A stretch of 64,000 bases of DNA from contig PTJY01000004.1 of the NCBI GenBank assembly GCA_002937505.1, positions 125,186 to 189,185 on the forward strand, written 5' to 3'. How positions within the stretch are numbered: the first letter of the stretch is position 1; the number at the start of each line of letters is the position of its first letter. Positions 1 through 64,000 of this stretch are shown in pieces. The translations under genes and the position numbers were made by a program. The notes beneath the pieces are model-generated. The model had not been told where the DNA came from and made no database searches. It worked only from the letters and a program-made list of their open reading frames with translations. The stretch is from Alphaproteobacteria bacterium MarineAlpha12_Bin1 (GTDB taxonomy: Bacteria > Pseudomonadota > Alphaproteobacteria > UBA6615).

Positions 1-37
1 AATAAATGTAAGATTACTGCTTTTGTAGTTATAGAAT

Positions 38-724
38 ATGCCATTTCTTCCACTATATGACTCAAATCCACGGATAAATATTAAGTTTCATTATGTAACA
101 ATTAGTTTACTTGCTATTAATCTATTTTTTTTTATAGAAACAATAAACTTAGTTCGGGTCGGGTTTGGGGAAACTTTAATTGGTTATACTCTTTTACCTG
201 CCAGATTGTTTGGGGGTTTGGATCTTCCATTAAATGCCCAGGGAAATGGTGTTTTGTTTTCCCTGATTAGTTATCAGTTTTTACATGGAGGTTGGCAGCA
301 TCTTCTTTTTAATATGCTTTTTCTATGGGTTTTTGGGGATAATATTGAAGATAAATTGGGCCACAGTAGATTTATCTTATACTACCTAGTTTGTGGCATA
401 GCTGGTGGGTTGCTTCATTCTCTAGTTAATCCTACATCATTGAATCCAACGATAGGAGCCAGTGGAGCTATCGCGGGAATTCTCGGCGGTTATCTCTTAC
501 TTTACCCTCGTGCTAGACTACTGGTCTTAGCTTTTGGTTTTATACCTGTAAGACTACCATCTCTGCTTGTTATAGGAGCTTTTTTTGCTCAAGATTTAAT
601 TTGGGGTATTACTGGAACAGATACAATTCAAGGAGTTGCTGTGTGGGCACACATTGGAGGTTTTATATGTGGAGGAATACTCATTTTTTTACTCACTAGG
701 AAATCTATAACCAAATTCAACTAA
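38..724 (+). CDS. Rhomboid family intramembrane serine protease
   Basis: Polytopic hydrophobic protein with GxSG catalytic-serine motif (GASGAIAGILGGY) and a downstream His in a TM segment (AHIGGFICG). ATG at 38. Confidence 0.75.
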   Translation: MPFLPLYDSNPRINIKFHYVTISLLAINLFFFIETINLVRVGFGETLIGYTLLPARLFGGLDLPLNAQGNGVLFSLISYQFLHGGWQHLLFNMLFLWVFGDNIEDKLGHSRFILYYLVCGIAGGLLHSLVNPTSLNPTIGASGAIAGILGGYLLLYPRARLLVLAFGFIPVRLPSLLVIGAFFAQDLIWGITGTDTIQGVAVWAHIGGFICGGILIFLLTRKSITKFN

Positions 725-787
725 GTTTGAAATTTACCGAGTTTGATTACTTCCAAATTTAATATCTTATTAAGATTTATTGTTGTG

Positions 788-1384
788 CTAGATACCATCA
801 ATGATGACTATATTTGAGCTAGAGGCATTAGTTCGAATTTCAAGAAGTGGAGCGTATGTATTTGACTTATAAAAATTATATACAGCATCTTTATTCGAAA
901 AACCTCCAATTACAATTCTATCAAGGTTATAATTTCCTTCAATAACCTCAGATTTTCCCCCTCTGGCCAGATATGTTCCTTTAAGCTCCTCGAAAACATC
1001 AGGGACTCTTTCAGCATATTTACTATAGAGCTCAATATCCTCCATAATTATATTTCCCAGAAGAAAGCCTTTCATGTTTTTTGAATCTGGATTTGATGTA
1101 ACGCCTTCAGTTAACCATACATCTGATGTGGTTGATTTGTGTCTAATTTCTGCTATGGGTTTATATTCAGGATCCGAAACGAAAGATAAGGCCTTTTGGT
1201 ATGTAGGAAATTCTACTACAGCTATACGATTTCCGGGCCAAGTACCTTCAACCACTTCATAAACTCCTCCTCTAACGATGTAATGCCCCCCATGTTTGGA
1301 GATTATAGAGGGGACTTCCTTAATGTAATCTTTATAAACATTAGGATCATGAACGGTCATTGCTGCCATTATATAAGCGGACAT
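788..1384 (-). CDS. Tandem DUF1330 domain protein
   Basis: 198 aa with two ~95-aa internally repeated halves resembling DUF1330 (dimeric alpha+beta barrel-like). GAGGAAA Shine-Dalgarno upstream of the ATG at 1384 (minus strand). Confidence 0.5.
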   Translation of the reverse strand: MSAYIMAAMTVHDPNVYKDYIKEVPSIISKHGGHYIVRGGVYEVVEGTWPGNRIAVVEFPTYQKALSFVSDPEYKPIAEIRHKSTTSDVWLTEGVTSNPDSKNMKGFLLGNIIMEDIELYSKYAERVPDVFEELKGTYLARGGKSEVIEGNYNLDRIVIGGFSNKDAVYNFYKSNTYAPLLEIRTNASSSNIVIIDGI

Positions 1385-1561
1385 TCTATTTCCTCATAAA
1401 CTAGTTTGGTTTAACCAAAAATTTCCTAAACGTTTCAAACTTTGATAAAATAATAAAATCTATTAAACTAAACAGCAATAATTTAAAGACATTGGATTGA
1501 CAGTTGAGCTCAGTCTAAGTAACAACAAAATTGCATACGTCGTGATAACCCACTCAGATGC

Positions 1562-1653
1562 GGAGGGGTGGCCGAGTGGCTGAAGGCGACGGTTTGCTAA
1601 ATCGTTATAGGGTTAACGCTCTATCGAGGGTTCGAATCCCTCTCCCTCCGCCA
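1562..1653 (+). tRNA. tRNA-Ser (anticodon GCU), class II tRNA with long variable arm, encoded CCA
   Basis: Cloverleaf readable directly: acceptor GGAGGGG/CCCTCC(G). Anticodon stem ACGGT/ATCGT, loop TTGCTAA with anticodon GCT. Long variable arm (TATAGGGTTAACGCTCTATC). T-arm GAGGG-TTCGAAT-CCCTC. 3' CCA encoded. Confidence 0.9.
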
Positions 1654-1670
1654 TACTTTCGATTTCGATT

Positions 1671-2222
1671 ATGCTAAAAAAGCTACTGTATATACCAATT
1701 ATCACTTTAGTTATCCTTAGTTCCTCTTCTTTTGGCCAACAACACCATTTTGAAGGTAAGGATTATAATCGTTCGTTGTTAGGCATGTCGAATTTTACTG
1801 ATCTTGATATGATCCTGTATGGTAAAGCTGTTGTTACAGATGGTGACTCATTACGAATCTCAGGTAGGAGAATAAGGTTACTAGGTATTGATGCGCCAGA
1901 GCTTAAACAAAAATGTATCAATAATATTGGTTTATTTTACCTTTGTGGACAGAAATCTAAAAATGTCCTGTTGAGGAAAATCTCAAGCAAAATCATTATC
2001 TGTCGATTTAAAAACACAGACAGATATGGGAGGGTCCTTTCGGTTTGTTGGGTTGATAAAATAAATATAAATTCATGGCTTGTCACAAATGGTTATGCAG
2101 TGGCTTACAGGCGCTATTCGAGCGCATTTATAAAAGATGAGATGAAAGCTCGTTCTACAAAAAAGGGTCTATGGTCGGGTGAGTTTGAAATGCCTGAAAG
2201 CTGGCGACAAAATAATCGATGA
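1671..2222 (+). CDS. Secreted thermonuclease (staphylococcal nuclease/SNase-like) family protein
   Basis: N-terminal signal peptide (LLYIPIITLVILSSSSFG). SNase core motifs (GDSLRISGRRIRLLGIDAPE, DRYGRVL). Confidence 0.7.
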   Translation: MLKKLLYIPIITLVILSSSSFGQQHHFEGKDYNRSLLGMSNFTDLDMILYGKAVVTDGDSLRISGRRIRLLGIDAPELKQKCINNIGLFYLCGQKSKNVLLRKISSKIIICRFKNTDRYGRVLSVCWVDKININSWLVTNGYAVAYRRYSSAFIKDEMKARSTKKGLWSGEFEMPESWRQNNR

Positions 2223-2283
2223 CGTAAGGTTGGCTGTCTGTATCATTTATACAACGTTGGTATATATAAATAGTATCGCGTAT

Positions 2284-2730
2284 CTAATTTAGTGGTTCAT
2301 ATTTCTCGATCCCGCCAAGACTTGATAAGTCTTCGGCTCTACCTCTTAGTTCTAGTGTGTTACGGTCGGGATCTCTCAAAAACACTGAAACATGGCCATC
2401 CTCACCAAAAGCGACGGGACCTTGAGTTATTTTAATGTCGTTTTTATTAAGTTTCTCTATAGCACTTTTAATAGAGTCCACTCTGAATGCTATATGTGTG
2501 AACCCCGGATATTTATATGTTTCGTCCATTAAAATATTGTTATTTTTGTTCGTGTTATTAGCGTTAAAAATTATATTAATTTCGACATTATTATTATTTT
2601 TCATAACTATGACGTTATCGTTATCAGCAGCCCGTTCCAGTTTGAAGCCGAATAAATTGTAAAATGCTATTGCGCGGTCTTTGTCTGCGACACGTATGCC
2701 TATATGGTCAATGCTGTTTATTTCTATCAT
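2284..2730 (-). CDS. VOC (glyoxalase/bleomycin-resistance/dioxygenase) family protein with Asn-rich insertion
   Basis: N-terminal IDHIGIRVADKDRAIAFY and a C-terminal beta-alpha-beta-beta-beta module typical of the glyoxalase I fold. Interrupted by an N/K-rich low-complexity insert. Confidence 0.65.
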   Translation of the reverse strand: MIEINSIDHIGIRVADKDRAIAFYNLFGFKLERAADNDNVIVMKNNNNVEINIIFNANNTNKNNNILMDETYKYPGFTHIAFRVDSIKSAIEKLNKNDIKITQGPVAFGEDGHVSVFLRDPDRNTLELRGRAEDLSSLGGIEKYEPLN

Positions 2731-2802
2731 ATGTTTGATTCCTGCTCCGTTTGTATGTTGAACTATAAATCAACTGATTGCCTTACTATGGACTATCTAA
2801 AG

Positions 2803-3642
2803 CTATTTCTGATTCAGATTTGCACTTGAGTGATTGTGTGGATTGGGTTCAATGTCGAGTTTAGCCACTATGCCTGATAGTTTTTCATTTGGGGTTGGAT
2901 AAATATCTAGAACAATAGGATCATGTCCTGGAATAATATGGTTGTCAGTTTCTGCATGCTCTCTGAGAGATTGATAGCCGCGAATCATATCATCTACATT
3001 AAAAATAATTGGAAACGGGTTTACCTGATCCATGTTTTCATAAAAGTGGCTCGTGTCTGAAGCGAGGACTACATAGCCTCTTTTTGTTAGGACTCTAACA
3101 AACTGTAGACCCATTGTATGTCCTCCAACATGATGAACAGTAATGCCAGGGGCAACTTGTCCAACTCCATCATAAAAAGTAACACGACCCTCGAATACAT
3201 TTTTGACCATGCTAGTTATATGCTCAACAGAAAATGGGTGTTTCATAACATCACTGCACATGTGTGGTCCTGTTGCAAATTGCATTTCACTCTCTTGAAT
3301 ATGGAATTTAGCTGTAGGAAATTCGGCATGGCCGCCTATGTGGTCGTAATGCAGATGTGTTACGATGACGTCCTTAACTTTCTTTGCATCAATCTGAATA
3401 AGTGATAATGATTCTGTGATGCTTCTTTGTATGTTACGACCCCGGGCTGATGCTTCTATTTCATCAAATCCTGTATCAATAACTATCTTTTGGTCTTCGC
3501 ATATGGCAACCCATATAAAATAGTCAAGTGGCATAGGTGTTGAGTCATGAGGGTCAGTATTTAAAAAGTTATCATTACGGATTCGATTTATGGAGGTCGC
3601 GTATTTAACTGCATAAAGTTCCCATGTTTTTGGATTAGTCAT
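2803..3642 (-). CDS. MBL-fold metallo-hydrolase (lactonase-like)
   Basis: HxHxDH zinc motif (THLHYDHIGG) plus downstream His/Asp ligands. AGGAGA RBS before the ATG at 3642. Confidence 0.75.
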   Translation of the reverse strand: MTNPKTWELYAVKYATSINRIRNDNFLNTDPHDSTPMPLDYFIWVAICEDQKIVIDTGFDEIEASARGRNIQRSITESLSLIQIDAKKVKDVIVTHLHYDHIGGHAEFPTAKFHIQESEMQFATGPHMCSDVMKHPFSVEHITSMVKNVFEGRVTFYDGVGQVAPGITVHHVGGHTMGLQFVRVLTKRGYVVLASDTSHFYENMDQVNPFPIIFNVDDMIRGYQSLREHAETDNHIIPGHDPIVLDIYPTPNEKLSGIVAKLDIEPNPHNHSSANLNQK

Positions 3643-3734
3643 GGATATCTCCTAATCGACTTGTAGTTGTATTCAATGCAAGTAAGTATAACTATATTTT
3701 ATTTGACCATGGGTTGAACATAGGGGCAATTGTT

Positions 3735-4604
3735 ATGACTGATTACGGTTTTATTGGATTAGGTAGTATGGGGTCTGCAATGAGCAGCCATTTGGTCAAT
3801 GCAGGCCTTACTCTTTATTGTTATGATTCAGCTGGAACTGCCAAGCTTGCTCCAAAAGGAGCAATTGTAAAATCTAGTATTGAGGAGGTAGCTAAACTCT
3901 CGGAAGTAATTTTTTTGAGTCTTCCTGATGGAAAAGTCGTTTTACAGGTGGCGCAAGAAATCCAGGATACGAAAGAGAGTAAAACGAAGATTGTCGTTGA
4001 TTTATCAACAACTGGCCCTGAATTCGCAATGTTGATTTCCTCATTGTTATCAAAATCCAATATAGTTTTTATTGATGCTCCTGTCAGTGGTGGAAGATCT
4101 GGTGCAGAAAACGCAAGTCTAGCCTTAATGTGCTCCGGTCCAGATAAAGAAATTAAAGATTTACGGAACTTATTCTCTCTTATTGCCTCTAATGTAATTC
4201 AAGTTGGTAAAGATCCTGGCCAGGCACAGGCAATGAAACTATTAAACAATTTCCTGTCAGCGACTTCTATGGCTGCCACTTCAGAGGCTGTATTATTTGG
4301 TAGATCTCATAATTTAGACCTGGATACTATGTTATCTGTCTTAAACGTCTCTAGTGGGAGAAATACTGCTACGGAAGACAAATTTCCTAATCGAATATTA
4401 ACAGAGACATATGATGCAGGATTTGCTGCGTCTCTTATGTCTAAAGACGTTAGCCTATTTAGAGAGCAAGTCGATAAAGCTGAGACGCCATCAAGAATTA
4501 TTGAGGTTATCTCTGCTCTTTGGAAAGAGACAAATGAATTTGCTCCAGGAGGTGATTTTACCGAAATATACCGTTACCTAAAAAAAACATCTAAGTCCCA
4601 GTAA
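3735..4604 (+). CDS. NAD(P)-dependent 3-hydroxyisobutyrate dehydrogenase family oxidoreductase
   Basis: Rossmann GxGxxG (IGLGSMGS) at the N-terminus and the 6-phosphogluconate-DH-like C-domain. Start placed at ATG 3735 with an AGGGG RBS 8 nt upstream. The ORF track starts at TTG 3714. Confidence 0.7.
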   Translation: MTDYGFIGLGSMGSAMSSHLVNAGLTLYCYDSAGTAKLAPKGAIVKSSIEEVAKLSEVIFLSLPDGKVVLQVAQEIQDTKESKTKIVVDLSTTGPEFAMLISSLLSKSNIVFIDAPVSGGRSGAENASLALMCSGPDKEIKDLRNLFSLIASNVIQVGKDPGQAQAMKLLNNFLSATSMAATSEAVLFGRSHNLDLDTMLSVLNVSSGRNTATEDKFPNRILTETYDAGFAASLMSKDVSLFREQVDKAETPSRIIEVISALWKETNEFAPGGDFTEIYRYLKKTSKSQ

Positions 4605-5379
4605 ATTGTGGTTTGCGCTTTTCTATAAAAGCAGTTCTCCCTTCTTGATAATCATTACTCGCGAAGCAGGCAGCAACTTGTTCTTCACATAGGGCAATAT
4701 CTCTGTCTGCTGGCGTTTTCAGGTTTTCTGTAACTGCTGTTTTGACTGCCCTTATTGTTAGAGGCGCATTACTGGAAATTCTGTCAGTGTACTCTTCGCA
4801 AAGGCTTGTTAAATTATCATTATCTACAATTCTATTAACTAGTCCCATTATCATAGCTTCATTGGCGTTAAATTGCCGAGCTGTGTAAAATATTTCCATT
4901 GCGAAAGATGGCCCAACGATTTGCATTAACCTTTCAATTCCAGTAGCGGGGTAACCTAACCCTAGTTTAGCTGCTGGAACAGCAAATCTAGAATCTTCTG
5001 AGGCTATCCGCAAATCACAGCACAAGGCAATTGCTAGGCCTCCTCCTATGCAATATCCCTTTATTTTTGCTATGGTAGGTATCGGAGTTTTTGAAAGTGT
5101 ATCCTGAAAGTTTTTTACAGCTAGGTTATACTCTTCTATGTTCTGTTTTGAATTCCTTTCTTCTCCAAACTTTGATATGTCTGCACCCGCAACAAAGGCC
5201 TTTTCTCCTGCACCTGTTAGTACAATGACTCTTGTGTCATTTGAATCTATACATTGTTTAATGGCCGAAGCTCCCGCACGCCACATTTCCAGTGACATAG
5301 CGTTATGACGCTTTGGATTATTAAATGTTATCTTACCTATGCCATCTTGGCGTTCTAAGATAATTTGTTCACTGTTCAT
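4591..5379 (-). CDS. Enoyl-CoA hydratase/isomerase (crotonase) family protein
   Basis: Crotonase fold signatures (VIVLTGAGEKAFVAGADI, oxyanion-hole GGG region IGGGLAIALCCDLRIA). Strong RBS AAGAGGAAAA. Confidence 0.8.
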   Translation of the reverse strand: MNSEQIILERQDGIGKITFNNPKRHNAMSLEMWRAGASAIKQCIDSNDTRVIVLTGAGEKAFVAGADISKFGEERNSKQNIEEYNLAVKNFQDTLSKTPIPTIAKIKGYCIGGGLAIALCCDLRIASEDSRFAVPAAKLGLGYPATGIERLMQIVGPSFAMEIFYTARQFNANEAMIMGLVNRIVDNDNLTSLCEEYTDRISSNAPLTIRAVKTAVTENLKTPADRDIALCEEQVAACFASNDYQEGRTAFIEKRKPQFTGT

Positions 5380-5399
5380 GTGTTTTTCCTCTTAATTAA

Positions 5400-6593
5400 C
5401 TAAACAATTTTTTTTGACTTTAAACTTTTTATTTCGTCCGCTTTGTAACCTAAATCCAATAGGACCTCTTCTGTATGCTCTCCTGCTTCCGGAGGAGCCA
5501 CTGTAAATGAAGAGGGGGTCCTCGTTAAATTAATGGGTTGCCTAACAAATTCACTACTTGTCGATGATTGGGTGCTTAAAGGGCGAGCTATTTCTAGAGC
5601 TTGAACCTGGGGATCAGAAAAAACTTCCTTAATATTATAAATAGCCCCACAAGGTACTCCAACTTCATTTAATTTTTTTATCCAGTCGTTCGTATTACCT
5701 TCTTTAGTAATTGTATTTATTTCATTATTTAATAAGTCACGATTCTCTGATCGAGCTTCACTATCGATATATTTTGGATTTTCTAGCCATCCGGTTCTTT
5801 CCATTACTTCACAAAACCTGTGCCATATTGCCCCACCTGCAACTGCTATATTTATATAACCATCAGATGTCTCAAACACTCCGGTAGGTATGCTAGTTGG
5901 GTGGTTATTGCCTGCTTGCCATGGAATTTCTTTGTCTACTAGCCATCTAGCAGATTGAAAATCCAGCATAAATATTTGTGCTTCTAATAGAGATGTATGG
6001 AGCCATTGACCTATTCCAGATGTTTGACGTTCAATCAAGGCCAGAAGGATGCCTTGTGCACAAAATATACCTGCAGTCAGGTCTGCTATAGGGATACCTG
6101 CTCTTACAGGGCCCTGTTCAGGTATACCAGTAATGGACATTAGCCCTCCCATTCCTTGAGCAATTTGATCAAATCCGGGTCTTTTAGCATAAGGGCCGAA
6201 CTGACCAAACCCTGATATACTGGCTAATATTATTTTTTGGTTTACCTTCTTAAGAGTCTCATAATCTATACCTAAACGATCTTTTACATCCGGTCTGTAG
6301 TTTTCTACTACTATGTCAGCTTTTTCAACTAATTGATGAAATATCCTAAGTCCTTCTTTTTCTTTTAGATTGAGGGTAAGTGATCTTTTGTTACGGTGAA
6401 GGTTTTGAAAATCTGAACCGCGTCTATTACTCGATAACCCTCCCTTAACATCTAGGGCTTCCGGAATTTCAACTTTTATTACGTTTGCCCCCCAATCGGC
6501 TAGTTGTCTAACACAAGTTGGACCGGATCTAACTCTTGTTAGATCAAGTACAGCTATATCTTTAAGGACTGTTGCGGCTGGTATATGTGGCAT
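5400..6593 (-). CDS. CaiB/BaiF family III CoA-transferase
   Basis: Family III CoA-transferase N-terminal motif (VLDLTRVRSGPTCVRQLADWGANVIKVE) and length ~400 aa. Confidence 0.8.
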   Translation of the reverse strand: MPHIPAATVLKDIAVLDLTRVRSGPTCVRQLADWGANVIKVEIPEALDVKGGLSSNRRGSDFQNLHRNKRSLTLNLKEKEGLRIFHQLVEKADIVVENYRPDVKDRLGIDYETLKKVNQKIILASISGFGQFGPYAKRPGFDQIAQGMGGLMSITGIPEQGPVRAGIPIADLTAGIFCAQGILLALIERQTSGIGQWLHTSLLEAQIFMLDFQSARWLVDKEIPWQAGNNHPTSIPTGVFETSDGYINIAVAGGAIWHRFCEVMERTGWLENPKYIDSEARSENRDLLNNEINTITKEGNTNDWIKKLNEVGVPCGAIYNIKEVFSDPQVQALEIARPLSTQSSTSSEFVRQPINLTRTPSSFTVAPPEAGEHTEEVLLDLGYKADEIKSLKSKKIV

Positions 6594-6682
6594 GTCAATA
6601 ATACTCTCTTTCTAATAATTTATATATTAGCCTAAAATGAGTGCTCTTTATAAATTTATTAATTATTTCTGGAGGAAAGAAA

Positions 6683-7006
6683 ATGGCATTTTATGAATTA
6701 CGTCAATATAAAGTATGGCCTGGTAAAATGGATGAGTGGGTAAGCTTTATGGAAAAAGAGATTATACCATTTCAAATATCTAAAGGCATGGTGATTACTG
6801 GTAGCTTTCGTGGCGAAGAAGATGATAGTACATATATTTGGCTTCGTAGATTTGAAGATGAGAAAAGTAGAGAAAAGCTTTATGCAGATGTTTATGAGAG
6901 TGATCACTGGAAAAATGAAATCGCTCATCGTATTCCAGAACTTTTAGATAGAGAAGGAATGATTGTTACAAGAATTGTGCCGACGCCGAAATCAACTTCC
7001 CAATAG
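6683..7006 (+). CDS. NIPSNAP family protein
   Basis: MAFYELRQYKVWPGK... matches the NIPSNAP N-terminal consensus. GGAGG RBS at 6671-6675 supports ATG 6683 rather than the upstream ATG at 6641. Confidence 0.5.
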   Translation: MAFYELRQYKVWPGKMDEWVSFMEKEIIPFQISKGMVITGSFRGEEDDSTYIWLRRFEDEKSREKLYADVYESDHWKNEIAHRIPELLDREGMIVTRIVPTPKSTSQ

Positions 7007-7062
7007 TCTGGGCTTATTTAACCGTTAATTTGGTTTTAACTATTGTCTTAGGGAGACTACTT

Positions 7063-7833
7063 ATGTCAGATACCGACTTGTCAAATAGGCCTGTGGCATT
7101 AGTTACTGGCGCTTCATATGGCTTAGGGGCTGAAATTGCTATTACTTTGGCTCGTGATGGATTTGATGTGGCAGTTACTGAGCTTAATGCGAATGACCTT
7201 GACCAAACTGTAGCTGAAATTGAAATGGAAGAAGGCGCGAAAGCTGCTGCATTTGATCTCGATTTAAGAGATATTGAAAATCTAAAAGAAACGGTAAAAG
7301 GTGCAATAGGTGCTATGGGCAAAATAGATGTCTTGGTCAATAATGCTGGATTGCTTATTGCCAAGCCTGCTCTTGAGGTCACTCTTGATGATTGGGATCA
7401 AGTAATGTCCATAAATGTTAAGGGTTGTTACTTTATGTCTCAGTACGTGGCAAGACACCTGATAGAGGAGGGAAGGTCTGGAAGTATAATAAACATAGCT
7501 TCAACTTTTACTGTTATAGGAACACCCAATGTATCCCCTTATGGGGTGTCAAAGGCAGCCGTTGGGGGAATCACAAGACATTTAGCTGTTGAGTGGGCTC
7601 AATATGGTATACGTGTAAACGCTGTTGCTCCAGGTACAGTTGAGACCAAATTAAGGGCAAAAATTTTAGCTGCCGATCCAGAGCGTAGGGCAACCAATAT
7701 GGCAAAAATTCCCATGGGGCGATTTGGTACTCCAGAGGACATGGCTGGTGCCGTTTCGTATTTAGCTAGTCCTGCTTCATCTTATGTCAACGGTCACGTG
7801 CTTACTGTTGATGGTGGGCTTACTATTTCATAA
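7063..7833 (+). CDS. SDR family NAD(P)-dependent oxidoreductase
   Basis: TGASYGLG cofactor motif, NNAG, catalytic S...YxxxK (YGVSK). GGGAG RBS before ATG 7063. Confidence 0.8.
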   Translation: MSDTDLSNRPVALVTGASYGLGAEIAITLARDGFDVAVTELNANDLDQTVAEIEMEEGAKAAAFDLDLRDIENLKETVKGAIGAMGKIDVLVNNAGLLIAKPALEVTLDDWDQVMSINVKGCYFMSQYVARHLIEEGRSGSIINIASTFTVIGTPNVSPYGVSKAAVGGITRHLAVEWAQYGIRVNAVAPGTVETKLRAKILAADPERRATNMAKIPMGRFGTPEDMAGAVSYLASPASSYVNGHVLTVDGGLTIS

Positions 7834-7888
7834 AACTTTTATGATTGTTATATGATATTATCAATGCTTCATGTCAGGGAGTAGAAAA

Positions 7889-10204
7889 ATGCAATTTGGT
7901 ATAGGACAACCAGTAAAGAGAAAAGAAGACCCTAAATTTCTACGGGGATTAGGTCGGTATGTGTCAGACATGACATTACCGAGGCAGAGCTACGCTGTTT
8001 TTGTTTACTCTAATTATGCGCATGCTGATATCAAATCTATAGACACTTCTAAAGCAATAAACTCGCCAGGAGTAATTTCTATTTTAACTGGACTTGAGTA
8101 TGTTGAGGATGAAATGGGGCCTACTGGAGGGGTTATGCCTGAGGACATGGGGGGACCCCCAGGATACCGTACTTCTCATATGCCGCTAGCTGTTGAAAGA
8201 GTCAGATTTGTCGGTGAAAGAGTTGCTGTCATAATAGCTGAAACTGAAGAGCAAGCGCGCGATGCTGTTGATCTTATTGAAATAGACTACTCTGAATTAC
8301 CAGCTGTGATTATGGCCAGTGATGCGATAAGAGACAATGCTCCTCAAGTTTATAAGGAGGCTGATAGCAATGTAAGCTTTACACTTCAATCAGGAAGCTC
8401 TGATGACGTGGAAGCCGCTTTTGCACAAGCTGATCACATAACGAAACTATCTCTTCATAATAACCGTATTGATGCTGTCACAATGGAACCTAGAGGCTGT
8501 TTGGGAGACTTTGATGCTAGCAATGGTCGTCTTAATTTTTATACAAGCACTCAAAACGTTCATGGAATAAGGCAAGGTCTTGCAAGCCAAAATCTAAATG
8601 TTCCTGAAAGCATGATACGAGTGATTGCTGGTGATGTAGGAGGTGGTTTTGGAATGAAAGGTCATGTGTATCCCGAGGAGGCAGTTGTTGCGTGGGCCTG
8701 TAAGAGGCTAGGAAGGCCAGTTAAATGGATAGCAACACGTAGTGAATCTCTATTGGGAAACGGTCATGGACGTGATCAATCAGTTGATGCTGAGCTAGCG
8801 CTTAATAAAAATGGAAAGTTTATTGGGTTACGATGGAGAGGTCTCCACAATGTGGGAGCCTATATTGAAGGCGCTGGGGCCATTCCTCCTGTCTTTGCAG
8901 TTAAGTTAGCACCTACTGTATATGATATTCCGGCTGTTGATGTGATTAATAAGGCTGTTTTTACTAATACTTCCCCGACGGTGCCATATAGAGGAGCCGG
9001 AAGACCTGAAGCAGTTTATATTATGGAAAGATTAATTGATCTGGCTGCCCAAGAAACTGAGATGGATAGAGCTGAAATAAGAAAAATTAACTTTATAAAA
9101 CCAGATGACATGCCACACAGCACTATTACTGGTTGGACATATGATACAGGTGAATATTCCGTAGCTTTGGAAAAGTGTAGAGAGCTTTCTGATTGGGATG
9201 GATACGAAGATCGAGTGATGATCTCTAAAGAGAGGGGTCTGTATAGAGGTCGTGGTATTGTCTATTACGTAGATAATACAGGAATATTTAATGAAAGAAT
9301 GGAAATACGATTTGATCCTAGTGGTACGATTACCATTGTGTCTGGTGTTTTATCTCATGGACAAGGCCACGAAACTACTTTTGCTCAAATGGTATCCGAG
9401 TGGTTAAATGTTCCGTTTGAAAATATTCGTCTTACTCAGGCAGATACTGATGAAGTTCCTATAGGCCGAGGTACCTATGCCTCTCGTTCAATGATGGTTG
9501 GTGGTAGCGCTCTTCAGGCCGCAGCAAATGATGTAATAGAGAAGGGTAAAAAGTTTGCTGCACATTTTATGGAAGCCAATGTTACAGACATTGAGTTTTC
9601 TGAAGGAAATTTCATCATAACTGGAACTGACAAACAGATGCCTCTCACTGAAATCGCAAAGATGTCCTTTATGCCGGTGCACTTACCAAGTGAAGAACTT
9701 GGAGTGGGTCTTCAGGGAGTGGGAGCTTTTTCTGCCGATGTGCCAAGTTTTCCAAATGGTTGTCATATAGCTGAAGTGGAAGTTGATTCAGAAACCGGTG
9801 AAGTAATAATTGATAGATATAGTGTTGTTGACGATATTGGTACGGTCATTAACCCATTACTGGCTAGCGCACAAATTCACGGAGGAGTTGTCCAAGGGGT
9901 AGGACAGGCTTTAATGGAAGATCTTTATTATGATCGACAGAATGGACAGTTACTTTCAGGGTCGTTTATGGATTATGGAATGCCTCGAGCTGATATGATG
10001 CCAGATATAAAAGTAGAGTTTAATCCCGTGCGGAGTAAATCGAACCCTATTGGGGCTAAAGGTGTTGGAGAAGGGGGTACTGTGGCTAGTACTCCTACGG
10101 TTGTGAACGCAATACTTGATGCAATTAAGGCTTTAGGGGTCAACAAGATAGATACACCTGTAACTCCTCGAAGAATTTGGGAAGCGATTAACTCAGCTAG
10201 TTAA
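7889..10204 (+). CDS. Xanthine dehydrogenase family molybdopterin-binding large subunit (form II CoxL-like, AYRGAGR-type)
   Basis: ~770 aa. N-terminal IGQPVKRKEDPKFLRGLGRYVSD. Active-site loop VPYRGAGRPE (form II CODH-like / aldehyde-oxidoreductase large-subunit signature). C-terminal GAKGVGEGG. GGGAG RBS 7 nt before ATG 7889. Confidence 0.85.
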   Translation: MQFGIGQPVKRKEDPKFLRGLGRYVSDMTLPRQSYAVFVYSNYAHADIKSIDTSKAINSPGVISILTGLEYVEDEMGPTGGVMPEDMGGPPGYRTSHMPLAVERVRFVGERVAVIIAETEEQARDAVDLIEIDYSELPAVIMASDAIRDNAPQVYKEADSNVSFTLQSGSSDDVEAAFAQADHITKLSLHNNRIDAVTMEPRGCLGDFDASNGRLNFYTSTQNVHGIRQGLASQNLNVPESMIRVIAGDVGGGFGMKGHVYPEEAVVAWACKRLGRPVKWIATRSESLLGNGHGRDQSVDAELALNKNGKFIGLRWRGLHNVGAYIEGAGAIPPVFAVKLAPTVYDIPAVDVINKAVFTNTSPTVPYRGAGRPEAVYIMERLIDLAAQETEMDRAEIRKINFIKPDDMPHSTITGWTYDTGEYSVALEKCRELSDWDGYEDRVMISKERGLYRGRGIVYYVDNTGIFNERMEIRFDPSGTITIVSGVLSHGQGHETTFAQMVSEWLNVPFENIRLTQADTDEVPIGRGTYASRSMMVGGSALQAAANDVIEKGKKFAAHFMEANVTDIEFSEGNFIITGTDKQMPLTEIAKMSFMPVHLPSEELGVGLQGVGAFSADVPSFPNGCHIAEVEVDSETGEVIIDRYSVVDDIGTVINPLLASAQIHGGVVQGVGQALMEDLYYDRQNGQLLSGSFMDYGMPRADMMPDIKVEFNPVRSKSNPIGAKGVGEGGTVASTPTVVNAILDAIKALGVNKIDTPVTPRRIWEAINSAS

Positions 10205-11073
10205 TAAAACACAACTGTTCTATCTTTGTGTGTGATAACACGATGTTGAATGTGGTAACGTACAGCTCTTGCTAAAACTAAACTTTCCAAATCCCTTCCC
10301 ACACGCTCTAATTCTTGTGGGTGCTGTGCATGAGTTACTCTTGTGGTTTCTTGATCGATAATCGGACCCTCATCAAGGTTAGGTGTAACGTAGTGGGCTG
10401 TTGCCCCAATAAGTTTCACTCCTCTAATGTATGCCTGATCGTAGGGCTTTGCCCCTTTGAACCCGGGTAAGAAGGAATGATGAATGTTTATAATTCGACC
10501 TTTGAGAATTTCACAAGTTTCCGGGGTTAATATCTGCATATATCTTGCTAGCACCGTTAATTCAGCGTCCGTTTGTTCTATAATTTTTAATACCTCTGTT
10601 TCTTGTTGTGTTTTTGTTTGAGGTGTAATCGGTAAATAGTGATAGGGTATGTCATAGAAAACAGCACGTGGTTTCTGGTCTAGGTGATTAGAAATGATAC
10701 CTACGACATCAATTTCTAAAGCCCCAATACTAACTCTATAGAGAAGATCATTTAAGCAATGTCCTGGCTTAGAAACCATTATTAATACACGTGGCTTGTG
10801 ACATTGATTATACAGCTTCCAGGCCATAGCAAACCTTTGTGCAATTGGGTTAAATGAACTTTTGATGTTTGTTTCAGAAGGAGTGGTTTCTCCTGCTCCA
10901 AATACAGTGCGCATAAAAAATTGCCCTGATATTTCGTCATCAAACTGTGCCGATTCTAAAATATTACAACCCTGCTGGGCTAGAAAACTGGCTACTTCTG
11001 CAACGATTCCCATTTGGTCGGGACAAGATAGATTTAGTATATAACGTCTATCAAACTCTTGACGTTTTGGCAT
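10201..11073 (-). CDS. purU: Formyltetrahydrofolate deformylase
   Basis: N-terminal ACT domain (LNLSCPDQMGIVAEVASFLAQQGCNI) plus formyltransferase domain with the HHSFLP motif. GAGG RBS before ATG 11073. Confidence 0.8.
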   Translation of the reverse strand: MPKRQEFDRRYILNLSCPDQMGIVAEVASFLAQQGCNILESAQFDDEISGQFFMRTVFGAGETTPSETNIKSSFNPIAQRFAMAWKLYNQCHKPRVLIMVSKPGHCLNDLLYRVSIGALEIDVVGIISNHLDQKPRAVFYDIPYHYLPITPQTKTQQETEVLKIIEQTDAELTVLARYMQILTPETCEILKGRIINIHHSFLPGFKGAKPYDQAYIRGVKLIGATAHYVTPNLDEGPIIDQETTRVTHAQHPQELERVGRDLESLVLARAVRYHIQHRVITHKDRTVVFY

Positions 11074-11202
11074 GATTCCTCTCAAAAGATTTTGTTTTGA
11101 TATATTTTCAATATGTATATTTAAGTATGTTTGAATATAATTTATATTCTTAAATTAAAATTTTTTTGACGTATAATTTGAATTTATAAAAGGATAAAGG
11201 AC

Positions 11203-12411
11203 ATGGCTAAACCTCAGTTGCGACAGGAGCAAGGGTGGATATTTGATAATTTTCTTATGCTTTCAGAAAACGAAGATATTCTTCATCCAGGTATTATGGG
11301 AACGCGTCTTGTTAGGGGGTTTATGCTTGAAGATTTGCACGCAGTCTACAAAAAGGTTACAGGAAGAAGATCTTTTCCGAAGGCCTGGTTTAAACGGGCA
11401 AGTGCATTAGAGTCTGCTGCCAAAGCAGCTGAAGACAGTGGGCAGCTTATTACCGCTAGAAAATTATATCATAGAGCTTCTCTGTGTTTTGGTCGCGCTC
11501 AACACCTTATACCCGTTCATGGAAATGAGGAAATGAATAAGGCGTATAAATTATTATATAAATGTTATGACAAAGTAATTGAGCTATCTAATGGGTGTAT
11601 GATCAAAAATTCTCTAGAATTTTTGCCAGGTGAATATGTTCATTGTGTTTTTCATAAGGCTCCTGGTGAAGGTCCTAAGCCAACAATACTTATTATTCCA
11701 GGTATGGATGCTATTAAGGAAGACGTTGTTAATCCTTTTTCAAATGATTACCTCGATCGTGGTATAAATGTTTGTGCGTTAGATGGCCCAGGTCAGGGAG
11801 AATGTAATTATAACGCTGTTTGGCTAACCCAAGATAACTATCAGATAGCTGCTTCAAGAGTTATTGATATGCTTGTTACACGTGAAGACGTAGACGCTGA
11901 TAAAATTGGCGTTATGGGAATGAGCATGGGATCCCGATGGGGAGTGCAAGTGGGTGCACATGATGAACGTGTTAAAGCTGTATGTGGTCAGATGGCAAAT
12001 GTTGGGTCGTTTGATATAATTTTTGAACAAGCGCAGCCGAACTTTAAGCGTATTTTTATGTATATGACGGGTTACACCGACGAGGATGAGTTTGATGAGT
12101 TTATGCTCAAGATGGATTACTTGCCCGATGTTGCGAAGAGGCTTCGCGTGCCACACTTACTTGTTGCTGGTGATATGGATGAATTATGTACGCCAGCGGA
12201 TATTAAAGTCTTCAGGGAAAGTTTGGCAGGGCCGTCAGAATTATGGCTCTATGAGGGTGTTTTTCATCCTATGGGAGAAGTAGCGGGAGAAATATACCCA
12301 GCAATGTCTGATTGGCTTTTAAGCACTTTAAATAGCGGCAGGCCTAATGACTATGAAAAAACAGTTTATGTTGAAGAAGGCAGAAACTTAGGTGACTACG
12401 ATCATGGCTAA
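11203..12411 (+). CDS. Alpha/beta hydrolase fold protein (dienelactone hydrolase / S9-peptidase-like)
   Basis: Nucleophile elbow GMSMGS and C-terminal His region (VFHPMGE). N-terminal ~150 aa cap. AAAGGA RBS. Confidence 0.55.
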   Translation: MAKPQLRQEQGWIFDNFLMLSENEDILHPGIMGTRLVRGFMLEDLHAVYKKVTGRRSFPKAWFKRASALESAAKAAEDSGQLITARKLYHRASLCFGRAQHLIPVHGNEEMNKAYKLLYKCYDKVIELSNGCMIKNSLEFLPGEYVHCVFHKAPGEGPKPTILIIPGMDAIKEDVVNPFSNDYLDRGINVCALDGPGQGECNYNAVWLTQDNYQIAASRVIDMLVTREDVDADKIGVMGMSMGSRWGVQVGAHDERVKAVCGQMANVGSFDIIFEQAQPNFKRIFMYMTGYTDEDEFDEFMLKMDYLPDVAKRLRVPHLLVAGDMDELCTPADIKVFRESLAGPSELWLYEGVFHPMGEVAGEIYPAMSDWLLSTLNSGRPNDYEKTVYVEEGRNLGDYDHG

Positions 12412-12445
12412 AAATAATTTTTTACAGAGGTTTCTGTATTAATAT

Positions 12446-13444
12446 CTACTCAGCTGCATTCTTGGTAAGCGCTAACCTTGCTTTTTCAGGAAGTCCCGTA
12501 GCTTCTATTTCTTGTATGAACGTAGATTTAGCTTCCTCATCCATTTCTAATACTGGTGGACGTACTGTCCCCCCGTCCATCAATATGCATTCCTGCCAAT
12601 ATTTCATTTCAGACATTGGCATTCGTCCCTTGCGCCAGTAACCTTGTATCCATTTTGAGTGTAATCCTCTAATGGGGTTTAGTGATGCTGCAAGTTTTGT
12701 TGCTTGCTCAATTTCTCCGTTCTGGGCGAGCCTTGTATACTCATTAATTGGTAAGTAACCTGGCACCTGATATAAATGAGGGTTGTAATTGATAAGCCAT
12801 TGATGGCCAAGTTGCGTCATGTTATGCAACCACGGTGCTTCATCAGCAACAGAAATTACTACATCTTTACCCACGCTCGCTTCTAGAGCTATAGTAGAAG
12901 CTGGTGCGGGGTCTGCTTGTTTTATTGCAACTATGTTGGGCAAAGATATAAGCCGTTTGGCTAGACTCGGACTTATTGGATGGCAATTGGAAGGGACATT
13001 AAATAGTACAATCCCTATTTCAGTCCGCTCACATATGTACTCGTAAAAGGAGTAAACTGAATCATCATTACCTGCTGCTACATAAGGTGTTAAAATTATT
13101 ACGAAATCAAAACCAATGTCCCAAGCATGATTAGCTAGCATTGTAGCATCTTTGACAGATTGATGATGACATCCTGCTATTTGTGGTATTCGACCATTCG
13201 CTGCAGCGATCATTACCTCATGAGCGTGTTTTCTTTCGTCATTTGGCATTGACCAAAACTCAGCAATATTACCTGAACAATAATGCCCATCGATTTCAAG
13301 TTTTGTTATGATGTGATCCATATTACGGCAGTTTGCCCTATCGTCGAACTCATCTGTCTCATTCCAACAATATGGCATTGCTGTCCAAACGCCACGTAAT
13401 ATCTCTTTGGCGGCATCCTTGGCTTCATTTTTGTTATATTTCAT
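12446..13444 (-). CDS. DapA/NAL (class I aldolase, dihydrodipicolinate synthase) family protein
   Basis: DapA-family blocks: GVWTAMP, GRIPQIAG, FDFVIILTPYV, IVLFNVP, Schiff-base Lys in PNIVAIKQA. AAAGGAGAAA RBS. Confidence 0.55.
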   Translation of the reverse strand: MKYNKNEAKDAAKEILRGVWTAMPYCWNETDEFDDRANCRNMDHIITKLEIDGHYCSGNIAEFWSMPNDERKHAHEVMIAAANGRIPQIAGCHHQSVKDATMLANHAWDIGFDFVIILTPYVAAGNDDSVYSFYEYICERTEIGIVLFNVPSNCHPISPSLAKRLISLPNIVAIKQADPAPASTIALEASVGKDVVISVADEAPWLHNMTQLGHQWLINYNPHLYQVPGYLPINEYTRLAQNGEIEQATKLAASLNPIRGLHSKWIQGYWRKGRMPMSEMKYWQECILMDGGTVRPPVLEMDEEAKSTFIQEIEATGLPEKARLALTKNAAE

Positions 13445-13494
13445 GCCGTTTCTCCTTTATATAACTAACAATATCTGTGCTGTTATATATTGCA

Positions 13495-13893
13495 TTAGTC
13501 TGATTTCATATTTGCCATTGCAACTTGCAGCTCCTCAGCAGTATCAGCCTTATTATAGTCCTGACTGTGCCGTCCATCACCTGCAGGACTTTTTACTGAC
13601 CAAAATAAGCAGTGACCGTCCACTGGCAAAATTCCGTGTCTAATATTTCTAGGAATGTGCACAACATCGCCTGCCTCTATAGTGGTTATATCTTCGCCAA
13701 GTACCATACGTAATTTTCCTTCTAGGAGATAGATGAACTGTTCCTCATTTGGATGAAAATGAGGGGGAGGAGCTATCCCTTCTTCATAATGAACAAGAGC
13801 TGCTTTCATGAACTCTCCCACAAAACTCTTCATTAAGGCTGGCGCAGTATCATCAGGCTTAAATTCAATATCAGAGAGCTTGTGATGTGGCAT
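13495..13893 (-). CDS. Cupin domain protein
   Basis: Cupin motifs (HFHPNEEQFIYLLEG ... GDVVHIPRNIRH). Appears co-transcribed with the upstream DapA-family gene. Confidence 0.6.
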   Translation of the reverse strand: MPHHKLSDIEFKPDDTAPALMKSFVGEFMKAALVHYEEGIAPPPHFHPNEEQFIYLLEGKLRMVLGEDITTIEAGDVVHIPRNIRHGILPVDGHCLFWSVKSPAGDGRHSQDYNKADTAEELQVAMANMKSD

Positions 13894-14155
13894 TTTAATA
13901 TCCTTTTAAATTACAAAAAGTGTGCTTTCTTAATTTAACCGTATATTAGAGTTCCTAAATAAAATTCATAATAACCACTAGTTTAAACATTTTTTTCCTA
14001 AAAAAAACTTATTAATTCACATTCGGTAGAGTTAAATTTGTTTTTTGAATAATTGTAGAATATTATGAATATCATTATTGATTAGTAAAAGTTTGCTCAA
14101 TTTTATTAATTATAGTTGATTGTATTAGAATACCACACTTTGGGACATTTAGATA

Positions 14156-15115
14156 ATGGCTAGATTTCGTGATTACACACCTCAAGGGGTAATTCCAGCA
14201 GCTATATTAGCATTTGATGATGACTTCGGAATCAATAAATCAGAAACTCGACGTCACTTTCTGTATCTGTCTAACGTAGAGGGAATATCTGCAATAACAG
14301 TTAACGGCCATTCTTCCGAAGTACACGCATGTAGTCATGAAGAGCAATCATTAATACTCAACCTTGCCAGTGAAACGGTTGGTGATAATATTCCACTTAT
14401 CAATGGGATATATGCCGATGGAAGTATTGAAGCTGCTCGATTGGCTAAAAGGGCTGATGATCTAGGTGCCTCTGCGCTTCTTTGCTTTCCGCCTCATTCA
14501 ATGAGGATGGGTGGAGTGCAGCATCGTCCAGAAATGGCATTGACGCATTTTAAATGTATTGCTGATGCCACCGATCTTCCATTAATCGTTTTTCAATATG
14601 GGGATGAACTGGCATACTCATTAGATACCTTGGTTGAGCTTACTGAAGAAGTTCCAAGCATAGCTGCTGTTAAAGATTGGTCGGTGCCACAAAAACACGA
14701 AACCCACATAAGGGTTTTACAATCACTACCGCGACCGGTAAATGTTTTGTCAACAAATTCAGCGTGGTTAATGTCTTCTTTGGTTATGGGCGCAAATGGA
14801 TTGTTGTCTGGTGCGGGATCAGTAATCGCAGATCTTCACGTTAAGCTATATAGAGCTGTTCAATCTAATGATTTAGAAACAGCAAAAAGAATATCTGATT
14901 CTATTTGGCATACTACAGGCGTCTTTTACAGAGACCCTTTTGGAGACATGCATAATCGAATGAAAGAAGCACTTGTTCTTTTGGGACGACAGAATAAGGC
15001 AATCGTTCGTCCGCCTTTGGTAAAACTTAAACAAACTGAAATAGCAATGATTGCGGAAGCGCTTGATGCCGCAGGCCTTTCATCTGATGGGACCTCTAGG
15101 GCTGCTGCTGAATAA
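14156..15115 (+). CDS. DapA/NAL (class I aldolase) family protein
   Basis: DapA-family blocks including Schiff-base lysine (SIAAVKDWS), LIVFQYG, GASALLCFPP. Confidence 0.65.
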   Translation: MARFRDYTPQGVIPAAILAFDDDFGINKSETRRHFLYLSNVEGISAITVNGHSSEVHACSHEEQSLILNLASETVGDNIPLINGIYADGSIEAARLAKRADDLGASALLCFPPHSMRMGGVQHRPEMALTHFKCIADATDLPLIVFQYGDELAYSLDTLVELTEEVPSIAAVKDWSVPQKHETHIRVLQSLPRPVNVLSTNSAWLMSSLVMGANGLLSGAGSVIADLHVKLYRAVQSNDLETAKRISDSIWHTTGVFYRDPFGDMHNRMKEALVLLGRQNKAIVRPPLVKLKQTEIAMIAEALDAAGLSSDGTSRAAAE

Positions 15116-15263
15116 ATAATTCACTCAAGTTCTGAGGATTAGATTAATTATTATTTTGTGGATTTGTTTTTATTAAGTTATTAAGCACGTATATATCGTC
15201 TAAGTTTATTTAATAGAGAAGCTACTTTTAGAATCAAATTGTATGAATTAAGAGGTAAGAATA

Positions 15264-15593
15264 ATGACTACTGCTGTTGCTAAATCCTACACGCCATTGT
15301 CACAGGATCGAACTGCTCCTGAACATATAGTGCTTCACGAAGATGAATATTCTAGGATGATTTATTATGTTATCCAGCCGGGAGAGCAGACTGGATGGCA
15401 TACACATGAGTTGGATTACACAGTAATCCGGATCTCAAAGGGAACACTTACTTCTCATTTTGCTGATGGTACTAGCGCAGACTTTAATTATGAGCCAGGA
15501 ACAACTTCCTCGTATAAAGCTCCGGTCGAACATAACGCTATTAATACGGGCGATACCCCAATAATAGGATACGAAATAGAGTTCAAAAGCTAA
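15264..15593 (+). CDS. Small cupin-fold protein
   Basis: 109 aa, His-containing beta-barrel motif (GWHTHELDYTVIRISKG). AAGAGGTAAG RBS. Confidence 0.5.
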   Translation: MTTAVAKSYTPLSQDRTAPEHIVLHEDEYSRMIYYVIQPGEQTGWHTHELDYTVIRISKGTLTSHFADGTSADFNYEPGTTSSYKAPVEHNAINTGDTPIIGYEIEFKS

Positions 15594-16985
15594 TTATTTA
15601 GGTAGATCGTTTCCAATATCCCAGAAAAGACCTGTCATAATTTGTAATCCTTCCCGTGCTATAGAGGATAGCATATGTTCATTTGGAGCATGCTGTGAAC
15701 AACCAGGGTAAGAGTGGGGTATCCAGATTGTAGAGAGATTTAAAGTGTTCATAAATACATCATTTGGAATACTTCCTCCTATATTGGGAACCACAGCAGC
15801 AGGTTTTCCTAAAGTTTTTTGAATTGAGTAATTAGTTAATTTAGCCCAATAATTGTTGTGATCGAGTCGTGTAGCTTTCATGCTTGACATGCGAGAAGGC
15901 CTCACCTTTATGTCTTTGTAACCTTTTTCAATGAGATGCTTTTTTAAGGAAGGTAAGATATCATCTGGATTGGTTCCTACAACGTACCTAAGTTGACATA
16001 TTGCTCTAGCTGACGGGGCTATAGCATTTTGAGTTCTCTCGATATCACCTAAATCCATTGCTAACACTGAAAAACTATTCCAGCCAAAAACTCTCTCCTC
16101 TGGGGATAAATCTATTTCACCCCAATTTTCATCTATAGGTGGAGAGTTTGATCCTCCAGAGATTTTGAGTTTTTTGATAATATCTCTTATTTCATTATTC
16201 AAAGAATTAGGTTTCCATGAGGGAATCATTATTTGCCCTCTCTGGTCGACTATCGAAGAGATAGCATTAGACAGAATGATTCCAGGGTCACTTATTAATC
16301 CTCCCCAATTGCCAGAATGATGTGAACCCTTCCTTAAGTGTAGACTCATTTCAAAGTTTATTAGTCCTCGAGACCCTAATACTATTGTTGCTTTGTCTGG
16401 ATCCACTCGAGGTCCGTCAGAGGCTATAAGGACATCTGCAGATAAATCGTCGCTTCTGCTTGCACAGAAATCATACAAGCCTCTTGATCCCATTTCTTCA
16501 TCACTTTCAATTAAAATTTTGCAGTTGAATCCTAGATTTCCCGTTTCCTTTATTACGTGTTGTAGAGAAGATATGATTATCCAATGTTGTCCTTTGTTAT
16601 CTGCTGTTCCTCTTCCAAATATTTTGTCTTCCTTAATTGTTAGATTCCAGGGGTCTAAGCCTCTATCCCATTCGTCCTCTTGACCGACAACAACATCTGA
16701 GTGTCCATAGATAAGGATTGTGGGTAAATCTTTATTTTCTATTCTTTCTGCAATTAAAAGTGGGCCTGCTTTAGGATTAGGGTTATCTGATATTTCTGTT
16801 TTAAAACCATATTTATTTAGTGATGGAGTAAGATGATTTAAAAAGTAGTTATTTAATGTTTCTAATGAATTATCTATTTGGCTCTCTGTTTTTGATTCTA
16901 TTAAAAGGTTTAAATCTTTTATAAACTCACCATCATCGAAATATTTCTCGATTGATTTAATTATCTTGTTTCGATCATTGGACAT
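15594..16985 (-). CDS. M20 family metallopeptidase (dipeptidase/carboxypeptidase G2-like)
   Basis: M20 metal-binding blocks (ILIYGHSDVV, GRGTADNKG, ESDEEMGS) and a dimerisation-domain-sized insert. Confidence 0.75.
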   Translation of the reverse strand: MSNDRNKIIKSIEKYFDDGEFIKDLNLLIESKTESQIDNSLETLNNYFLNHLTPSLNKYGFKTEISDNPNPKAGPLLIAERIENKDLPTILIYGHSDVVVGQEDEWDRGLDPWNLTIKEDKIFGRGTADNKGQHWIIISSLQHVIKETGNLGFNCKILIESDEEMGSRGLYDFCASRSDDLSADVLIASDGPRVDPDKATIVLGSRGLINFEMSLHLRKGSHHSGNWGGLISDPGIILSNAISSIVDQRGQIMIPSWKPNSLNNEIRDIIKKLKISGGSNSPPIDENWGEIDLSPEERVFGWNSFSVLAMDLGDIERTQNAIAPSARAICQLRYVVGTNPDDILPSLKKHLIEKGYKDIKVRPSRMSSMKATRLDHNNYWAKLTNYSIQKTLGKPAAVVPNIGGSIPNDVFMNTLNLSTIWIPHSYPGCSQHAPNEHMLSSIAREGLQIMTGLFWDIGNDLPK

Positions 16986-17050
16986 ATTTATATCTTACCG
17001 TGCATATCTATATAATACCTATTTGTTTATCATAATTAAGGTCTGAAGGA

Positions 17051-18184
17051 ATGAAAATATTAGTTGTTGGAGGAGGTCCATCAGGTCTTTATTTCTCTTA
17101 TCTTATAAAGAGGTCGCACCCAGGTATAGAAGTAAAGGTTGTTGAACAGAACCCTAGTAATGCCACTTTTGGATTTGGAGTAGTATTTTCTGACAAAGCG
17201 CTAGAATTTTTACACAGTGATGATGAACAAACTTATAATTATTTAATGCCTCATATGAGATATTGGCCAGACTTAAAGATTGTTCATAAAGATGAACATA
17301 TGGCAATCGATGGTAATGGTTTTGCTGCAATTGGACGCTTGCAATTACTAAACTTACTTCAGTCACTTTGTTTGCAGACTGGTGTTTTGTTCGACTTTAA
17401 TACAGAGTTTAAAGACATAAAAAACGATTATAACTATGATTATATTGTAGCTGCCGATGGAGCAAACTCTTCCATTAGAAAAAATTACAAAGAGGAGTTT
17501 AGGTCATCAGAAACAATACTAAAAAACCCATTTATTTGGTTTGGTACAACGAAGTTATTTGATTGTTTGAGCCTTACTTTTAGATTAAATAATGACGGTG
17601 TTTTTTGTGCTCACCATTATCCCTATAATTCTCATATGAGTACATTTATAGTTGAGACAGACCCAAAAACATATGAAAAAGCAGGTTTTTCAGCTAAAGA
17701 TGAACGTTCTATTAAAGCCTATTGTGAAGAAGTATTTGCTATTGATTTGGACGGGCATGAGTTATTAACGAATAAATCAGTTTGGCGTTGGTTCCCTCAG
17801 GTGTGGAATGAGCGGTGGAGTCATGAAAATATCGTTCTAATCGGAGACGCTTTGCACACAGCTCATTTTTCAATTGGATCCGGAACACGTCTTGCAATGG
17901 AGGATGCTATTTGTCTATTTGAGGCGATAAACGAACATCTAAGTGACAAAACAGCTGCCTTGAATCAGTTTGAAGTTAAACGTCGTCCAAAGTTAGAAAA
18001 ACTAATAGATGCTTCAATTGCAAGCGCTCTGTGGTATGAGAAAATGGATGAGCTGGTTAGAAGTCTTGAGCCTTATGAATTTGCAAAAAGCTACATGATA
18101 AGAACCGGCAGGGTAAGCGATGAGAAATTAAAATCAATAGCTCCAAATTTTATGAAGAGGTATTCGTATTATCATGCTAGCTAG
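17051..18184 (+). CDS. Class A FAD-dependent monooxygenase (aromatic hydroxylase-like)
   Basis: GxGxxG FAD motif (VVGGGPSGL), DG motif (AADGANSSIRK), GD motif (GDALHTAHFSIGSGTRLAMEDA). GAAGGA RBS. Confidence 0.7.
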   Translation: MKILVVGGGPSGLYFSYLIKRSHPGIEVKVVEQNPSNATFGFGVVFSDKALEFLHSDDEQTYNYLMPHMRYWPDLKIVHKDEHMAIDGNGFAAIGRLQLLNLLQSLCLQTGVLFDFNTEFKDIKNDYNYDYIVAADGANSSIRKNYKEEFRSSETILKNPFIWFGTTKLFDCLSLTFRLNNDGVFCAHHYPYNSHMSTFIVETDPKTYEKAGFSAKDERSIKAYCEEVFAIDLDGHELLTNKSVWRWFPQVWNERWSHENIVLIGDALHTAHFSIGSGTRLAMEDAICLFEAINEHLSDKTAALNQFEVKRRPKLEKLIDASIASALWYEKMDELVRSLEPYEFAKSYMIRTGRVSDEKLKSIAPNFMKRYSYYHAS

Positions 18185-18195
18185 GAAACTTAATT

Positions 18196-19821
18196 ATGGA
18201 AGTTAATGATATAACAGATCACGTTCCAAGGTTTTTGAAAATATCTAAAGACATAAACTTTGATCTTCCTGAAAAGTATAACGCAAGTGAAATACTTTTC
18301 GCTAATCTGGAAAAACGACCAAATAAAATCGCTGTTTACTCTGATAATGGTAATGTCACCTATAGGGAGCTTTGTGAAACTTCAAATAAAGCAGGAAATG
18401 CTCTGAATCATATGCAGTTGAGACCATTTTCACGAATATTAATGATTTTAGATGATACAGCAATTTATCCTTCGGCAATATTTGGAGCAATGAGAGCAGG
18501 ATTTGTACCAGTTTTAATTAATACTTTGTCTCCTCCAGAGTTGGTGAATTATTATCTTAAGGATAGCGAAGCCACTGTAGTTATTATTAGCGAAAGCTTC
18601 TCCCATCTCATAAGTGAAGAGACAGTAGTTGGTACAAATCTAGAAACTATAATAGTTGATGGAAACATAGAAACAAATATATCCCAGATCACTTCAATTA
18701 CCTGGAAGGACTGGATTAGAAGTCACTCATCGTCTATGCCGGCGTCTAATACAAACAAAGATGACATGGCTTTTTGGATGTATAGTTCTGGTAGCACAGG
18801 GCGACCTAAAGGAATCGTTCATTTACATCATGACATGGCCTATACTAATGAATCTTACGCTAAAGAAGTGCTTAGTTTAACGGACGATGACATCTGTTAT
18901 TCACCGCCGAAAATATTCTTTGCTTATGGCTTTGGTAATTCTATAACGTTTCCATTTTCTGTGGGGGCTAGTGTTATATTAAGTGCTGGAAGGCCTCAGC
19001 CAGAAATAGTTTTTGATCATGTGGAAAGGTATAAACCTACTGTTTTCTTTGGTTTACCAACGCTTTATAATGCACTGTTAAGTAATAAAGTTAAGACTAG
19101 TTCATCTTTTAACAGTGTTAGATTATGTATTTCAGCCGCGGAAACTCTTTCAAAGGATTTATTCTCTGCTTGGAATTCTAGGTTTGATTTGGACATAATC
19201 GAAGGTTTAGGCTCTACGGAAGTGTTACACATCTATATATCGAATAAATTAGAAGATTTTAGAGTTGGTTCAGCGGGTAAGCCAGTTAAGGGTTATGAAG
19301 TTGAGTTAAGAAATGTTGAGGGTAAGGTTGTCGAAGGGGATGAACCAGGTGTTTTATGGGTTAGAGGCGATTCAAATGCACCTTGTTATTGGAACAAGCT
19401 GGATAAAACGCTCGAAACTATGAAAGAAGGATGGATTTATACTGGTGACAGATTTGAGGTAGATGATGATGGGTTTTATTATTTTCGAGGTCGTGCAGAT
19501 GACCTAATTAAGATCAGCGGACAATGGGTGTATCCACTTGAAATTGAGCTTTGCTTAAAAAATCATCCCTCTGTAAAGGAGTGTGTTGTTTTAGGTTTGA
19601 CCCTCGCTGATGAACGAATGACAACAAAAGCATTTGTTGTTCTCTCAGATGATTGCGAGGAAAACCAAAACATGACGGAAGAATTGAAAAATTATGCTCA
19701 GAAAAACTTGTTACCACATAAATACGCAAGAGAGATAAGTTATATGAAATCGCTTCCAAAAACTGGATCGGGTAAGATCGATAGACAAAAGCTTAAAGAG
19801 GATAGCAAACTACAGAGGTAA
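18196..19821 (+). CDS. AMP-binding aryl/acyl-CoA ligase (benzoate-CoA ligase family-like)
   Basis: AMP-binding box YSSGSTGRPKG, hinge YTGDRF, C-terminal GKIDR. Length 541 aa. Confidence 0.8.
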   Translation: MEVNDITDHVPRFLKISKDINFDLPEKYNASEILFANLEKRPNKIAVYSDNGNVTYRELCETSNKAGNALNHMQLRPFSRILMILDDTAIYPSAIFGAMRAGFVPVLINTLSPPELVNYYLKDSEATVVIISESFSHLISEETVVGTNLETIIVDGNIETNISQITSITWKDWIRSHSSSMPASNTNKDDMAFWMYSSGSTGRPKGIVHLHHDMAYTNESYAKEVLSLTDDDICYSPPKIFFAYGFGNSITFPFSVGASVILSAGRPQPEIVFDHVERYKPTVFFGLPTLYNALLSNKVKTSSSFNSVRLCISAAETLSKDLFSAWNSRFDLDIIEGLGSTEVLHIYISNKLEDFRVGSAGKPVKGYEVELRNVEGKVVEGDEPGVLWVRGDSNAPCYWNKLDKTLETMKEGWIYTGDRFEVDDDGFYYFRGRADDLIKISGQWVYPLEIELCLKNHPSVKECVVLGLTLADERMTTKAFVVLSDDCEENQNMTEELKNYAQKNLLPHKYAREISYMKSLPKTGSGKIDRQKLKEDSKLQR

Positions 19822-19896
19822 AATTTTTTAATCATTTTATATAAGTCTATTATTCACTGAATAAACGGATAACTAATTTTTTGAGGAGTAATAACA

Positions 19897-21573
19897 ATGA
19901 CGATTATGTCTGGCGCGCAAGTTATGGCAGATATGCTTAAGGGGTATGGTGTTACACATGTGTTTATGGTTCCTGCTGTTTTGCGTCGTACTATGGTAGA
20001 ATTAGAATTACGAACAGACATAAAGCGCTTACATGTTCATTCAGAGAAAACGGCAGCTTATATGGCTGATGGTTATGCGAGGGCTACAGGTAAACCTGGC
20101 ATTTGCATGGCACAAGTTATTGGAGCACTAAACTTGGCTGCAGGACTTAGAGATGCTCATTTAGCTCATTCACCTGTTATTGCAATGACTGGTGGTAGAG
20201 ATCCCAGCACCAAGTTTCGTGGAGTTTATCAGGAGGTTGATGACGTGCCAGCATTTGAACCAGTTACTAAGTTCAATGCTACTATCGATAGTGTTGATAG
20301 ATTTCCTGATATGATCAGACAAGCATTTAGAGTGGCCGCCTCTGGTACTCCAGGCCCTGTTCATCTACAATTTCAAGGTAATGAAGGGCAAATTGATGCA
20401 GAAGAGGCGGACATGGAGGCTCTTTGTGAGACGGCGTTTAGCCAGATCCCGCCGTTTCGACCTGAACCCTCTGAGGTAGATCTCAGGTCTGCATTAGATC
20501 AGTTAGAGTCTGCTGAACGGCCAGTAATTATAGCAGGCGGTGGTGTTAGAGCATCGGGGGCATCGTCATCTCTATTGTCTTTGGCTGAACGATTAAATAT
20601 TCCAATCGCCACATCACTCAATGGTAAAGATTCTGTGCCGGGCAATCATCCACTTTCTGTTGGTGTTGTAGGTACTTATTCGCGTGAGAGTGCTAACCGA
20701 GTAGTAAATGAAGCAGATCTAGTTGCTTTCATAGGTACCACGGCAGGAGGAATGACAACACATTTTTGGCAAGTTCCACCCATCGGGGTTGCGGCAATAC
20801 AGATAGATCTTGAACCGGAAATTATAGGGAGGAACTATCCGTTGAAAGCATCGGTTCAAGCGGATGCCAAAGTTGCCTTAGAAAAAATGCTTGCCCTTAC
20901 GAACGCTGAATCTGCCTCTAGGAGATCCAAGTGGATCGATAGAGCCGCCTTAATTGTAAACGAATGGAATGAAAAATTTCATGATTTATTGAACTCTGAT
21001 TCTTTGCCAATAAGACCTGAACGTATCTGTAATGAACTATCAGAGCACTTACCAAGTGATGCTATTGTTGTTGCTGATACTGGTCATGGGGGAATGTGGA
21101 TGGGAGGAATGTATGATTTACGTTCTCCGAACCAAAGTTATATGAGGAGCGCAGGTCATCTTGGTTGGGCTTTTCCTGCCGCACTAGGTGCTAAATGTGG
21201 TGCGCCCGACAGGCCTGTTTTTTGTTTTACTGGTGATGCAGGTTTTTGGTATCACATTGCTGAAGTTGAAACAGCTGCTCGTTGGGGTATTAAAACTGTT
21301 ACTCTTGTTAACAATAATAGCTCCGGGAATCAGTCTAAAAGAGGTTTTGATCGAGTTTATGGAGGTGAGCAGACTGATGAGGCACTGAGGCTTTGGCACT
21401 TTTCTGATGTTAACTTTGCTGAAATTGCTGAAAATATGGGTGGTATAGGAATACGTGTTGAAAAGCCGTCTGATCTACCTTCAGCTCTGCAAAAAGCATT
21501 TGAAGCAAATGGACCTGTTATAATTGATGTGATAACGGATATTGATGCATTGGCACCGCTTGCTGTTATTTAA
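19897..21573 (+). CDS. Thiamine pyrophosphate-dependent enzyme (acetolactate synthase / 2-hydroxyacyl-CoA lyase / oxalyl-CoA decarboxylase superfamily)
   Basis: Three-domain TPP architecture. The TPP-binding GDAGF...NN motif region is FTGDAGFWYHI...LVNNNSSGN. GAGGAG RBS. Confidence 0.8.
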   Translation: MTIMSGAQVMADMLKGYGVTHVFMVPAVLRRTMVELELRTDIKRLHVHSEKTAAYMADGYARATGKPGICMAQVIGALNLAAGLRDAHLAHSPVIAMTGGRDPSTKFRGVYQEVDDVPAFEPVTKFNATIDSVDRFPDMIRQAFRVAASGTPGPVHLQFQGNEGQIDAEEADMEALCETAFSQIPPFRPEPSEVDLRSALDQLESAERPVIIAGGGVRASGASSSLLSLAERLNIPIATSLNGKDSVPGNHPLSVGVVGTYSRESANRVVNEADLVAFIGTTAGGMTTHFWQVPPIGVAAIQIDLEPEIIGRNYPLKASVQADAKVALEKMLALTNAESASRRSKWIDRAALIVNEWNEKFHDLLNSDSLPIRPERICNELSEHLPSDAIVVADTGHGGMWMGGMYDLRSPNQSYMRSAGHLGWAFPAALGAKCGAPDRPVFCFTGDAGFWYHIAEVETAARWGIKTVTLVNNNSSGNQSKRGFDRVYGGEQTDEALRLWHFSDVNFAEIAENMGGIGIRVEKPSDLPSALQKAFEANGPVIIDVITDIDALAPLAVI

Positions 21574-21597
21574 TATAAGCAGAAAATCATTATAATA

Positions 21598-23271
21598 TCA
21601 GGTCTTTTTAGCCCAAGTGTCCCTCAATGGAACTGTTCTATTGAATATTGGATTTTCTTGAGTGCTATTTAAGTCTGCACAAAAATATCCCAATCTTTCA
21701 AATTGAATGGTCGTGTTTGATTTAAAATCCAATATAGAAGGTTCTAAAAAGCAATTAGTTAAACTCTCTAATGATGTTTTATTCACGTCTTCAATCCAAT
21801 CACCATTCGATCCTGGTATGGCTTCTGTAAAGAGTTCGTTATAAAGATTAATTGTAGCTTTTTTTGAGTGGTTTGCAGAGACCCAATGCAAAGTTCCCTT
21901 AACCTTGCGACCGTCAGGTGAGTTACCTCCTCGGCTTGCAGGATCATAATGACATCGAAGTTCAATTATGTTTCCCTTTTTGTCTTTTATAACTTCTTTA
22001 CAAATTATCAAATAAGCGTATCTCAGCCTTACTTCTCTTCCAGGACCCAATCGAAAGAACTTTTTAGTTGGGTTTTCCATGAAATCATTATGCTCAATAT
22101 ATATCTCTCTAGAGAATAATAATCTACGAAAACCGTCATCTTCGTTATTAGGATTATTGGTTGCTTCAAGCTCATCCTTAAATTGTGGGTCTTCAGGATA
22201 ATTTTCAATAACGATCTTTAGGGGATTCAATACAGCCATACGTCTTTGGGCTGTCACGTTTAAATGTTCCCGAACAGTATTTTCAAAATAAGACATCTCC
22301 ACAATTCCATCAGACTTTGTAACACCAAGTCGCCCCACAAAATCTCTTATGGCTTCAGGGGGTACACCTCTTCTTCTAAGACCTGCTAACGTAGGCATTC
22401 TAGGATCATTCCAGCCTGTTACGTAACCACACTCTATTAATTTAAGAAGACGTCTTTTTGAAAGGATTGTGTGGCTAAGATTTAATCTAGAAAATTCATA
22501 TTGTTTTGGTTTAGAGGGAATGGATAAATTTTCAAGAAACCATTCATAAAGGGGACGATGGTCTTCAAATTCTAGTGTGCACAATGAATGAGTGACGTTT
22601 TCAATTGCATCTGACTGACCATGACCAAAATCATACATAGGGTATATGCACCAATTATTGTTAGTTCGTGGGTGATTAGCGTGCATTATTCGATAGATTA
22701 CAGGATCTCTAAGATTTAAGTTACCTGACTGCATGTCTATTTTAGCTCGTAAGGACATTTTACCTTCTTCGAATTCGCCATTTTTCATGCGCTCAAACAG
22801 ATCAAGATTCTCAGCTATTTCTCTGTTTCTTGAAGGGCTTTCTATGCCAGGTTCTGTCAATGTTCCACGGTACGATCGCATTTCATCTGGGGAGAGATCA
22901 TCTACATAGGCCAAGCCTTTGTTTATTAATTCTATCGCCCAGTCATAGAGTTGTTCGAAGTAATCAGATGTATAACGAATATTGTTTTCAAAATTAAAAC
23001 CTAGCCATGTTAAATCAAATTTTATTGCATCTATATATATCTGGTCTTCTTTTGTGGGGTTTGTATCATCAAATCTGAGATTACAAAGTCCCTGAAACTC
23101 CTGTGCCACCCCGAAATTTAGGCAAATCGATTTGGCATGACCGATGTGTAGGTATCCATTCGGTTCTGGAGGAAAACGAGTAACGATTTTTTCGTGTAAA
23201 TTTGCTGCTATATCCCCTCGGATTATTTCACGAATAAAGTCGTTTTTCTGAGACAGATTTTTTTCAGTCAT
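21598..23271 (-). CDS. glnS: Glutamine--tRNA ligase
   Basis: Almost colinear with E. coli GlnRS as recalled: FIREII..., TRFPPEPNGYLHIGHAKSICLNFG (HIGH), VMSKR (KMSK), C-terminal anticodon-binding barrels, ending RDTWAK. Start placed at the internal ATG (MTEKNLSQ...) by alignment to GlnRS N-termini. The ORF track starts 27 nt upstream at 23298. Confidence 0.85.
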   Translation of the reverse strand: MTEKNLSQKNDFIREIIRGDIAANLHEKIVTRFPPEPNGYLHIGHAKSICLNFGVAQEFQGLCNLRFDDTNPTKEDQIYIDAIKFDLTWLGFNFENNIRYTSDYFEQLYDWAIELINKGLAYVDDLSPDEMRSYRGTLTEPGIESPSRNREIAENLDLFERMKNGEFEEGKMSLRAKIDMQSGNLNLRDPVIYRIMHANHPRTNNNWCIYPMYDFGHGQSDAIENVTHSLCTLEFEDHRPLYEWFLENLSIPSKPKQYEFSRLNLSHTILSKRRLLKLIECGYVTGWNDPRMPTLAGLRRRGVPPEAIRDFVGRLGVTKSDGIVEMSYFENTVREHLNVTAQRRMAVLNPLKIVIENYPEDPQFKDELEATNNPNNEDDGFRRLLFSREIYIEHNDFMENPTKKFFRLGPGREVRLRYAYLIICKEVIKDKKGNIIELRCHYDPASRGGNSPDGRKVKGTLHWVSANHSKKATINLYNELFTEAIPGSNGDWIEDVNKTSLESLTNCFLEPSILDFKSNTTIQFERLGYFCADLNSTQENPIFNRTVPLRDTWAKKT

Positions 23272-23320
23272 TTTATTGATTTCATGTCTTGTGCGCACTG
23301 TGATAGAAAAAGCATTTCTG

Positions 23321-23920
23321 TTATTCTTTTATTCGCATCACCTTTAAAGCGTTGGCCCATTTGGCTAACTCAGGAATCATGTTTTTTGCTGATTGAATGT
23401 GTATTTCTTTTGGAAGAAAGACGCCATCATTAATGTGTTCTGACACCATTGGAATTGGAACAGCCTCAAAAATTGGAACAACTCTAAATGTTGTAAGTAG
23501 AAGTTTTTCCATTTGTACACCTCTTAAACCGCCTGAAACCCCACCATAGCTAACAAATGAGGCAGGTTTATAATGCCACTCTGATGCTAAATAGGTTAAA
23601 GCATTTACAAATGATGGTGGAGGACCATAATTGTATTCTGGTGTCACAAAAACATAAGCATCAGCAGAGTCAACGCATTTACTCCACACTTTAGTTTCTT
23701 CATTTACATATTCGCCAAACCTCGGATGTTTTGGTTCATTAAAAACAGGTAAGTTAAAGTCAAGAAGGTCTATGTTTTTAACATCAAAAATATCCTTGAA
23801 TTCATTTGATGCATATTCAACAAACCAGTTCGCTATCACTGGCCCAATTCTTGTTGGACGAGTGCTAACGGTTATGACATTTAACTTAAGCATTTCGTTT
23901 AAACTCCTATTTCTTGTCAT
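23321..23920 (-). CDS. NADPH-dependent FMN reductase family (flavodoxin-like fold) oxidoreductase
   Basis: Flavodoxin-like N-terminus (ITVSTRPTRIGPVIANWF), ~200 aa. Confidence 0.65.
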   Translation of the reverse strand: MTRNRSLNEMLKLNVITVSTRPTRIGPVIANWFVEYASNEFKDIFDVKNIDLLDFNLPVFNEPKHPRFGEYVNEETKVWSKCVDSADAYVFVTPEYNYGPPPSFVNALTYLASEWHYKPASFVSYGGVSGGLRGVQMEKLLLTTFRVVPIFEAVPIPMVSEHINDGVFLPKEIHIQSAKNMIPELAKWANALKVMRIKE

Positions 23921-23934
23921 ACTTCGCTAAACAA

Positions 23935-23961
23935 AAGCCCGGCTTACTAGCCGGGCTTTTT
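23935..23961 (-). terminator. Rho-independent terminator (bidirectional hairpin)
   Basis: AAGCCCGGC-TTACTA-GCCGGGCTT perfect 9-bp GC-rich stem flanked by A-run/T-run on both sides. Lies 18 nt downstream of the stop of the 23979-24938 minus-strand gene. Confidence 0.6.
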
Positions 23962-23978
23962 GATGATTAAGGCTTCGG

Positions 23979-24938
23979 CTATGGACTTACATGTTCAATG
24001 AATCTCATGGGAGCTGGTTCACCCCATTGAGATCCAAAACCTTCCTCGGCCGAAACGTGTTTAGTGCCATAATCCTTATTTAACACATCTGTATCACACC
24101 AATGTTCATGGACTCGATCCCAAGGGTCCATCCAGTAATCATAGATTTGACTTCCCAACACGTGCCTTCCTAGTCCCCATACGTGATCATAGCCTTTTTC
24201 TTTGAGATGTTCGTGTCCCATGACAACATCATCAAAATCTTGTACCTCATAAGAAAGGTGATTTAGTCCAGCTCTTTCGTTGTGCACAAAGAGAAAAACG
24301 TGATGGTCAACAAATTCTTCTCCGGCATCAATTCGATTGAAACTGGCGATAACCTTGTTTTCATCATCTTCAACATAAACTTCATCGGTGCCCACCAGGC
24401 CAATATGATGTCTCATCCAAGATATTGATTCAGTTAGTTTTGGCGTGCCTATAACACCGTGACCTATCCTTTTGGGCTGAGACGGCCCTTTGGGTTTTCT
24501 CCAAAGCTCACCAGCGCGTGCTCTTTTATCAACATTTCCAAGATTATAGGCATGACGCTCGACTTTGATTGGTTCTAATTCATCGATACCCCAAACTACC
24601 TCTATTCCATATCCGTTTGGCTCCGTTATAATAACTCTTTTACCACCTCCGGGTTCGTCTATATCATGAACATCACTAGCGGTCTCTGCTTCCGCTGCTA
24701 GTTTATGAAGGTCTTCTTCTGAGGCTGCATTAAAAGCCAGACTAACGAATCCTGGATCACCTTTCTCGGTGACATGAATATGATGATCAGGATCTGTGCC
24801 GCGCATATATAAAGCGTCATTAGTTCTTTCTGCGCGAACCATACCGAAGTTAGTGAGAAACTCTTCTTGTATGTCTAAATCAGGTGACTTAATTCTTCCC
24901 CAAGCAATGTCGGTCACCCTAATAATTGGCTCAGCCAT
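23979..24938 (-). CDS. Two-domain VOC-fold extradiol ring-cleavage dioxygenase-like protein
   Basis: ~320 aa with two glyoxalase-fold modules. His/Glu-rich C-terminal metal site (HHVFLFVHNE..., NHLSYEV). Architecture of type I extradiol dioxygenases. GGAGTGAGAAA RBS. Confidence 0.55.
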   Translation of the reverse strand: MAEPIIRVTDIAWGRIKSPDLDIQEEFLTNFGMVRAERTNDALYMRGTDPDHHIHVTEKGDPGFVSLAFNAASEEDLHKLAAEAETASDVHDIDEPGGGKRVIITEPNGYGIEVVWGIDELEPIKVERHAYNLGNVDKRARAGELWRKPKGPSQPKRIGHGVIGTPKLTESISWMRHHIGLVGTDEVYVEDDENKVIASFNRIDAGEEFVDHHVFLFVHNERAGLNHLSYEVQDFDDVVMGHEHLKEKGYDHVWGLGRHVLGSQIYDYWMDPWDRVHEHWCDTDVLNKDYGTKHVSAEEGFGSQWGEPAPMRFIEHVSP

Positions 24939-25123
24939 TTTCTCACTCCATAATTCTTTATTTTATTCAGTTTTAAATATATTAGTTTTGTATTTATTAA
25001 TTATTGTTATAGTTAACTTAAGAAAAGAAAAAAATTAGCGCTACCCAAATATTCATTATATTTTAAAGATATTAACGTTTGTTGAGCACGAAGGCATTAT
25101 AAATTTCAGATATTGAGTTAAAA

Positions 25124-25744
25124 ATGTTTATTGATCCAGAAATTAATATAAAACCAGAACCTCTTTTGTATAATCCATTTAAGGCTTTAGTAGTACCCCG
25201 GCCTATTGGTTGGATAAGCACTATTAGCTCTAGAGGAACTATCAACCTTGCTCCTTATAGCTTTTTTAATGGTGTAGCGGATGATCCACCATGCGTAATG
25301 TACTGCCCCAATGGCACGCATCCGGAAGGGGGGCCTAAGGACAGTCTAATAAATGTGGAGGAAACTGGTGAATTTGTTTTCAATCTTTGTAATTGGGACT
25401 TGCATAAAAAGATGAATTTGACTTCTGAACATTTGCCAAGAAATGTTGATGAGATGTCAGAAGCAGGATTGGAACCATTGAACTGTGTTAAAGTAAAACC
25501 CCCTCGTGTAGCCGTTGCTCCTGCTGCTTTTGAGTGTAGATATTTAAAAACAGTTAAATTGCCAACTGGGCGAAGTGGGAGAGAGAATAATCTAGTGCTT
25601 GGAGAGGTGGTCGGAATACATATTGATGAATCTGTCATACTGGATGGGAGGGTTAGCATTAATTTATTAAAACCAGTCGCAAGATTAGGCTATATGGATT
25701 ATACAGTAGTAACTGAATCTTTTGCCATGGAACGTCCTGACTAA
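25124..25744 (+). CDS. Flavin reductase-like FMN-binding (split-barrel) domain protein
   Basis: Flavin reductase domain motifs (LAPYSFFNGVADDPPCVMYC). Confidence 0.7.
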   Translation: MFIDPEINIKPEPLLYNPFKALVVPRPIGWISTISSRGTINLAPYSFFNGVADDPPCVMYCPNGTHPEGGPKDSLINVEETGEFVFNLCNWDLHKKMNLTSEHLPRNVDEMSEAGLEPLNCVKVKPPRVAVAPAAFECRYLKTVKLPTGRSGRENNLVLGEVVGIHIDESVILDGRVSINLLKPVARLGYMDYTVVTESFAMERPD

Positions 25745-25895
25745 ACATAGACATGTAAATTTTATTGAATACTATTGGAAACATAAATTATATTGTCATA
25801 TAGACATAATTATGATCACAGGATTGACAACAGAATAAATTTTACACCTCGTCTTAATATGTTTAGCGAGGTTATCAGATTAGGAGAAATATTAC

Positions 25896-26219
25896 ATGAG
25901 GGGACCACAGGATTATGGCGGATTACCTGCAGGGCTAGTTGACCCTGTAAAGAATGAGCATGAACCCACTCATTGGGAAAGACGTGTTGATGCGATTATG
26001 TTACTTCTTTTTGATCCCAAAAGAAGATTGGCGCGTGTGGATGAATCACGTCGTATGCAGGAAGCCTTAGGAGATGACTATCATAAATATCCTTATTATG
26101 AGCGCTGGCTTCAAGCTATAACATGGTTGCTGCTTGAAAAAGGTGTTTTCACACAAGAAGAGCTTGATAAAAAGAGAGAAGAAGTAAGATCTCGACTAGA
26201 GGCCGAAAGAAATGGATAG
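25896..26219 (+). CDS. Nitrile hydratase beta subunit, N-terminal-domain half (separate gene; ScnB/ToyK-like)
   Basis: 107 aa aligning to the N-domain of NHase beta (HDxGG start region, WE.R..A, DE.R..E.L....Y...YYERW..A). AGGAGA RBS. Stop TAG overlaps the next ATG in ATGGATAG. Confidence 0.8.
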   Translation: MRGPQDYGGLPAGLVDPVKNEHEPTHWERRVDAIMLLLFDPKRRLARVDESRRMQEALGDDYHKYPYYERWLQAITWLLLEKGVFTQEELDKKREEVRSRLEAERNG

Positions 26220-26496
26220 TAAGTTCATCCCGGGAGATAAAGTCCGAGTAATAGAGCGCAGCCAACCTGGGCATGTCAGAACACCTATGTATGTACGTGG
26301 TAAACCGGGAGTGATAGAAAGAATCGTCGGTCCCCAACCTAACCCGGAGACGCTGGCATATGGACAATCCGGCCTCCCCTACAAAATGCTATATAGAGTT
26401 AATTTTTCACAAAAAGTACTTTGGCCAGATTATGAAGGTCAAGACAATGATTCTCTTGAAATAGAGATCTATGAACATTGGTTAGAGCGTATATAA
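26212..26496 (+). CDS. Nitrile hydratase beta subunit, C-terminal-domain half (separate gene; ScnA/ToyL-like)
   Basis: 94 aa aligning to the NHase beta C-domain (F.PGDKVRV..., H.R.P.YVRGK.GVI, LYRV.F...LW). Translationally coupled to the preceding gene (8-nt overlap). Confidence 0.8.
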   Translation: MDSKFIPGDKVRVIERSQPGHVRTPMYVRGKPGVIERIVGPQPNPETLAYGQSGLPYKMLYRVNFSQKVLWPDYEGQDNDSLEIEIYEHWLERI

Positions 26497-26528
26497 TTTA
26501 ATAAATTTACATCATATGAGAGAAAAAA

Positions 26529-27179
26529 ATGAGCGAACATCATCATGATCATCTAAATGCTACTCACACTCACGATGGTAAACCTATTCAGAATGATGAG
26601 CCACCCTCTATTGAAGCAGAATCTCTTGAAACTGCTGTAAGAGAATTGTTAATGGAAAAGGGTGTCATAACTGCTGATGAATTACGTGGTGCTATTGAAG
26701 CGCAGGAACAAAGGAGGCCCGAACTTGGGGCAAAGATTATTGCGCGAGCATGGGTTGATGAGGACTTCAAACAAAAATTATTGAGTCATGGGGATATGGC
26801 TGTTCGTTCTTTTGGTGTCGACATGAAGCCCACTGAGTTATGTGTGGTAGAAAACACAGAAGAGGTACATAATCTGGTTGTTTGTACCTTATGTTCTTGT
26901 TATCCGAGAGCTATTTTGGGCATTCCTCCTGCGTGGTACAAACGACGTGACTATAGGTCCAGAGCGGTACGAGAACCAAGATCAGTTTTATCCGAGTTCG
27001 GTACAATTATTTCGGAAGATAGACAGGTAAGAGTGCACGATAGCAATGCTGATTTGCGTTACTTGGTGCTGCCGATACGTCCTTCTGGTACCGATGATTG
27101 GAGCGAAGAAGATTTGGCTGAGTTGGTCACTAGGGACAGCATGATAGGTGTAGCTGAGGCGATCACACCTGATGGCTAA
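26529..27179 (+). CDS. Nitrile hydratase alpha subunit, cobalt type, with His-rich N-terminal extension
   Basis: Metal-binding VCTLCSCYP claw (Thr = Co-type) followed by PPAWYKRRDYRSRAV and C-terminal SEE..L..LVTRDSMIGV. Near-identical in blocks to remembered Rhodococcus/Pseudonocardia NHase alpha. N-terminus MSEHHHDHLNATHTHDG. Confidence 0.9.
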   Translation: MSEHHHDHLNATHTHDGKPIQNDEPPSIEAESLETAVRELLMEKGVITADELRGAIEAQEQRRPELGAKIIARAWVDEDFKQKLLSHGDMAVRSFGVDMKPTELCVVENTEEVHNLVVCTLCSCYPRAILGIPPAWYKRRDYRSRAVREPRSVLSEFGTIISEDRQVRVHDSNADLRYLVLPIRPSGTDDWSEEDLAELVTRDSMIGVAEAITPDG

Positions 27180-27375
27180 TTTTCAGGAATGCTTTCGCCA
27201 TTGATTTATATCTCTAATATTTATATTGAATCATTTTGTTTTTAGTGATTCTATGTAGTCAGAAATCATACTTTTTTTGTATTGGTTAATATTTAGAAAT
27301 TATTACTTAACTAATCATCTAATTAGTGTGAAAACTCTAATATAAATAATAACTCTATAAAAGTTCTGTAATCTT

Positions 27376-28734
27376 ATGAAAATGTTTTTCAGTATGAGAA
27401 ATAGATTAATTGTATTTTTTTTAACTCATACAAGACTGATTTGTTTTTCAGTCTTACTTGTGGGGCTTTTAGTATGGGGTTTTTTTATAACCGATGTAAA
27501 TTTAGCTAATAAAAAAGAATTGGATGAGCAGCAAACCAAAATAGCTGATAGTCTTAATTCTATTAATAAAATCGAAAACGTAATCTCTGGGTTAAATGAT
27601 AGATTAGCTGAAACGAATAAGAGGAGAGCAGATGATATTTCTAATTTTAATAAATCTCTTTCACGAAAATCTAACCTAGAAAAAGAAATTGTTAGTTTAA
27701 AAGAGTTAAGTGAGAGAAAAGACGCTAGAATAACGCAAATTTTAAATGAACTAGACAAAACTAACCTACGTGAAAAAGAAAATGCTGAACGTTTAGTGGA
27801 TATAAGGGAAACTAACTCTTTACTTGTCAAAAAGAGTGATGAACTTCGTAAAGCGCTAGAAATTAAGACTGTTCAGTTGGATGAAATTAACAAGAGACTA
27901 AAGGACACAGATGATAAAAATAACATCTTATTAAAACGCTTGAAAGAATCACGGAAGACAGCATCTTCCTTATTAATTGGAAAGCACGATAAAACCAATA
28001 ACCTGATAAATGAAGGACTTTTAAACACAAAATCTAAGAATAGTTACAGTACATCCGGCATATCCAAACAGGCGACCTTATCAAGGCTATATAAAACGAC
28101 TGATAAGACTGTCGAGACTTTAGAAAGGGCTTTGCAGGTTTCAGGCCTAAATTCTAACTTGTTGATAAAAAGAGTGCTGTCTAAAGAGGATTATTTAATT
28201 AATGGACGAGGCGGGCCTTACATTAAAATCAAAAATATAAGTGACGATAATTCAAATGTTAATTATGTAGAGCCTGAAGATAAAGTGATTAGATTAATAG
28301 GACTCCAGGAAGTAATGAAACGGATTCCATTGTCTCCGCCTCTTGATGAGTTACGAGTAAGTAGTGGTTTTGGTAAGAGAATAGATCCATTTACTAATCA
28401 ATTAGCAATGCATCCAGGTATTGATTTTGCTTCCAGAAACAAAAGCACTATTTTTACAACTGCACCAGGTGTAGTGACTTTCGTTGGTTGGAATGGGGGC
28501 TTTGGAAAAATGGTAGAGGTTGACCACGGGTTGGGTATTCGCACTAGATATGCACATTTATCAAAGATATTCGTAAAACCAGGTCAGAAGCTAGAGTTTA
28601 GAGAAAGATTAGGTCAGGTTGGCAATACAGGAAGAAGTACTGGAACTCATTTACACTATGAGATTTTATTTGATGGAAAAGAAATGGATCCTCAAAGATT
28701 TCTACGAGCCGGTCAGTATCTTTTTAAGACCTAA
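27376..28734 (+). CDS. M23 family metallopeptidase with N-terminal TM/coiled-coil (EnvC/NlpD-like murein hydrolase factor)
   Basis: N-terminal hydrophobic segment, ~200 aa of heptad-like K/E/L-rich coiled coil. C-terminal LytM domain (HPGIDFA...VDHG...NTGRSTGTHLHYEI). Confidence 0.8.
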   Translation: MKMFFSMRNRLIVFFLTHTRLICFSVLLVGLLVWGFFITDVNLANKKELDEQQTKIADSLNSINKIENVISGLNDRLAETNKRRADDISNFNKSLSRKSNLEKEIVSLKELSERKDARITQILNELDKTNLREKENAERLVDIRETNSLLVKKSDELRKALEIKTVQLDEINKRLKDTDDKNNILLKRLKESRKTASSLLIGKHDKTNNLINEGLLNTKSKNSYSTSGISKQATLSRLYKTTDKTVETLERALQVSGLNSNLLIKRVLSKEDYLINGRGGPYIKIKNISDDNSNVNYVEPEDKVIRLIGLQEVMKRIPLSPPLDELRVSSGFGKRIDPFTNQLAMHPGIDFASRNKSTIFTTAPGVVTFVGWNGGFGKMVEVDHGLGIRTRYAHLSKIFVKPGQKLEFRERLGQVGNTGRSTGTHLHYEILFDGKEMDPQRFLRAGQYLFKT

Positions 28735-28778
28735 CGTTAATAAAATATTAGTTTTTATCTAAATATTAGCTTAATAAA

Positions 28779-29780
28779 CTATTTAATAACTCTTGAATAA
28801 AATTCAGGATCAACGTTTGCTCCAGACAATATAACTACACTGTTTAGATTAGAGAAATAGTTTTTTTGTTTTAAAACAGCGGCTAACGCTACCGCTCCAC
28901 TTGGCTCGACAACAAGCTTCAGATATTGCCAGGCAAAAGACATTGCTTTTATTACGTCTTCGTCAGTAACAGCAATTCCACATGAAACAAACTTTTTGTT
29001 AATTTGAAATGTTAAATTTCCAGGACTTGGCGCTAGTAAAGCATCACAAATAGAATTTGTTGTAATTTTATTTTTCAATATTTGTCCTTCTTTGAGTGAT
29101 CGAGCTGTATCATCATAGCCAACCGGCTCTACAACAATAATTTCTGAATATGGAGATTTTTTACTGACAGTGGTTACTGTGCCGGCAGTAAGTCCACCTC
29201 CTCCGCAGCATACTAATATTTTATTAGCATTAAGACCTATTCTATCTAGTTCATCTAAAATTTCTAAGGCTACAGTACCTTGTCCTGATATTGTCCAAGG
29301 GTGGTCATAGGGGGGTATAATTGTAGAACCAGTTTTTTGGGAAAAGTTTATAGCAATCTCTTCACGATTTTCTTTGTCTCTTACGTATGTTATTACTTTA
29401 GCTCCTAGTGCACGAGTTTGTTTTAGCTTTATATCAGGGGCATCAGAGGGCATTATTATTGTCGCGTTAACTTTTAGTAGTTTTGCTGCAGCTGCTACCC
29501 CTTGAGCATGATTTCCAGATGAATAGGCTACTACTCCTTTTTTTTTATAACTTTCATTTAATTGAGAGAGAAAATTATAAGCGCCACGAAATTTAAATGA
29601 ACCAGTGTGTTGTAAAGTCTCCGCTTTAAGAAAAACCCTGCCGTTTACTAGTTCATTCAAGTGGCTGTTCTCAATTAGTGGAGTTTTAACTGCAATATTT
29701 TTTAGACGTTTTGATGCTGCTAAAACATCTTTATAATTGGGGGTAGTTTTAGATAAAGGATCTATCATTACATAATTCAA
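28779..29780 (-). CDS. PLP-dependent threonine/serine dehydratase (catabolic threonine ammonia-lyase-like)
   Basis: PLP-lysine motif TGSFKFRGA and the glycine-rich loop CCGGGGL of the Trp-synthase-beta fold. ~330 aa without regulatory ACT domains. Confidence 0.7.
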   Translation of the reverse strand: MNYVMIDPLSKTTPNYKDVLAASKRLKNIAVKTPLIENSHLNELVNGRVFLKAETLQHTGSFKFRGAYNFLSQLNESYKKKGVVAYSSGNHAQGVAAAAKLLKVNATIIMPSDAPDIKLKQTRALGAKVITYVRDKENREEIAINFSQKTGSTIIPPYDHPWTISGQGTVALEILDELDRIGLNANKILVCCGGGGLTAGTVTTVSKKSPYSEIIVVEPVGYDDTARSLKEGQILKNKITTNSICDALLAPSPGNLTFQINKKFVSCGIAVTDEDVIKAMSFAWQYLKLVVEPSGAVALAAVLKQKNYFSNLNSVVILSGANVDPEFYSRVIK

Positions 29781-29788
29781 ATTATTTT

Positions 29789-30481
29789 TTATGTTAGATC
29801 ATCGAGAGAGTTTATTATAGAATCTGGTTGATAGGGTAGTTTCTCTGAAATTAGACTATTTCTATTAACCCAAACACTATGAAAGCCAAAACTTTTAGCA
29901 CCCGCTACGTCCCAATTATTAGCTGAAACAAAACAAATATTGCTTTTATTAATTTTTAATTTATCTGTTGCCATTTGATAAACTAAAGGGTTTGGTTTGT
30001 AGATTTCTATGTCATCAATGGACATAGATAAATCGATTAAGTCACCCAAACTAGAATTTTTAATCACTTCGTTTAGCATCTGGTGTGTCCCGTTTGATAG
30101 GATGGCTATTTTACAGTCTTTATTTTTTAAAGAGTTAAGGGTCTTATTTACTTCGTTAAATGTCTTTAACTTAAGGTATAAATTCATAAGTTGGGAATGT
30201 AGTATTGAGTTGTTTATATTTACCGATTCCATTGCATAATTTAAAGCCTCTTTGGTAATTGTCCAAAAATCTGAATAAGAACCCATCATACTATGAAGCC
30301 AAGTATATTGAATTTGCTTTTCTCTCCATAACTTCGAAAGCTCTTCTGATTTGTCTCCTATAATGATTTTGTGTTCTTCTACAGCAGAGTGGAAATCAAA
30401 CAAAGTGCCGTAAGCATCAAAGACATAAGATTGATAACTAATACCCTTGGAAGAATTTTCGTGACTACATGACATCAGCAA
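29789..30481 (-). CDS. HAD superfamily hydrolase, L-2-haloacid dehalogenase (type II) subfamily-like
   Basis: Motif I YVFDAYGTLFD (nucleophile Asp) plus the downstream S/T and K and the DD motif (NNWDV). Length 230 aa. Confidence 0.65.
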   Translation of the reverse strand: MLMSCSHENSSKGISYQSYVFDAYGTLFDFHSAVEEHKIIIGDKSEELSKLWREKQIQYTWLHSMMGSYSDFWTITKEALNYAMESVNINNSILHSQLMNLYLKLKTFNEVNKTLNSLKNKDCKIAILSNGTHQMLNEVIKNSSLGDLIDLSMSIDDIEIYKPNPLVYQMATDKLKINKSNICFVSANNWDVAGAKSFGFHSVWVNRNSLISEKLPYQPDSIINSLDDLT

Positions 30482-30722
30482 TACCTTTCAATGGAAGTAG
30501 TGTTTTGACGAAAATGTTAATTTTCTTTAAAAAATCAGACAGTCGAATTAAGCGCAGAAACGAGTAACTATTTGTTATATCCGATATTAAGTAGGTAAAA
30601 TATTAATATAACTTAATTTCATAATTTGATCTAACCCTTGTAGGGTGTCGATCTTCTCGGTATCGTCACAGTATTACATTTCTGGCAACATAAATTTAAT
30701 GGCGAGACCCTAGGAGAAGAAT

Positions 30723-31601
30723 ATGTTTAAAGGATCAATCGTAGCTTTAGCGACACCATTTCGTGACGGAAAGGTGGATGAAGTTTCTTATCAAGAAATA
30801 ATTGAGTGGCAAATTTCTGAGGGCACAGACGGCTTGGTGCCAGTTGGTACAACTGGAGAGTCTCCGACATTGAGTCACGAGGAACATAAAAGAGTTGTTG
30901 AGTTGTGTATTGAGGCTTCCGATAGAAGGGTGCCTGTTATTGCCGGATCAGGTTCAAATTCAACTGAAGAAGCTGTATTTCTTACGAAGTTTGCAAAGGA
31001 TGCGGGCGCTGATGGTGCACTTGTAGTTACGCCATACTATAATAAGCCATCTCAAGAAGGTCTGTATTCTCACTTCAAAACCATAGCGGATACGGTGGAT
31101 ATTCCAATTATTATTTACAACATTCCCCCTCGGTCTGTTGTGGATATGTCAGTAGAAACTATGGCTAGGTTAGCCAATGACTGCCCTAACATAGTAGGGG
31201 TAAAGGACGCTACACAGGACTTAGTTAGGCCGCTAGATACGCGTGCCGTCATTGGAGATAAGTTCTGCCTTCTATCAGGTGAAGATGCAACGGTACTCTC
31301 TTATTTAGTTAATGGTGGAGATGGATGCATATCTGTTACAGCAAATGTAGCACCCCGTGCTTGTGCAGAAATGCATGATGCTTGGCAAAGTGGAGACTTT
31401 AAGGAAGCAATGACAATTAATGAACGTCTTTATCCTTTGCATGATGCACTCTTTGTTGAGCCAAACCCTGTTCCTTCAAAGTTTGCGTTGTCTCTTTTGA
31501 ATAAATCTACAATGGATGTTCGTCTGCCCTTAACCCCAGCAAATGAAAATACAAAGAAAACTGTACAGGCAGCTATGATGTCAGCAGGTATTCTTAACTA
31601 A
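30723..31601 (+). CDS. dapA: 4-hydroxy-tetrahydrodipicolinate synthase
   Basis: Canonical DapA blocks ([46 protein letters not shown], Schiff-base Lys in VGVKDA). GGAGAAG RBS. Followed by smpB. Confidence 0.85.
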
Positions 31602-31623
31602 TTTATTTTTTAGAAGAACTTTG

Positions 31624-32097
31624 ATGGCTAAAAAGTCTGCGACGGATAAAAAAATTGTGGCACAAAACCGCAAGGCGCGTCACGACTATTTTATAGAAGA
31701 TAATATACAAGTGGGCTTAGTCTTGCATGGATCAGAAGTTAAATCTCTACGTTTAGGGCAAGGCAGTTTAGCAGATTGTTGGGCAGGTGAAAAAGATGGA
31801 GAAATTTGGATGTTTAGTTGTTATATCCCTCAGTATTCATCGTCACATGAACCAGATTATGTTGCTAGAAGGCCACGGAAAATACTGCTTCACAAACGTG
31901 AGATGAATAAGTTACTAGGTGCTATTCAAAAAGATGGAGTTACTTTGGTGCCTCTCTCAATCTATTTTAATGACAGAGGAATTGCTAAAGTTGATCTGGG
32001 TATTGCCCGTGGAAAGAGAAAGTATGATAAAAGAGAAACGCAAAAGAAACGAGACTGGGATCGACAGAAAGCAAGACTATTGAGAGAAAAGGGATGA
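31624..32097 (+). CDS. smpB: SsrA-binding protein
   Basis: MAKK...IVAQNRKARHDYFIED...GSEVKSLR, typical SmpB. ATG at 31624 (the track begins at the TTG 3 nt upstream). Confidence 0.9.
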   Translation: MAKKSATDKKIVAQNRKARHDYFIEDNIQVGLVLHGSEVKSLRLGQGSLADCWAGEKDGEIWMFSCYIPQYSSSHEPDYVARRPRKILLHKREMNKLLGAIQKDGVTLVPLSIYFNDRGIAKVDLGIARGKRKYDKRETQKKRDWDRQKARLLREKG

Positions 32098-32198
32098 ATA
32101 TTTTTTATAGATTTTAGCAACCTCTCATACAAAAATTATTGTTCAAGTATAAACGAAGTAACTCAATAAGTTTTTTATATAAATTTAGGAATAAGACT

Positions 32199-33371
32199 AT
32201 GATTCCAAATCAATTTCCCTCACTAAATTTTGATCTTGGTGAAACAGCAGATATGTTGCGGGACACAGTGAGAAGTTTTTCTGATGACCATATAGCACCG
32301 AGGGCGGATGAAATTGATAGAAGTAATGAGTTCCCTATAGATTTATGGCCCATGATGGGGAGCATAGGACTTCATGGAATTACAGTTGAGGAAGAATATG
32401 GTGGTTCGGGCTTAGGTTATTTAGAACATTGTATAGCCATGGAAGAGGTTAGCAGGGCCTCAGCATCTGTTGGTCTTTCGTATGGAGCACATTCAAACTT
32501 ATGCGTAAATCAGATAAGAAGAAATGGCACTGTTGATCAAAAAAAACGCTACCTACCCAAATTAATTTCTGGTGATCATGTCGGGTCGTTAGCGATGAGC
32601 GAATCTGGAGCTGGCTCTGACGTTGTCGGAATGCGGACAAAAGCAGAAAAAAGAGGAGATTTGTACATTCTTAACGGAAGTAAAATGTGGATCACGAACG
32701 GACCAGTTTCCAATACTTTTGTCATTTATGCAAAGACTGAACCCGACGCAGGTCCTAGAGGAATTACTGCCTTTCTAGTTGAAAGAGAATTTAAAGGTTT
32801 TTCGGTTGCTCAAAAACTTGATAAATTAGGTATGAGAGGTTCTGACACTTGTGAGCTTATATTCGAAGATTGTGAGGTTCCTGAGGAAAATATTCTTGGG
32901 GAGTTGAATAAAGGTGTCAATGTTTTGATGAGTGGTCTTGATTATGAACGTGCAGTCTTAGCAGCTGGCCCGCTTGGTATAATGCAATCCTGTATGGATA
33001 TTGTAGTGCCCTATGTACACGAACGAGAACAATTTGGGCAACCCATAGGCACTTTTCAGTTTATGCAGGGCAAACTTGCAGACATGTACACAACCATGAA
33101 TGCATGCAAGGCATATGTGTATGCAGTAAGTAAAGCATGTGACAGAGGAGAAACAACCCGTAAGGATGCTGCTGGGGCAATTCTTTATGCGTCTGAAAAA
33201 GCTACGTTAATGGCGTTAGATGCTATTCAAGCACTTGGGGGTATGGGTTATGTAAATGAAAGTCCAACAGGACGTCTTTTGCGTGATGCCAAACTTTATG
33301 AAATTGGTGCTGGCACTTCAGAGATTAGACGACTTTTAATCGGTAGAGAATTATTTGAAGAGACAATGTAA
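32199..33371 (+). CDS. Isovaleryl-CoA dehydrogenase-like acyl-CoA dehydrogenase
   Basis: ACAD three-domain fold with catalytic-Glu region ([12 protein letters not shown]). Sits in a cluster with MCC subunits and HMG-CoA lyase. Start at the internal ATG 32199 (MIPNQF...). Confidence 0.75.
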
Positions 33372-33408
33372 GAATAGTTAAAATTATTTAGGGGAGGTTT
33401 TGTGCTGA

Positions 33409-34065
33409 ATGCCTAGTGTTATTATTATTGGAGCAAATAGGGGAATAGGATTAGGTTTTGCTAAACTTTTTTCAAAGTATGATAATTGGAATATTTACGC
33501 GACTACAAGAAATGTCCAAGCTACTGGGGAACTAGGGAATATAAGCGAGAATATATCGATTTATAAGTTGGATGTTGTAAAACCAGTTGATGTTTCAAAT
33601 CTCGCAAAAGAATTTGAAAATAAAAATATTGATCTAATAATTCATAATGCTGGTGTCTATGGTCATAATATGACTCGAGCGGAAGTTATGGAGGTTAATT
33701 CATTAGCTCCATTTAAGGTAATTGACTCATTGATGCCTTCTTTGCTTCGAGGGGATCAAAAAAAAATAGCGATATTAACAAGCCAGATGGGAGCTCGAAA
33801 CGGGGGAAAAACACCAACTGGCGTTTATGGGGCATCAAAAGCAGCTCTTAATGATCAATACCGTATAGTTGAATTAGAGTGGCGTAAAAGAGGGATAAGC
33901 TCTCTCGTTTTTCATCCCGGATGGGTAAAAACTGACATGGGAGGAAGTTCTGCACCGGTAGAAATTAAAGAGAGCGTGATAGGTATGTATAGCGTTCTAG
34001 AAGAACTTTGTCTTGAAAACAGTGGTAGGTTTATGGACTGGAGAGGAATGGAATTGTCCTGGTAA
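33409..34065 (+). CDS. Short SDR family oxidoreductase
   Basis: IIIGANRGIGLG cofactor motif, NAG, Y(GAS)K catalytic pair. GGGGAGG RBS. Confidence 0.65.
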   Translation: MPSVIIIGANRGIGLGFAKLFSKYDNWNIYATTRNVQATGELGNISENISIYKLDVVKPVDVSNLAKEFENKNIDLIIHNAGVYGHNMTRAEVMEVNSLAPFKVIDSLMPSLLRGDQKKIAILTSQMGARNGGKTPTGVYGASKAALNDQYRIVELEWRKRGISSLVFHPGWVKTDMGGSSAPVEIKESVIGMYSVLEELCLENSGRFMDWRGMELSW

Positions 34066-34106
34066 AAGCTATTACCAGGTCTATTATATTCCAGGAGGTA
34101 ATTCGA

Positions 34107-35249
34107 GTGCTAAATCAAGAACAAATGATGATCCGAGACTTAGCTCGTGATTTTTCCCAAAATGAACTTTCCCCTAATGCAGCAAGGTGGGATAGTGAGG
34201 TTATTTTTCCTGAAACCCAAATTAAAATGATGGGTCGGTTAGGTTTATTAGGAGTTCAAGTTTCAGAGAAATGGGGTGGCTCAGGATTAGGAAACACTGA
34301 ACTTGCGCTTGTAATAGAAGAGATTGCTGCTGGGGATGGGGGGTGCTCAACCATTCTTGCTGTACAAAATTCTGTTGTGTGTATGCCAATTGAAATATTT
34401 GGATCAAATGATCAAAAACAAAAATATCTAAAAGACCTGGTAAAAGGTGAGGTTTTAGGGGCTTTCATGTTGACGGAACCTCATGCTGGGTCTGATGCAG
34501 GGGCAATAAAAACTAAAGCTGAAAAGGTGGGAAATAAGTATATTCTCAATGGGTCCAAGTCATTTATAACTACAGGGAGTAGGGCAGGTTTGGCAATAAC
34601 ATTTGCAGTAACCAATCCTTCAAAGAAATCTCGTGGAATCAGCGCTTTTATTGTCCCAACGGACTCTCATGGTTTTACAGTTAATCGTATTGAAAAAAAA
34701 CTTGGGCAACGATCCTCGGAGACGTGTTCCATTACGCTGGATAATGTGGAAATTACTCCAGATTTAATGCTAGGCGAGGAAGGTGAAGGTTACCATATAG
34801 CCTTATCTAACTTAGAAGGTGGTCGTATCGGTGTTGCAGCCCAGTCTGTTGGCATGGCACGTTCTGCTTACAATGAGGCTTTAAAATATGCTATAGAAAG
34901 AGAAAGTTTTGGGCAGAAAATAGCCAATCACCAAGCTATTGCTTTTAAATTAGCTGAAATGAAGACTAAAATTGATGTTGCTCGCCAGATGTATTTACAT
35001 GCAGCTGATCTCCGGGATAGTGGAGTTAAATGCGTAGAAGAGGCATCTATGGCAAAATTATTTGCCTCTGAAATGGCTGAAGAGGTTTGTTCTGATGCCA
35101 TTCAAATTCATGGTGGTTATGGTTATCTTCAGGATTTTCCTGTTGAGAGAATATATAGAGATGTAAGGGTTACACAAATATATGAAGGAACATCTGAAAT
35201 CCAAAAACTAGTTATATCTAGAGAAATTTTATCTAAAAATTATTCATAG
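34107..35249 (+). CDS. Acyl-CoA dehydrogenase (short/branched-chain type)
   Basis: ACAD blocks (GAFMLTEPHAGSDA, catalytic YEGTSEIQK). GTG start 8 nt after a perfect AGGAGG. Confidence 0.8.
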   Translation: MLNQEQMMIRDLARDFSQNELSPNAARWDSEVIFPETQIKMMGRLGLLGVQVSEKWGGSGLGNTELALVIEEIAAGDGGCSTILAVQNSVVCMPIEIFGSNDQKQKYLKDLVKGEVLGAFMLTEPHAGSDAGAIKTKAEKVGNKYILNGSKSFITTGSRAGLAITFAVTNPSKKSRGISAFIVPTDSHGFTVNRIEKKLGQRSSETCSITLDNVEITPDLMLGEEGEGYHIALSNLEGGRIGVAAQSVGMARSAYNEALKYAIERESFGQKIANHQAIAFKLAEMKTKIDVARQMYLHAADLRDSGVKCVEEASMAKLFASEMAEEVCSDAIQIHGGYGYLQDFPVERIYRDVRVTQIYEGTSEIQKLVISREILSKNYS

Positions 35250-35264
35250 TACTGGGGTAATATA

Positions 35265-35870
35265 ATGACTGATACACCACTCGAGTTTTATTTTGATTTT
35301 AATAGTCCCTATGGTTATGTCGGTGCTCATCTGATTGATAATATAGCTGAAAGATATGATCGTAAAACTGACTGGTATCCAATTTCTTTAGGAGTGGCTT
35401 TTAAAATAACTGGAATGAAGCCTATGAGTGAAATTCCATTGAAAGGCGAATATTTTGAAATTGATAGTGCTAGAGTGTGCAGGTATTACGGTGTTGATTA
35501 CCTTAAACCGGATGTTGCACCATTTTCAGCGACTGCAGCATCGAGAGCATTTTATTGGATAAAGGATAAAGATCCTGGCCAAGCTAAAGGCTATGCAATG
35601 GCAATATACACAGCAGCATTAGCAAAAAATGAGGATGTGTCAGCACCTGCTAGTGTTGCTAAAATAGCTGCTGGAGTTGGTATAGATCAAAAAGAACTTC
35701 TTGACGCTCTTCAAAAACCCGACGTTAAACAAAGATTGGTGGATGAAACAGATCGAGCAGTAAAAAAAGGTGTTTTTGGTTCACCATTTGTAATAGCTGA
35801 TGGAGAACCTTTCTTTGGAGTAGACCGTTTTGAGATACTGGATGAATGGTTAGTCACAGAAGGGTTCTAA
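35265..35870 (+). CDS. DsbA-like thioredoxin-fold protein, 2-hydroxychromene-2-carboxylate isomerase family
   Basis: N-terminal FYFDFNSPYGY motif characteristic of HCCA isomerase/DsbA-like GSH-dependent isomerases. ~200 aa. Confidence 0.6.
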   Translation: MTDTPLEFYFDFNSPYGYVGAHLIDNIAERYDRKTDWYPISLGVAFKITGMKPMSEIPLKGEYFEIDSARVCRYYGVDYLKPDVAPFSATAASRAFYWIKDKDPGQAKGYAMAIYTAALAKNEDVSAPASVAKIAAGVGIDQKELLDALQKPDVKQRLVDETDRAVKKGVFGSPFVIADGEPFFGVDRFEILDEWLVTEGF

Positions 35871-36830
35871 GGAATAACTTTCTTCTAAGATTTTATAGAA
35901 CAGTGAAAGATCAATATTTCCACCAGAGAGTATCAATCCTACATCTCTGCCACTGTATTTATGCCTTTCCTTCATAAAAGCTGCGAGTGGTGCAGCTCCA
36001 GCCCCTTCAGCAATATTATGTGTATCAGAAAAATAATATCTAATTGCTGTCTTTATTTCTAACTCGCTAACTTTAACTATATGATCTACAGAATGGTTAA
36101 TTATCCGAACTGCGTCTTTATCAGGAGTTCTAACAGCTAATCCATCAGCGATTGTATCTGAGTTATTTGTCGACACAGCCTTACCTTGTGAGAAGGATAA
36201 CTCATAACAAGGTGCGTTCTCTGCAACCACTCCTACTATTTCTGTGGTCAGATTTAATGCCTCTCTTGCTGCAATACACCCACAGATGCCTGAGCCAAGT
36301 CCTATTGGAACATAAATAACATCTAGGTTTTTGACACTATTAAAAAACTCATAAGCATAAGTTGATACCCCTGTAATAAGCTCTTTACTAAACGAGGGTA
36401 CCAATATTAATTCTCTCTCTTTCGCCAATATAGAAGAATATTCGAATGCCTCCTGAAAATCTGCTCCATATTCTATTAATTCTGCCCCTAAAGCAGTCAT
36501 GCTCATATTTTTTTCTGAAGAATTTCCCTTTGGAACTATAATTGTTGATTTAATACCGTTCACTGAAGCAGCAAAAGCGATAGATTGTCCATGATTACCC
36601 CTAGTAGCAGCAATAACTCCATTGATATTTTTTTCACTATTTGTCAGGTGGGACATGTAAACTAGTCCGCCACGGAGTTTAAAAGCACCTATAGGTGTTT
36701 GGTTTTCGTGTTTAATCCATATATTTGCACCACCTCTTTTGTTCAAAAGAGGCCAATTATAGTGATTTGTAGGCTGCATGTGATCATAAACAGTGTTTGC
36801 TGCTTTCTCTATTTCTGACTTTACTATCAT
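35850..36830 (-). CDS. PLP-dependent serine/threonine dehydratase-family enzyme
   Basis: PLP-lysine motif GAFKLRGG, Gly-rich loop GLGSGICG. 326 aa. 3' end overlaps the convergent gene by 21 nt. Confidence 0.65.
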   Translation of the reverse strand: MIVKSEIEKAANTVYDHMQPTNHYNWPLLNKRGGANIWIKHENQTPIGAFKLRGGLVYMSHLTNSEKNINGVIAATRGNHGQSIAFAASVNGIKSTIIVPKGNSSEKNMSMTALGAELIEYGADFQEAFEYSSILAKERELILVPSFSKELITGVSTYAYEFFNSVKNLDVIYVPIGLGSGICGCIAAREALNLTTEIVGVVAENAPCYELSFSQGKAVSTNNSDTIADGLAVRTPDKDAVRIINHSVDHIVKVSELEIKTAIRYYFSDTHNIAEGAGAAPLAAFMKERHKYSGRDVGLILSGGNIDLSLFYKILEESYSLEPFCD

Positions 36831-36900
36831 TTTCGTGCTAACTTCCTAATCAGAGGTATAAGTAATACAATAGAATGATCTTAATGAGGTACAGTGGCAA

Positions 36901-38508
36901 ATGACTATTATAAAAACATCTGTGGACATTAATTCACAGGAGTATATTCAAAACTACAATAATATGCAGGTTGTGGTAGATGATTTACGAGAAAAGATAT
37001 CAGTTATAGAGAATGGTGGTAGTCAGAGTGCTCGTGAGCGTCATGTGGCTAGAGGTAAACTCTTACCGCGGGACAGAATTACTAATCTATTAGATACAGG
37101 TTCTCCATTCTTGGAATTCTCTCAATTGGCTGGATACGATCTTTATGACGACGATATACCAGCGGGAGGAATTATAACGGGTATAGGACGTGTTTCAGGT
37201 CGTGAATGCTTAATTGTTGTAAATGATGCTACGGTAAAAGGAGGAACGTATTACCCGGTAACAGTCAAAAAACATCTCCGTGCCCAAGAGATAGCAAAAG
37301 AAAATAATATTCCGTGCATTTATCTGGTCGATTCCGGAGGGGCTAATTTGCCACAACAGGCTGGTATTTTTCCTGATAAAGAACATTTCGGTCGTATATT
37401 TTTTAATCAGGCTAATATGTCAGCACAAGCTATTCCGCAAATTGCTGCGGTTATGGGTTCCTGCACAGCCGGGGGTGCTTACGTTCCAGCTATGGCTGAT
37501 GAAAGTATAATCGTTAAAGATCAAGGAACAATATTTTTGGCTGGTCCTCCGTTGGTAAAAGCAGCTATAGGAGAAGAGGTCACTGCCGAGGAACTCGGTG
37601 GATCAAGTGTTCACACTCAAACGAGTGGCTTAATTGATCATCTTGCAGTTGATGACGCACATGCGTTAGCATTGATTAGAAAGATTGTTAGTAATCTTAA
37701 TAAGCTTGAATCAAATTCTCTGACAATAAAAGAGCCTATTGAGCCTCTTTATGACATGAAAGAAATTTATGGAGCAGTCTCTTCAGACAGCCGAAAACTC
37801 TACGATGTGAGAGAGATAATCGCTCGGATAGTGGATGGAAGCAATTTTGATGAGTTTAAAGAGCTTTACGGCGAGACATTAGTTACCGGATTTGCCCACA
37901 TATATGGTTATCCTGTTGGAATCATAGCGAATAATGGCGTTCTATTTTCAGAATCATCTCTTAAAGGTGCACATTTTATTGAATTATGTTGTCAACGAGG
38001 TATACCTCTAGTTTTTTTACAAAATATTTCAGGTTTTATGGTTGGAAAAAAGTATGAGGCTGGCGGCATAGCTAAAGATGGAGCCAAATTAGTAACAGCA
38101 GTATCTTGCGCTAATGTTCCCAAGTTTACTGTTATTATTGGCGGAAGCTTTGGCGCAGGTAACTATGGAATGTGTGGTCGTGCTTATGGACCTAGATTTT
38201 TGTATATGTGGCCAAATGCAAGAATATCGGTTATGGGCGGGGAACAAGCTTCTAACGTTTTGGCAACTATACGTCGGGACCGCATCGAGGCAAGAAATGA
38301 AACATGGACAGAGGAAGAAGAGAGCAACTTTAAGGCCCCAATTCTTGAACAATATGAGAAAGAGGGCCATCCCTATTTTGCGAGTGCTAGACTGTGGGAT
38401 GATGGTATCATCGATCCATCTGAAACAAGGCGTGTTTTAGGTCTTAGTATATCAGCGTCATTAAATTCACCTATTGAGTCAACTCGTTTTGGTATATTTA
38501 GGATGTAA
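36901..38508 (+). CDS. Methylcrotonyl-CoA (or geranyl-CoA) carboxylase, carboxyltransferase beta subunit
   Basis: 535-aa two-domain carboxyltransferase closely resembling MCCase beta / PccB. Confidence 0.85.
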
Positions 38509-38513
38509 AATTG

Positions 38514-39293
38514 ATGAGCAGTAATAAACTAAAATTCGAAATTAGTGATAATGTTGCTAATTTGATTCTCCATCAGCCAGAAAAGCATAATGCTTTTGAT
38601 GACCTTATTATTAAAGATATAAAAGATACGGTTGAAGAAATTAGTAGAAATCCAGAAATACGTGTCTTAATTCTTTCTGGGTCGGGTAAAAGCTTTTCTG
38701 CTGGCGCAGATCTTGATTGGATGAGGCGCATGTCTGAGTTTGATGAAGATGAAAACTTTTCAGATGCACGTTCGTTAGCAGATATGTTGAATACGCTTAA
38801 TTTGTGTCCAAAGCCAACTATAGCGAAAGTGCATGGTCCGGCGATAGGAGGGGGCGTAGGCCTTATTGCTTGCTGCGATATGGCTATAGCAGCCGACACG
38901 GCTACATTTAGCTTCTCTGAATCCCGTCTAGGTTTAACGCCTTCGACAATAGGTCCATATGTAATCAAGTCAATCGGAAGTCGTAACGCGAGAAGATTCT
39001 TTTTGACTGCTGAGAGATTTGATGCTTTTACAGCGTTAGAAATAGGCCTTGTTAATGTGGTTATACCAGCGAATGACCTGGATCAGTATGTATCTGATTT
39101 GTCCAAAACTTTATCGAAGAATAGTCCAAATGCTATGAGTGAATGCAAAAAACTAATTGATTACATAGATGGTCGAAATATAGACGGATCAGTACTTGAA
39201 TTTACAGCACAGCATATTGCACGTGTCCGTAGTTCTAGCGAGGGGAAAGAGGGAATAAATGCATTCCTAGAAAAAAGGAAGCCAGATTGGTGA
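38514..39293 (+). CDS. Enoyl-CoA hydratase family (methylglutaconyl-CoA hydratase-like)
   Basis: Crotonase motifs (FSAGADL, oxyanion hole GPAIGGGVGLIACCDM). Position between the MCC beta and alpha genes as in liu operons. Confidence 0.75.
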   Translation: MSSNKLKFEISDNVANLILHQPEKHNAFDDLIIKDIKDTVEEISRNPEIRVLILSGSGKSFSAGADLDWMRRMSEFDEDENFSDARSLADMLNTLNLCPKPTIAKVHGPAIGGGVGLIACCDMAIAADTATFSFSESRLGLTPSTIGPYVIKSIGSRNARRFFLTAERFDAFTALEIGLVNVVIPANDLDQYVSDLSKTLSKNSPNAMSECKKLIDYIDGRNIDGSVLEFTAQHIARVRSSSEGKEGINAFLEKRKPDW

Positions 39294-39384
39294 TATGAGA
39301 AGTTATTTATTATAATATAAACTCACTATAAAACGTCTTTCAAAGATACTAACAAACTGTTGATAATTTAAAACGAGGTAAAAT

Positions 39385-41355
39385 TTGTTGATCTCGAGCT
39401 TACTTATTGCGAATAGGGGTGAGATTGCAGTCAGAATAATAAAGACTGCAAAACAAATGGGTATCCACACTGTGGCTGTTTTTTCCGATGCGGATTCAGA
39501 ATCTTTACATGTCTCTGAAGCCGATGAGAGGATACATATTGGCCCCTCAAGTGTGAATGATAGTTATCTAAATCTTGAATCTATAATGAACGCAGCAACT
39601 ATTAGTAATGTGGATGCTATTCATCCTGGTTATGGTTTTTTATCTGAGAATTATGCATTTGCACAAGCCTGCAGAGACTCTGATATTCTATTTGTAGGGC
39701 CTTCTCCAGAAACTATTAAAGTCATGGGAGATAAGTCAGCCGCTAAAAGCTTGATGCAAGAGTCTGGAGTACCAATTATCCCTGGTTATCATGGAGATGA
39801 CCAAACTCATGATTTTTTATATAAAACCGCAGAAAAAATCGGATTTCCTCTTCTGATTAAGGCTTCAGCTGGGGGAGGCGGAAAGGGTATGAGAATAGTA
39901 AATTGTCTGAATGAGTTTTCTGAATCTCTATCTGGAGCACAAAGAGAGGCAGATAGCTCTTTTGGGGATAGCAAAGTTATACTTGAAAAGTACATCCAAA
40001 AACCTAAACATATTGAAGTTCAAGTCTTCGGCGATAGAGACGGTGAAGTAGTTCATCTATTTGAACGGGACTGCTCAGTTCAAAGGCGTTATCAAAAGGT
40101 GATAGAGGAAGCACCAGCTTCCCAATTGCAGGTTGATTTAAAACGAAATATTTTATCGGCTGCTGTAAAGGCGGCCGGCTCAATTAATTATGAGGGAGCT
40201 GGCACAGTTGAATTCATAATTGATACTGAGGCTCCAGAACCTGATACGTCATTCTATTTTATGGAAATGAATACCCGTTTGCAGGTTGAGCACCCGGTAA
40301 CCGAAATGATTACTGGTTATGACCTGGTGGAATGGCAATTAAGAATTGCATCTGGTGAAAATCTACCCGTATCTCAGAATAAAATAACGCTTTCCGGACA
40401 TGCAATTGAGGTACGTCTTTATGCTGAGGATCCTATTAATGAATTTTTACCGGTTGTAGGAAATATCATAAAATTACATTTACCAGATGGGAAAGGAATT
40501 AGAGTTGACACAGGTGTATCCCAAGGTGATCAGATTACAATTAATTATGATCCTCTTTTGGCAAAAATTATTGTTCATGGAGAAGATCGAAATAAAAGTA
40601 TAATACTACTACACGAAGCCTTAACAAAATTAAGATGTATCGGAATTACCACGAATCAAGAATTTCTTATAAAAGTTTTAGGTCATTCTGTCTTTCATTC
40701 AGGTGATTATGACACAAATTTTATAAATGAATATAAATCGGATCTTGTTTCTGAGAACCAAATAATAACCCATGAAGAAATTCTTTCTGCTGTTAATTTC
40801 CTCTGTAACAAAAATTTACGAACAGGTTTACAGTCTGACAGCTTTGTAAACTCCCCATGGGCATTAAGTGACGGGTGGCGTTTGAATTTGCCTTCTCGTC
40901 TCACATTTCACTTCTTATTTGGAAATGATAAAATAGATGTTGAAGTTTTTGATGATGATAAAGAATCGATAGTTATTAACGGTGGTTTAAGCCATTGTTC
41001 CTTAGATAATATTAGTGATGATATTGAAGTTTTTCGAAGTGAGACAAATATTTATATTGCTGATAATTATAAGCAAAAAAGATTAATCTATGTTGATCCT
41101 GAAATTGAATTTGAAACAGCTAAAGTGAATTCTGGGGGGCTTTCTGCACCAATGCCTGGAAAGTTAACAAAACTCTTTGCTAGGATTGGAGAAACAGTAG
41201 AAGAGGGCGAGACATTACTGATAATTGAAGCGATGAAGATGGAACATTCTGTTATTAGCCCTAATGATGGCGTTGTTGAAGATATATTCTACACAGAGGG
41301 TGAACAGGTAGAAGAAGGGGTCGACTTGCTTAAGCTGAAAGTGAATAATAAATGA
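39385..41355 (+). CDS. Methylcrotonyl-CoA (or geranyl-CoA) carboxylase alpha subunit (biotin carboxylase + biotin carboxyl carrier protein)
   Basis: ATP-grasp biotin carboxylase N-terminus (LLIANRGEIAVRIIKTAK), C-terminal biotinyl domain with EAMKMEH. TTG start 7 nt after GAGG (no in-frame ATG nearby). Confidence 0.85.
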   Translation: MLISSLLIANRGEIAVRIIKTAKQMGIHTVAVFSDADSESLHVSEADERIHIGPSSVNDSYLNLESIMNAATISNVDAIHPGYGFLSENYAFAQACRDSDILFVGPSPETIKVMGDKSAAKSLMQESGVPIIPGYHGDDQTHDFLYKTAEKIGFPLLIKASAGGGGKGMRIVNCLNEFSESLSGAQREADSSFGDSKVILEKYIQKPKHIEVQVFGDRDGEVVHLFERDCSVQRRYQKVIEEAPASQLQVDLKRNILSAAVKAAGSINYEGAGTVEFIIDTEAPEPDTSFYFMEMNTRLQVEHPVTEMITGYDLVEWQLRIASGENLPVSQNKITLSGHAIEVRLYAEDPINEFLPVVGNIIKLHLPDGKGIRVDTGVSQGDQITINYDPLLAKIIVHGEDRNKSIILLHEALTKLRCIGITTNQEFLIKVLGHSVFHSGDYDTNFINEYKSDLVSENQIITHEEILSAVNFLCNKNLRTGLQSDSFVNSPWALSDGWRLNLPSRLTFHFLFGNDKIDVEVFDDDKESIVINGGLSHCSLDNISDDIEVFRSETNIYIADNYKQKRLIYVDPEIEFETAKVNSGGLSAPMPGKLTKLFARIGETVEEGETLLIIEAMKMEHSVISPNDGVVEDIFYTEGEQVEEGVDLLKLKVNNK

Positions 41356-41526
41356 TTGTTTTTGCTGAATAATAGTTAGCAAAAAATGAAAATGCTTCGT
41401 CGACACCCAATTATAGCGATTGGAGACGGGTCTGCCATAAACATTAAGGGTGTAAATTTGTGGGTTAACTTAAAAATTTAAGTTTGAAAATATTTGTCGT
41501 TTTAAATCAATTAAAAAGGCCTGAAG

Positions 41527-42180
41527 ATGAATGATATCCAACAAACTACGGACAGCTCTGATAAATCTATAGATCAAGTTTTAAATGCTATGGCATGTCC
41601 AATTAACACCCGCGTTCCTCCCATTAAACCTGGAAAAGAGTCACCAGAGGTGACTGAGCTTTATAAACTATGCCTGGATATGTATGGAATTGTACCAAAA
41701 TTTATTCAAGTTTTGGCTCACGCACCAGGTGCAGCTAGAAGTTTCCTTGTATTTGATAGAGACATAAAAGTTGCTTCTCATAGAGATGGAGATACAGAGC
41801 GGTCGCGAATGCAGGTGTTGTGTATATTAAAACCCTCACTAGATAATTCATGCCACAATTGTGCTCATCATAATGTAGCACTAGCAAGGCAGTTGGGATT
41901 TAATGAGACACAGCTATCATCAATATCTTCTAACTCTTGGAACCAAAATAATGACTTCACAGAAAAAGAAAAACTTATTCTTGATTGGGCAAATGCAGTA
42001 ACTGATATGTCAGCGCGTGATAAAAATACCCTTTTTACAAAAATGCTAAAGCACTTTTCAAATTCAGAAATAGTAGAATTTACTTATACCACCGCTCTAT
42101 GGAATTGCACTAATCGATTAGCTGAAGCAATGCACATTACGGCTGAATCGAAGGATAAGGGTATAAATTGGGAAGCTTAA
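41527..42180 (+). CDS. Carboxymuconolactone decarboxylase (AhpD-like) family protein
   Basis: CxxCxxHH-type core (SCHNCAHHN) within a ~217-aa all-alpha-sized protein. Confidence 0.55.
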   Translation: MNDIQQTTDSSDKSIDQVLNAMACPINTRVPPIKPGKESPEVTELYKLCLDMYGIVPKFIQVLAHAPGAARSFLVFDRDIKVASHRDGDTERSRMQVLCILKPSLDNSCHNCAHHNVALARQLGFNETQLSSISSNSWNQNNDFTEKEKLILDWANAVTDMSARDKNTLFTKMLKHFSNSEIVEFTYTTALWNCTNRLAEAMHITAESKDKGINWEA

Positions 42181-42199
42181 AGAGATACTGGAGACAAAT

Positions 42200-43108
42200 A
42201 TGACAATGCCCAGTAAGGTTCGCATTTATGAGGTTGGACCACGTGATGGATTGCAGGCAGAAAAACAATCTGTTTCTACAGAAGAAAAGATTGAACTGAT
42301 TGAAAGGCTTGCTGAAGCCGGAATCAAATCAGTTGAATCCGGAGCATTTGTTTCTCCAAAATGGGTACCGCAAATGGCTGATAGTGTTAGTGTGTTGCGA
42401 AAAATTAAAAGAAAACAGGGAACTAGTTATCCTGTTTTGACACCGAATATGAAAGGGTTTTACGGTGCTCTAGAAGTTAAGGCAGATGAGATAGCTCTTT
42501 TTAGTGCAGCATCAGAAACATTTTCGCAAAAAAATACTAATTGTTCCATTAGAGATAGTTTGGAAAGAGCAAAAGAAGTAGCTGAAGCAGGCTTATCTCA
42601 TGGGATGCGCATTCGAGGGTACATTTCTTGTGCCCTAGGGTGTCCTTATGAAGGAGAAGTAAATAAGGAAAATGTTGTTGTGTTGGCAAAGACACTTCGA
42701 GAGATGGGGTGCTATGAAATAAGTCTTGGAGATACAATCGGTGTAGGGACACCTCATAAAGCAAAAGAGATGTTAAGTGCAGTAGCTTCTGAAGTGCCAA
42801 TCGATGAGTTAGCTTTACATTTTCACGATTCCTACGGACAAGCATTAGCCAACATATTAGCTTGTCTTGAGCTAGGCGTTTCTACCATTGATACGGCAGT
42901 TTCTGGCCTTGGTGGATGTCCTTATGCACCTGGCGCATCGGGCAACGTTGCAACAGAAGATGTCCTTTATATGTTGGATGGGTTAGGTATAGAGACGGCT
43001 ATTAGTTTTGATGAAGTCATTAAAGCCGGTCAGTTTATCTGTAAAGTTTTGGGACGAAAAACTACATCAAAAGTTGCACAAGCCTACATCTCAAGAGCAA
43101 ATACTTAG
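42200..43108 (+). CDS. Hydroxymethylglutaryl-CoA lyase
   Basis: TIM-barrel HMGL family: VGPRDGLQ N-terminal motif, metal ligands HFHDSYGQA, C-terminal GGCPYAPGASGN. GGAG RBS. Confidence 0.85.
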   Translation: MTMPSKVRIYEVGPRDGLQAEKQSVSTEEKIELIERLAEAGIKSVESGAFVSPKWVPQMADSVSVLRKIKRKQGTSYPVLTPNMKGFYGALEVKADEIALFSAASETFSQKNTNCSIRDSLERAKEVAEAGLSHGMRIRGYISCALGCPYEGEVNKENVVVLAKTLREMGCYEISLGDTIGVGTPHKAKEMLSAVASEVPIDELALHFHDSYGQALANILACLELGVSTIDTAVSGLGGCPYAPGASGNVATEDVLYMLDGLGIETAISFDEVIKAGQFICKVLGRKTTSKVAQAYISRANT

Positions 43109-43227
43109 TCCTGAATACGCTAAACCACTATTATTAGGTGATTACAAAAGAGATAATGCTTAATTTGTTGTTAAATAATAGAATTATATAGATGGTTAGT
43201 TAGAACAGTCTTGGAAAATTTCGTGTT

Positions 43228-43668
43228 ATGACCTTACATTTGATAAAGTTGGCAGTAGGTGCTGAATCTGTCAAACATCTGAAAGAAAGACAAGCGCTTC
43301 GTTACAAAAGTTATAATACTAATTATGGGAAATCGAATTTCCGTATATTAACTCGGAATATGCCTCGGCGTGGTGAAGAAATTATAAATAAAGGTGGCTC
43401 TATTTTTTGGGTAGTAAAAGGGCAAATACTTGTAAGACAAAAAATCGTTTCCATAGAGTTATTGAAGAAAACGGTAAATGAAAGAAAATGTGCAATTTAT
43501 CTTGATGCGTCATTTATACCAGTCTATCCAAAAAGGTTTAGGCCATTTCAGGGCTGGCGATACTTTGAAGGAGTTGCTGTTCCGACTGATTTACCCAGTA
43601 CGAAAACTTTGAATAATGAGCCGTCACCTAAGATGGTGGCTGAGCTTAGCGATCTAGGATTAATCTGA
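43228..43668 (+). CDS. Conserved hypothetical protein (DUF1489-like)
   Basis: N-terminal M.LHLIKLAVG motif resembling alphaproteobacterial DUF1489 proteins. Weak RBS. Confidence 0.35.
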   Translation: MTLHLIKLAVGAESVKHLKERQALRYKSYNTNYGKSNFRILTRNMPRRGEEIINKGGSIFWVVKGQILVRQKIVSIELLKKTVNERKCAIYLDASFIPVYPKRFRPFQGWRYFEGVAVPTDLPSTKTLNNEPSPKMVAELSDLGLI

Positions 43669-43748
43669 GTTTCCTAATGTTGTTTATTATATAATAACGT
43701 AAGTTTAACCTAACCTGTTACATAAATAATTACTTTTAACTATTTGTT

Positions 43749-43994
43749 ATGAATAATAAAGATACTAAAAAAGAAGCCTTAGAAAGAGCACTAAATACTA
43801 TTTGGAATAAGCCAGATGGAAGTGTTATGGACTGTGATGAGTCAATAAAGGTAATTCGTCAGAACCTTGAAGAAATACAAGAAGTGTGTCAGGAGGCATT
43901 TGAAGACGCGATTCTAATGGAAGTTTCTGCTGAGCAGTTTATTGAGGTTTTAGAAAAATTAGTTGAAGGTTTGCATAACCCTTACAAAAGATAA
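43749..43994 (+). CDS. Hypothetical small acidic protein
   Basis: 81-codon ORF in an otherwise empty inter-gene gap. No recognised motif. Confidence 0.3.
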   Translation: MNNKDTKKEALERALNTIWNKPDGSVMDCDESIKVIRQNLEEIQEVCQEAFEDAILMEVSAEQFIEVLEKLVEGLHNPYKR

Positions 43995-43998
43995 ATTA

Positions 43999-45006
43999 TT
44001 ATGCTTGGTTTATTATCTCATCTACCTGAACGTGTCGATTTTCTTTCGCTGATCTTATGCCAGCTAAAACCACTGCAAGTGATTTAGTAGCACTTTCACC
44101 ACCAACTTCTACTTTATTATTATTTTGAGCAGCATCTGCCCATTCTATTAATTGTTCGAGTAAAGTATCCACTTCCTCAACTTGGATTTGTTTTTGTCTT
44201 GTTTCGTTTTGCTTTAATGTTCTAAGTCCGTCAAATAAGTTGTAGTAAGCGGACATTTTCTTTCCATATACATTCAATAAATAATACTCGGAGGCAGAAG
44301 CGTAACTTGTGGACAGCGTCGAAATTGCACCATTTTTATGGTGCATTAAAAGAGATCCAACGTCTGGGTTGTCTCCAGGTAAAACTAGTTGCGAGGCCAT
44401 ACCCGAGACGGATTTAATGGGACCTAACAGCATTGTCAGAACATCTACATAATGGAGTCCAATTTGTAGCATAACACCTCCTGGCATACCGTCAGCTGTA
44501 TACCTCCAGTGGCCATGCTCAAATTTTCCTTCTCTATCTCTACTTATATTAGCTTCTGCCTGAACTAATGTGCCGAACTCTCCTGAATCAATTTGATTTT
44601 TAATCCATCTAAAATGACTCTCTCTTCTGCGCTGGTAACCTACACTCAGAGTAATACCTGTTTTCTTGCACTCATCTGTTATTGTTTTTGCCTCAAGCAC
44701 GTTATTGGCAATAGGCTTGTCTAGAAAAACGTGCTTACTAGCGTTTGCTGCTGCCTTTGTTGTTTCTAAATGAACATGATTTGGGGTTGTATTAATTATT
44801 CCATCAATGTTTGGATCATCCAAGATTTCTTGATAACTATTAGCGTTTGCACACTTATATTTGTCGCTAAATTTTGCGCGTTTGTCAGGTGAACGAGTAT
44901 AACACGAAACTATTTTTAATTGATTAGAGGATCTATTCACAGCGTCAGCCAGTACATCTGACCACCATCCTAAACCTATGGAAGCTATTTTAAATTGTTT
45001 TTTCAT
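43999..45006 (-). CDS. Gfo/Idh/MocA family oxidoreductase
   Basis: N-terminal Rossmann (KIASIGLGWW) and C-terminal alpha/beta dimerisation domain typical of the family. Confidence 0.75.
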   Translation of the reverse strand: MKKQFKIASIGLGWWSDVLADAVNRSSNQLKIVSCYTRSPDKRAKFSDKYKCANANSYQEILDDPNIDGIINTTPNHVHLETTKAAANASKHVFLDKPIANNVLEAKTITDECKKTGITLSVGYQRRRESHFRWIKNQIDSGEFGTLVQAEANISRDREGKFEHGHWRYTADGMPGGVMLQIGLHYVDVLTMLLGPIKSVSGMASQLVLPGDNPDVGSLLMHHKNGAISTLSTSYASASEYYLLNVYGKKMSAYYNLFDGLRTLKQNETRQKQIQVEEVDTLLEQLIEWADAAQNNNKVEVGGESATKSLAVVLAGIRSAKENRHVQVDEIINQA

Positions 45007-45021
45007 TGTTCATTACCAAAA

Positions 45022-46509
45022 CTAGTTAGTTATCTGTTTGTATTTTTTATTGGATCTAAAAGACCAAATTACTGAGACTATGGACAATATTATGAAGCTA
45101 AGACTTATTGGCGATGTAAAAAAAATACTAATATCTCCTTGCGAGCCTGTTAAGGCAACTCTCAGATTTTCTTCCAATTGACCCCCTAAAACCAATGCTA
45201 GTAGTAAGGGTACAACAGGCATTTCTAACCATTTCATGGAAATACCAATTAATCCAAAAAACAACATTATATACACATCAAAGAAATTATTACGAAGCGC
45301 AAAACTACCTACAACACAAAGTACAGCTAAGGATGGCATTAATATTGAACGGGGAGTATCTAAAACTTTTACAAGAACACGAAGAGATAGTATTGCAATT
45401 AAGAAATTAAAAATATTTGCCCAAAAAAAAGAAAATATTACTCCATAAGCAAAGTCTGCTCTCTCGAGAAACATTAGTGGACCTGGAGCAAGTCCGTGAA
45501 CAATTAGAGCACCTATTAATATAGCTGTTACGGGATCTCCAGGTATTCCCAGGGTCATCATCGGAATTAACGCACCACCTGTAACTGCATTATTAGCTGA
45601 TTCAGGCGCAGCGACACCTTCTATTGTCCCTTTACCAAATCTTTCAGGACGTTTTGATATCTTTTTAGCGTAGTCATAGCTTATGAAGGCTGCAATAGGT
45701 CCTCCAGCACCAGGCAAAGTCCCTAAAAACGAGCCAATCAATGAGCCCAGTATTATAGGAAATTTTATAATTTTAAGATCTGAAATATTCGGAAGTATAG
45801 ATTTTATTTTCGATTGTGTAACAGCACGTAAATTAGTTTGATCAGATATGTGGCTTATTAGTTGTGGAATAGCAAATAAACCAATAAGGGCAGTTAAAAA
45901 ATGTACTCCCGCCATTAAATTAACTTCACCGAATGTGAATCTTTGAGTCCCCATGACGGGATCTTGCCCAACTGTGACTATTGCTAAGCCTATAGCAGCC
46001 GATAAAAGTCCTTTAACAAGAGATCCAGCAGAAAAACTACAGATGATCGTCATACCAAATAATATAATTGAAAACATGTCTTCAGTTCGAAAGTTCAATG
46101 CGAATTCTGCTAAAATTGGTGCAACTAGAAATAAGAAAAGAAAACTTACTATCCCGCCAACAAAACTCGCTGTTATAGCAATGCCCAGTGCTCTTCCAGC
46201 GTTACCACTCGAGGCCATAGGATAACCATCTATGGCTGTTGCAGAAGCTGAAGGCGTACCTGGTATGTTTAATAATACAGCTGAAAAGCTTCCTCCTGTC
46301 ATGCCTCCGACATAAAGGCCAAGCAGTAGCGCAATAGAAACGTCAGGAGGAAGAACGAAAGTAATGGGCAAAAACACAATGATTCCCGTGCTGATTGTGA
46401 GCCCAGGTATCATTCCCACAATTAGGCCAATTAGCACTCCTATTGATGTGCTTAATAATACTATGAGACCCACTGATTGGTTCAAGCCAATTATAATATC
46501 TGGGTTCAT
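45022..46509 (-). CDS. tctA: Tripartite tricarboxylate transporter, large permease TctA family
   Basis: ~495-aa polytopic protein with the TctA signature Gly/Pro-rich repeats (GLIVGMIPGL, GTLPGAGGPIAAF). Confidence 0.85.
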   Translation of the reverse strand: MNPDIIIGLNQSVGLIVLLSTSIGVLIGLIVGMIPGLTISTGIIVFLPITFVLPPDVSIALLLGLYVGGMTGGSFSAVLLNIPGTPSASATAIDGYPMASSGNAGRALGIAITASFVGGIVSFLFLFLVAPILAEFALNFRTEDMFSIILFGMTIICSFSAGSLVKGLLSAAIGLAIVTVGQDPVMGTQRFTFGEVNLMAGVHFLTALIGLFAIPQLISHISDQTNLRAVTQSKIKSILPNISDLKIIKFPIILGSLIGSFLGTLPGAGGPIAAFISYDYAKKISKRPERFGKGTIEGVAAPESANNAVTGGALIPMMTLGIPGDPVTAILIGALIVHGLAPGPLMFLERADFAYGVIFSFFWANIFNFLIAILSLRVLVKVLDTPRSILMPSLAVLCVVGSFALRNNFFDVYIMLFFGLIGISMKWLEMPVVPLLLALVLGGQLEENLRVALTGSQGDISIFFTSPISLSFIILSIVSVIWSFRSNKKYKQITN

Positions 46510-46997
46510 AGTATTAACCTGAGTACTACATCATGTAATACGCCCTGAGGTAAGAAAATATTGAATCCATGTCGAAATACGAAATAGAAAAGAAATGTTA
46601 TCCCGATTGAATTACTTAATATGTAGAGTGGTCTTTTTTCCGAAAACAAAATCATTAAAAAAGCAAAAAATGGAATTGTAGATATAAGAAACCCAAAATT
46701 TGGTAGTATAATCAGATAGATAGAAAAGCCTATAATGGCCCATAAACCCCTAAGATTTTGATTGTTCTGAGTTTCATCTTTTCTTTTAGTGTCTTGGCTG
46801 CCATTTTCTTTAGTAAAAGCTGAGCTTAGCAGAAGTAGGACACTTAAAAATAAAATAATTACTACATTTATCCAAGGAAAAAATGTAGGCCCGGGAGTGT
46901 CTGGAAGACTGCGCGTGGGGAGTTGCAGAGTTATTAAGCCATAAATCATTGCCATCACAATTATGACGATGGCGGCTGTTATATTTTTCCGGCGCAT
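46506..46997 (-). CDS. Tripartite tricarboxylate transporter small subunit TctB family (putative)
   Basis: 163-aa 4-TM protein. Start overlaps the tctA stop by 4 nt. Sits between tctC and tctA. Confidence 0.5.
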   Translation of the reverse strand: MRRKNITAAIVIIVMAMIYGLITLQLPTRSLPDTPGPTFFPWINVVIILFLSVLLLLSSAFTKENGSQDTKRKDETQNNQNLRGLWAIIGFSIYLIILPNFGFLISTIPFFAFLMILFSEKRPLYILSNSIGITFLFYFVFRHGFNIFLPQGVLHDVVLRLIL

Positions 46998-47114
46998 AGA
47001 AAATATTAGTTCTGTTATTTATTAGAATAGAATGAGAAAATTAGTAACTGTTTATAATAAGGAATGTGCGCTAAAGAATAGGGCTGTTCATTATGATGAA
47101 CAGCCCTATTTTGT

Positions 47115-48074
47115 TTACTTAGACTTTAGCAGCCCTGCGCTGGCAAAAATATTCTTAACTTTAGTATTTTCTCTTTTGAGAAGTGCACTAAAGTCCTGGT
47201 GTCCTAGAGGGGACACTTTAAATCCTTTCTTTTTTGCTAGTGCGAGAAACGCTTCCGAGTTTGCAGCTTTTGTCATGGCGTCAGCTAAGATTGTTTTTAT
47301 ATTGTCTGGTGTATTAGGTGGAACTGATAAACCACGGAATAGGTCCAATGAAGCATCATAGCCTAACTCTTTAGCAGTTGGCACATTGGGAAATATTTCA
47401 TTTCGATGATCTGTTGGCATAACTAAAAGACGTATTTTTCCGGCTTTGGTAAGATTTACTGCACCCGTTAAAGGGGCGATCATGGCGTCTGCTTCTCCGT
47501 TAAGTACTGATTTATTTCTTCCCTTTATTCCTTTAGGTAGATGTATAACTTTACAGCCCACAGCATTCATTAGTGCTATTGCAGCTGTGTGGGTTGCGCT
47601 ACCGGTTCCTGAGTTTGCAACCTTTAATTTACCAGGAGAAGCTTTGCAATCGGAAACAAAATCTGAAAACTTTTTCCATTTTGCGCTAGACTTTACAGCA
47701 AATGGTTGTGGTTGGAATTCTACACGTCCAACATGATCCATAGCGTCATATGAAAAATCAGTATTACCCAAATTAGTAGTTGTTAGAACCGAGGTTGAAT
47801 TCCAAGCGATGGTATAGCCATCTGGCTTTGCATTTTTTGTGTGGGTATAGGCTATTGCGCCTCCACCACCTTTCCTGTTCACAGGCGTTAAGGGAACACC
47901 AAGAACTTTTGACATTTCTTTAGCTAAAAGCCTACCCTCAATGTCTGCTCCCCCACCAGCACCAAATGGAATAACAAATTCTATTGGTCTATCGGGAAAT
48001 GATAACGCTGGGGTAGCTCCCACTATAAACACTGCAGTCAAAAGATATTTACTAAAATAGTTCATGAATTTCAT
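47115..48074 (-). CDS. tctC: Tripartite tricarboxylate transporter substrate-binding protein (TctC/Bug family)
   Basis: Signal peptide (MKFMNYFSKYLLTAVFIVGATPALS), Bug-family motif (FVIPFGAGGGADIEGR). Start set at the ATG 7 nt downstream of a GGGAGG. The track's 48101 start precedes the RBS. Confidence 0.8.
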   Translation of the reverse strand: MKFMNYFSKYLLTAVFIVGATPALSFPDRPIEFVIPFGAGGGADIEGRLLAKEMSKVLGVPLTPVNRKGGGGAIAYTHTKNAKPDGYTIAWNSTSVLTTTNLGNTDFSYDAMDHVGRVEFQPQPFAVKSSAKWKKFSDFVSDCKASPGKLKVANSGTGSATHTAAIALMNAVGCKVIHLPKGIKGRNKSVLNGEADAMIAPLTGAVNLTKAGKIRLLVMPTDHRNEIFPNVPTAKELGYDASLDLFRGLSVPPNTPDNIKTILADAMTKAANSEAFLALAKKKGFKVSPLGHQDFSALLKRENTKVKNIFASAGLLKSK

Positions 48075-48106
48075 AATAATCCCTCCCAGTTTATTTATCA
48101 CTAAGG

Positions 48107-48544
48107 TTAAATATCAGCACCGACTGATTTAATAGCAGCTAGAGCGATGTCCTGGTCTTGTTGCCAGTCACCTCCGCTAACTCCTATGCCTCCAACACAT
48201 TCGCCTTGCACAATAATTGGGAATCCACCTTCCATAGCTGTCCATTTATCTGACCCAGCTGCTAGAGCTAAACCAATAGCATGAAGTGTGTCTAGTTCTT
48301 GCCCTTGAGCGCCTTTTTGAGTTGTAGGCCTTTTATTCGACGCTGCTGTAACAGCTTTGGTTGTTGATGAATGAACAGTATGGAATCTACCTCCATCCAT
48401 TCTTTCCAGAACTAACAAATGTCCGCCTGCATCTACAATTGCGACTGTGATTGAAATGTTGTACTCATCCGCCTTATTTATAGCAGTATTAAGCATCACT
48501 TTGGCTCCCCCCGTTGTCAAACGAGGTGTTGTTACAAATGACAT
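48107..48544 (-). CDS. DUF336 (GlcG/HbpS-like, putative heme-binding) protein
   Basis: Motif VAIVDAGGHLL...ERMDG characteristic of DUF336. Start ambiguous (48544 ATG vs 48571 TTG). Confidence 0.6.
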   Translation of the reverse strand: MSFVTTPRLTTGGAKVMLNTAINKADEYNISITVAIVDAGGHLLVLERMDGGRFHTVHSSTTKAVTAASNKRPTTQKGAQGQELDTLHAIGLALAAGSDKWTAMEGGFPIIVQGECVGGIGVSGGDWQQDQDIALAAIKSVGADI

Positions 48545-48658
48545 ACCAGTTAACTTTCTGTTAAATAACAAATTTATAAATAAGTTAAATACAGAGTATA
48601 ATGAGCTTTGCTTGCTATAATGTCCACATGTGGTTTTAACCTATTGAAGAGATAAACA

Positions 48659-49693
48659 ATGAGCCAACGAATTGCTGTTTTGGGTACCGGTGCAAATGGT
48701 GCCTCAATTGCTGCAGATTTAACTATAGCAGGATTGGATGTTGTTCTAATTGAACAATGGCCAGAACACGTTCAACAGATGAGAAAATCAGGTATTCGTA
48801 TTGAAATGCCAGAAAAAGTTTTAGAGACCTCTGTTGAAGTTTATCATTTGTGTGAGGTTTGTACCTTTGACTCGCAATTTGATGTCGTTCTTCTTGTCAT
48901 GAAAGCTTATGATACAATTTGGGGGTGTCAACTAATAAAGCCATATCTAAAGGATGATGGGGTGTTAGTTGGAGTTCAAAACGGAATGACTACTGACAAT
49001 ATAATAGAAGTTGTTGGAATTGATCGCACTATGGGGTGCGTTATTGAGGTCTCCTCTCAGATGTTTGCTCCAGGAGTAGTGGAAAGGCAGTCGTCACATG
49101 ATCACTCTTGGTTTGCGGTTGGTGGTTTATCTAGCAAGGGTAAGAAACGAGAACTGGAAGTCAAAAACTTGCTATCTAACTCGGGGACTACTGTGATTTC
49201 ATCAGACATTCGATCAGCTAAATGGATGAAGATCGTAAGTAACTGTACTACCTTGGGTACAACAGCGATATTTGGTATGCCTATAGCTGAGGCTGCTTCA
49301 AATCCAGTCATGAGAGACATAATGATTGCATCAGGGTTGGAGGCGTTAGATGTTGGTAGAGAAAAGGGATATCGACTTGAACCAATATTTGGTCTATCCG
49401 AAAAAGAAATTCGTGATTCAAATCAATTAGTTGAATTACTCCTTAATAAACTAACAAGTACATATATTTTGCCTCAGACGATTACGACAGTTTTACAGGA
49501 CCATAAAAAAAATAGAAAAAGTGAGGTAGAGAATGTAAATGGTTGGGTTGTAGAGGAACGACATAGTATTGGTAAAAAAGCGCCAGTTAACAGCGCGATT
49601 TTAAAAGTTTCTAATTTAATCAAAAAAGGCGAATTAGAGCCTGATCCCTCAAATGTTGGTTTGATACAGAACTTAATTAAGGATGGAAAATAA
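48659..49693 (+). CDS. Ketopantoate reductase (PanE/ApbA) family 2-dehydropantoate 2-reductase-like oxidoreductase
   Basis: N-terminal Rossmann IAVLGTGANG and ApbA C-domain. 344 aa. Confidence 0.7.
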   Translation: MSQRIAVLGTGANGASIAADLTIAGLDVVLIEQWPEHVQQMRKSGIRIEMPEKVLETSVEVYHLCEVCTFDSQFDVVLLVMKAYDTIWGCQLIKPYLKDDGVLVGVQNGMTTDNIIEVVGIDRTMGCVIEVSSQMFAPGVVERQSSHDHSWFAVGGLSSKGKKRELEVKNLLSNSGTTVISSDIRSAKWMKIVSNCTTLGTTAIFGMPIAEAASNPVMRDIMIASGLEALDVGREKGYRLEPIFGLSEKEIRDSNQLVELLLNKLTSTYILPQTITTVLQDHKKNRKSEVENVNGWVVEERHSIGKKAPVNSAILKVSNLIKKGELEPDPSNVGLIQNLIKDGK

Positions 49694-49828
49694 AGTATAT
49701 TTTTATAAGATGATTAAAAATCTGATTCAAAGTATATCCCATAGAAATTCAAAAACTAACATCACATAATTCAATTCTTAATCAAGCAACAAACCGAGTT
49801 TGCCTATGGCAGTTACGTTTTTGATTGG

Positions 49829-50866
49829 TTAGTCCCAATTTTCGGCATAACCAAAATTTCGTGTAGCATACTCAGCATGAAAATTTTCAAATGTTATAGG
49901 TGGGTATTTTTCAGGATTACTCGCATCTTTACAGGATGGAAGGCACTTAAGAACAGTATCTACATTTGGGTAAAAGAAAAAGATATTTGAATAACGGCCC
50001 TCGTTTGTGTCAGCTAGTACTCTATGGGGGGTTGCTATGTATTTGTCATTGATCCATCTGACAAGTGTGTTCCCTGTATTAACAAGAATTCCTTCAGGTA
50101 TAACTGGTTGCTTTATCCAGTTGCCTGACGGTGTCAAAATTTCCAACCCAGGTCGTGTGGCTGGAGGAATTAGAGAGAGAAATGATATGTCGGTATGGCC
50201 TGGAAGACTTATGTGGTTTTTCTCCTCTTTAATAGGGGGATAGTAGGCAATTCTAGACATTGAGCTTGATCTTTGAAAAAAAGAGCTAAAATAGTTTGCG
50301 GGCATATCTAGGGATAATGCGAGAGGGGGAAGAAGTTTGTGTGCCAAATTTTCAAAAGCAATATGAAACTCCATAAATGATTTTTTAAGTCCTGGCACAA
50401 CTATTTCATCAGGCCATTTGTTGTGTCCTCTAAACCGTCTGTTTTTGCCAAAGTCAGGGTCTTCAGGGTCTAAGTCAAAGGTAAACTTAAATGCTTCGCT
50501 CAATTGAGGCTTGGTTGCTGTTTTTCTCTTCTCGAAAGTATCATTATGAATTGATACATTTGGTGGCATATAGCCGCATTGATGTCGGTTCATTCTAACT
50601 TTTAGCTTCTCAGTCTCAGGTAAATTAAAAAATTTTCTTGAGGATTCAAAACACCGTTCGACAATAGTGTTATCCATGCCGTGATTTACAATAAACATAA
50701 ATCCAATCCCACTGCAGGCGTGATAAATAGACTCAGCGACAACGCTCAATTGATTATCGTCTCCTGAGAGCATTGGGCCTACATCAATAACAGGTATTTC
50801 CTGTTTCGTATTTTCATAAGATTTTTGTGAATCTAATGATTTATTGGTGTCTAGTTGAACGCTCAT
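49829..50866 (-). CDS. 2OG-Fe(II) oxygenase superfamily protein (isopenicillin-N-synthase-like)
   Basis: HxD...H facial triad (GHTDISFLSLI ... TPHRVL) in a DSBH-sized C-domain preceded by the IPNS-type N-domain. Confidence 0.6.
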   Translation of the reverse strand: MSVQLDTNKSLDSQKSYENTKQEIPVIDVGPMLSGDDNQLSVVAESIYHACSGIGFMFIVNHGMDNTIVERCFESSRKFFNLPETEKLKVRMNRHQCGYMPPNVSIHNDTFEKRKTATKPQLSEAFKFTFDLDPEDPDFGKNRRFRGHNKWPDEIVVPGLKKSFMEFHIAFENLAHKLLPPLALSLDMPANYFSSFFQRSSSMSRIAYYPPIKEEKNHISLPGHTDISFLSLIPPATRPGLEILTPSGNWIKQPVIPEGILVNTGNTLVRWINDKYIATPHRVLADTNEGRYSNIFFFYPNVDTVLKCLPSCKDASNPEKYPPITFENFHAEYATRNFGYAENWD

Positions 50867-51124
50867 CTTTATTGTCCCCTAAAGAGCAAATAAAAACTGG
50901 TTATTTATAGAGATTTACCTTCTTTAATTTTTTTCCTACTTATAGATCTTTATAATAAGTATAAGGTTTTACAAATAATAAACGAAGCATTATCTAAAGA
51001 GATTGAATAATGTATCATACAAACAGATTAGCACTTTATTTGTTAATGTATTTTAATCAATTGATTTTATAATATGTTAGTATTGTTTGTTAATAGATAA
51101 ATTTTCTACTTATTAGTCAGTAAA

Positions 51125-51841
51125 ATGAACAAAAGTAATGATAAATTAACACCGTTAGTGTCAACGAACGCAGAAGTTAGAGCTTTTTTGAATCAAGTTG
51201 CAAAGATTCCTAAAACTGAAAAAGGCTCTAGGGGAAGATTGCTATTTGCTATTGACGCAACTCTAAGTAGGGAATCTACATGGGATTTAGCTTCGCAAAT
51301 ACAATCTGAAATGTTTGTTGCTACTAAAGATCTTGGAGGGCTTGAGGTTCAGCTGGCTTTTTATAGAGGGTTCGGTGAAATGAAGGTCACAAAATGGCTT
51401 TCTAATCCAGATGAACTTGTAAAAAAAATGAACCTGGTTCGCTGTGTGGCTGGTCGAACACAAATTCGTAAGGTTTTTAGACATACGTTGAAAGAGACTA
51501 AGCAGAAAAAAGTTAATGCTCTTGTATTTGTTGGAGATGTTATTGAAGAAGACATAGATGAACTTGGTCACTTGTCTGGACAGTTGGGACTCATAGGAAC
51601 TCCAGTTTTTATATTTCAAGATGGAGAAGAGCCAATTTCAAAAAGAGGCTTTCAGGATATCGCTAGACTATCCAATGGTGCTTACAGCTCTTTTAATGCT
51701 GATAGCGCAGCACAACTGAGTGAATTATTGCGGGCTGTTGCTGTTTTCTCTGCTGGAGGAGTTTCGGCTCTTACTAATTATGGCAATAAGATTGGGGGTA
51801 GAGCACTACAGATTAGCAATCAGATGACGAAACAGAAATGA
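51125..51841 (+). CDS. Cytoplasmic von Willebrand factor A (VWA)-like domain protein
   Basis: Rossmann-like beta-alpha pattern with a MIDAS-like DxTxS at the first strand (LLFAIDATLSRES) and a hydrophobic strand ALVFVGD. 238 aa, no signal peptide. Confidence 0.5.
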   Translation: MNKSNDKLTPLVSTNAEVRAFLNQVAKIPKTEKGSRGRLLFAIDATLSRESTWDLASQIQSEMFVATKDLGGLEVQLAFYRGFGEMKVTKWLSNPDELVKKMNLVRCVAGRTQIRKVFRHTLKETKQKKVNALVFVGDVIEEDIDELGHLSGQLGLIGTPVFIFQDGEEPISKRGFQDIARLSNGAYSSFNADSAAQLSELLRAVAVFSAGGVSALTNYGNKIGGRALQISNQMTKQK

Positions 51842-51851
51842 AATTGATGTC

Positions 51852-52577
51852 ATGATTCCTACATTAATACTAGTTTTAGCCTTAATTATTGGAATTTATT
51901 TTATTGCTAGATGGTGGGTTCAGGCTGATCCAAAGCAACTTATCAAGGCTCTTAGATGGGCAGGTGTAATACTAGCTATTATTATCGCTATAGCTATATT
52001 TATATCTGGAAGATGGCATTGGCTGCCCGGATTGTTCTTTTTCCTTTTACCTTGGTTGCTAAGAGCAAGAACATTACAGACCATAAATAAGAATGCTCGA
52101 GGTCCTACAGCAGGTCAATCCAGTCACATTTCTACTAAATACCTAAAAATGAAACTTGACCATGATAGTGGCGAGATGACGGGGCAAATTATAAATGGAA
52201 AGTTTTCTGGAAATAATTTGAGTGAACTAGACTTACCAAAATTGATTGAATTGTGGAAAGAATGTACAGCCAATGATGAACAATCTCGTGTTGTTTTGGA
52301 AAATTATTTAGATAGGGATTTTTCTGATTGGCGTGAATTGGCCGGAATTGGCCCTCGTCATGAGCAATCATATAGCAGTTCAGATAGTCCATGGGCAGGC
52401 GATTTAATGAGTGCGTCTGAGGCAAGAGAGATCCTTGATGTTAGTGAGAACGCATCAGGATCTGATATTGAAAAGGCCTACAGAAAAGCAATGAAAAGAG
52501 CTCATCCGGATCAAGGGGGTTCAGATTGGATGGCCGCAAAAGTAAACCAGGCAAAAGATATTTTACTTGGAAAATAG
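51852..52577 (+). CDS. Membrane-anchored J-domain (DnaJ-like, DjlA-type architecture) protein
   Basis: Two N-terminal TM helices. C-terminal ~60 aa is a J domain with the HPD motif (DIEKAYRKAMKRAHPDQGGS). Start 10 nt after the VWA gene stop. Confidence 0.7.
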   Translation: MIPTLILVLALIIGIYFIARWWVQADPKQLIKALRWAGVILAIIIAIAIFISGRWHWLPGLFFFLLPWLLRARTLQTINKNARGPTAGQSSHISTKYLKMKLDHDSGEMTGQIINGKFSGNNLSELDLPKLIELWKECTANDEQSRVVLENYLDRDFSDWRELAGIGPRHEQSYSSSDSPWAGDLMSASEAREILDVSENASGSDIEKAYRKAMKRAHPDQGGSDWMAAKVNQAKDILLGK

Positions 52578-52690
52578 CAACAAATTCTTACTTTCTATTA
52601 CTTGCTATTCTTCTGACCAATATGGCACAAGAAGACTAGTTGTTTAATGTATATAATTATCAATTGATTAACAGAAGTGGTATTGTCTTT

Positions 52691-53560
52691 ATGACTGCAA
52701 AAGTTCGGAAAGCTATATTTCCGGTTGGAGGACTGGGTACTCGATTCCTACCTGCGACCAAAGCGATGCCTAAAGAGATGCTTCCAGTTGTTGATAAGCC
52801 TCTTATTGAATATGCTGTTGAAGAGGCATATGAATCTGGTATAGAGCAGTTTATATTCGTTACCGGAAGAGGAAAAGTTATCATCGAAGATCACTTCGAT
52901 CATAGTTTTGAACTATTTGAAACACTAAAAAATAGAGATAAAAATTTTCAGCTAGATTCACTTAGCACCTCTAAGTTTGAACCAGGACAAATTTCTTACG
53001 TCAGACAGCAGCAGCCACTCGGTTTAGGGCACGCTGTGTGGTGTGCACGACATTTAATAAAAGATGAACCCTTCGCTATTTTGTTAGCTGATGATTTGAT
53101 TTTAAGTAAAGTGCCCTGTCTTAAACAACTAGTTGAGGCTCGCGAAGAAAATGGAGGTAACATTCTTGCTGCAATGACGGTTCCCTTAGAGCAAACGTCA
53201 AGATATGGAATTATTGAAGCGTTTAACTCAAGGGGCAACTTGCACCATATTAAGGCTTTAGTTGAAAAGCCTGATCCTTCTGACGCGCCTTCCAATTTGG
53301 CTGTGGTTGGAAGATACATTCTCAGTTCAGATATTTTTAGTGAACTTGATAAAGTAAAACCCGGAGTAGGCGGAGAAATACAACTCACAGACGCAATTAC
53401 AAAATTGATGGTTAGAGATGAAATATACGGTCTTACTTTCGAAGGAAGAAGGTTTGATTGTGGTGATAAGCTAGGTTTTTTAGAGGCTAATATTGCTTTT
53501 GCGCTTGAACGAAAAGATCTAGGTGATTTTCGAACTGTTATTTCTAAATATGGAGGCTAA
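52691..53560 (+). CDS. galU: UTP--glucose-1-phosphate uridylyltransferase
   Basis: N-terminal KAIFPVGGLGTRFLPATKAMPKEMLPV, the canonical GalU motif. Start at the internal ATG 52691. Confidence 0.85.
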   Translation: MTAKVRKAIFPVGGLGTRFLPATKAMPKEMLPVVDKPLIEYAVEEAYESGIEQFIFVTGRGKVIIEDHFDHSFELFETLKNRDKNFQLDSLSTSKFEPGQISYVRQQQPLGLGHAVWCARHLIKDEPFAILLADDLILSKVPCLKQLVEAREENGGNILAAMTVPLEQTSRYGIIEAFNSRGNLHHIKALVEKPDPSDAPSNLAVVGRYILSSDIFSELDKVKPGVGGEIQLTDAITKLMVRDEIYGLTFEGRRFDCGDKLGFLEANIAFALERKDLGDFRTVISKYGG

Positions 53561-53563
53561 ACT

Positions 53564-54889
53564 TTGCGGATAGTAATGGTAGGCGCAGGTTACGTCGGCT
53601 TAGTTTCTAGCGCTTGTTTTTCTGAGTTTGGATGGGATGTTATCTGTGTTGATAACGACCCAAAAAGAATTGATGCTCTTACTCATGGCAAATTACCAAT
53701 TTATGAGCCAGGTTTAGATGAATTAGTAAAGCGAAGCGTAACAGAAGGAAGACTAAGTTTTTCTACCGATCTAGCTTCCTCTTTGACTAATACACAAATT
53801 ATATTTATTGCGGTGGGAACTCCATCACGAAGAGGTGATGGACACTCTGATCTATCTTATGTTTTTGACGCTGTGAAAAATATTTCTATGAATGCAGAAC
53901 CTGATGCATTGGTAGTAACCAAATCTACTGTTCCTGTTGGTACTGGGAGAGAAATTCAAAAAATACTTAACAAAGAAAACCCTGACTCGCGACTTCTAGT
54001 TGCAGCAAATCCCGAGTTTTTAAGAGAGGGTTCTGCGATTGATGATTTTATGGGTCCTGACAGAATTATTATTGGTGCTGAATGTGAAAAATCCATGGAT
54101 TTAATGAATAGGGTCTATAACCCGTTGTCCTTGAAAGATATCCCGATTGTTTTTACGTCGCTGGAGTCAGCTGAAATGATAAAATATGCATCTAATTCAT
54201 TTTTAGCTACTAAGATTACCTTCATTAATGAATTTGCTGATTTATGTGAAAAAGTTGGAGCTAATGTACAGGATGTGGCCAGGGGGATCGGTCTTGATGA
54301 TCGAATTGGAAAAGAATTTCTCAATGCTGGCCCTGGCTATGGGGGGTCCTGTTTTCCTAAAGACACTGCGGCATTAGTAAAAACTGGTCAAGATGCTAAG
54401 TCACCGTTATCCATTGTAGAGAAGGTCATTGAGGTAAATGAAAATAGAAAATTTTCTATGGTTAAAAAAGTTATCGATTCATGTGGTGGTTCTGTTTTAG
54501 ATAAGACTGTAGGCGTTCTTGGTCTAACATTTAAACCTAATACGGATGATATGCGCGACGCTCCTAGTCTGGTCATTATTCCTGAGTTGATACATGCTGG
54601 GGCAAATATAAAAGTTTACGACCCAAAGGGCATGGAATCAGCCCACAATTATTTTAGTGATTTAGTTTGGTGTAATGATGCTTATGAAGCAATGAAGGAT
54701 TCTGATGCACTAGTTATATTAACCGAGTGGAATCAGTTTCGCGCGCTTGATTTGGAGAAAATGAGATCTCTTTTAAGAGCTCCATTAATCATAGACATGA
54801 GGAATATCTATAATCCAGAGGATATGAAGAGCGCATTATTTGATTATATATCCATAGGGCGTGAGCCTGTTTATGGAGCCAAAGAGTAA
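53564..54889 (+). CDS. ugd: UDP-glucose 6-dehydrogenase
   Basis: N-terminal GAGYVGL Rossmann, catalytic Cys region (GGSCFPKD), UDP-binding C-domain. TTG start 8 nt after GGAGG. The galU stop lies within the RBS. Confidence 0.85.
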   Translation: MRIVMVGAGYVGLVSSACFSEFGWDVICVDNDPKRIDALTHGKLPIYEPGLDELVKRSVTEGRLSFSTDLASSLTNTQIIFIAVGTPSRRGDGHSDLSYVFDAVKNISMNAEPDALVVTKSTVPVGTGREIQKILNKENPDSRLLVAANPEFLREGSAIDDFMGPDRIIIGAECEKSMDLMNRVYNPLSLKDIPIVFTSLESAEMIKYASNSFLATKITFINEFADLCEKVGANVQDVARGIGLDDRIGKEFLNAGPGYGGSCFPKDTAALVKTGQDAKSPLSIVEKVIEVNENRKFSMVKKVIDSCGGSVLDKTVGVLGLTFKPNTDDMRDAPSLVIIPELIHAGANIKVYDPKGMESAHNYFSDLVWCNDAYEAMKDSDALVILTEWNQFRALDLEKMRSLLRAPLIIDMRNIYNPEDMKSALFDYISIGREPVYGAKE

Positions 54890-54899
54890 GTATTAAGCT

Positions 54900-56288
54900 A
54901 TGCCAATTCATTCCTTCAACCCCTCTATATTAAGAGAGTATGACGTTCGTGGAATTGTTGGAGAAACATTATTTGATGATGATGCGCATATGTTAGGCAT
55001 CACATTTGGAAGTCGTCTAATAAAAGAGGGAGGGAAGAGCGTAAGTGTTGGATATGATGGACGGTTAACTAGCCCTAACCTCACTGAAGCCCTAATTGAT
55101 GGTCTGATCTCGTGTGGACTTAAAGTGTTTAATATTGGTTTAGGTCCGACACCTATGTTATCGTTTTCTACCCATTATCTTTCTTCAGACGCTGGCATAA
55201 TGGTCACTGGAAGCCATAATCCAAAAACTTATAATGGCTTTAAATTTTCTTTAAAAGGTAGGCCTTTCTATGGTCATGATATTTTGTCTCTAGCTGCTCT
55301 AGCAGAGTCTGGTGATGTTGAATCTGGTAAAGGGGTGTTGGAGAAGGTAAACATAGAAGATGACTATCTAAAACGGTTAACAAGAGATTTCTCTAGTCTT
55401 AGCTCTAGAGCTATATCCTGGGATCCAGGAAATGGTGCTACAGCTATCCTTCTTGATAAGTTATGCAAGATTATCCCAGGTCGTCACCACATAATTAATG
55501 GCTGGATAGATGGTAATTTTCCTAATCATCATCCAGATCCAACCATTCCTGAAAACTTAAGCCAGTTGATCGGATCTGTTCATGACAACTCATGTGAACT
55601 TGGTTTTGGGTTTGATGGCGATGGAGACAGAATAGGTGTGGTTGATGCAAAAGGAAGAATTATTTGGGCAGATCAATTAATGATGTTCTTTGCTAGAGAA
55701 ATTCTGAATAACCATCCTGGTGAGACAATAATCGCTGATGTTAAATCTAGTCAGGCGTTATTTGATGAAATTAAACGTTTGAATGGTACTCCACTTATGT
55801 GTGGCACAGGACACTCCCGAATAAGGTCGAAAATGATAGAGTTGTCAGCGCCATTAGCAGGTGAAATGAGTGGCCATATATTTTTTAATGATAGGTACTA
55901 TGGTTTTGATGACGCTTTGTATGCTTCACTTCGGCTTTTGTCGTTTTTGGACATGAATGACACTCCTCTTGACAAGCTTTATGATAGATTGCCTGTTTTG
56001 TTTAACACCCCTGAAATACGATTTTCGTGTCCCGAAGAAATGAAGTTCGAAGTTGTTGAGCAATTATCAAATACTTTGGATGAAGATACCAGAGATATAT
56101 CTAGAATTGACGGTATAAGAGTAAAAACTAATGATGGTTGGTGGCTTTTGAGGGCTTCAAACACACAAGACGCATTAGTTGCGAGATGCGAAAGTTATAG
56201 CGAAAACGGACTTAAAAACCTTATAGATGAATTAGTTAAAAATCTTTCAGCATTTGGCTTGTCGTTACCCAATAATATTATAGATTAG
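54900..56288 (+). CDS. Phosphomannomutase/phosphoglucomutase (alpha-D-phosphohexomutase family)
   Basis: Active-site Ser loop TGSHNP, metal-binding DGDGDR, sugar-binding GEMSGH. Confidence 0.85.
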   Translation: MPIHSFNPSILREYDVRGIVGETLFDDDAHMLGITFGSRLIKEGGKSVSVGYDGRLTSPNLTEALIDGLISCGLKVFNIGLGPTPMLSFSTHYLSSDAGIMVTGSHNPKTYNGFKFSLKGRPFYGHDILSLAALAESGDVESGKGVLEKVNIEDDYLKRLTRDFSSLSSRAISWDPGNGATAILLDKLCKIIPGRHHIINGWIDGNFPNHHPDPTIPENLSQLIGSVHDNSCELGFGFDGDGDRIGVVDAKGRIIWADQLMMFFAREILNNHPGETIIADVKSSQALFDEIKRLNGTPLMCGTGHSRIRSKMIELSAPLAGEMSGHIFFNDRYYGFDDALYASLRLLSFLDMNDTPLDKLYDRLPVLFNTPEIRFSCPEEMKFEVVEQLSNTLDEDTRDISRIDGIRVKTNDGWWLLRASNTQDALVARCESYSENGLKNLIDELVKNLSAFGLSLPNNIID

Positions 56289-56378
56289 TAAGGTACACTG
56301 AAAAGGTGTGCTTTCCGACTCCTTTCTAGTAAGGTATAGATCTAAGGTAATTATTAACAACTGAAAGGAGGTGATCCG

Positions 56379-56471
56379 ATGTCTAACGGATTGGTGATGG
56401 CAAAAGCTATATTACGAGGCACTGGTGACCCTCAATCGATGGGTGGATATATTCGACACCTAAGGGTCTGA
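56379..56471 (+). CDS. Candidate 30-codon small ORF behind a near-perfect Shine-Dalgarno (MSNGLVMAKAILRGTGDPQSMGGYIRHLRV)
   Basis: AAAGGAGGTGATCC (56364-56377) is a 14-nt complement of the 16S 3' tail. It sits 7 nt before the ATG. A rho-independent terminator follows ~125 nt downstream. No homologue recognised. Confidence 0.25.
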   Translation: MSNGLVMAKAILRGTGDPQSMGGYIRHLRV

Positions 56472-56595
56472 GGTTTACTGCATGGGTGTATCGTATTCTG
56501 GTGTTAGGCATGTATAATCGTCAATATGTGTGTCTAAAAGCCAAGAAAATTTTTTAATATAAAAATTTTTTAAAGATCACCTAACGTTTTTAAAA

Positions 56596-56631
56596 GTGCT
56601 GTCCTTCTTTTGTAAGGATGGCACTTTTTTT
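56596..56631 (+). terminator. Rho-independent terminator
   Basis: GTGCTGTCCTT-cttttgt-AAGGATGGCAC (11-bp stem with two G.U pairs) followed by TTTTTTT. Located between convergent genes. Confidence 0.6.
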
Positions 56632-56645
56632 GCTATTGGAATTAT

Positions 56646-57089
56646 TTATTTCCTTTTAATAAACACAGAAGATTTGAGTGTGAGTACAATATTCCCATTC
56701 TGATTAGTTAAATCACCAGTTGTAGTCACAATACCCAGTTTTGGTCTGCTTTTAGAGGTTCTTTTATCCTTAATCACTAAACTAGCACTCAGTGTGTCTC
56801 CTGGTCTGACTGGATTTAGCCACTTCAGATTTTCAACACCAGGAGAGCCCATACTTTGTAAATTCAGCAACAGACCCTCACAAGCCAAGCGCATCCAAAT
56901 GCTTGCAGTATACCAGCCACTTGCAATTATACCTTTGTATAAAGAACTTTTAGCATAACTTTCATCGATATGGATGAGCTGGGGGTCGAATTTCTCTGCG
57001 TAATTAATCATAGACTTACGATTTAATTTATAGCTTCCTAAATCATATTTAGTTCCTATAACTAAATCTTCATAATAAATATTTGACAT
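56646..57089 (-). CDS. MaoC-like (R)-specific enoyl-CoA hydratase / hot-dog fold dehydratase
   Basis: Hot-dog fold MaoC motifs (IHIDESYA...GIIASGWYT). Confidence 0.7.
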   Translation of the reverse strand: MSNIYYEDLVIGTKYDLGSYKLNRKSMINYAEKFDPQLIHIDESYAKSSLYKGIIASGWYTASIWMRLACEGLLLNLQSMGSPGVENLKWLNPVRPGDTLSASLVIKDKRTSKSRPKLGIVTTTGDLTNQNGNIVLTLKSSVFIKRK

Positions 57090-57150
57090 TCATGTCACTT
57101 TTAAAAAGTTAGTAATTAAATATATTAGTGAAAAGGATTATATTAATTGT

Positions 57151-58359
57151 CTATTCAGGAGTTAGCACAAAACACTTATTTCCTTTGAAAAGAAGTTGTT
57201 TGCAAAGAGAACGTGCAGAACTCCCATCTAGCCCCATGAAGCGAACACGAAATAGAGTGTTTGATTTGTGATTTTTGGGTTGAATTTTTAAAAAAGCAGT
57301 AGATGGTAGTCCTAGAAGTAGATGAGCAGTGTTACTGGCAGCGACATACGCGTTGTCATACTTTTTAAAGGTGCCAATTTGGATGCCCCAATTATTTTCA
57401 TAATTATTAGGCGAATTAATTTTTTCTTTGGTTATTTCTGCTGTTTTGGCCACTTCAGATTTATTTGATATCCATGGCTTAGATATTGGGCGAGCTGTCA
57501 GTGTGCTGAGTGCTCTAGCTTTATTCCAGTTACGATTAAAAAGCTTTTTCATGTGTCGATCTCGTCTGACAGCACTTTTTCCACCAAACACAACTCCAAT
57601 TAGCCGGACATTTCCTCTTACTGAAGAGGCAACTAAGTTAAAACCGGACGCACGAATATACCCAGTTTTAATACCATCAGTGCCTTTATAGTTTCTTAAA
57701 AGAGAATTGTGGTTAATATATTTTTTGCTCTTGTGAGTGAAAGATGGGGTGGCGAAGAACTTATAGTATCGATTGTGTTTGGTTATTAAGGCTGCAGCAA
57801 GGATTGACATGTCTTTTGCAGTAGTTTTTTGTCGTTTGTTATACAGTCCAGACGCATTTCTAAATTCTGTTTTCTTCATACCTAGTGAGTGAGCTTTTTT
57901 CGTCATTGCTTTAGCAAAACTAATTTCAGTACCACTTATCGATTCAGCAATTACTGTAGCCACATCATTAGCAGACTTTACAGCTAGAGCATTTATAGCA
58001 TTTTGGACGGTAATGAATTCACCCGGTTTGAGACCTAGTTTGGAAGCAGGTTGTCCTGCTGCTCTTTGAGAAACTCTTAATCTTTGATTTAACCTTAAGG
58101 CTCCTTCTTCTAAGGAATCAAAAACCATGTATAAAGTCATCATTTTAGTTAATGACGCAGGGTTTTTTAACTTATTAGCATTTCGAGAGTAAAGAGTTTT
58201 GCCGCTAGTGGCGTCAACTATAATTGAAGCATACTTTGCAGAAGCAAGCGTTGTAATTGGAGCGGTTAGAACTACCGATAAAAGAAACACTTTTAGATAA
58301 GATTTGATTTTTAAGTTATGAATTTTGGAACACCCCAATGATAAATATTTCAAAATCAA
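57151..58359 (-). CDS. D-alanyl-D-alanine carboxypeptidase (S11, PBP5/6-like) with C-terminal SPOR domain
   Basis: Signal peptide. SxxK (SLTKMMT), SxN (SANDVA), KTG (IKTG). C-terminal ~80 aa SPOR-like (WGIQIGTFKKYDNA...RVRFMGL). Confidence 0.75.
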   Translation of the reverse strand: MILKYLSLGCSKIHNLKIKSYLKVFLLSVVLTAPITTLASAKYASIIVDATSGKTLYSRNANKLKNPASLTKMMTLYMVFDSLEEGALRLNQRLRVSQRAAGQPASKLGLKPGEFITVQNAINALAVKSANDVATVIAESISGTEISFAKAMTKKAHSLGMKKTEFRNASGLYNKRQKTTAKDMSILAAALITKHNRYYKFFATPSFTHKSKKYINHNSLLRNYKGTDGIKTGYIRASGFNLVASSVRGNVRLIGVVFGGKSAVRRDRHMKKLFNRNWNKARALSTLTARPISKPWISNKSEVAKTAEITKEKINSPNNYENNWGIQIGTFKKYDNAYVAASNTAHLLLGLPSTAFLKIQPKNHKSNTLFRVRFMGLDGSSARSLCKQLLFKGNKCFVLTPE

Positions 58360-58451
58360 TTTTTATAGATTGAATATTTACTACCGAATCAGATCGTGTC
58401 CACTTTTTGCATTAAAGATACTTTAATTTTTTTGATTATGTTTGCGCTGAA

Positions 58452-60041
58452 TTAATTGAATTTGGGAAATGTAAGAGAGTTATTAATGTTGATTTGGTCT
58501 AATAAGTTAACCTCCCAGTCAAGGTACTCTGTCATTAGTTTTTTCGTGTCCTCAGAATGATCATAGGGTTTGTACTGAACATCAATGGTGTCACACAAAA
58601 ACTGAGGATTTTTCGTTTCAGTTATATATTTATTTTCTTTCCATTCATTTGTTCCGCCCTTTAAAAAAAAGATCTCTTTATCTGGTTGGTTATTTTCTAT
58701 ATCTCTTGTAGCTAAGGAGGCTAAAACCCCATCGTGAGAGGTGATTACAACTTTATTATATTTAACTATTTTACTAATTTCTTTTTTTAATGATGATCGT
58801 AATGACCAATAGGAACCTGGTATATGTCCTTCTCGATACTTAAGGCTGGTGTCAATATCGATAAGAAAGCATTGATTGTTTTTCAGTAAGGATTTTAATT
58901 CTCCAGGAGATATCGATCTTGAAGAAGGTTCACCATAGATTTTTGGTTTAAAGGGAGCTGTGGTTAAATCAGGATTTTTCGTAATTCCGTTTTTTAGAAC
59001 ATAAACATTAGTCCACCCCATCTGTATTAACCAGGACGCTGTCATTATAGAGCGAGTTTCTGTGTCATCGACTAAAACGATTTTTGAGTTTCTTACTCCA
59101 ATATATTTATCAGTGGCTTGTACTAGTTGTCCTCCTGGGGCATTACGTGATCCTCTTATATGAGCCCGTAAATACTCTTCAGGGCTTCGAATGTCGAAAA
59201 AAAATAAATTCGAATACTTTTCAGCTCTCTGCATATTTAAAAACGAATCATAATCTAAAAATTCGACTTTATATTTTTGAACTAATTTTTCGACTAATTC
59301 TCTTAATCTTTGTTTTTGTTTTGTCGAAGAATTCTGAGCGTACATGGTGGCGCCTTTTTCTAATTGATACCCTGAAAGGTGCCATCCCATAGTACCATTT
59401 TCTAAAGCATATATAGGATTTGGTAATCCTATATTAATTAAAGATTGAGCTCCTATTATGCTCCTGGTTCTTCCTGCGCAATTGACAATAATCTGTGTAT
59501 TTGGATTGGTTATTAAACTAGGGGCACGGTTTACAAGTTCTACGCCTGGCGCATCAATCGCACCTGGTATAGACATTCGTTGATACTCATCAAAAGGACG
59601 TGCGTCAAATATTAGAATATCCTTCTCATCTTCTATAAGTTTTTTTAATTCTTGGGCTTTTAATGAGGGAGTTTTATATGTCTTTTCAACATATTCTCCG
59701 AATGCTTTAGATGGGACGTTTACTCCGCTATAAGTTTCGTTCCCTGTTTTTTTCCATTCTTCTAATCCACCTTTTAATATCTCTACATTTCTGTAGTTCC
59801 ACTTATTTAGTAGTTTTTTAGCCAATTGAGGGATAGCTTCATCACATTGATCCATCAATATTATTTGTGTTTGCTTATTTGGAACTAAACCATCAATTCT
59901 TAGTTCTAGTTGAGTAAAAGGCAAAGAGGTAGCCAGCAATATGTGTTCTTTTCCAAATTCGCCTTCTTCTCTTAGATCGATTAGAGACATTTCTTTCAGG
60001 CTGTTTAAAAGATTTTTTAGCTTAACAGGTGTAAACATCAA
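58452..60041 (-). CDS. Multi-rhodanese-domain sulfurtransferase-like protein
   Basis: Four rhodanese-like repeats. Only one carries a candidate catalytic Cys loop (VNCAGRTRS). The others lack Cys. Confidence 0.65.
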   Translation of the reverse strand: MMFTPVKLKNLLNSLKEMSLIDLREEGEFGKEHILLATSLPFTQLELRIDGLVPNKQTQIILMDQCDEAIPQLAKKLLNKWNYRNVEILKGGLEEWKKTGNETYSGVNVPSKAFGEYVEKTYKTPSLKAQELKKLIEDEKDILIFDARPFDEYQRMSIPGAIDAPGVELVNRAPSLITNPNTQIIVNCAGRTRSIIGAQSLINIGLPNPIYALENGTMGWHLSGYQLEKGATMYAQNSSTKQKQRLRELVEKLVQKYKVEFLDYDSFLNMQRAEKYSNLFFFDIRSPEEYLRAHIRGSRNAPGGQLVQATDKYIGVRNSKIVLVDDTETRSIMTASWLIQMGWTNVYVLKNGITKNPDLTTAPFKPKIYGEPSSRSISPGELKSLLKNNQCFLIDIDTSLKYREGHIPGSYWSLRSSLKKEISKIVKYNKVVITSHDGVLASLATRDIENNQPDKEIFFLKGGTNEWKENKYITETKNPQFLCDTIDVQYKPYDHSEDTKKLMTEYLDWEVNLLDQININNSLTFPKFN

Positions 60042-60463
60042 TTTCGAAGTGAATAGTTTGAGAAAATAGAATAAGAGTTATCTCTTATGATTTTATTCAA
60101 AAAAGCCCCAAAAAAACTTTCAGATTTGCGACGTAAATTCATGGCAGACTTATAAATCACACTATATAACTATAAGAAAAGAAATGTTTTTAATAAATTA
60201 CATTAAGTAAAAATAGTCGAAACTCTATTTTGCCTACCTTTAACATACTATAAGTTGAGATCTTGTACATTTGTTGAATGTTTAGGATAGGATCATTAAG
60301 GCTTACTTTTATAGTTTTACGTGTAAAATAATTATTTTAAAGCTGTTAAATAAAACTGAGATTAATATAATTGGAATTTTTGTTTATCGATACTTAGATA
60401 TTAAAAAATGTTTGTTATTACCACTAAAAATGTAGAAAGCCTCTTATTTTATAGAGTACAAAA

Positions 60464-60817
60464 ATGTTAACAAGAATACATTTACAGAAAAATCAAAAAG
60501 TAGGTGGTTCTCCAGATGAAAATGAACAGACTGGGGTAGCAACAAAGACGCGTTCAAAAACGAAAAAGCCTGCGATGTATAAAGTGTTATTATTAAACGA
60601 TGATTATACTCCAATGGAGTTTGTCGTTGATATTTTAGAGAGATTTTTTCGTAAAAGTGGAGAAGAAGCCGTCAAAATTATGCTACATGTGCATCAAAAG
60701 GGCGTAGGAGTATGTGGTGTTTATACTTATGAAGTTGCTGAAACTAAAGTGACGCAGGTCGTTGACTATGCAAGAAAGAATCAGCACCCTTTGCAATGCA
60801 CATTGGAAAAAGATTAA
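60464..60817 (+). CDS. clpS: ATP-dependent Clp protease adaptor ClpS
   Basis: Core [21 protein letters not shown]...[10 protein letters not shown] nearly colinear with E. coli ClpS. ~35-aa basic N-terminal extension. The internal ATG at 60575 (MYKV) is an alternative start. Confidence 0.85.
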
Positions 60818-60874
60818 TTTAGGTGTCTATTTGAGTTTATTTTTTTATCTAGCTTTTAAAGGTTTGATCCTAAG

Positions 60875-63199
60875 ATGTTATCAAGTAATTTAGAACAGTC
60901 ACTACATAGAGCTCTAGGACTAGCTAATGAACGTCATCATGAATATGCAACTCTTGAACATTTGCTACTTTCCCTAACCGATGATCAAGATGCAGTTGCG
61001 GTTTTAAAGGCGTGCGGAGTAGATATAGATGGGTTAAGAAGAAATCTCTCGAACTATATTGACGAGGAATTATCTAGCTTAATCACGAATAGAACAGACG
61101 ATGCTAAACCGACGGCTGGTTTCCAAAGAGTTCTTCAAAGAGCCGCTATACATGTGCAGTCTTCAGGAAGAGAAGAGGTGACTGGTGCTAATGTTTTAGT
61201 AGCTGTGTTTTCCGAACGTGAAAGTAATGCTGTCTATTTTCTTCAACAACAAGAAATGACCAGGCTTGATGCTGTTAACTATATATCACACGGTATAGCT
61301 AAAGTCCCTGGTCATGATGACGGTAGTGTTGTCTCAGGGTTGGAGGATCAGGAGGACGGAGAATATACCGTTAAGAAAGGTAAAGAAGCATTAAGTGCTT
61401 ATTGTATTGACCTAAATCAAAAAGCTAAAGAAGGATTTATTGATCCCTTGATTGGTCGGGAACATGAGGTTGATAGAACCATTCAGATATTAGCGCGAAG
61501 ACAAAAAAACAATCCTCTTTATGTAGGAGAGCCCGGAGTTGGCAAGACCGCTATTGCAGAAGGATTGGCAAAAAGAATAGTTGAAGGGGATGTTCCAGAA
61601 GTTTTGATTGATGCGAATATATATACACTTGATATGGGCTCATTACTTGCAGGGACCCGTTATAGAGGTGACTTCGAAGAACGCATGAAGGCAGTAATGA
61701 CTGAAATATCTTCCATTGATGGTGCCATTTTGTTTATTGATGAGATTCATACAATAATTGGTGCTGGCGCAACATCGGGTGGGGCAATGGATGCATCTAA
61801 TTTGTTAAAACCTGCACTAGCTGGCGGAAAACTAAGATGTATTGGCTCAACAACATATAAAGAGTATAGAAACTACTTTGAAAAAGATCGCGCTCTCACT
61901 AGACGATTTCAAAAAATAGATGTGAACGAGCCCTCTGTAGAAGATGCAATTAAAATTCTGCGTGGATTAAAATCTTATTATGAAGAACACCATGATATCA
62001 GATATACAGATCAATCAATTAGATCTGCAGTTGAACTAGCATCACGACACATTAGTGAGAGAAAACTGCCTGATAGTGCAATTGACGTAATTGATGAGGT
62101 CGGTGCTGCTCAATCACTACTTGCTCCATCAAAAAGAAAAAAAACAGTAGGTGTCAAGGATATTGAATCTGTTATCTCAAAAATTGCCCGTATTCCTCCC
62201 AAAACTGTCAGTCGTGACGATTTAACAATATTACAAAACCTTAAACGAGATCTTAAGAGGATGGTGTTTGGTCAAGATAATGCGATTGACGAATTGTCTA
62301 GCGCTATTAAGTTATCTAGAGCAGGGTTACGTGATAAAGAAAAGCCTATAGGCAGTTATTTGTTTTCTGGCCCAACAGGAGTTGGAAAAACTGAGGTAGC
62401 AAGACAACTAGCAATGGTGCTAGGAGTTGAGCTTACACGTTTTGATATGTCTGAATACATGGAACGTCATTCTGTTTCCCGACTTATAGGCGCTCCTCCT
62501 GGATATGTTGGTTTTGATCAGGGGGGATTACTTACTGATTCTATAGACCAGCATCCACATAGCGTCGTTTTGCTTGACGAGATAGAAAAGGCACATCCGG
62601 ACTTATTCAATATATTGTTACAAGTAATGGATCATGGAAAGATTACTGACCACAATGGAAAAACTGTAGATTGTAGGAATATTATTTTGATTATGACTAC
62701 AAATGCTGGAGCAGCAGACCTTGCTAAACCCATGATGGGATTTGGTAACAGCAAGAGAGAAGGGGATGACGAGGAAGCTATTAACAGAATGTTTTCTCCT
62801 GAGTTTCGTAACCGACTTGATGCAACAATAGGATTTAAAAATTTAAGTCCTGTTATTATGAATAAAGTTGTAGGTAAATTTATAATGGAGTTGGAAGCTC
62901 AATTAAGTGATAGGGATGTCTCGATCGAGCTAGATGAGGAGTCTTGTCGATGGTTGGCTATGAAAGGTTATGATGACCAGTTTGGAGCCCGCCCGTTGGC
63001 GAGAGTAATACAAGATCAAATTAAGAAGCCTTTGGCAGAGGAGCTTCTTTTTGGAAAGATATCAAAGGGGGGAACAGTAAAAGTTACTATAAAAGATGGA
63101 GGGTTAAAATTTAAACTAACTCAAAGCAGACCAAAAAAGATATCGAACTCCTCAAGCAAGAAACCTCGAATAAAAAAACCAGAACTGGTAAAAAAATAA
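60875..63199 (+). CDS. clpA: ATP-dependent Clp protease ATP-binding subunit ClpA
   Basis: N-domain repeats, two AAA+ modules (Walker A GEPGVGKT and GPTGVGKT), IGF-like loop region, 774 aa. Directly downstream of clpS. Confidence 0.9.
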   Translation: MLSSNLEQSLHRALGLANERHHEYATLEHLLLSLTDDQDAVAVLKACGVDIDGLRRNLSNYIDEELSSLITNRTDDAKPTAGFQRVLQRAAIHVQSSGREEVTGANVLVAVFSERESNAVYFLQQQEMTRLDAVNYISHGIAKVPGHDDGSVVSGLEDQEDGEYTVKKGKEALSAYCIDLNQKAKEGFIDPLIGREHEVDRTIQILARRQKNNPLYVGEPGVGKTAIAEGLAKRIVEGDVPEVLIDANIYTLDMGSLLAGTRYRGDFEERMKAVMTEISSIDGAILFIDEIHTIIGAGATSGGAMDASNLLKPALAGGKLRCIGSTTYKEYRNYFEKDRALTRRFQKIDVNEPSVEDAIKILRGLKSYYEEHHDIRYTDQSIRSAVELASRHISERKLPDSAIDVIDEVGAAQSLLAPSKRKKTVGVKDIESVISKIARIPPKTVSRDDLTILQNLKRDLKRMVFGQDNAIDELSSAIKLSRAGLRDKEKPIGSYLFSGPTGVGKTEVARQLAMVLGVELTRFDMSEYMERHSVSRLIGAPPGYVGFDQGGLLTDSIDQHPHSVVLLDEIEKAHPDLFNILLQVMDHGKITDHNGKTVDCRNIILIMTTNAGAADLAKPMMGFGNSKREGDDEEAINRMFSPEFRNRLDATIGFKNLSPVIMNKVVGKFIMELEAQLSDRDVSIELDEESCRWLAMKGYDDQFGARPLARVIQDQIKKPLAEELLFGKISKGGTVKVTIKDGGLKFKLTQSRPKKISNSSSKKPRIKKPELVKK

Positions 63200-63203
63200 A
63201 AAA

Positions 63204-64000
63204 TCAATTCTTTGTTTTGTACGGTGAATAATCTGAGATTGCCTGGACTTCCCATTCAACCTCGCGTTTTTCTTCTAAACAGAAACGCTTTACAGCATCT
63301 TTAAATGATTCATTTGGTATATAGTGCCCGCTATAGGTTTCTACAGGTTCATAGCCCCTCTGTATTTTGTGCGGACCTTGTGTGCCAGCTTCGACAATTG
63401 AAATATTATTGTCTATAGCGAAATCTATTGCTTGGTAATAGCAGGTTTCAAAATGGAGAAATTTATATTCTTTAATACACCCCCAATTTCTACCAAATAA
63501 AGCATTTCTACTTCGCAGGTTTAGAGCACCAGCTACTGGTGTGTTATCGTATGATGCGATCATCAAAACTACTTTATCTCCAAGGTTTTTCTGGATTAAT
63601 TCAAAAAAGTCACGAGTTAGGTACGGATAACCCCATTTACGGTCGTAGGTGTCTACATAAAACTTATAAAAAGCATCCCAATGATCTGTGGTTATTTCAT
63701 CTCCAACCAATGGTTGAACTGTTAATCCTTGGTTTACAATAGAAAGCCTTTCTTTTCTTATCGTTTTTCGTTTCCTGCTGGTGAGCTCCGATAGAAAGTC
63801 ATTAAAGTTTTTATAATCACGATTATGCCAGTGAAATTGTCTTCCTAGTCGTTGAATCCATCCTGCTTTGCCCATCATTTCCCAATCGCTTTGGTTGGAA
63901 AATGTTACGTGAACTGATGATATGTTTAATTTTTCACAAATATTTTCTAATGATTTTAGAAGTACTAATTTGCCTTTGTTAGAATCTGGTCCAGAACCAG
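63204..64000 (-). CDS. FemAB/GNAT-fold N-acyltransferase-like protein (DUF482-like), 5'-truncated by window edge
   Basis: The reading frame stays open upstream of the track's ATG (63878) all the way to position 64000. The true start therefore lies outside the window. Sequence resembles BioF2-like/FemAB-type acyltransferases. Confidence 0.45.
   Translation of the reverse strand, partial: GSGPDSNKGKLVLLKSLENICEKLNISSVHVTFSNQSDWEMMGKAGWIQRLGRQFHWHNRDYKNFNDFLSELTSRKRKTIRKERLSIVNQGLTVQPLVGDEITTDHWDAFYKFYVDTYDRKWGYPYLTRDFFELIQKNLGDKVVLMIASYDNTPVAGALNLRSRNALFGRNWGCIKEYKFLHFETCYYQAIDFAIDNNISIVEAGTQGPHKIQRGYEPVETYSGHYIPNESFKDAVKRFCLEEKREVEWEVQAISDYSPYKTKN

What the first reader, a model, noticed from the sequence alone, without database searches (positions are those of the whole stretch)
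51125..52577. Tightly linked VWA-domain protein and membrane-anchored J-domain protein: candidate uncharacterised DnaK-recruiting module
A 238-aa cytoplasmic VWA/MIDAS-like protein is followed 10 nt later (no RBS, probably coupled) by a 241-aa protein with two N-terminal TM helices and a C-terminal J domain (HPD). The architecture is DjlA-like but with an unrelated middle region. The pair sits between long AT-rich intergenic regions as an apparently self-contained two-gene unit. A J-domain protein that tethers Hsp70 to the membrane, paired with a metal-dependent protein-interaction domain, is not a textbook system. It could be a client-delivery or stress/defence sensor module.
Basis: partly seen in the sequence, partly recalled or inferred. 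Interest (0 to 1): 0.6.

Follow-up and report, generated by a model that had tools for sequence, protein, structure and literature searches.

The report
VWA protein paired with membrane J-protein
This is a real, widely conserved but unstudied two-gene operon: a metal-site (VWA) protein paired with a membrane-anchored Hsp70 co-chaperone whose activating domain is the closest bacterial look-alike of the mitochondrial import-motor protein Tim14/Pam18.

Summary

The gene linkage is the main result. In 73 of 74 P2-baited loci, P1 lies upstream on the same strand, with a median gap of 9 nt. The pair also persists in unrelated gammaproteobacterial contexts. P1 can occur without P2, as in the Reyranella clade. 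In relatives the pair often sits inside a mipZ-P1-P2-galU-ugd-pgm block, so it is not an isolated island. There is no defence signal.

Most likely this is a dedicated module that recruits DnaK to the membrane, with the VWA protein as adaptor or partner. The function is inferred, not shown. I rate it a new variant of a known kind, with moderate to high interest.

The parts
50867..51124 (.). Upstream intergenic region, shared with the divergent 2OG-Fe(II) oxygenase gene at 49829-50866 (-). It presumably holds the promoter of the pair.
   Evidence: 258 nt at 21.7% GC, against 37.9% for the window. No + strand sigma-70-like site was found, and the scan was not above the shuffle expectation. In many relatives this position is occupied by mipZ.
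51125..51841 (+). P1: a 238-aa cytoplasmic VWA-fold protein. It has a conserved N-terminal helix (residues 15-26), a VWA core (residues 37-194) and a C-terminal helical extension (residues 195-236).
51254..51268 (+). First MIDAS-type motif of P1: D44-A-T46-L-S48, a DxTxS variant of the canonical DxSxS.
   Evidence: D44, T46 and S48 are invariant in the 37-sequence alignment and in 141/141, 141/141 and 141/142 aligned representatives. R49 and W53 are also invariant.
51458..51460 (+). MIDAS threonine T112 of P1, within the invariant motif C107-x-x-G110-x-T112-Q113.
   Evidence: T in 149 of 151 representatives, 68 residues after D44, which matches integrin I-domain spacing. The spacing comparison is from established knowledge.
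51536..51538 (+). MIDAS aspartate D138 of P1, within the invariant motif G137-D138-x-x-E141-E142.
   Evidence: D in 148 of 148 aligned representatives; E141 in 144 of 146 and E142 in 142 of 146.
51842..51851 (+). 10-nt spacer between the P1 stop codon and the P2 start codon.
   Evidence: Across 105 loci the gap has a median of 9 nt, and 78 of 105 lie between -4 and +15 nt.
51852..52577 (+). P2: a 241-aa polytopic inner-membrane class-C J-domain protein.
   Evidence: ORF. Pfam DnaJ E=7.5e-8. AF2 pLDDT 80. Family alignment A2.
51858..52061 (+). P2 membrane region: three hydrophobic helices (residues 3-19, 37-53, 58-70). Predicted topology is N-out, C-in.
   Evidence: Model helices at 2-24, 27-52 and 55-82. 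Hydropathy peaks and K+R counts of 3.3 (loop 1) and 5.1 (after segment 3) are. The topology is inferred from the positive-inside rule.
52113..52346 (+). P2 cytoplasmic middle domain (about residues 88-165): three beta-strands and three helices. An invariant hairpin L102-x-H104-D105-x-G107-x-M109-x-G111 is the candidate ligand for P1's metal site.
52407..52568 (+). P2 Tim14/Pam18-type J-domain (residues 186-239). The HPD is at nt 52503-52511, followed by GGS.
52691..56288 (+). Context only: galU (start at 52640 or 52691, to 53560), ugd (53564-54889) and pgm (54900-56288). This same-strand block directly follows P2.
   Evidence: Pfam assignments. galU directly follows P2 in 45 of 78 testable pair loci. 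The same order occurs in Kiloniella (L081) and in L082. No terminator was detected after P2.

Best explanation
P1 and P2 form a dedicated two-component co-chaperone module at the cytoplasmic face of the inner membrane.

P2 inserts with three membrane spans (N-out, C-in). It exposes a conserved middle domain and a Tim14-type J-domain to the cytoplasm. Like every HPD-bearing J-domain, this one docks ATP-bound DnaK and triggers ATP hydrolysis, so DnaK clamps whatever polypeptide is held next to it.

P1 is a soluble VWA protein, co-translated with P2 from the same mRNA. It supplies specificity through its invariant metal-ion-dependent adhesion site (D44, T46, S48, T112, D138, plus the surrounding R49, W53, C107, Q113, E141 and E142). 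That site captures an acidic side chain. The most economical candidate is the only invariant acidic residue of P2 outside the J-domain, D105 in the exposed 'LDHDSGxMxG' hairpin. Binding there would dock P1 onto P2. P1 would then act as the client-selecting adaptor for membrane-tethered DnaK, as VWA partners do for MoxR AAA+ chaperones.

Shown here: the folds, the motifs, their invariance and the near-obligate gene linkage. Inferred: the membrane topology, the DnaK interaction, physical P1-P2 binding, the D105-MIDAS contact, the adaptor role and the identity of the client.
For: - **Linkage.** P1 lies upstream of P2 on the same strand in 73 of 74 P2-baited loci, at P2 identities down to 36%. This includes cultured Kiloniella.
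- **Spacing.** The median gap is 9 nt, and 78 of 105 loci lie between -4 and +15 nt.
- **Mobility as a unit.** The pair persists in Glaciecola, Paraglaciecola, Psychromonas, Thiotrichales, Azospirillum and Maricaulaceae with unrelated neighbours.
- **P2.** Pfam DnaJ above the gathering score. HPD-x-GGS is invariant. The J-domain is Tim14-type by sequence and by fold. The positive-inside charge pattern places the J-domain in the cytoplasm. The middle domain is modelled confidently (pLDDT about 90) with an invariant H104-D105 hairpin.
- **Not defence.** No PADLOC hits, and the neighbours are housekeeping genes.
Against: - There is no direct evidence of P1-P2 contact or of DnaK involvement.
- The correlation of P1 and P2 divergence (r=0.90-0.915) is no higher than for P1~MipZ or MipZ~GalU, so there is no co-evolution signal above the phylogenetic background.
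- P1 occurs without an adjacent P2 in about 47 Reyranella/Enhydrobacter-type loci, and in phage-like contigs. P1 therefore has a function that does not strictly need a neighbouring P2.
- One P2 locus (L153) has no P1 within its 494 upstream nt.
- The D105-MIDAS contact is pure hypothesis.
- The middle domain has no recognisable fold that would suggest a function.
Confidence: 0.45

Rival explanations
1. The roles are reversed. P1 is the regulated client rather than the adaptor. Membrane-tethered DnaK and P2 would hold, sequester or switch the conformation of the VWA protein, for example between open and closed MIDAS states. P1's own activity on some other target would be the output.
For: The linkage evidence is the same as for the best explanation. 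P1 is more conserved than P2 (mean p-distance 0.42 against 0.57). P1 also exists without P2 in the Reyranella clade and in phage-like contigs. This fits P1 carrying the core activity and P2 being an accessory regulator.
Against: Nothing here distinguishes a client from an adaptor. No enzymatic motif is recognised in P1 beyond the MIDAS face.
Confidence: 0.2
2. The pair is an accessory of the MipZ division-site positioning system. It would tether or remodel MipZ, or a MipZ partner, at the membrane with the help of DnaK.
For: A genuine mipZ gene (Pfam MipZ E=1e-101, full length; E=1.6e-68 to Caulobacter MipZ 2xit) lies directly upstream of P1 on the same strand, with gaps of about -3 to +150 nt. 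This holds in 34 of 78 testable pair loci from several lineages. In the Reyranella clade mipZ lies 1-4 kb upstream.
Against: mipZ is absent from the whole 64-kb window and from the closest relatives L001 and L004. It is absent in 43 of 78 pair loci, including all gammaproteobacterial ones. P1~MipZ distances simply track phylogeny, so the adjacency can be inherited synteny. I found no published link.
Confidence: 0.12
3. The pair regulates envelope polysaccharide or UDP-sugar metabolism. The precedent is E. coli DjlA, which together with DnaK activates the Rcs capsule pathway.
For: galU directly follows P2 in 45 of 78 testable pair loci, and the galU-ugd-pgm block with a DD-carboxypeptidase gene is shared by the window, Kiloniella and L082. 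No terminator was found between P2 and galU. The DjlA-Rcs precedent is from established knowledge.
Against: P2 fails the DjlA membership tests. The gammaproteobacterial, Azospirillum-upstream and soil-clade contexts lack this block. The adjacency is confined to related alphaproteobacterial lineages and can be inherited synteny.
Confidence: 0.08
4. The pair is an anti-phage or stress-sensor defence module, or is itself a mobile element.
For: Remote P1-family members occur in phage-like contigs (L165, L167), next to a phage-type DNA polymerase and an exonuclease. Tim14-like J-domains occur on viral contigs. One IMG/VR contig carries the full pair (L169).
Against: Neither protein hits PADLOC. P1 hits no PHROG. 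The neighbours are housekeeping genes in stable synteny. There are no integrase or transposase genes or repeats at the borders in the loci I inspected. The viral-contig scan with the P1 profile found nothing.
Confidence: 0.03
5. There is no functional link. The two genes are neighbours only through shared descent.
For: Divergence correlations do not exceed the background. P1 occurs without P2.
Against: The 73-of-74 linkage with a median 9-nt spacing holds across alpha- and gammaproteobacterial lineages whose flanking genes are otherwise unrelated.
Confidence: 0.03

Closest known systems
Mitochondrial Tim14/Pam18 (human DNAJC19/DNAJC15), the J-protein of the presequence translocase-associated motor
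   Different: P2 has three hydrophobic segments and a conserved middle domain of about 80 residues that Tim14 lacks. Its genetically linked partner is a VWA protein, not a J-like Pam16 subunit. It is bacterial, so it has no TIM23 translocon context. The Pam16 Pfam hit of the window protein itself is below threshold (17.5 bits against 30.3).
Caulobacter 'TimB', the alphaproteobacterial Pam18-like inner-membrane J-protein of Clements et al. 2009, PNAS 106:15791 (recalled from memory; the paper is not held in the library)
   Same: An alphaproteobacterial inner-membrane protein with a Pam18-like J-domain, which is what P2 is.
   Different: I could not compare the sequences or the gene context. To my knowledge no VWA partner or mipZ linkage was reported. 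Whether P2 is orthologous to TimB remains untested.
E. coli DjlA, a membrane-anchored class-C J-protein
   Same: N-terminal membrane anchor, cytoplasmic middle domain and C-terminal J-domain. It recruits DnaK to the inner membrane.
   Different: The NCBIfam DjlA equivalog scores 28.2 bits against a cut-off of 162, and only over helices I-II. There is no TerB-type middle domain. P2 has three hydrophobic segments rather than one. After the HPD the J-domain follows the Tim14 pattern, not the DjlA pattern.
MoxR AAA+ / VWA chaperone-adaptor pairs (RavA-ViaA, NorQ-NorD, CbbQ-CbbO, CoxD-CoxE)
   Different: Here the partner is a J-protein, so the implied machine is Hsp70 rather than a MoxR AAA+ ATPase. 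No AAA+ gene is among the annotated neighbours in the window or in L081/L082. P1 matches none of the Pfam VWA, CoxE or ViaA models.

Membership tests
J-domain protein, class C (type III) | J-domain detected above the curated threshold | tested here: met
   Pfam DnaJ PF00226: 32.8 bits against a gathering score of 27.8, residues 193-238.
J-domain protein, class C (type III) | Conserved HPD tripeptide between helices II and III | tested here: met
   H218, P219 and D220 are invariant in 30 family members. Model helices at 203-217 and 225-239 flank the motif.
J-domain protein, class C (type III) | No G/F-rich region, zinc-finger or DnaJ C-terminal domains | tested here: met
   Only the J-domain part of the DnaJ models aligns. 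The rest of the protein is TM helices and an unrelated middle domain.
J-domain protein, class C (type III) | Stimulates Hsp70/DnaK ATPase | not testable with these tools
   Needs a biochemical assay.
Tim14/Pam18 family | J-domain more similar to Tim14 than to other J-domains, with the HPD-x-GGS signature | tested here: met
Tim14/Pam18 family | Single TM anchor directly followed by the J-domain | tested here: not met
   Three hydrophobic segments, plus a middle domain of about 80 residues and a disordered linker, precede the J-domain.
Tim14/Pam18 family | Heterodimer with a J-like Pam16/Tim16 subunit | not testable with these tools
   No Pam16-like gene is adjacent; the conserved neighbour is a VWA protein. 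Dimerisation itself cannot be tested here.
DjlA | Score above the NCBIfam equivalog cut-off | tested here: not met
   NF006948: 28.2 bits against a cut-off of 162. Only residues 181-221 align.
DjlA | TerB-like middle domain | tested here: not met
VWA / MIDAS superfamily (P1) | VWA alpha/beta fold | tested here: met
VWA / MIDAS superfamily (P1) | MIDAS residues DxSxS...T...D | tested here: met
   DxTxS variant (D44, T46, S48), T112 and D138, with canonical spacing. The residues are essentially invariant in 150 representatives.
VWA / MIDAS superfamily (P1) | Recognised by sequence models of VWA families (Pfam VWA, VWA_2, CoxE, ViaA and others) | tested here: not met
   Zero Pfam families at E<=1. 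No NCBIfam match. No PDB sequence match even with the profile. P1 is a sequence-orphan subfamily.
VWA / MIDAS superfamily (P1) | Binds a divalent cation | not testable with these tools
   Needs a structure or metal analysis.
MoxR-VWA systems | Adjacent MoxR-type AAA+ ATPase gene | tested here: not met
   None of the nine window neighbours scanned has an AAA+ hit, nor do any of the called genes in L081 and L082. I did not run a dedicated AAA+ search across all the other loci.
Known anti-phage defence systems | Match to a PADLOC model | tested here: not met
   No PADLOC family for either protein at E<=1.
Caulobacter TimB (Clements et al. 2009) | Orthology to the published TimB sequence | not testable with these tools

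The most novel reading that the evidence does not exclude
The P2 family is the free-living bacterial sister or ancestor of the mitochondrial Pam18/Pam16 J-module. On this reading its native, near-obligate partner, a MIDAS-type VWA protein often co-transcribed with mipZ, shows what the import-motor J-protein did before the endosymbiosis. It would have been part of a membrane-tethered Hsp70 device that captures specific cytoplasmic clients through a metal-dependent adaptor. That device would then be a previously unrecognised kind of Hsp70 targeting system, a 'J-protein plus VWA adaptor' analogous to MoxR-VWA.
Probability: 0.2. Interest if true: 0.8.

Novelty: new variant of a known kind. Interest (0 to 1): 0.55.

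Why it matters
Class-C J-proteins give Hsp70 its specificity, yet very few bacterial ones have a known partner or client. This one has a genetically near-obligate partner that is easy to test. The pair is small and soluble-plus-membrane, and has obvious point mutants (HPD, the MIDAS residues, D105). It is also present in cultivable genera such as Azospirillum, Kiloniella, Ferruginivarius, Glaciecola and Psychromonas.

Because the J-domain is the closest bacterial relative of Tim14/Pam18, finding the client would bear directly on how the mitochondrial import motor was assembled from pre-existing bacterial parts. The recurrent mipZ linkage adds a possible, untested connection between membrane-tethered DnaK and division-site placement.

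Tried and rejected
1. **Sequence-family assignment of P1.** Pfam, NCBIfam, and PDB searches with both the single sequence and the profile all gave nothing. Only fold comparison worked.
2. **Defence or phage origin.** PADLOC gave nothing. PHROGs matched only the J-domain. A viral-contig scan with the P1 profile found nothing, and BFVD returned generic VWA folds at 17% identity or less.
4. **Searching for a P2-contact surface.** I compared P2-linked P1s with P2-less P1s. This was uninformative, because the P2-less set is a single tight clade and the 11 discriminating positions cannot be separated from clade identity.
5. **Mirror-tree co-evolution.** The P1~P2 correlation (r=0.90-0.915) is no higher than the P1~MipZ or MipZ~GalU controls.
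6. **Promoter and terminator scan.** Nothing exceeded the shuffle expectation.
7. **'No RBS' as evidence of coupling.** I rejected this, because only 20 of 53 ORF starts in the window have a Shine-Dalgarno core.
8. **Literature.** I found no paper on a VWA/J-protein pair or on mipZ-linked VWA or DnaJ genes. Clements et al. 2009 is not held.
9. **AFDB50 fold search.** This library was not available.
10. **DjlA identity.** I rejected this.
Full report
**Observation**

The window contains the two ORFs exactly as reported. P1 runs 51125-51841 (+, 238 aa) and P2 runs 51852-52577 (+, 241 aa), with a 10-nt spacer. Both are real, conserved genes. P1 has 2057 homologs at E<=1e-3 in the word-indexed search. 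An exhaustive profile search finds 2319 clusters at 50% identity, 464 of them at E<=1e-30 and mostly 230-250 aa long. A P2 profile finds 1311 proteins at E<=1e-5. Where sources name these proteins at all, they use only 'VWA domain-containing protein', 'hypothetical protein', 'molecular chaperone DnaJ' or 'J domain-containing protein'. The closest genome is an uncultured marine alphaproteobacterial MAG from Station ALOHA (L001, 95% P1 identity). The window has 37.9% GC.

**P1 anatomy**

No Pfam, NCBIfam or PDB sequence model recognises P1, even with a family profile. The 'VWA' label therefore could not be taken on trust.

The alignment shows a MIDAS-type site with canonical spacing: D44-x-T46-x-S48, T112 and D138. 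It is a DxTxS variant of DxSxS. These residues are essentially invariant across 150 representatives of clusters at 50% identity. So are R49, W53, C107, G110, Q113, E141 and E142, which lie at the C-terminal ends of the strands. This face is therefore the functional site of the family.

P1 has no hydrophobic N-terminus, so it is cytoplasmic. It carries a conserved N-terminal helix (residues 15-26) and a C-terminal two-helix extension (residues 195-236).

**P2 anatomy**

Pfam DnaJ is above threshold (32.8 bits against 27.8), and H218-P219-D220 is invariant.

The J-domain is specifically of the Tim14/Pam18 type:
- With the single sequence, yeast Tim14 (2guz_A) scores E=4.2e-8, against 0.005 for the next J-domain.
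- With the family profile, Tim14 scores 58.7 bits (E=6e-15), against at most 32.2 bits for all others.
- The HPD-x-GGS signature and the short helix III are shared.

P2 is not DjlA. The DjlA equivalog scores 28.2 bits against a cut-off of 162, and there is no TerB-like domain.

The N-terminus has three hydrophobic helices rather than two (residues 3-19, 37-53, 58-70). The loop after helix 1 carries a mean of 3.3 K+R, and the segment after helix 3 carries 5.1. By the positive-inside rule this gives an N-out, C-in topology with the J-domain in the cytoplasm (inference).

Between the membrane region and the J-domain lies a confidently modelled domain (about residues 88-165, pLDDT about 90) of three strands and three helices. 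It contains the invariant hairpin 'L-x-H104-D105-x-G-x-M-x-G' and has no detectable relatives by sequence or fold. A disordered linker (residues 165-187) follows.

**Linkage**

This is the strongest result.
- **Baiting with P1 in one genome per species.** I obtained 80 loci. In 33 of them a full-length P2 follows on the same strand. These include the marine clade, Azospirillum, Ferruginivarius, Maricaulaceae, a Thiotrichales MAG, and Glaciecola, Paraglaciecola, Brumicola and Psychromonas. The other 47 loci come from the Reyranella/Enhydrobacter group. The P2 profile finds nothing there. A permissive search with J-domain-only and middle-domain-only models also found no J-domain in the 15 of these loci that I sampled.
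- **Baiting with P2 in metagenomes.** Together with three context look-ups, this gave 83 loci at 36-66% P2 identity. P1 lies upstream on the same strand in 73 of the 74 loci that have usable upstream sequence. Two of the 73 carry an insertion of about 2 kb between the genes (L140, L146). The one exception, L153, has 494 nt upstream with stops in all frames and no P1.
- **Spacing.** Over 105 loci the P1-P2 gap has a median of 9 nt, and 78 lie between -4 and +15 nt.

P2 therefore essentially never occurs without P1, whereas P1 can occur without P2. The gammaproteobacterial loci have mutually unrelated flanks: a TonB receptor, an SDR and AhpC in one, DUF3083 in another, GGDEF in a third, and a large VWA protein in a fourth. 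Only the pair itself is conserved there.

**Context**

The pair is not an isolated island. In the window it is flanked by housekeeping genes. Upstream are a PanE-like reductase gene and a divergent 2OG-Fe(II) oxygenase gene. Downstream on the same strand are galU, ugd and pgm, followed by a DD-carboxypeptidase gene on the opposite strand.

Only the upstream intergenic region is long and AT-rich (258 nt, 21.7% GC). galU starts 62-113 nt after P2, and no terminator was detected, although the scan has little power.

The galU-ugd-pgm block follows P2 in Kiloniella litopenaei and in L082. galU directly follows P2 in 45 of 78 testable pair loci.

Unexpectedly, a genuine mipZ gene lies immediately upstream of P1 on the same strand in 34 of 78 testable pair loci. 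It gives a full-length Pfam MipZ match at E=1e-101 and E=1.6e-68 to Caulobacter MipZ structures. The gaps are often -3 to +25 nt. In the Reyranella clade mipZ lies 1-4 kb upstream. The window and its closest relatives (L001, L004) have lost this adjacency, and no mipZ exists anywhere in the 64 kb. The likely ancestral alphaproteobacterial arrangement is therefore mipZ-P1-P2-galU-ugd-pgm, with P1-P2 as the invariant core.

**Mechanism**

My best-supported reading, at confidence of about 0.45, is as follows. P2 anchors a Tim14-type, HPD-competent J-domain at the cytoplasmic face of the inner membrane, where it activates DnaK locally. P1 is made from the same message and acts as P2's dedicated partner through its metal-dependent adhesion site.

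I propose that P1's MIDAS site coordinates an acidic side chain. The most economical candidate is P2 D105, the only invariant acidic residue of P2 outside the J-domain, which sits in an exposed hairpin. P1 would then work as the client-selecting adaptor for tethered DnaK. This parallels the role that VWA partners play for MoxR AAA+ chaperones (established knowledge for RavA-ViaA, NorQ-NorD and CbbQ-CbbO).

- **Shown here:** the folds, the motifs, their invariance and the linkage.
- **Inferred:** the topology, DnaK engagement, P1-P2 contact, the D105 ligand and the adaptor role.
- **Unknown:** the client.

The rivals are:
- P1 as the regulated client rather than the adaptor (0.2). This fits the fact that P1 is more conserved and can occur alone.
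- An accessory role in MipZ-dependent division-site placement (0.12).
- A DjlA/Rcs-like role in envelope polysaccharide control, suggested by the galU block (0.08).
- Defence or mobile element (0.03).
- Mere inherited adjacency (0.03).

A mirror-tree test gave no discrimination. P1~P2 gives r=0.90-0.915, which is no higher than P1~MipZ or MipZ~GalU.

**Comparison with what is known**

P2 works like a class-C membrane J-protein, and its J-domain belongs with Tim14/Pam18. It fails the architectural definition of Tim14, which has a single TM segment followed directly by the J-domain. It also fails every DjlA-specific test.

From memory, Clements et al. (PNAS 2009) described an alphaproteobacterial Pam18-like inner-membrane protein, 'TimB', in Caulobacter. 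I could not obtain the paper or the sequence, so orthology is untested.

P1 is a VWA protein by fold and by MIDAS site, but it is a sequence-orphan subfamily. None of the annotated neighbours in the window or in L081/L082 is a MoxR AAA+ ATPase. I found no paper describing a VWA/J-protein pairing or a mipZ-VWA-J cluster.

**Verdict**

The interpretation as a candidate DnaK-recruiting module is partly supported. Its core stands, and its stated refutation criteria are not met, but the DjlA likeness, the self-contained unit and the defence suggestion are not supported. I classify this as a new variant of a known kind: a class-C J-protein with a previously undescribed, near-obligate VWA partner. 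It is experimentally tractable and bears on the origin of the mitochondrial import motor. Interest: 0.55.

Noticed in passing
L002-L021, L018, L049, L081, L084-L158 (for example L003:4027-4974, L081:2225-3067). Absent from window 1-64000.: A genuine mipZ gene (division-plane positioning ATPase) lies directly upstream of P1 on the same strand in 34 of 78 testable pair loci, often with overlapping stop and start codons. In the Reyranella clade it lies 1-4 kb upstream. The window and its nearest relatives have lost the adjacency.
   Followed up: yes
window 52640-58359; L081:4812-8747; L082:4828-8735: The block galU-ugd-pgm, followed by a DD-carboxypeptidase gene on the opposite strand, follows P2 in the window and in Kiloniella. 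L082 shares galU-ugd-pgm. galU directly follows P2 in 45 of 78 testable pair loci and in none of the P1-only loci.
   Followed up: partly
L165:3001-3966 (P0332); L167:1668-2627 (P0324): Remote P1-family VWA proteins (about 320 aa, with an N-terminal extension and intact MIDAS residues) sit without any J-protein among runs of short co-directional ORFs. Their neighbours include a phage-type DNA polymerase (phrog_17) and an exonuclease (phrog_1218). This suggests phage-encoded members of the family.
   Followed up: partly
L022-L064 and others (for example L056:4995-5699, Reyranella massiliensis): About 47 Reyranella/Enhydrobacter-type loci carry P1 with intact MIDAS residues but no P2 homolog within 5 kb. 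An OsmC-like ORF or an SDR gene follows instead. I could not check whether P2 is encoded elsewhere in those genomes.
   Followed up: partly
L065:6443-8701: In a Thiotrichales MAG, a 752-aa protein with a C-terminal Pfam-recognisable VWA domain starts 4 nt after P2. This gives a three-gene VWA / J-protein / VWA arrangement.
   Followed up: no
L166:1-2031: This short contig shows the order P2 (C-terminal part), then P1 (304 aa), then an ORF weakly resembling the P2 membrane region. It may be a tandem duplication of the pair.
   Followed up: no
L072:5190-6564 (Brumicola pallidula DSM 14239): Both P1 and P2 appear split into two ORFs each in this cultured strain. This may be pseudogenisation or sequencing frameshifts.
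   Followed up: no
L170-L176 (IMG/VR contigs, including giant-virus MAG L170); L169:4082-5663: Tim14-like J-domains occur on viral contigs in other architectures (136-412 aa). One IMG/VR contig (L169) carries the complete P1-P2 pair. That could be a provirus boundary or host DNA.
   Followed up: no
L140:2152-3848; L146: Two metagenome loci have about 2 kb inserted between P1 and P2. In L140 the insert is two ORFs of 139 and 307 aa. P1 and P2 stay on the same strand.
   Followed up: partly
L002-L013, L026-L060 (family 2; for example L056:384-2609): A gene of about 735 aa lies further upstream of mipZ and P1 in 34 loci of both the P2-containing and P2-less clades. I judged it a molybdopterin-oxidoreductase-like gene from its N-terminal Cys motif only and did not verify this. 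It marks an old synteny block.
   Followed up: no

Follow-up and report, generated by a model that had tools for sequence, protein, structure and literature searches.

The closest described counterparts of the locus analysed here are rreB and rreR, reported as 'small mRNAs with a unique extended Shine-Dalgarno' (Hahn et al. 2017, RNA Biol 14:1353; PMC5711450). rreB is a 165-nt transcript that is weakly translated, binds tightly to 30S subunits and co-sediments with them, and this co-sedimentation depends on the 5' part of its complementarity block (PMC5711450). Its Shine-Dalgarno (SD) sequence is predicted to be paired except for the 5'-most 5 nt, and changing its GUG to UAG raised the half-life from 10 to 37 min (PMC5711450). 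A second described element is the CC2171 sRNA of Caulobacter crescentus (RF01867), which was validated by Northern blot in Methylorubrum extorquens (bioRxiv 10.1101/2022.01.24.477521).

The window, that is, the whole 64-kb stretch of DNA analysed, contains at about 56347-56635 (+ strand), in an intergenic position, what we infer to be a free-standing small RNA gene of about 285 nt (predicted extent). It adds a divergent member to a known alphaproteobacterial family and is not a new kind of element; that family (the published rre small mRNAs and Rfam CC2171) explains the finding. It is likely that both parts of the following hold: the locus belongs to the rre/CC2171 family, and its RNA docks on the ribosome through the SD.

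An extended Shine-Dalgarno sequence and its surroundings

The elements that delimit the locus are the following.

56313-56340, + strand: putative sigma-70-type promoter, with -35 TTCCGA (56313-56318), a 16-nt spacer and -10 TATAGA (56335-56340)
56356-56361, + strand: conserved 5' leader AACAAC, which fits the Rfam CC2171 consensus cAAcaAuc
56363-56377, + strand: extended Shine-Dalgarno GAAAGGAGGTGATCC, a 15-nt complement of the 16S rRNA 3' tail
56379-56471, + strand: short ORF, ATG plus 30 codons, MSNGLVMAKAILRGTGDPQSMGGYIRHLRV, directly after the complementarity region
56592-56635, + strand: intrinsic terminator, with a stem at 56592-56628 followed by a T-run to 56635

A first-pass annotation of the window had pointed to a 14-nt anti-SD complement, AAAGGAGGTGATCC, at 56364-56377, and to an ATG at 56379 opening a 30-codon ORF (56379-56471). 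Both are confirmed, and the pairing starts one base earlier, at G56363, which gives the 15-mer GAAAGGAGGTGATCC. The distance of 7 nt to the ATG is correct as the spacing of the GGAGG core, but not for the 14-mer, which ends 1 nt before the ATG. The site had also been ranked as the strongest ribosome-binding site of the window, and this holds in comparison with ORFs of at least 100 aa, none of which has more than 7 nt of upstream complementarity. The 14-mer is unique within the 64 kb, even at 2 mismatches.

Because the organism's own 16S 3' end lies outside the window, complementarity was judged against the conserved alphaproteobacterial tail CUGGAUCACCUCCUUUC. Fifteen positions (56363-56377) form Watson-Crick pairs with it and G56378 may add a wobble with U; the rre criterion is at least 16 contiguous nt up to the start codon. 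In GC-rich members of the clade the 16th position is a C, so that complementarity is 15 nt. The predicted duplex with this assumed tail reaches -29.9 kcal/mol, versus -13.3 for the helix between the SD and a distal block described below. Under our model, the 16S 3' tail of the lineage would read ...GGAUCACCUCCUUUC.

Upstream, a block CTTT(G/C/T)CGACTC ... (T)CTAGA/TATAGA/CTACA is kept in all eight clade members; a simple promoter scan made no call at this -35/-10 block, and it is from its conservation that we infer a promoter. Transcription would start at about 56347-56355; for rreB, the mapped start precedes the complementarity region by 8 nt (PMC5711450). At the other end, the terminator had been placed at 56596-56631; it is present, with the slightly different limits listed above. 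Its stem is 99% paired across the clade, with five pairs changed on both sides. The next gene downstream, a MaoC-like gene (56646-57089), is convergent, as in all syntenic relatives, and since it ends at 56646 the terminator is probably bidirectional.

Relation to the known family

Scanning alphaproteobacterial genomes with a 22-nt pattern of the 5' block, GAAAGGAGGTGATCCNRTGTCT, yielded at least 120 loci, in which the SD block is invariant and the flanking AACAAC and RTGTCT are kept; the AACAAC leader is present in 8/8 clade members and in nearly all matched loci. Among the matches listed are Bradyrhizobium loci with 14-aa ORFs and Rhodobacterales loci with 18-aa ORFs, to which the rreB and rreR peptides (PMC5711450) correspond. 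Clustering of neighbouring ORFs over these loci, blurred by spurious high-GC ORFs, gave no universally conserved neighbour, and the genomic context of the family was likewise not conserved in Hahn et al. (PMC5711450).

Conservation in related genomes had been proposed as a check, and it comes out in favour of the locus: syntenic homologs occur in seven other genomes, and identity to the closest relative (L124) is 96% over the 5' 80 nt and 94% in the distal block, compared with 64-72% at third codon positions of the neighbouring genes. By these comparisons the locus, which is syntenic, is under purifying selection. The RNA is absent from L125 and L139 (PMM 54-56% identical).

Could the block be a chance match, or the decayed fragment of an rRNA operon, antisense to the 16S 3' end? 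The 15-mer is the reverse complement of that end and also a common PCR primer sequence. However, rRNA similarity is nil beyond the 15-mer, the motifs on both sides of it are conserved in at least 120 loci, and synteny and purifying selection speak against a relic. The conservation data thus lead us to reject this reading, to which we give practically no credit.

A search at the Rfam gathering threshold found no match at the locus, and a search for tmRNA and tRNA found none there either. Nevertheless, the window matches about 27 of the first 30 positions of the RF01867 model, with a score of 22.6 bits (E = 0.0094), where the gathering threshold is 75. Scores are 27-38 bits for relatives in the clade and 77-97 bits for canonical members, and the model also misses the members from Sphingomonadales and Rhodobacterales. 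The 5' consensus block, a predicted closing helix after UCU (called state 2 below) and the terminator of RF01867 are all present. The seven syntenic homologs form a longer subfamily, of about 270-290 nt, which is under the Rfam threshold.

With rreB and rreR, the locus shares an alphaproteobacterial host, what would be a free-standing small transcript, an intrinsic terminator, the same GAAAGGAGGUGAUCC block, which complements the entire 16S 3' tail and follows an AACAA leader, a start codon, UCU and short ORF directly after the block, and an SD predicted to be mostly base-paired, its 5'-most nucleotides excepted. It differs in size (about 285 versus 165 nt for rreB), in its start codon (ATG, which Hahn et al. 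note for Azospirillum, versus GTG), in its complementarity (15 nt, or 16 with a G-U pair, versus 17) and in its ORF (30 codons encoding an unrelated peptide, versus 14 or 18). The sequestering strand of rreB is a UCACCUC within the ORF, at a distance of about 25 nt; here, the strand that would sequester the SD is found about 200 nt downstream, where it would close a body of several hairpins. The features in common with RF01867 are the 5' consensus cAAcaAucGAAAGGAGGUGAUCCAGUGUCU, a variable interior with a terminator hairpin, and a closing helix over a long range, from right after UCU to just before the terminator (state 2 here). The interior is, however, unrelated and about 120 nt longer, and the closing helix, at the same position, is AACG..GGUGA:UCACC..CGUU instead of CAUUGUC:GACAAUG.

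A different use of the same RNA is conceivable, namely that of a conventional trans-acting sRNA, whose 5' block or GAUCACCU block would serve as a seed for mRNA targets and not for the ribosome. Its own terminator and putative promoter, its structured body and its predicted single-stranded 5' end agree with this, and Rfam catalogues CC2171 as an sRNA. Yet the invariant block matches the complement of the 16S tail exactly, and an invariant start codon comes after it at canonical spacing. Co-sedimentation of rreB with 30S subunits requires the 5' part of its block (PMC5711450), and a seed identical over five orders with no conserved neighbour or target gene would be unusual. We therefore hold a conventional sRNA to be very unlikely, and keep docking on the ribosome as the preferred reading.

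A structured body with two possible closures

The first-pass annotation had suggested predicting the fold of the region. The plus strand has a good predicted fold, with an MFE of -92.6 kcal/mol and a z of -4.83 relative to shuffles, and the minus strand a poor one (-56.8 kcal/mol, z = -2.9). In the clade, 25 pairs are changed on both sides, versus 14.3 +/- 2.2 in shuffled alignments and 7-15 in slid controls. Four hairpins make up the interior, and two further segments would close it.

56385-56398, + strand: 5' strand of the state-2 closing helix, AACG (56385-56388) and GGTGAT (56393-56398), starting 7 nt after the A of the ATG
56397-56410, + strand: hairpin P2, AUGGC-AAAA-GCUAU, with alignment columns 45:56 changed on both sides in three sequences
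56413-56495, + strand: hairpin P3, long and irregular, with an apical hairpin at 56440-56462 and the conserved motifs CGAGGCACUGG and GAGGUUUAC
56499-56543, + strand: hairpin P4, with 6/6 consensus pairs changed on both sides
56544-56571, + strand: hairpin P5, A/U-rich, with 4/5 consensus pairs changed on both sides
56575-56588, + strand: distal conserved block GATCACCTAACGTT, predicted to pair with the SD spacer (state 1) or with GGTGA and AACG (state 2)

In P3, helices 5-7 are 83-96% paired, with eight pairs changed on both sides; the P4 region is just 54% identical to L124. A promoter-like block and a covarying terminator bracket a body whose interior helices covary, and the closing helix is AGGUGAUC:GAUCACCU in the predictions of RNAfold and of RNAalifold alike, as expected for the small structured transcript, with an SD that long-range pairing can sequester, that had been proposed from the sequence. 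Three labels had been offered for it (micro-protein gene, leader peptide, sRNA with a sequestrable SD), and the last is the best fit.

The pairing partner of the SD had been seen as the 8-mer GATCACCT at 56575-56582, about 200 nt downstream, and it is indeed the exact reverse complement of 56369-56376. This 8-mer occurs four times in the window where 1.24 are expected, so the inverted repeat by itself is weak evidence. The repeat is preserved in seven of the eight homologs from other genomes, and the distal GAUCACCU...CGUU block and the 5' block are nearly invariant across the syntenic homologs. In the predicted fold, GAAAGG (56363-56368) is free and AGGTGATC (56369-56376) is paired; the pairing probability of GGUGAUC exceeds 0.93 in the seven clade members evaluated (L138 was outside that run), and the AAA positions of the SD block are predicted to be unpaired family-wide.

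A second closure uses the same distal strand: TCACC and CGTT can pair with GGTGA and AACG, all cells being paired across the eight sequences. When the SD and the AUG are forced open by a folding constraint, at a cost of 5-14 kcal/mol, this state-2 helix becomes the MFE closing helix in 7/8 homologs. Three conserved positions of the distal block (G235, A236 and U242) are used in state 1 only, and C34, G35, C245 and G246, which are conserved as well, in state 2 only. Covariation is uninformative between the two closing helices, because both strands of each are invariant in the clade alignment.

How might such an RNA meet the ribosome? By analogy with the rreB experiments, a 15-nt complement of the whole single-stranded 16S 3' tail should bind the 30S subunit far more tightly than an ordinary mRNA does. 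In the free RNA (state 1), only GAAAGG and the AACAAC leader would be single-stranded, AGGUGAUC being held with the distal GAUCACCU in an 8-bp helix that closes the multi-hairpin body, a prediction backed by sequence conservation. In the captured RNA (state 2), pairing with the 16S tail would nucleate at the GAAAGG toehold, and the tail would push the distal strand aside. Once free, that strand may re-pair with AACG...GGUGAU, 7 nt past the AUG and in the same place as the canonical closing helix of the family. A helix so near the AUG would hinder start-codon placement and elongation, and the ORF would therefore be translated weakly. We consider a two-state switch around the ribosome-binding site, as modelled here, slightly more probable than its absence.

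Is masking of the SD a trait of the whole family? An exact-match search across the family for an internal mimic of the 16S tail gave a small excess (5.03 versus 4.34 nt), and an energy-based search a mean z of -1.18, with 26% of sequences at p <= 0.05. Mimics of at least 7 nt are confined to some clades, so that sequestration of the SD may not be universal; it would be clade-specific, or recurrent across the family.

With its short ORF, its SD predicted to be sequestered, its pairing between distant 5' and 3' segments and its terminator, the locus also resembles leader-peptide attenuators, and the fold-back inhibition of hok-like mRNAs. An attenuator needs a gene to attenuate; in the window and in all syntenic relatives, no co-oriented gene follows the terminator, the MaoC-like gene being convergent, and family context is unconserved. 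We therefore reject this hypothesis and with it the label of leader peptide. The type I toxin mRNAs of the hok/sok kind share with the locus a small ORF, a ribosome-binding site masked by 5'-3' pairing and a compact stable transcript. In contrast to them, the peptides here are hydrophilic, without transmembrane segment and variable between relatives. No antisense RNA is evident at the locus, whose minus strand has a poor predicted fold, and the SD, an extreme 16S complement, is conserved in the class as a whole. The likeness is one of RNA logic only, and a type I toxin-antitoxin system is rejected as well. Taken as one alternative, attenuator or toxin appears highly improbable, and we return to an RNA that docks on the ribosome.

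RNA or peptide as the selected entity

The remaining question is whether the ORF matters through its product. In a true micro-protein gene, the 30-aa peptide (14-25 aa in other clades) would be functional, and the extended SD and the structure would merely tune expression. The ATG is at the same position in 8/8 clade members, each with an open frame of at least 24 codons (homolog ORFs have 24, 25, 28 or 30), and the clade has an invariant ATGTCTAACG and a semi-conserved N-terminus, MSNGLV.AKA..R.TGDP. ORF length is constant within clades (14, 18 or 25 codons), the ORFs that follow this SD at three loci (L052, L082 and L032) have 48-60 codons and N-termini resembling signal peptides, and Hahn et al. 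detected weak translation and called the rre peptides conserved within clades (PMC5711450). Over the first 19 codons, pN/pS in the window's clade is 0.42-0.61 in frame versus 0.7-1.2 out of frame; this is a weak hint of coding constraint, confounded by a single deep AT/GC split and by hairpin P2.

Other observations speak against the peptide as the functional product. The C-terminal part is unconserved, and in L124 a 2-nt indel shifts the frame and affects the C-terminal third. The ORFs of L006 and L011 are frameshifted relative to each other, and in the L138 peptide most of the positions that the RNA leaves free are different. Values of pN/pS for Sphingomonadales, Rhodobacterales, Bradyrhizobiaceae and Hyphomicrobiales are 0.88-1.24, no better than those of shifted frames, and third positions show no excess of variation. 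The peptides are dissimilar between clades, and 'conserved' peptide motifs overlap RNA pairing segments (for example, TWILAS from CUGGAUC..GCCUC). Searches of Pfam and NCBIfam with the peptide gave no match. Synthetic RreB and RreR peptides were unstructured, and 20-fold overexpression of rreB left growth unaffected (PMC5711450). The label of micro-protein gene is therefore doubtful, with frames shifted in relatives and selection on the peptide absent in other clades, and we regard a functional micro-protein as unlikely.

The comparative data (helices that covary, ORFs with shifted frames, and a pN/pS close to 1 in four clades) point instead to the RNA as the selected entity. What is conserved would be the RNA, through its 5' block, its distal block and its covarying helices, and the peptide sequence is probably not the effector; that it is irrelevant altogether seems to us a reasonably good bet.

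Implications

The family spans the Alphaproteobacteria and carries the strongest natural 16S complement described, and its function is still called 'elusive'. The present locus adds to it a marine, AT-rich, long-form subfamily that the Rfam threshold had missed. As a tentative proposal, which we hold to be possible rather than probable, rre/CC2171 elements could be class-wide structured non-coding RNAs that dock on ribosomes, and not mRNAs for small proteins. A toehold-gated complement of the 16S tail, with GAAAGG free and the rest masked by an internal mimic, would bring a covarying body to the 30S platform, and the only task of the start codon and short ORF would be to let the RNA engage the ribosome and then clear it. 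The long form would be represented by the window's clade, with a single 3' strand that would mask the SD in one state and block the beginning of the ORF in the other. If the RNA is indeed what is selected, and the two-state arrangement is real, the family would offer a tractable natural model of toehold-gated ribosome capture, and rre/CC2171 RNAs might regulate 30S availability or initiation.

A small mRNA-like gene between convergent genes

The RNA locus and its immediate neighbors comprise the following elements.

Features of the RNA locus (window positions)
End at 56288, + strand: phosphomannomutase (PMM) gene, upstream of the RNA
56364-56377, + strand: 14-mer AAAGGAGGTGATCC, complement of the 16S rRNA 3' tail (sequence inspection)
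56379-56471, + strand: short ORF of 30 codons opening with ATG (ORF call)
56575-56582, + strand: distal repeat GATCACCT, exact reverse complement of 56369-56376
56592-56628, + strand, T-run to 56635: stem of the intrinsic terminator of the RNA (terminator-like hairpin)
End at 56646, - strand: MaoC-like dehydratase gene, convergent, downstream of the RNA

The 14-nt complement reported by the first-pass annotation is present, and G56363 lengthens it to the 15-mer GAAAGGAGGTGATCC, hereafter the Shine-Dalgarno sequence (SD). Allowing up to two mismatches, the 14-mer has no second occurrence in the window. Because none of the 71 ORFs of at least 100 aa has more than 7 nt of upstream complementarity to the 16S tail, the SD is by far the strongest ribosome binding site in the window, as had been proposed. 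The ATG, its ORF and the exact inverted repeat were likewise found where annotated, and the terminator, previously placed at 56596-56631, corresponds to the hairpin listed. With four occurrences of GATCACCT in the window (1.24 expected), the 8-nt inverted repeat is weak evidence when taken alone; it is credible because it is conserved among relatives.

The RNA lies between convergent genes (PMM on the + strand, MaoC-like on the - strand), a layout that contradicts the leader-peptide option initially considered. An attenuator or a type I toxin is contradicted by the same layout, as well as by the hydrophilic character of the peptides, and seems to us very improbable. The terminator hairpin (56592-56635) has an A-run on its upstream side and a T-run on its downstream side, and probably terminates both the RNA and the convergent MaoC-like transcript, whose stop codon is at 56646. 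Directly 3' of the PMM stop codon lies GUACAC-N7-GUGUGC with a trailing UUUCC (56293-56314), a small hairpin that shares positions with the putative -35 of the RNA gene; the upstream operon may use it as a weak terminator. Elsewhere in the window, a tRNA-Ser(GCU) gene (1562-1653) is the sole Rfam or ARAGORN match.

Conservation in syntenic relatives

The window matches marine MAG GCA_002717545.1 and Tara Oceans contigs, and seven further syntenic copies of the RNA were reached via PMM homologs; with the window they form the clade discussed below.

Syntenic copies of the RNA (L-numbers are loci from other genomes or contigs)
L124: closest relative; PMM 86% identical to that of the window
L132, L134, L135, L136, L137: PMM ~60%; intergenic ~56-61% GC; RNA after an extra luciferase-like gene
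L138: PMM 58%; AT-rich Tara MAG labelled Rhodospirillaceae

The RNA is absent from two PMM-homolog loci, L125 and L139. All eight copies share a 5' block, AACAA..GAAAGGAGGUG(A/G)UCC.AUGUCUAACG, an interior block, CGAG(G/A)CACUGG, and a distal block, (G/A)AUCACC...CGUU, followed by the terminator; conservation of the paired segments in related genomes was a check the first-pass annotation had suggested. Between the window and L124, the first 80 columns of the RNA are 96% identical, the distal block 94% and the interior 54-76%, versus 64-72% for third codon positions of the flanking genes. Next to such figures, a chance match or an rRNA relic is hardly worth entertaining.

In the GC-rich relatives, a luciferase-like monooxygenase gene lies between PMM and the RNA (L132, 5439-6551; L134, 2616-3728; L135, 5419-6531; L136, 5062-6174; L137, 4946-6058). 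It is absent from the window, L124 and L138; L139 has it but neither the RNA nor the MaoC-like gene.

Relationship to the rre/CC2171 family

At gathering thresholds, Rfam had no match at the RNA locus. A permissive scan returned one weak match, to RF01867 (Caulobacter sRNA CC2171; 22.6 bits, E = 0.0094, for a gathering threshold of 75 bits), which rests on near-perfect agreement over the first 30 model positions, cAAcaAucGAAAGGAGGUGAUCCAGUGUCU. In a separate scan, the clade copies scored 27-38 bits, and this long-form subfamily (~270-290 nt) therefore falls below the Rfam threshold. RF01867 at threshold detects 6 of 18 motif-bearing loci tested, and the tested L008 (Sphingomonadales), L001 (Rhodobacterales) and L035 (Rhodospirillales) gave no match; the true distribution is accordingly wider than the Rfam family shows.

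Scanning one genome per species with the pattern GAAAGGAGGTGATCCNRTGTCT yielded at least 120 loci. Among the matches listed, nearly all are labelled Alphaproteobacteria or unassigned Pseudomonadota/Proteobacteria (one MAG has a Gammaproteobacteria label), the named groups being Sphingomonadales, Rhodobacterales, Hyphomicrobiales, Caulobacterales, Acetobacteraceae, Stellaceae and Rhodospirillales. In these listed loci the SD is followed by an ORF of 14-26 codons starting with MS(H/R/S), longer in L052, L082 and L032. The 22-nt rre 5' motif also occurs in eight viral or proviral contigs of IMG/VR (L140-L147).

The 14-aa Bradyrhizobium and 18-aa Rhodobacterales ORFs of the scan are the published rreB and rreR genes (Hahn et al. 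2017, PMC5711450). The rreB transcript measures 165 nt, of which 17 are complementary to the 16S 3' end, and encodes 14 aa; rreR of Rhodobacterales encodes 18 aa. rreB co-sediments with 30S subunits, an association that depends on the 5'-most nucleotides of its 16S complement; its translation is weak, and a GUG to UAG change stabilised it from 10 to 37 min. Its SD is predicted to be paired except for the 5'-most 5 nt, the proposed seed, and the authors call rre function "elusive" (PMC5711450). CC2171 was seen by Northern blot in Methylorubrum extorquens, without an assigned function (bioRxiv 10.1101/2022.01.24.477521); our literature search on the family found no later functional work. That the RNA is an ordinary base-pairing sRNA, the class under which Rfam lists CC2171, appears improbable beside the SD and ORF found in the listed loci.

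We conclude that the RNA locus is a divergent, previously undescribed member of this known family. Compared with rreB, it is longer, has an ATG start and 15 rather than 17 nt of complementarity to 16S, and places its predicted masking strand distally, where that of rreB is proximal. All of these differences vary a published theme, and the locus would not surprise a specialist who knows the 2017 paper.

Two predicted pairing states

The + strand folds at -92.6 kcal/mol (z = -4.83), and the - strand much less well. RNAalifold, applied to the eight sequences, predicted ten helices.

Predicted elements (RNAalifold), 5' to 3'
Closing helix: AGGUGAUC:GAUCACCU, with a short GAAA:UUU extension outside
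Local helix of 2 bp: just 3' of the start codon
P2: hairpin
P3: long and irregular, two stacked helices and an apical hairpin
P4 and P5: hairpins, followed by the terminator

In this consensus 91.9% of cells are paired, and 25 pairs are changed on both sides, versus 14.3 +/- 2.2 in column shuffles and 7-15 with slid partners. The covarying pairs lie in P2 to P5 and in the terminator. With its SD side fixed, the closing helix has no room to covary. The comparison shows a conserved, structured locus under RNA-level selection, with a conserved distal GAUCACCU...CGUU block.

The suggestion that the SD can be sequestered by long-range pairing finds its counterpart in the predicted closing helix (state 1): single-sequence partition functions, run on all clade members but L138, gave a probability above 0.93 in each of the seven for pairing of GGUGAUC with the distal block. 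When the SD and AUG were forced open, as a stand-in for 30S binding, the minimum free energy structure re-closed the molecule via AACG:CGUU and GGUGA:UCACC in seven of eight sequences (state 2), at a cost of 5-6 kcal/mol in AT-rich and 9-14 kcal/mol in GC-rich members. All cells of the state-2 helix are paired in all eight sequences. This helix starts 7 nt downstream of the A of the start codon, the very position of the canonical closing helix in RF01867 (CAUUGUC:GACAAUG) and in Sphingomonadales (CAUGGUUCAGC:GCUGACCAUG). G235, A236 and U242 of the distal block have a role in state 1 only; C245 and G246, with C34 and G35, have one in state 2 only. Each state accounts for conserved positions that the other leaves unexplained. 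Computed as bimolecular duplexes, the helices of states 1 and 2 differ little in energy (-13.3 and -12.1 kcal/mol), and the SD duplex with an assumed alphaproteobacterial 16S tail is predicted at -29.9 kcal/mol.

Is the peptide under selection?

The question arises as to whether the short ORF encodes a functional micro-protein. Peptides are unrelated between clades, and no Pfam or NCBIfam model was matched by the family peptides. In four clades of constant ORF length, in-frame pN/pS is no lower than in both shifted frames, and third positions are not more variable.

In-frame pN/pS by clade
Sphingomonadales: 1.24 (26 unique sequences)
Rhodobacterales: 0.88 (9 unique sequences)
Bradyrhizobiaceae: 1.04 (8 unique sequences)
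25-codon Hyphomicrobiales type: 0.94 (20 unique sequences)

Nucleotide-similar homologs are mutually frameshifted (L006 versus L011, L124 versus the window). In the window clade, ORF lengths are 30, 28, 24 and 25 codons. The micro-protein option raised at first reading keeps an open ORF whose first 18 residues are semi-conserved, and loses ground with divergent C-termini and the L124 frameshift. Over the first 19 codons, pN/pS is 0.42-0.61 in frame versus 0.7-1.2 out of frame; this low value stems largely from a single AT/GC split (0.93 among the five GC-rich members only), and the "synonymous" changes double as compensatory changes of hairpin P2. We regard a functional micro-protein as unlikely. 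The peptide sequence is probably without importance, a reading in tension with the published view of conserved peptides. Start-codon engagement, on the other hand, is probably important, given an invariant ATGTCTAACG in sequences that were collected by synteny, not by pattern.

Three loci have an identical extended SD plus ATG/GTG-TCT before longer ORFs of 48-60 codons: L052 (Azospirillum MAG, ~3845-4040), L082 (~1322-1520) and L032 (Acetobacteraceae MAG, ~2531-2690). Their N-termini resemble signal peptides (for example, MSHGASPVVAALFGLATLLTAGIANADC...), and Pfam and NCBIfam gave no match to them. These ORFs may encode genuine small secreted proteins that share the rre ribosome binding site.

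Putative SD masking across the family

Across the family, predictions leave the AAA of GAAAGG unpaired (pairing p 0.16-0.31), with intermediate values for the remaining SD block. In four groups the RNA contains an exact internal copy of the 16S tail, at least 7 nt long.

Internal 16S-tail copies
Window clade: 8 nt, distal
Bradyrhizobiaceae: UCACCUC, ~25 nt downstream, in agreement with the prediction of Hahn et al. (PMC5711450)
L058/L089: 11 nt, GGATCACCTCC, ~+122 from GAAAGG inside the RNA body, the longest internal mimic found
L016: 10 nt

An energy-based mimic score gave a mean z of -1.18 against shuffles, with p <= 0.05 for 26% of sequences. A split mimic, CUGGAUC-N3-GCCUC, is found at +54 or +57 in 17 of 117 listed loci; a crude control gave 3. 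This mimic could pair with GGAGG and GAUCCAG of the SD, in which case the Rfam closing helix could not form at the same time. Loci with this split mimic include L011, L030, L031, L047, L049, L061, L085, L086 and L095, at ~+54 to +72 from GAAAGG, and it coincides with a 'TWILAS' peptide motif. SD masking is thus only partly a family trait: it is recurrent, via different partners, and may not be universal.

A possible mechanism

For rreB, a homolog, experiments showed docking on 30S through the extended SD, weak translation and a start-codon-dependent decay (PMC5711450). For the window RNA we propose that GAAAGG would act as a toehold, from which the 16S tail would displace the distal strand from the SD; the displaced strand may then form the state-2 helix at +7, which would limit start-codon accommodation and elongation. 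For the remarkable rre/CC2171 family, the comparisons made here sharpen a testable model.
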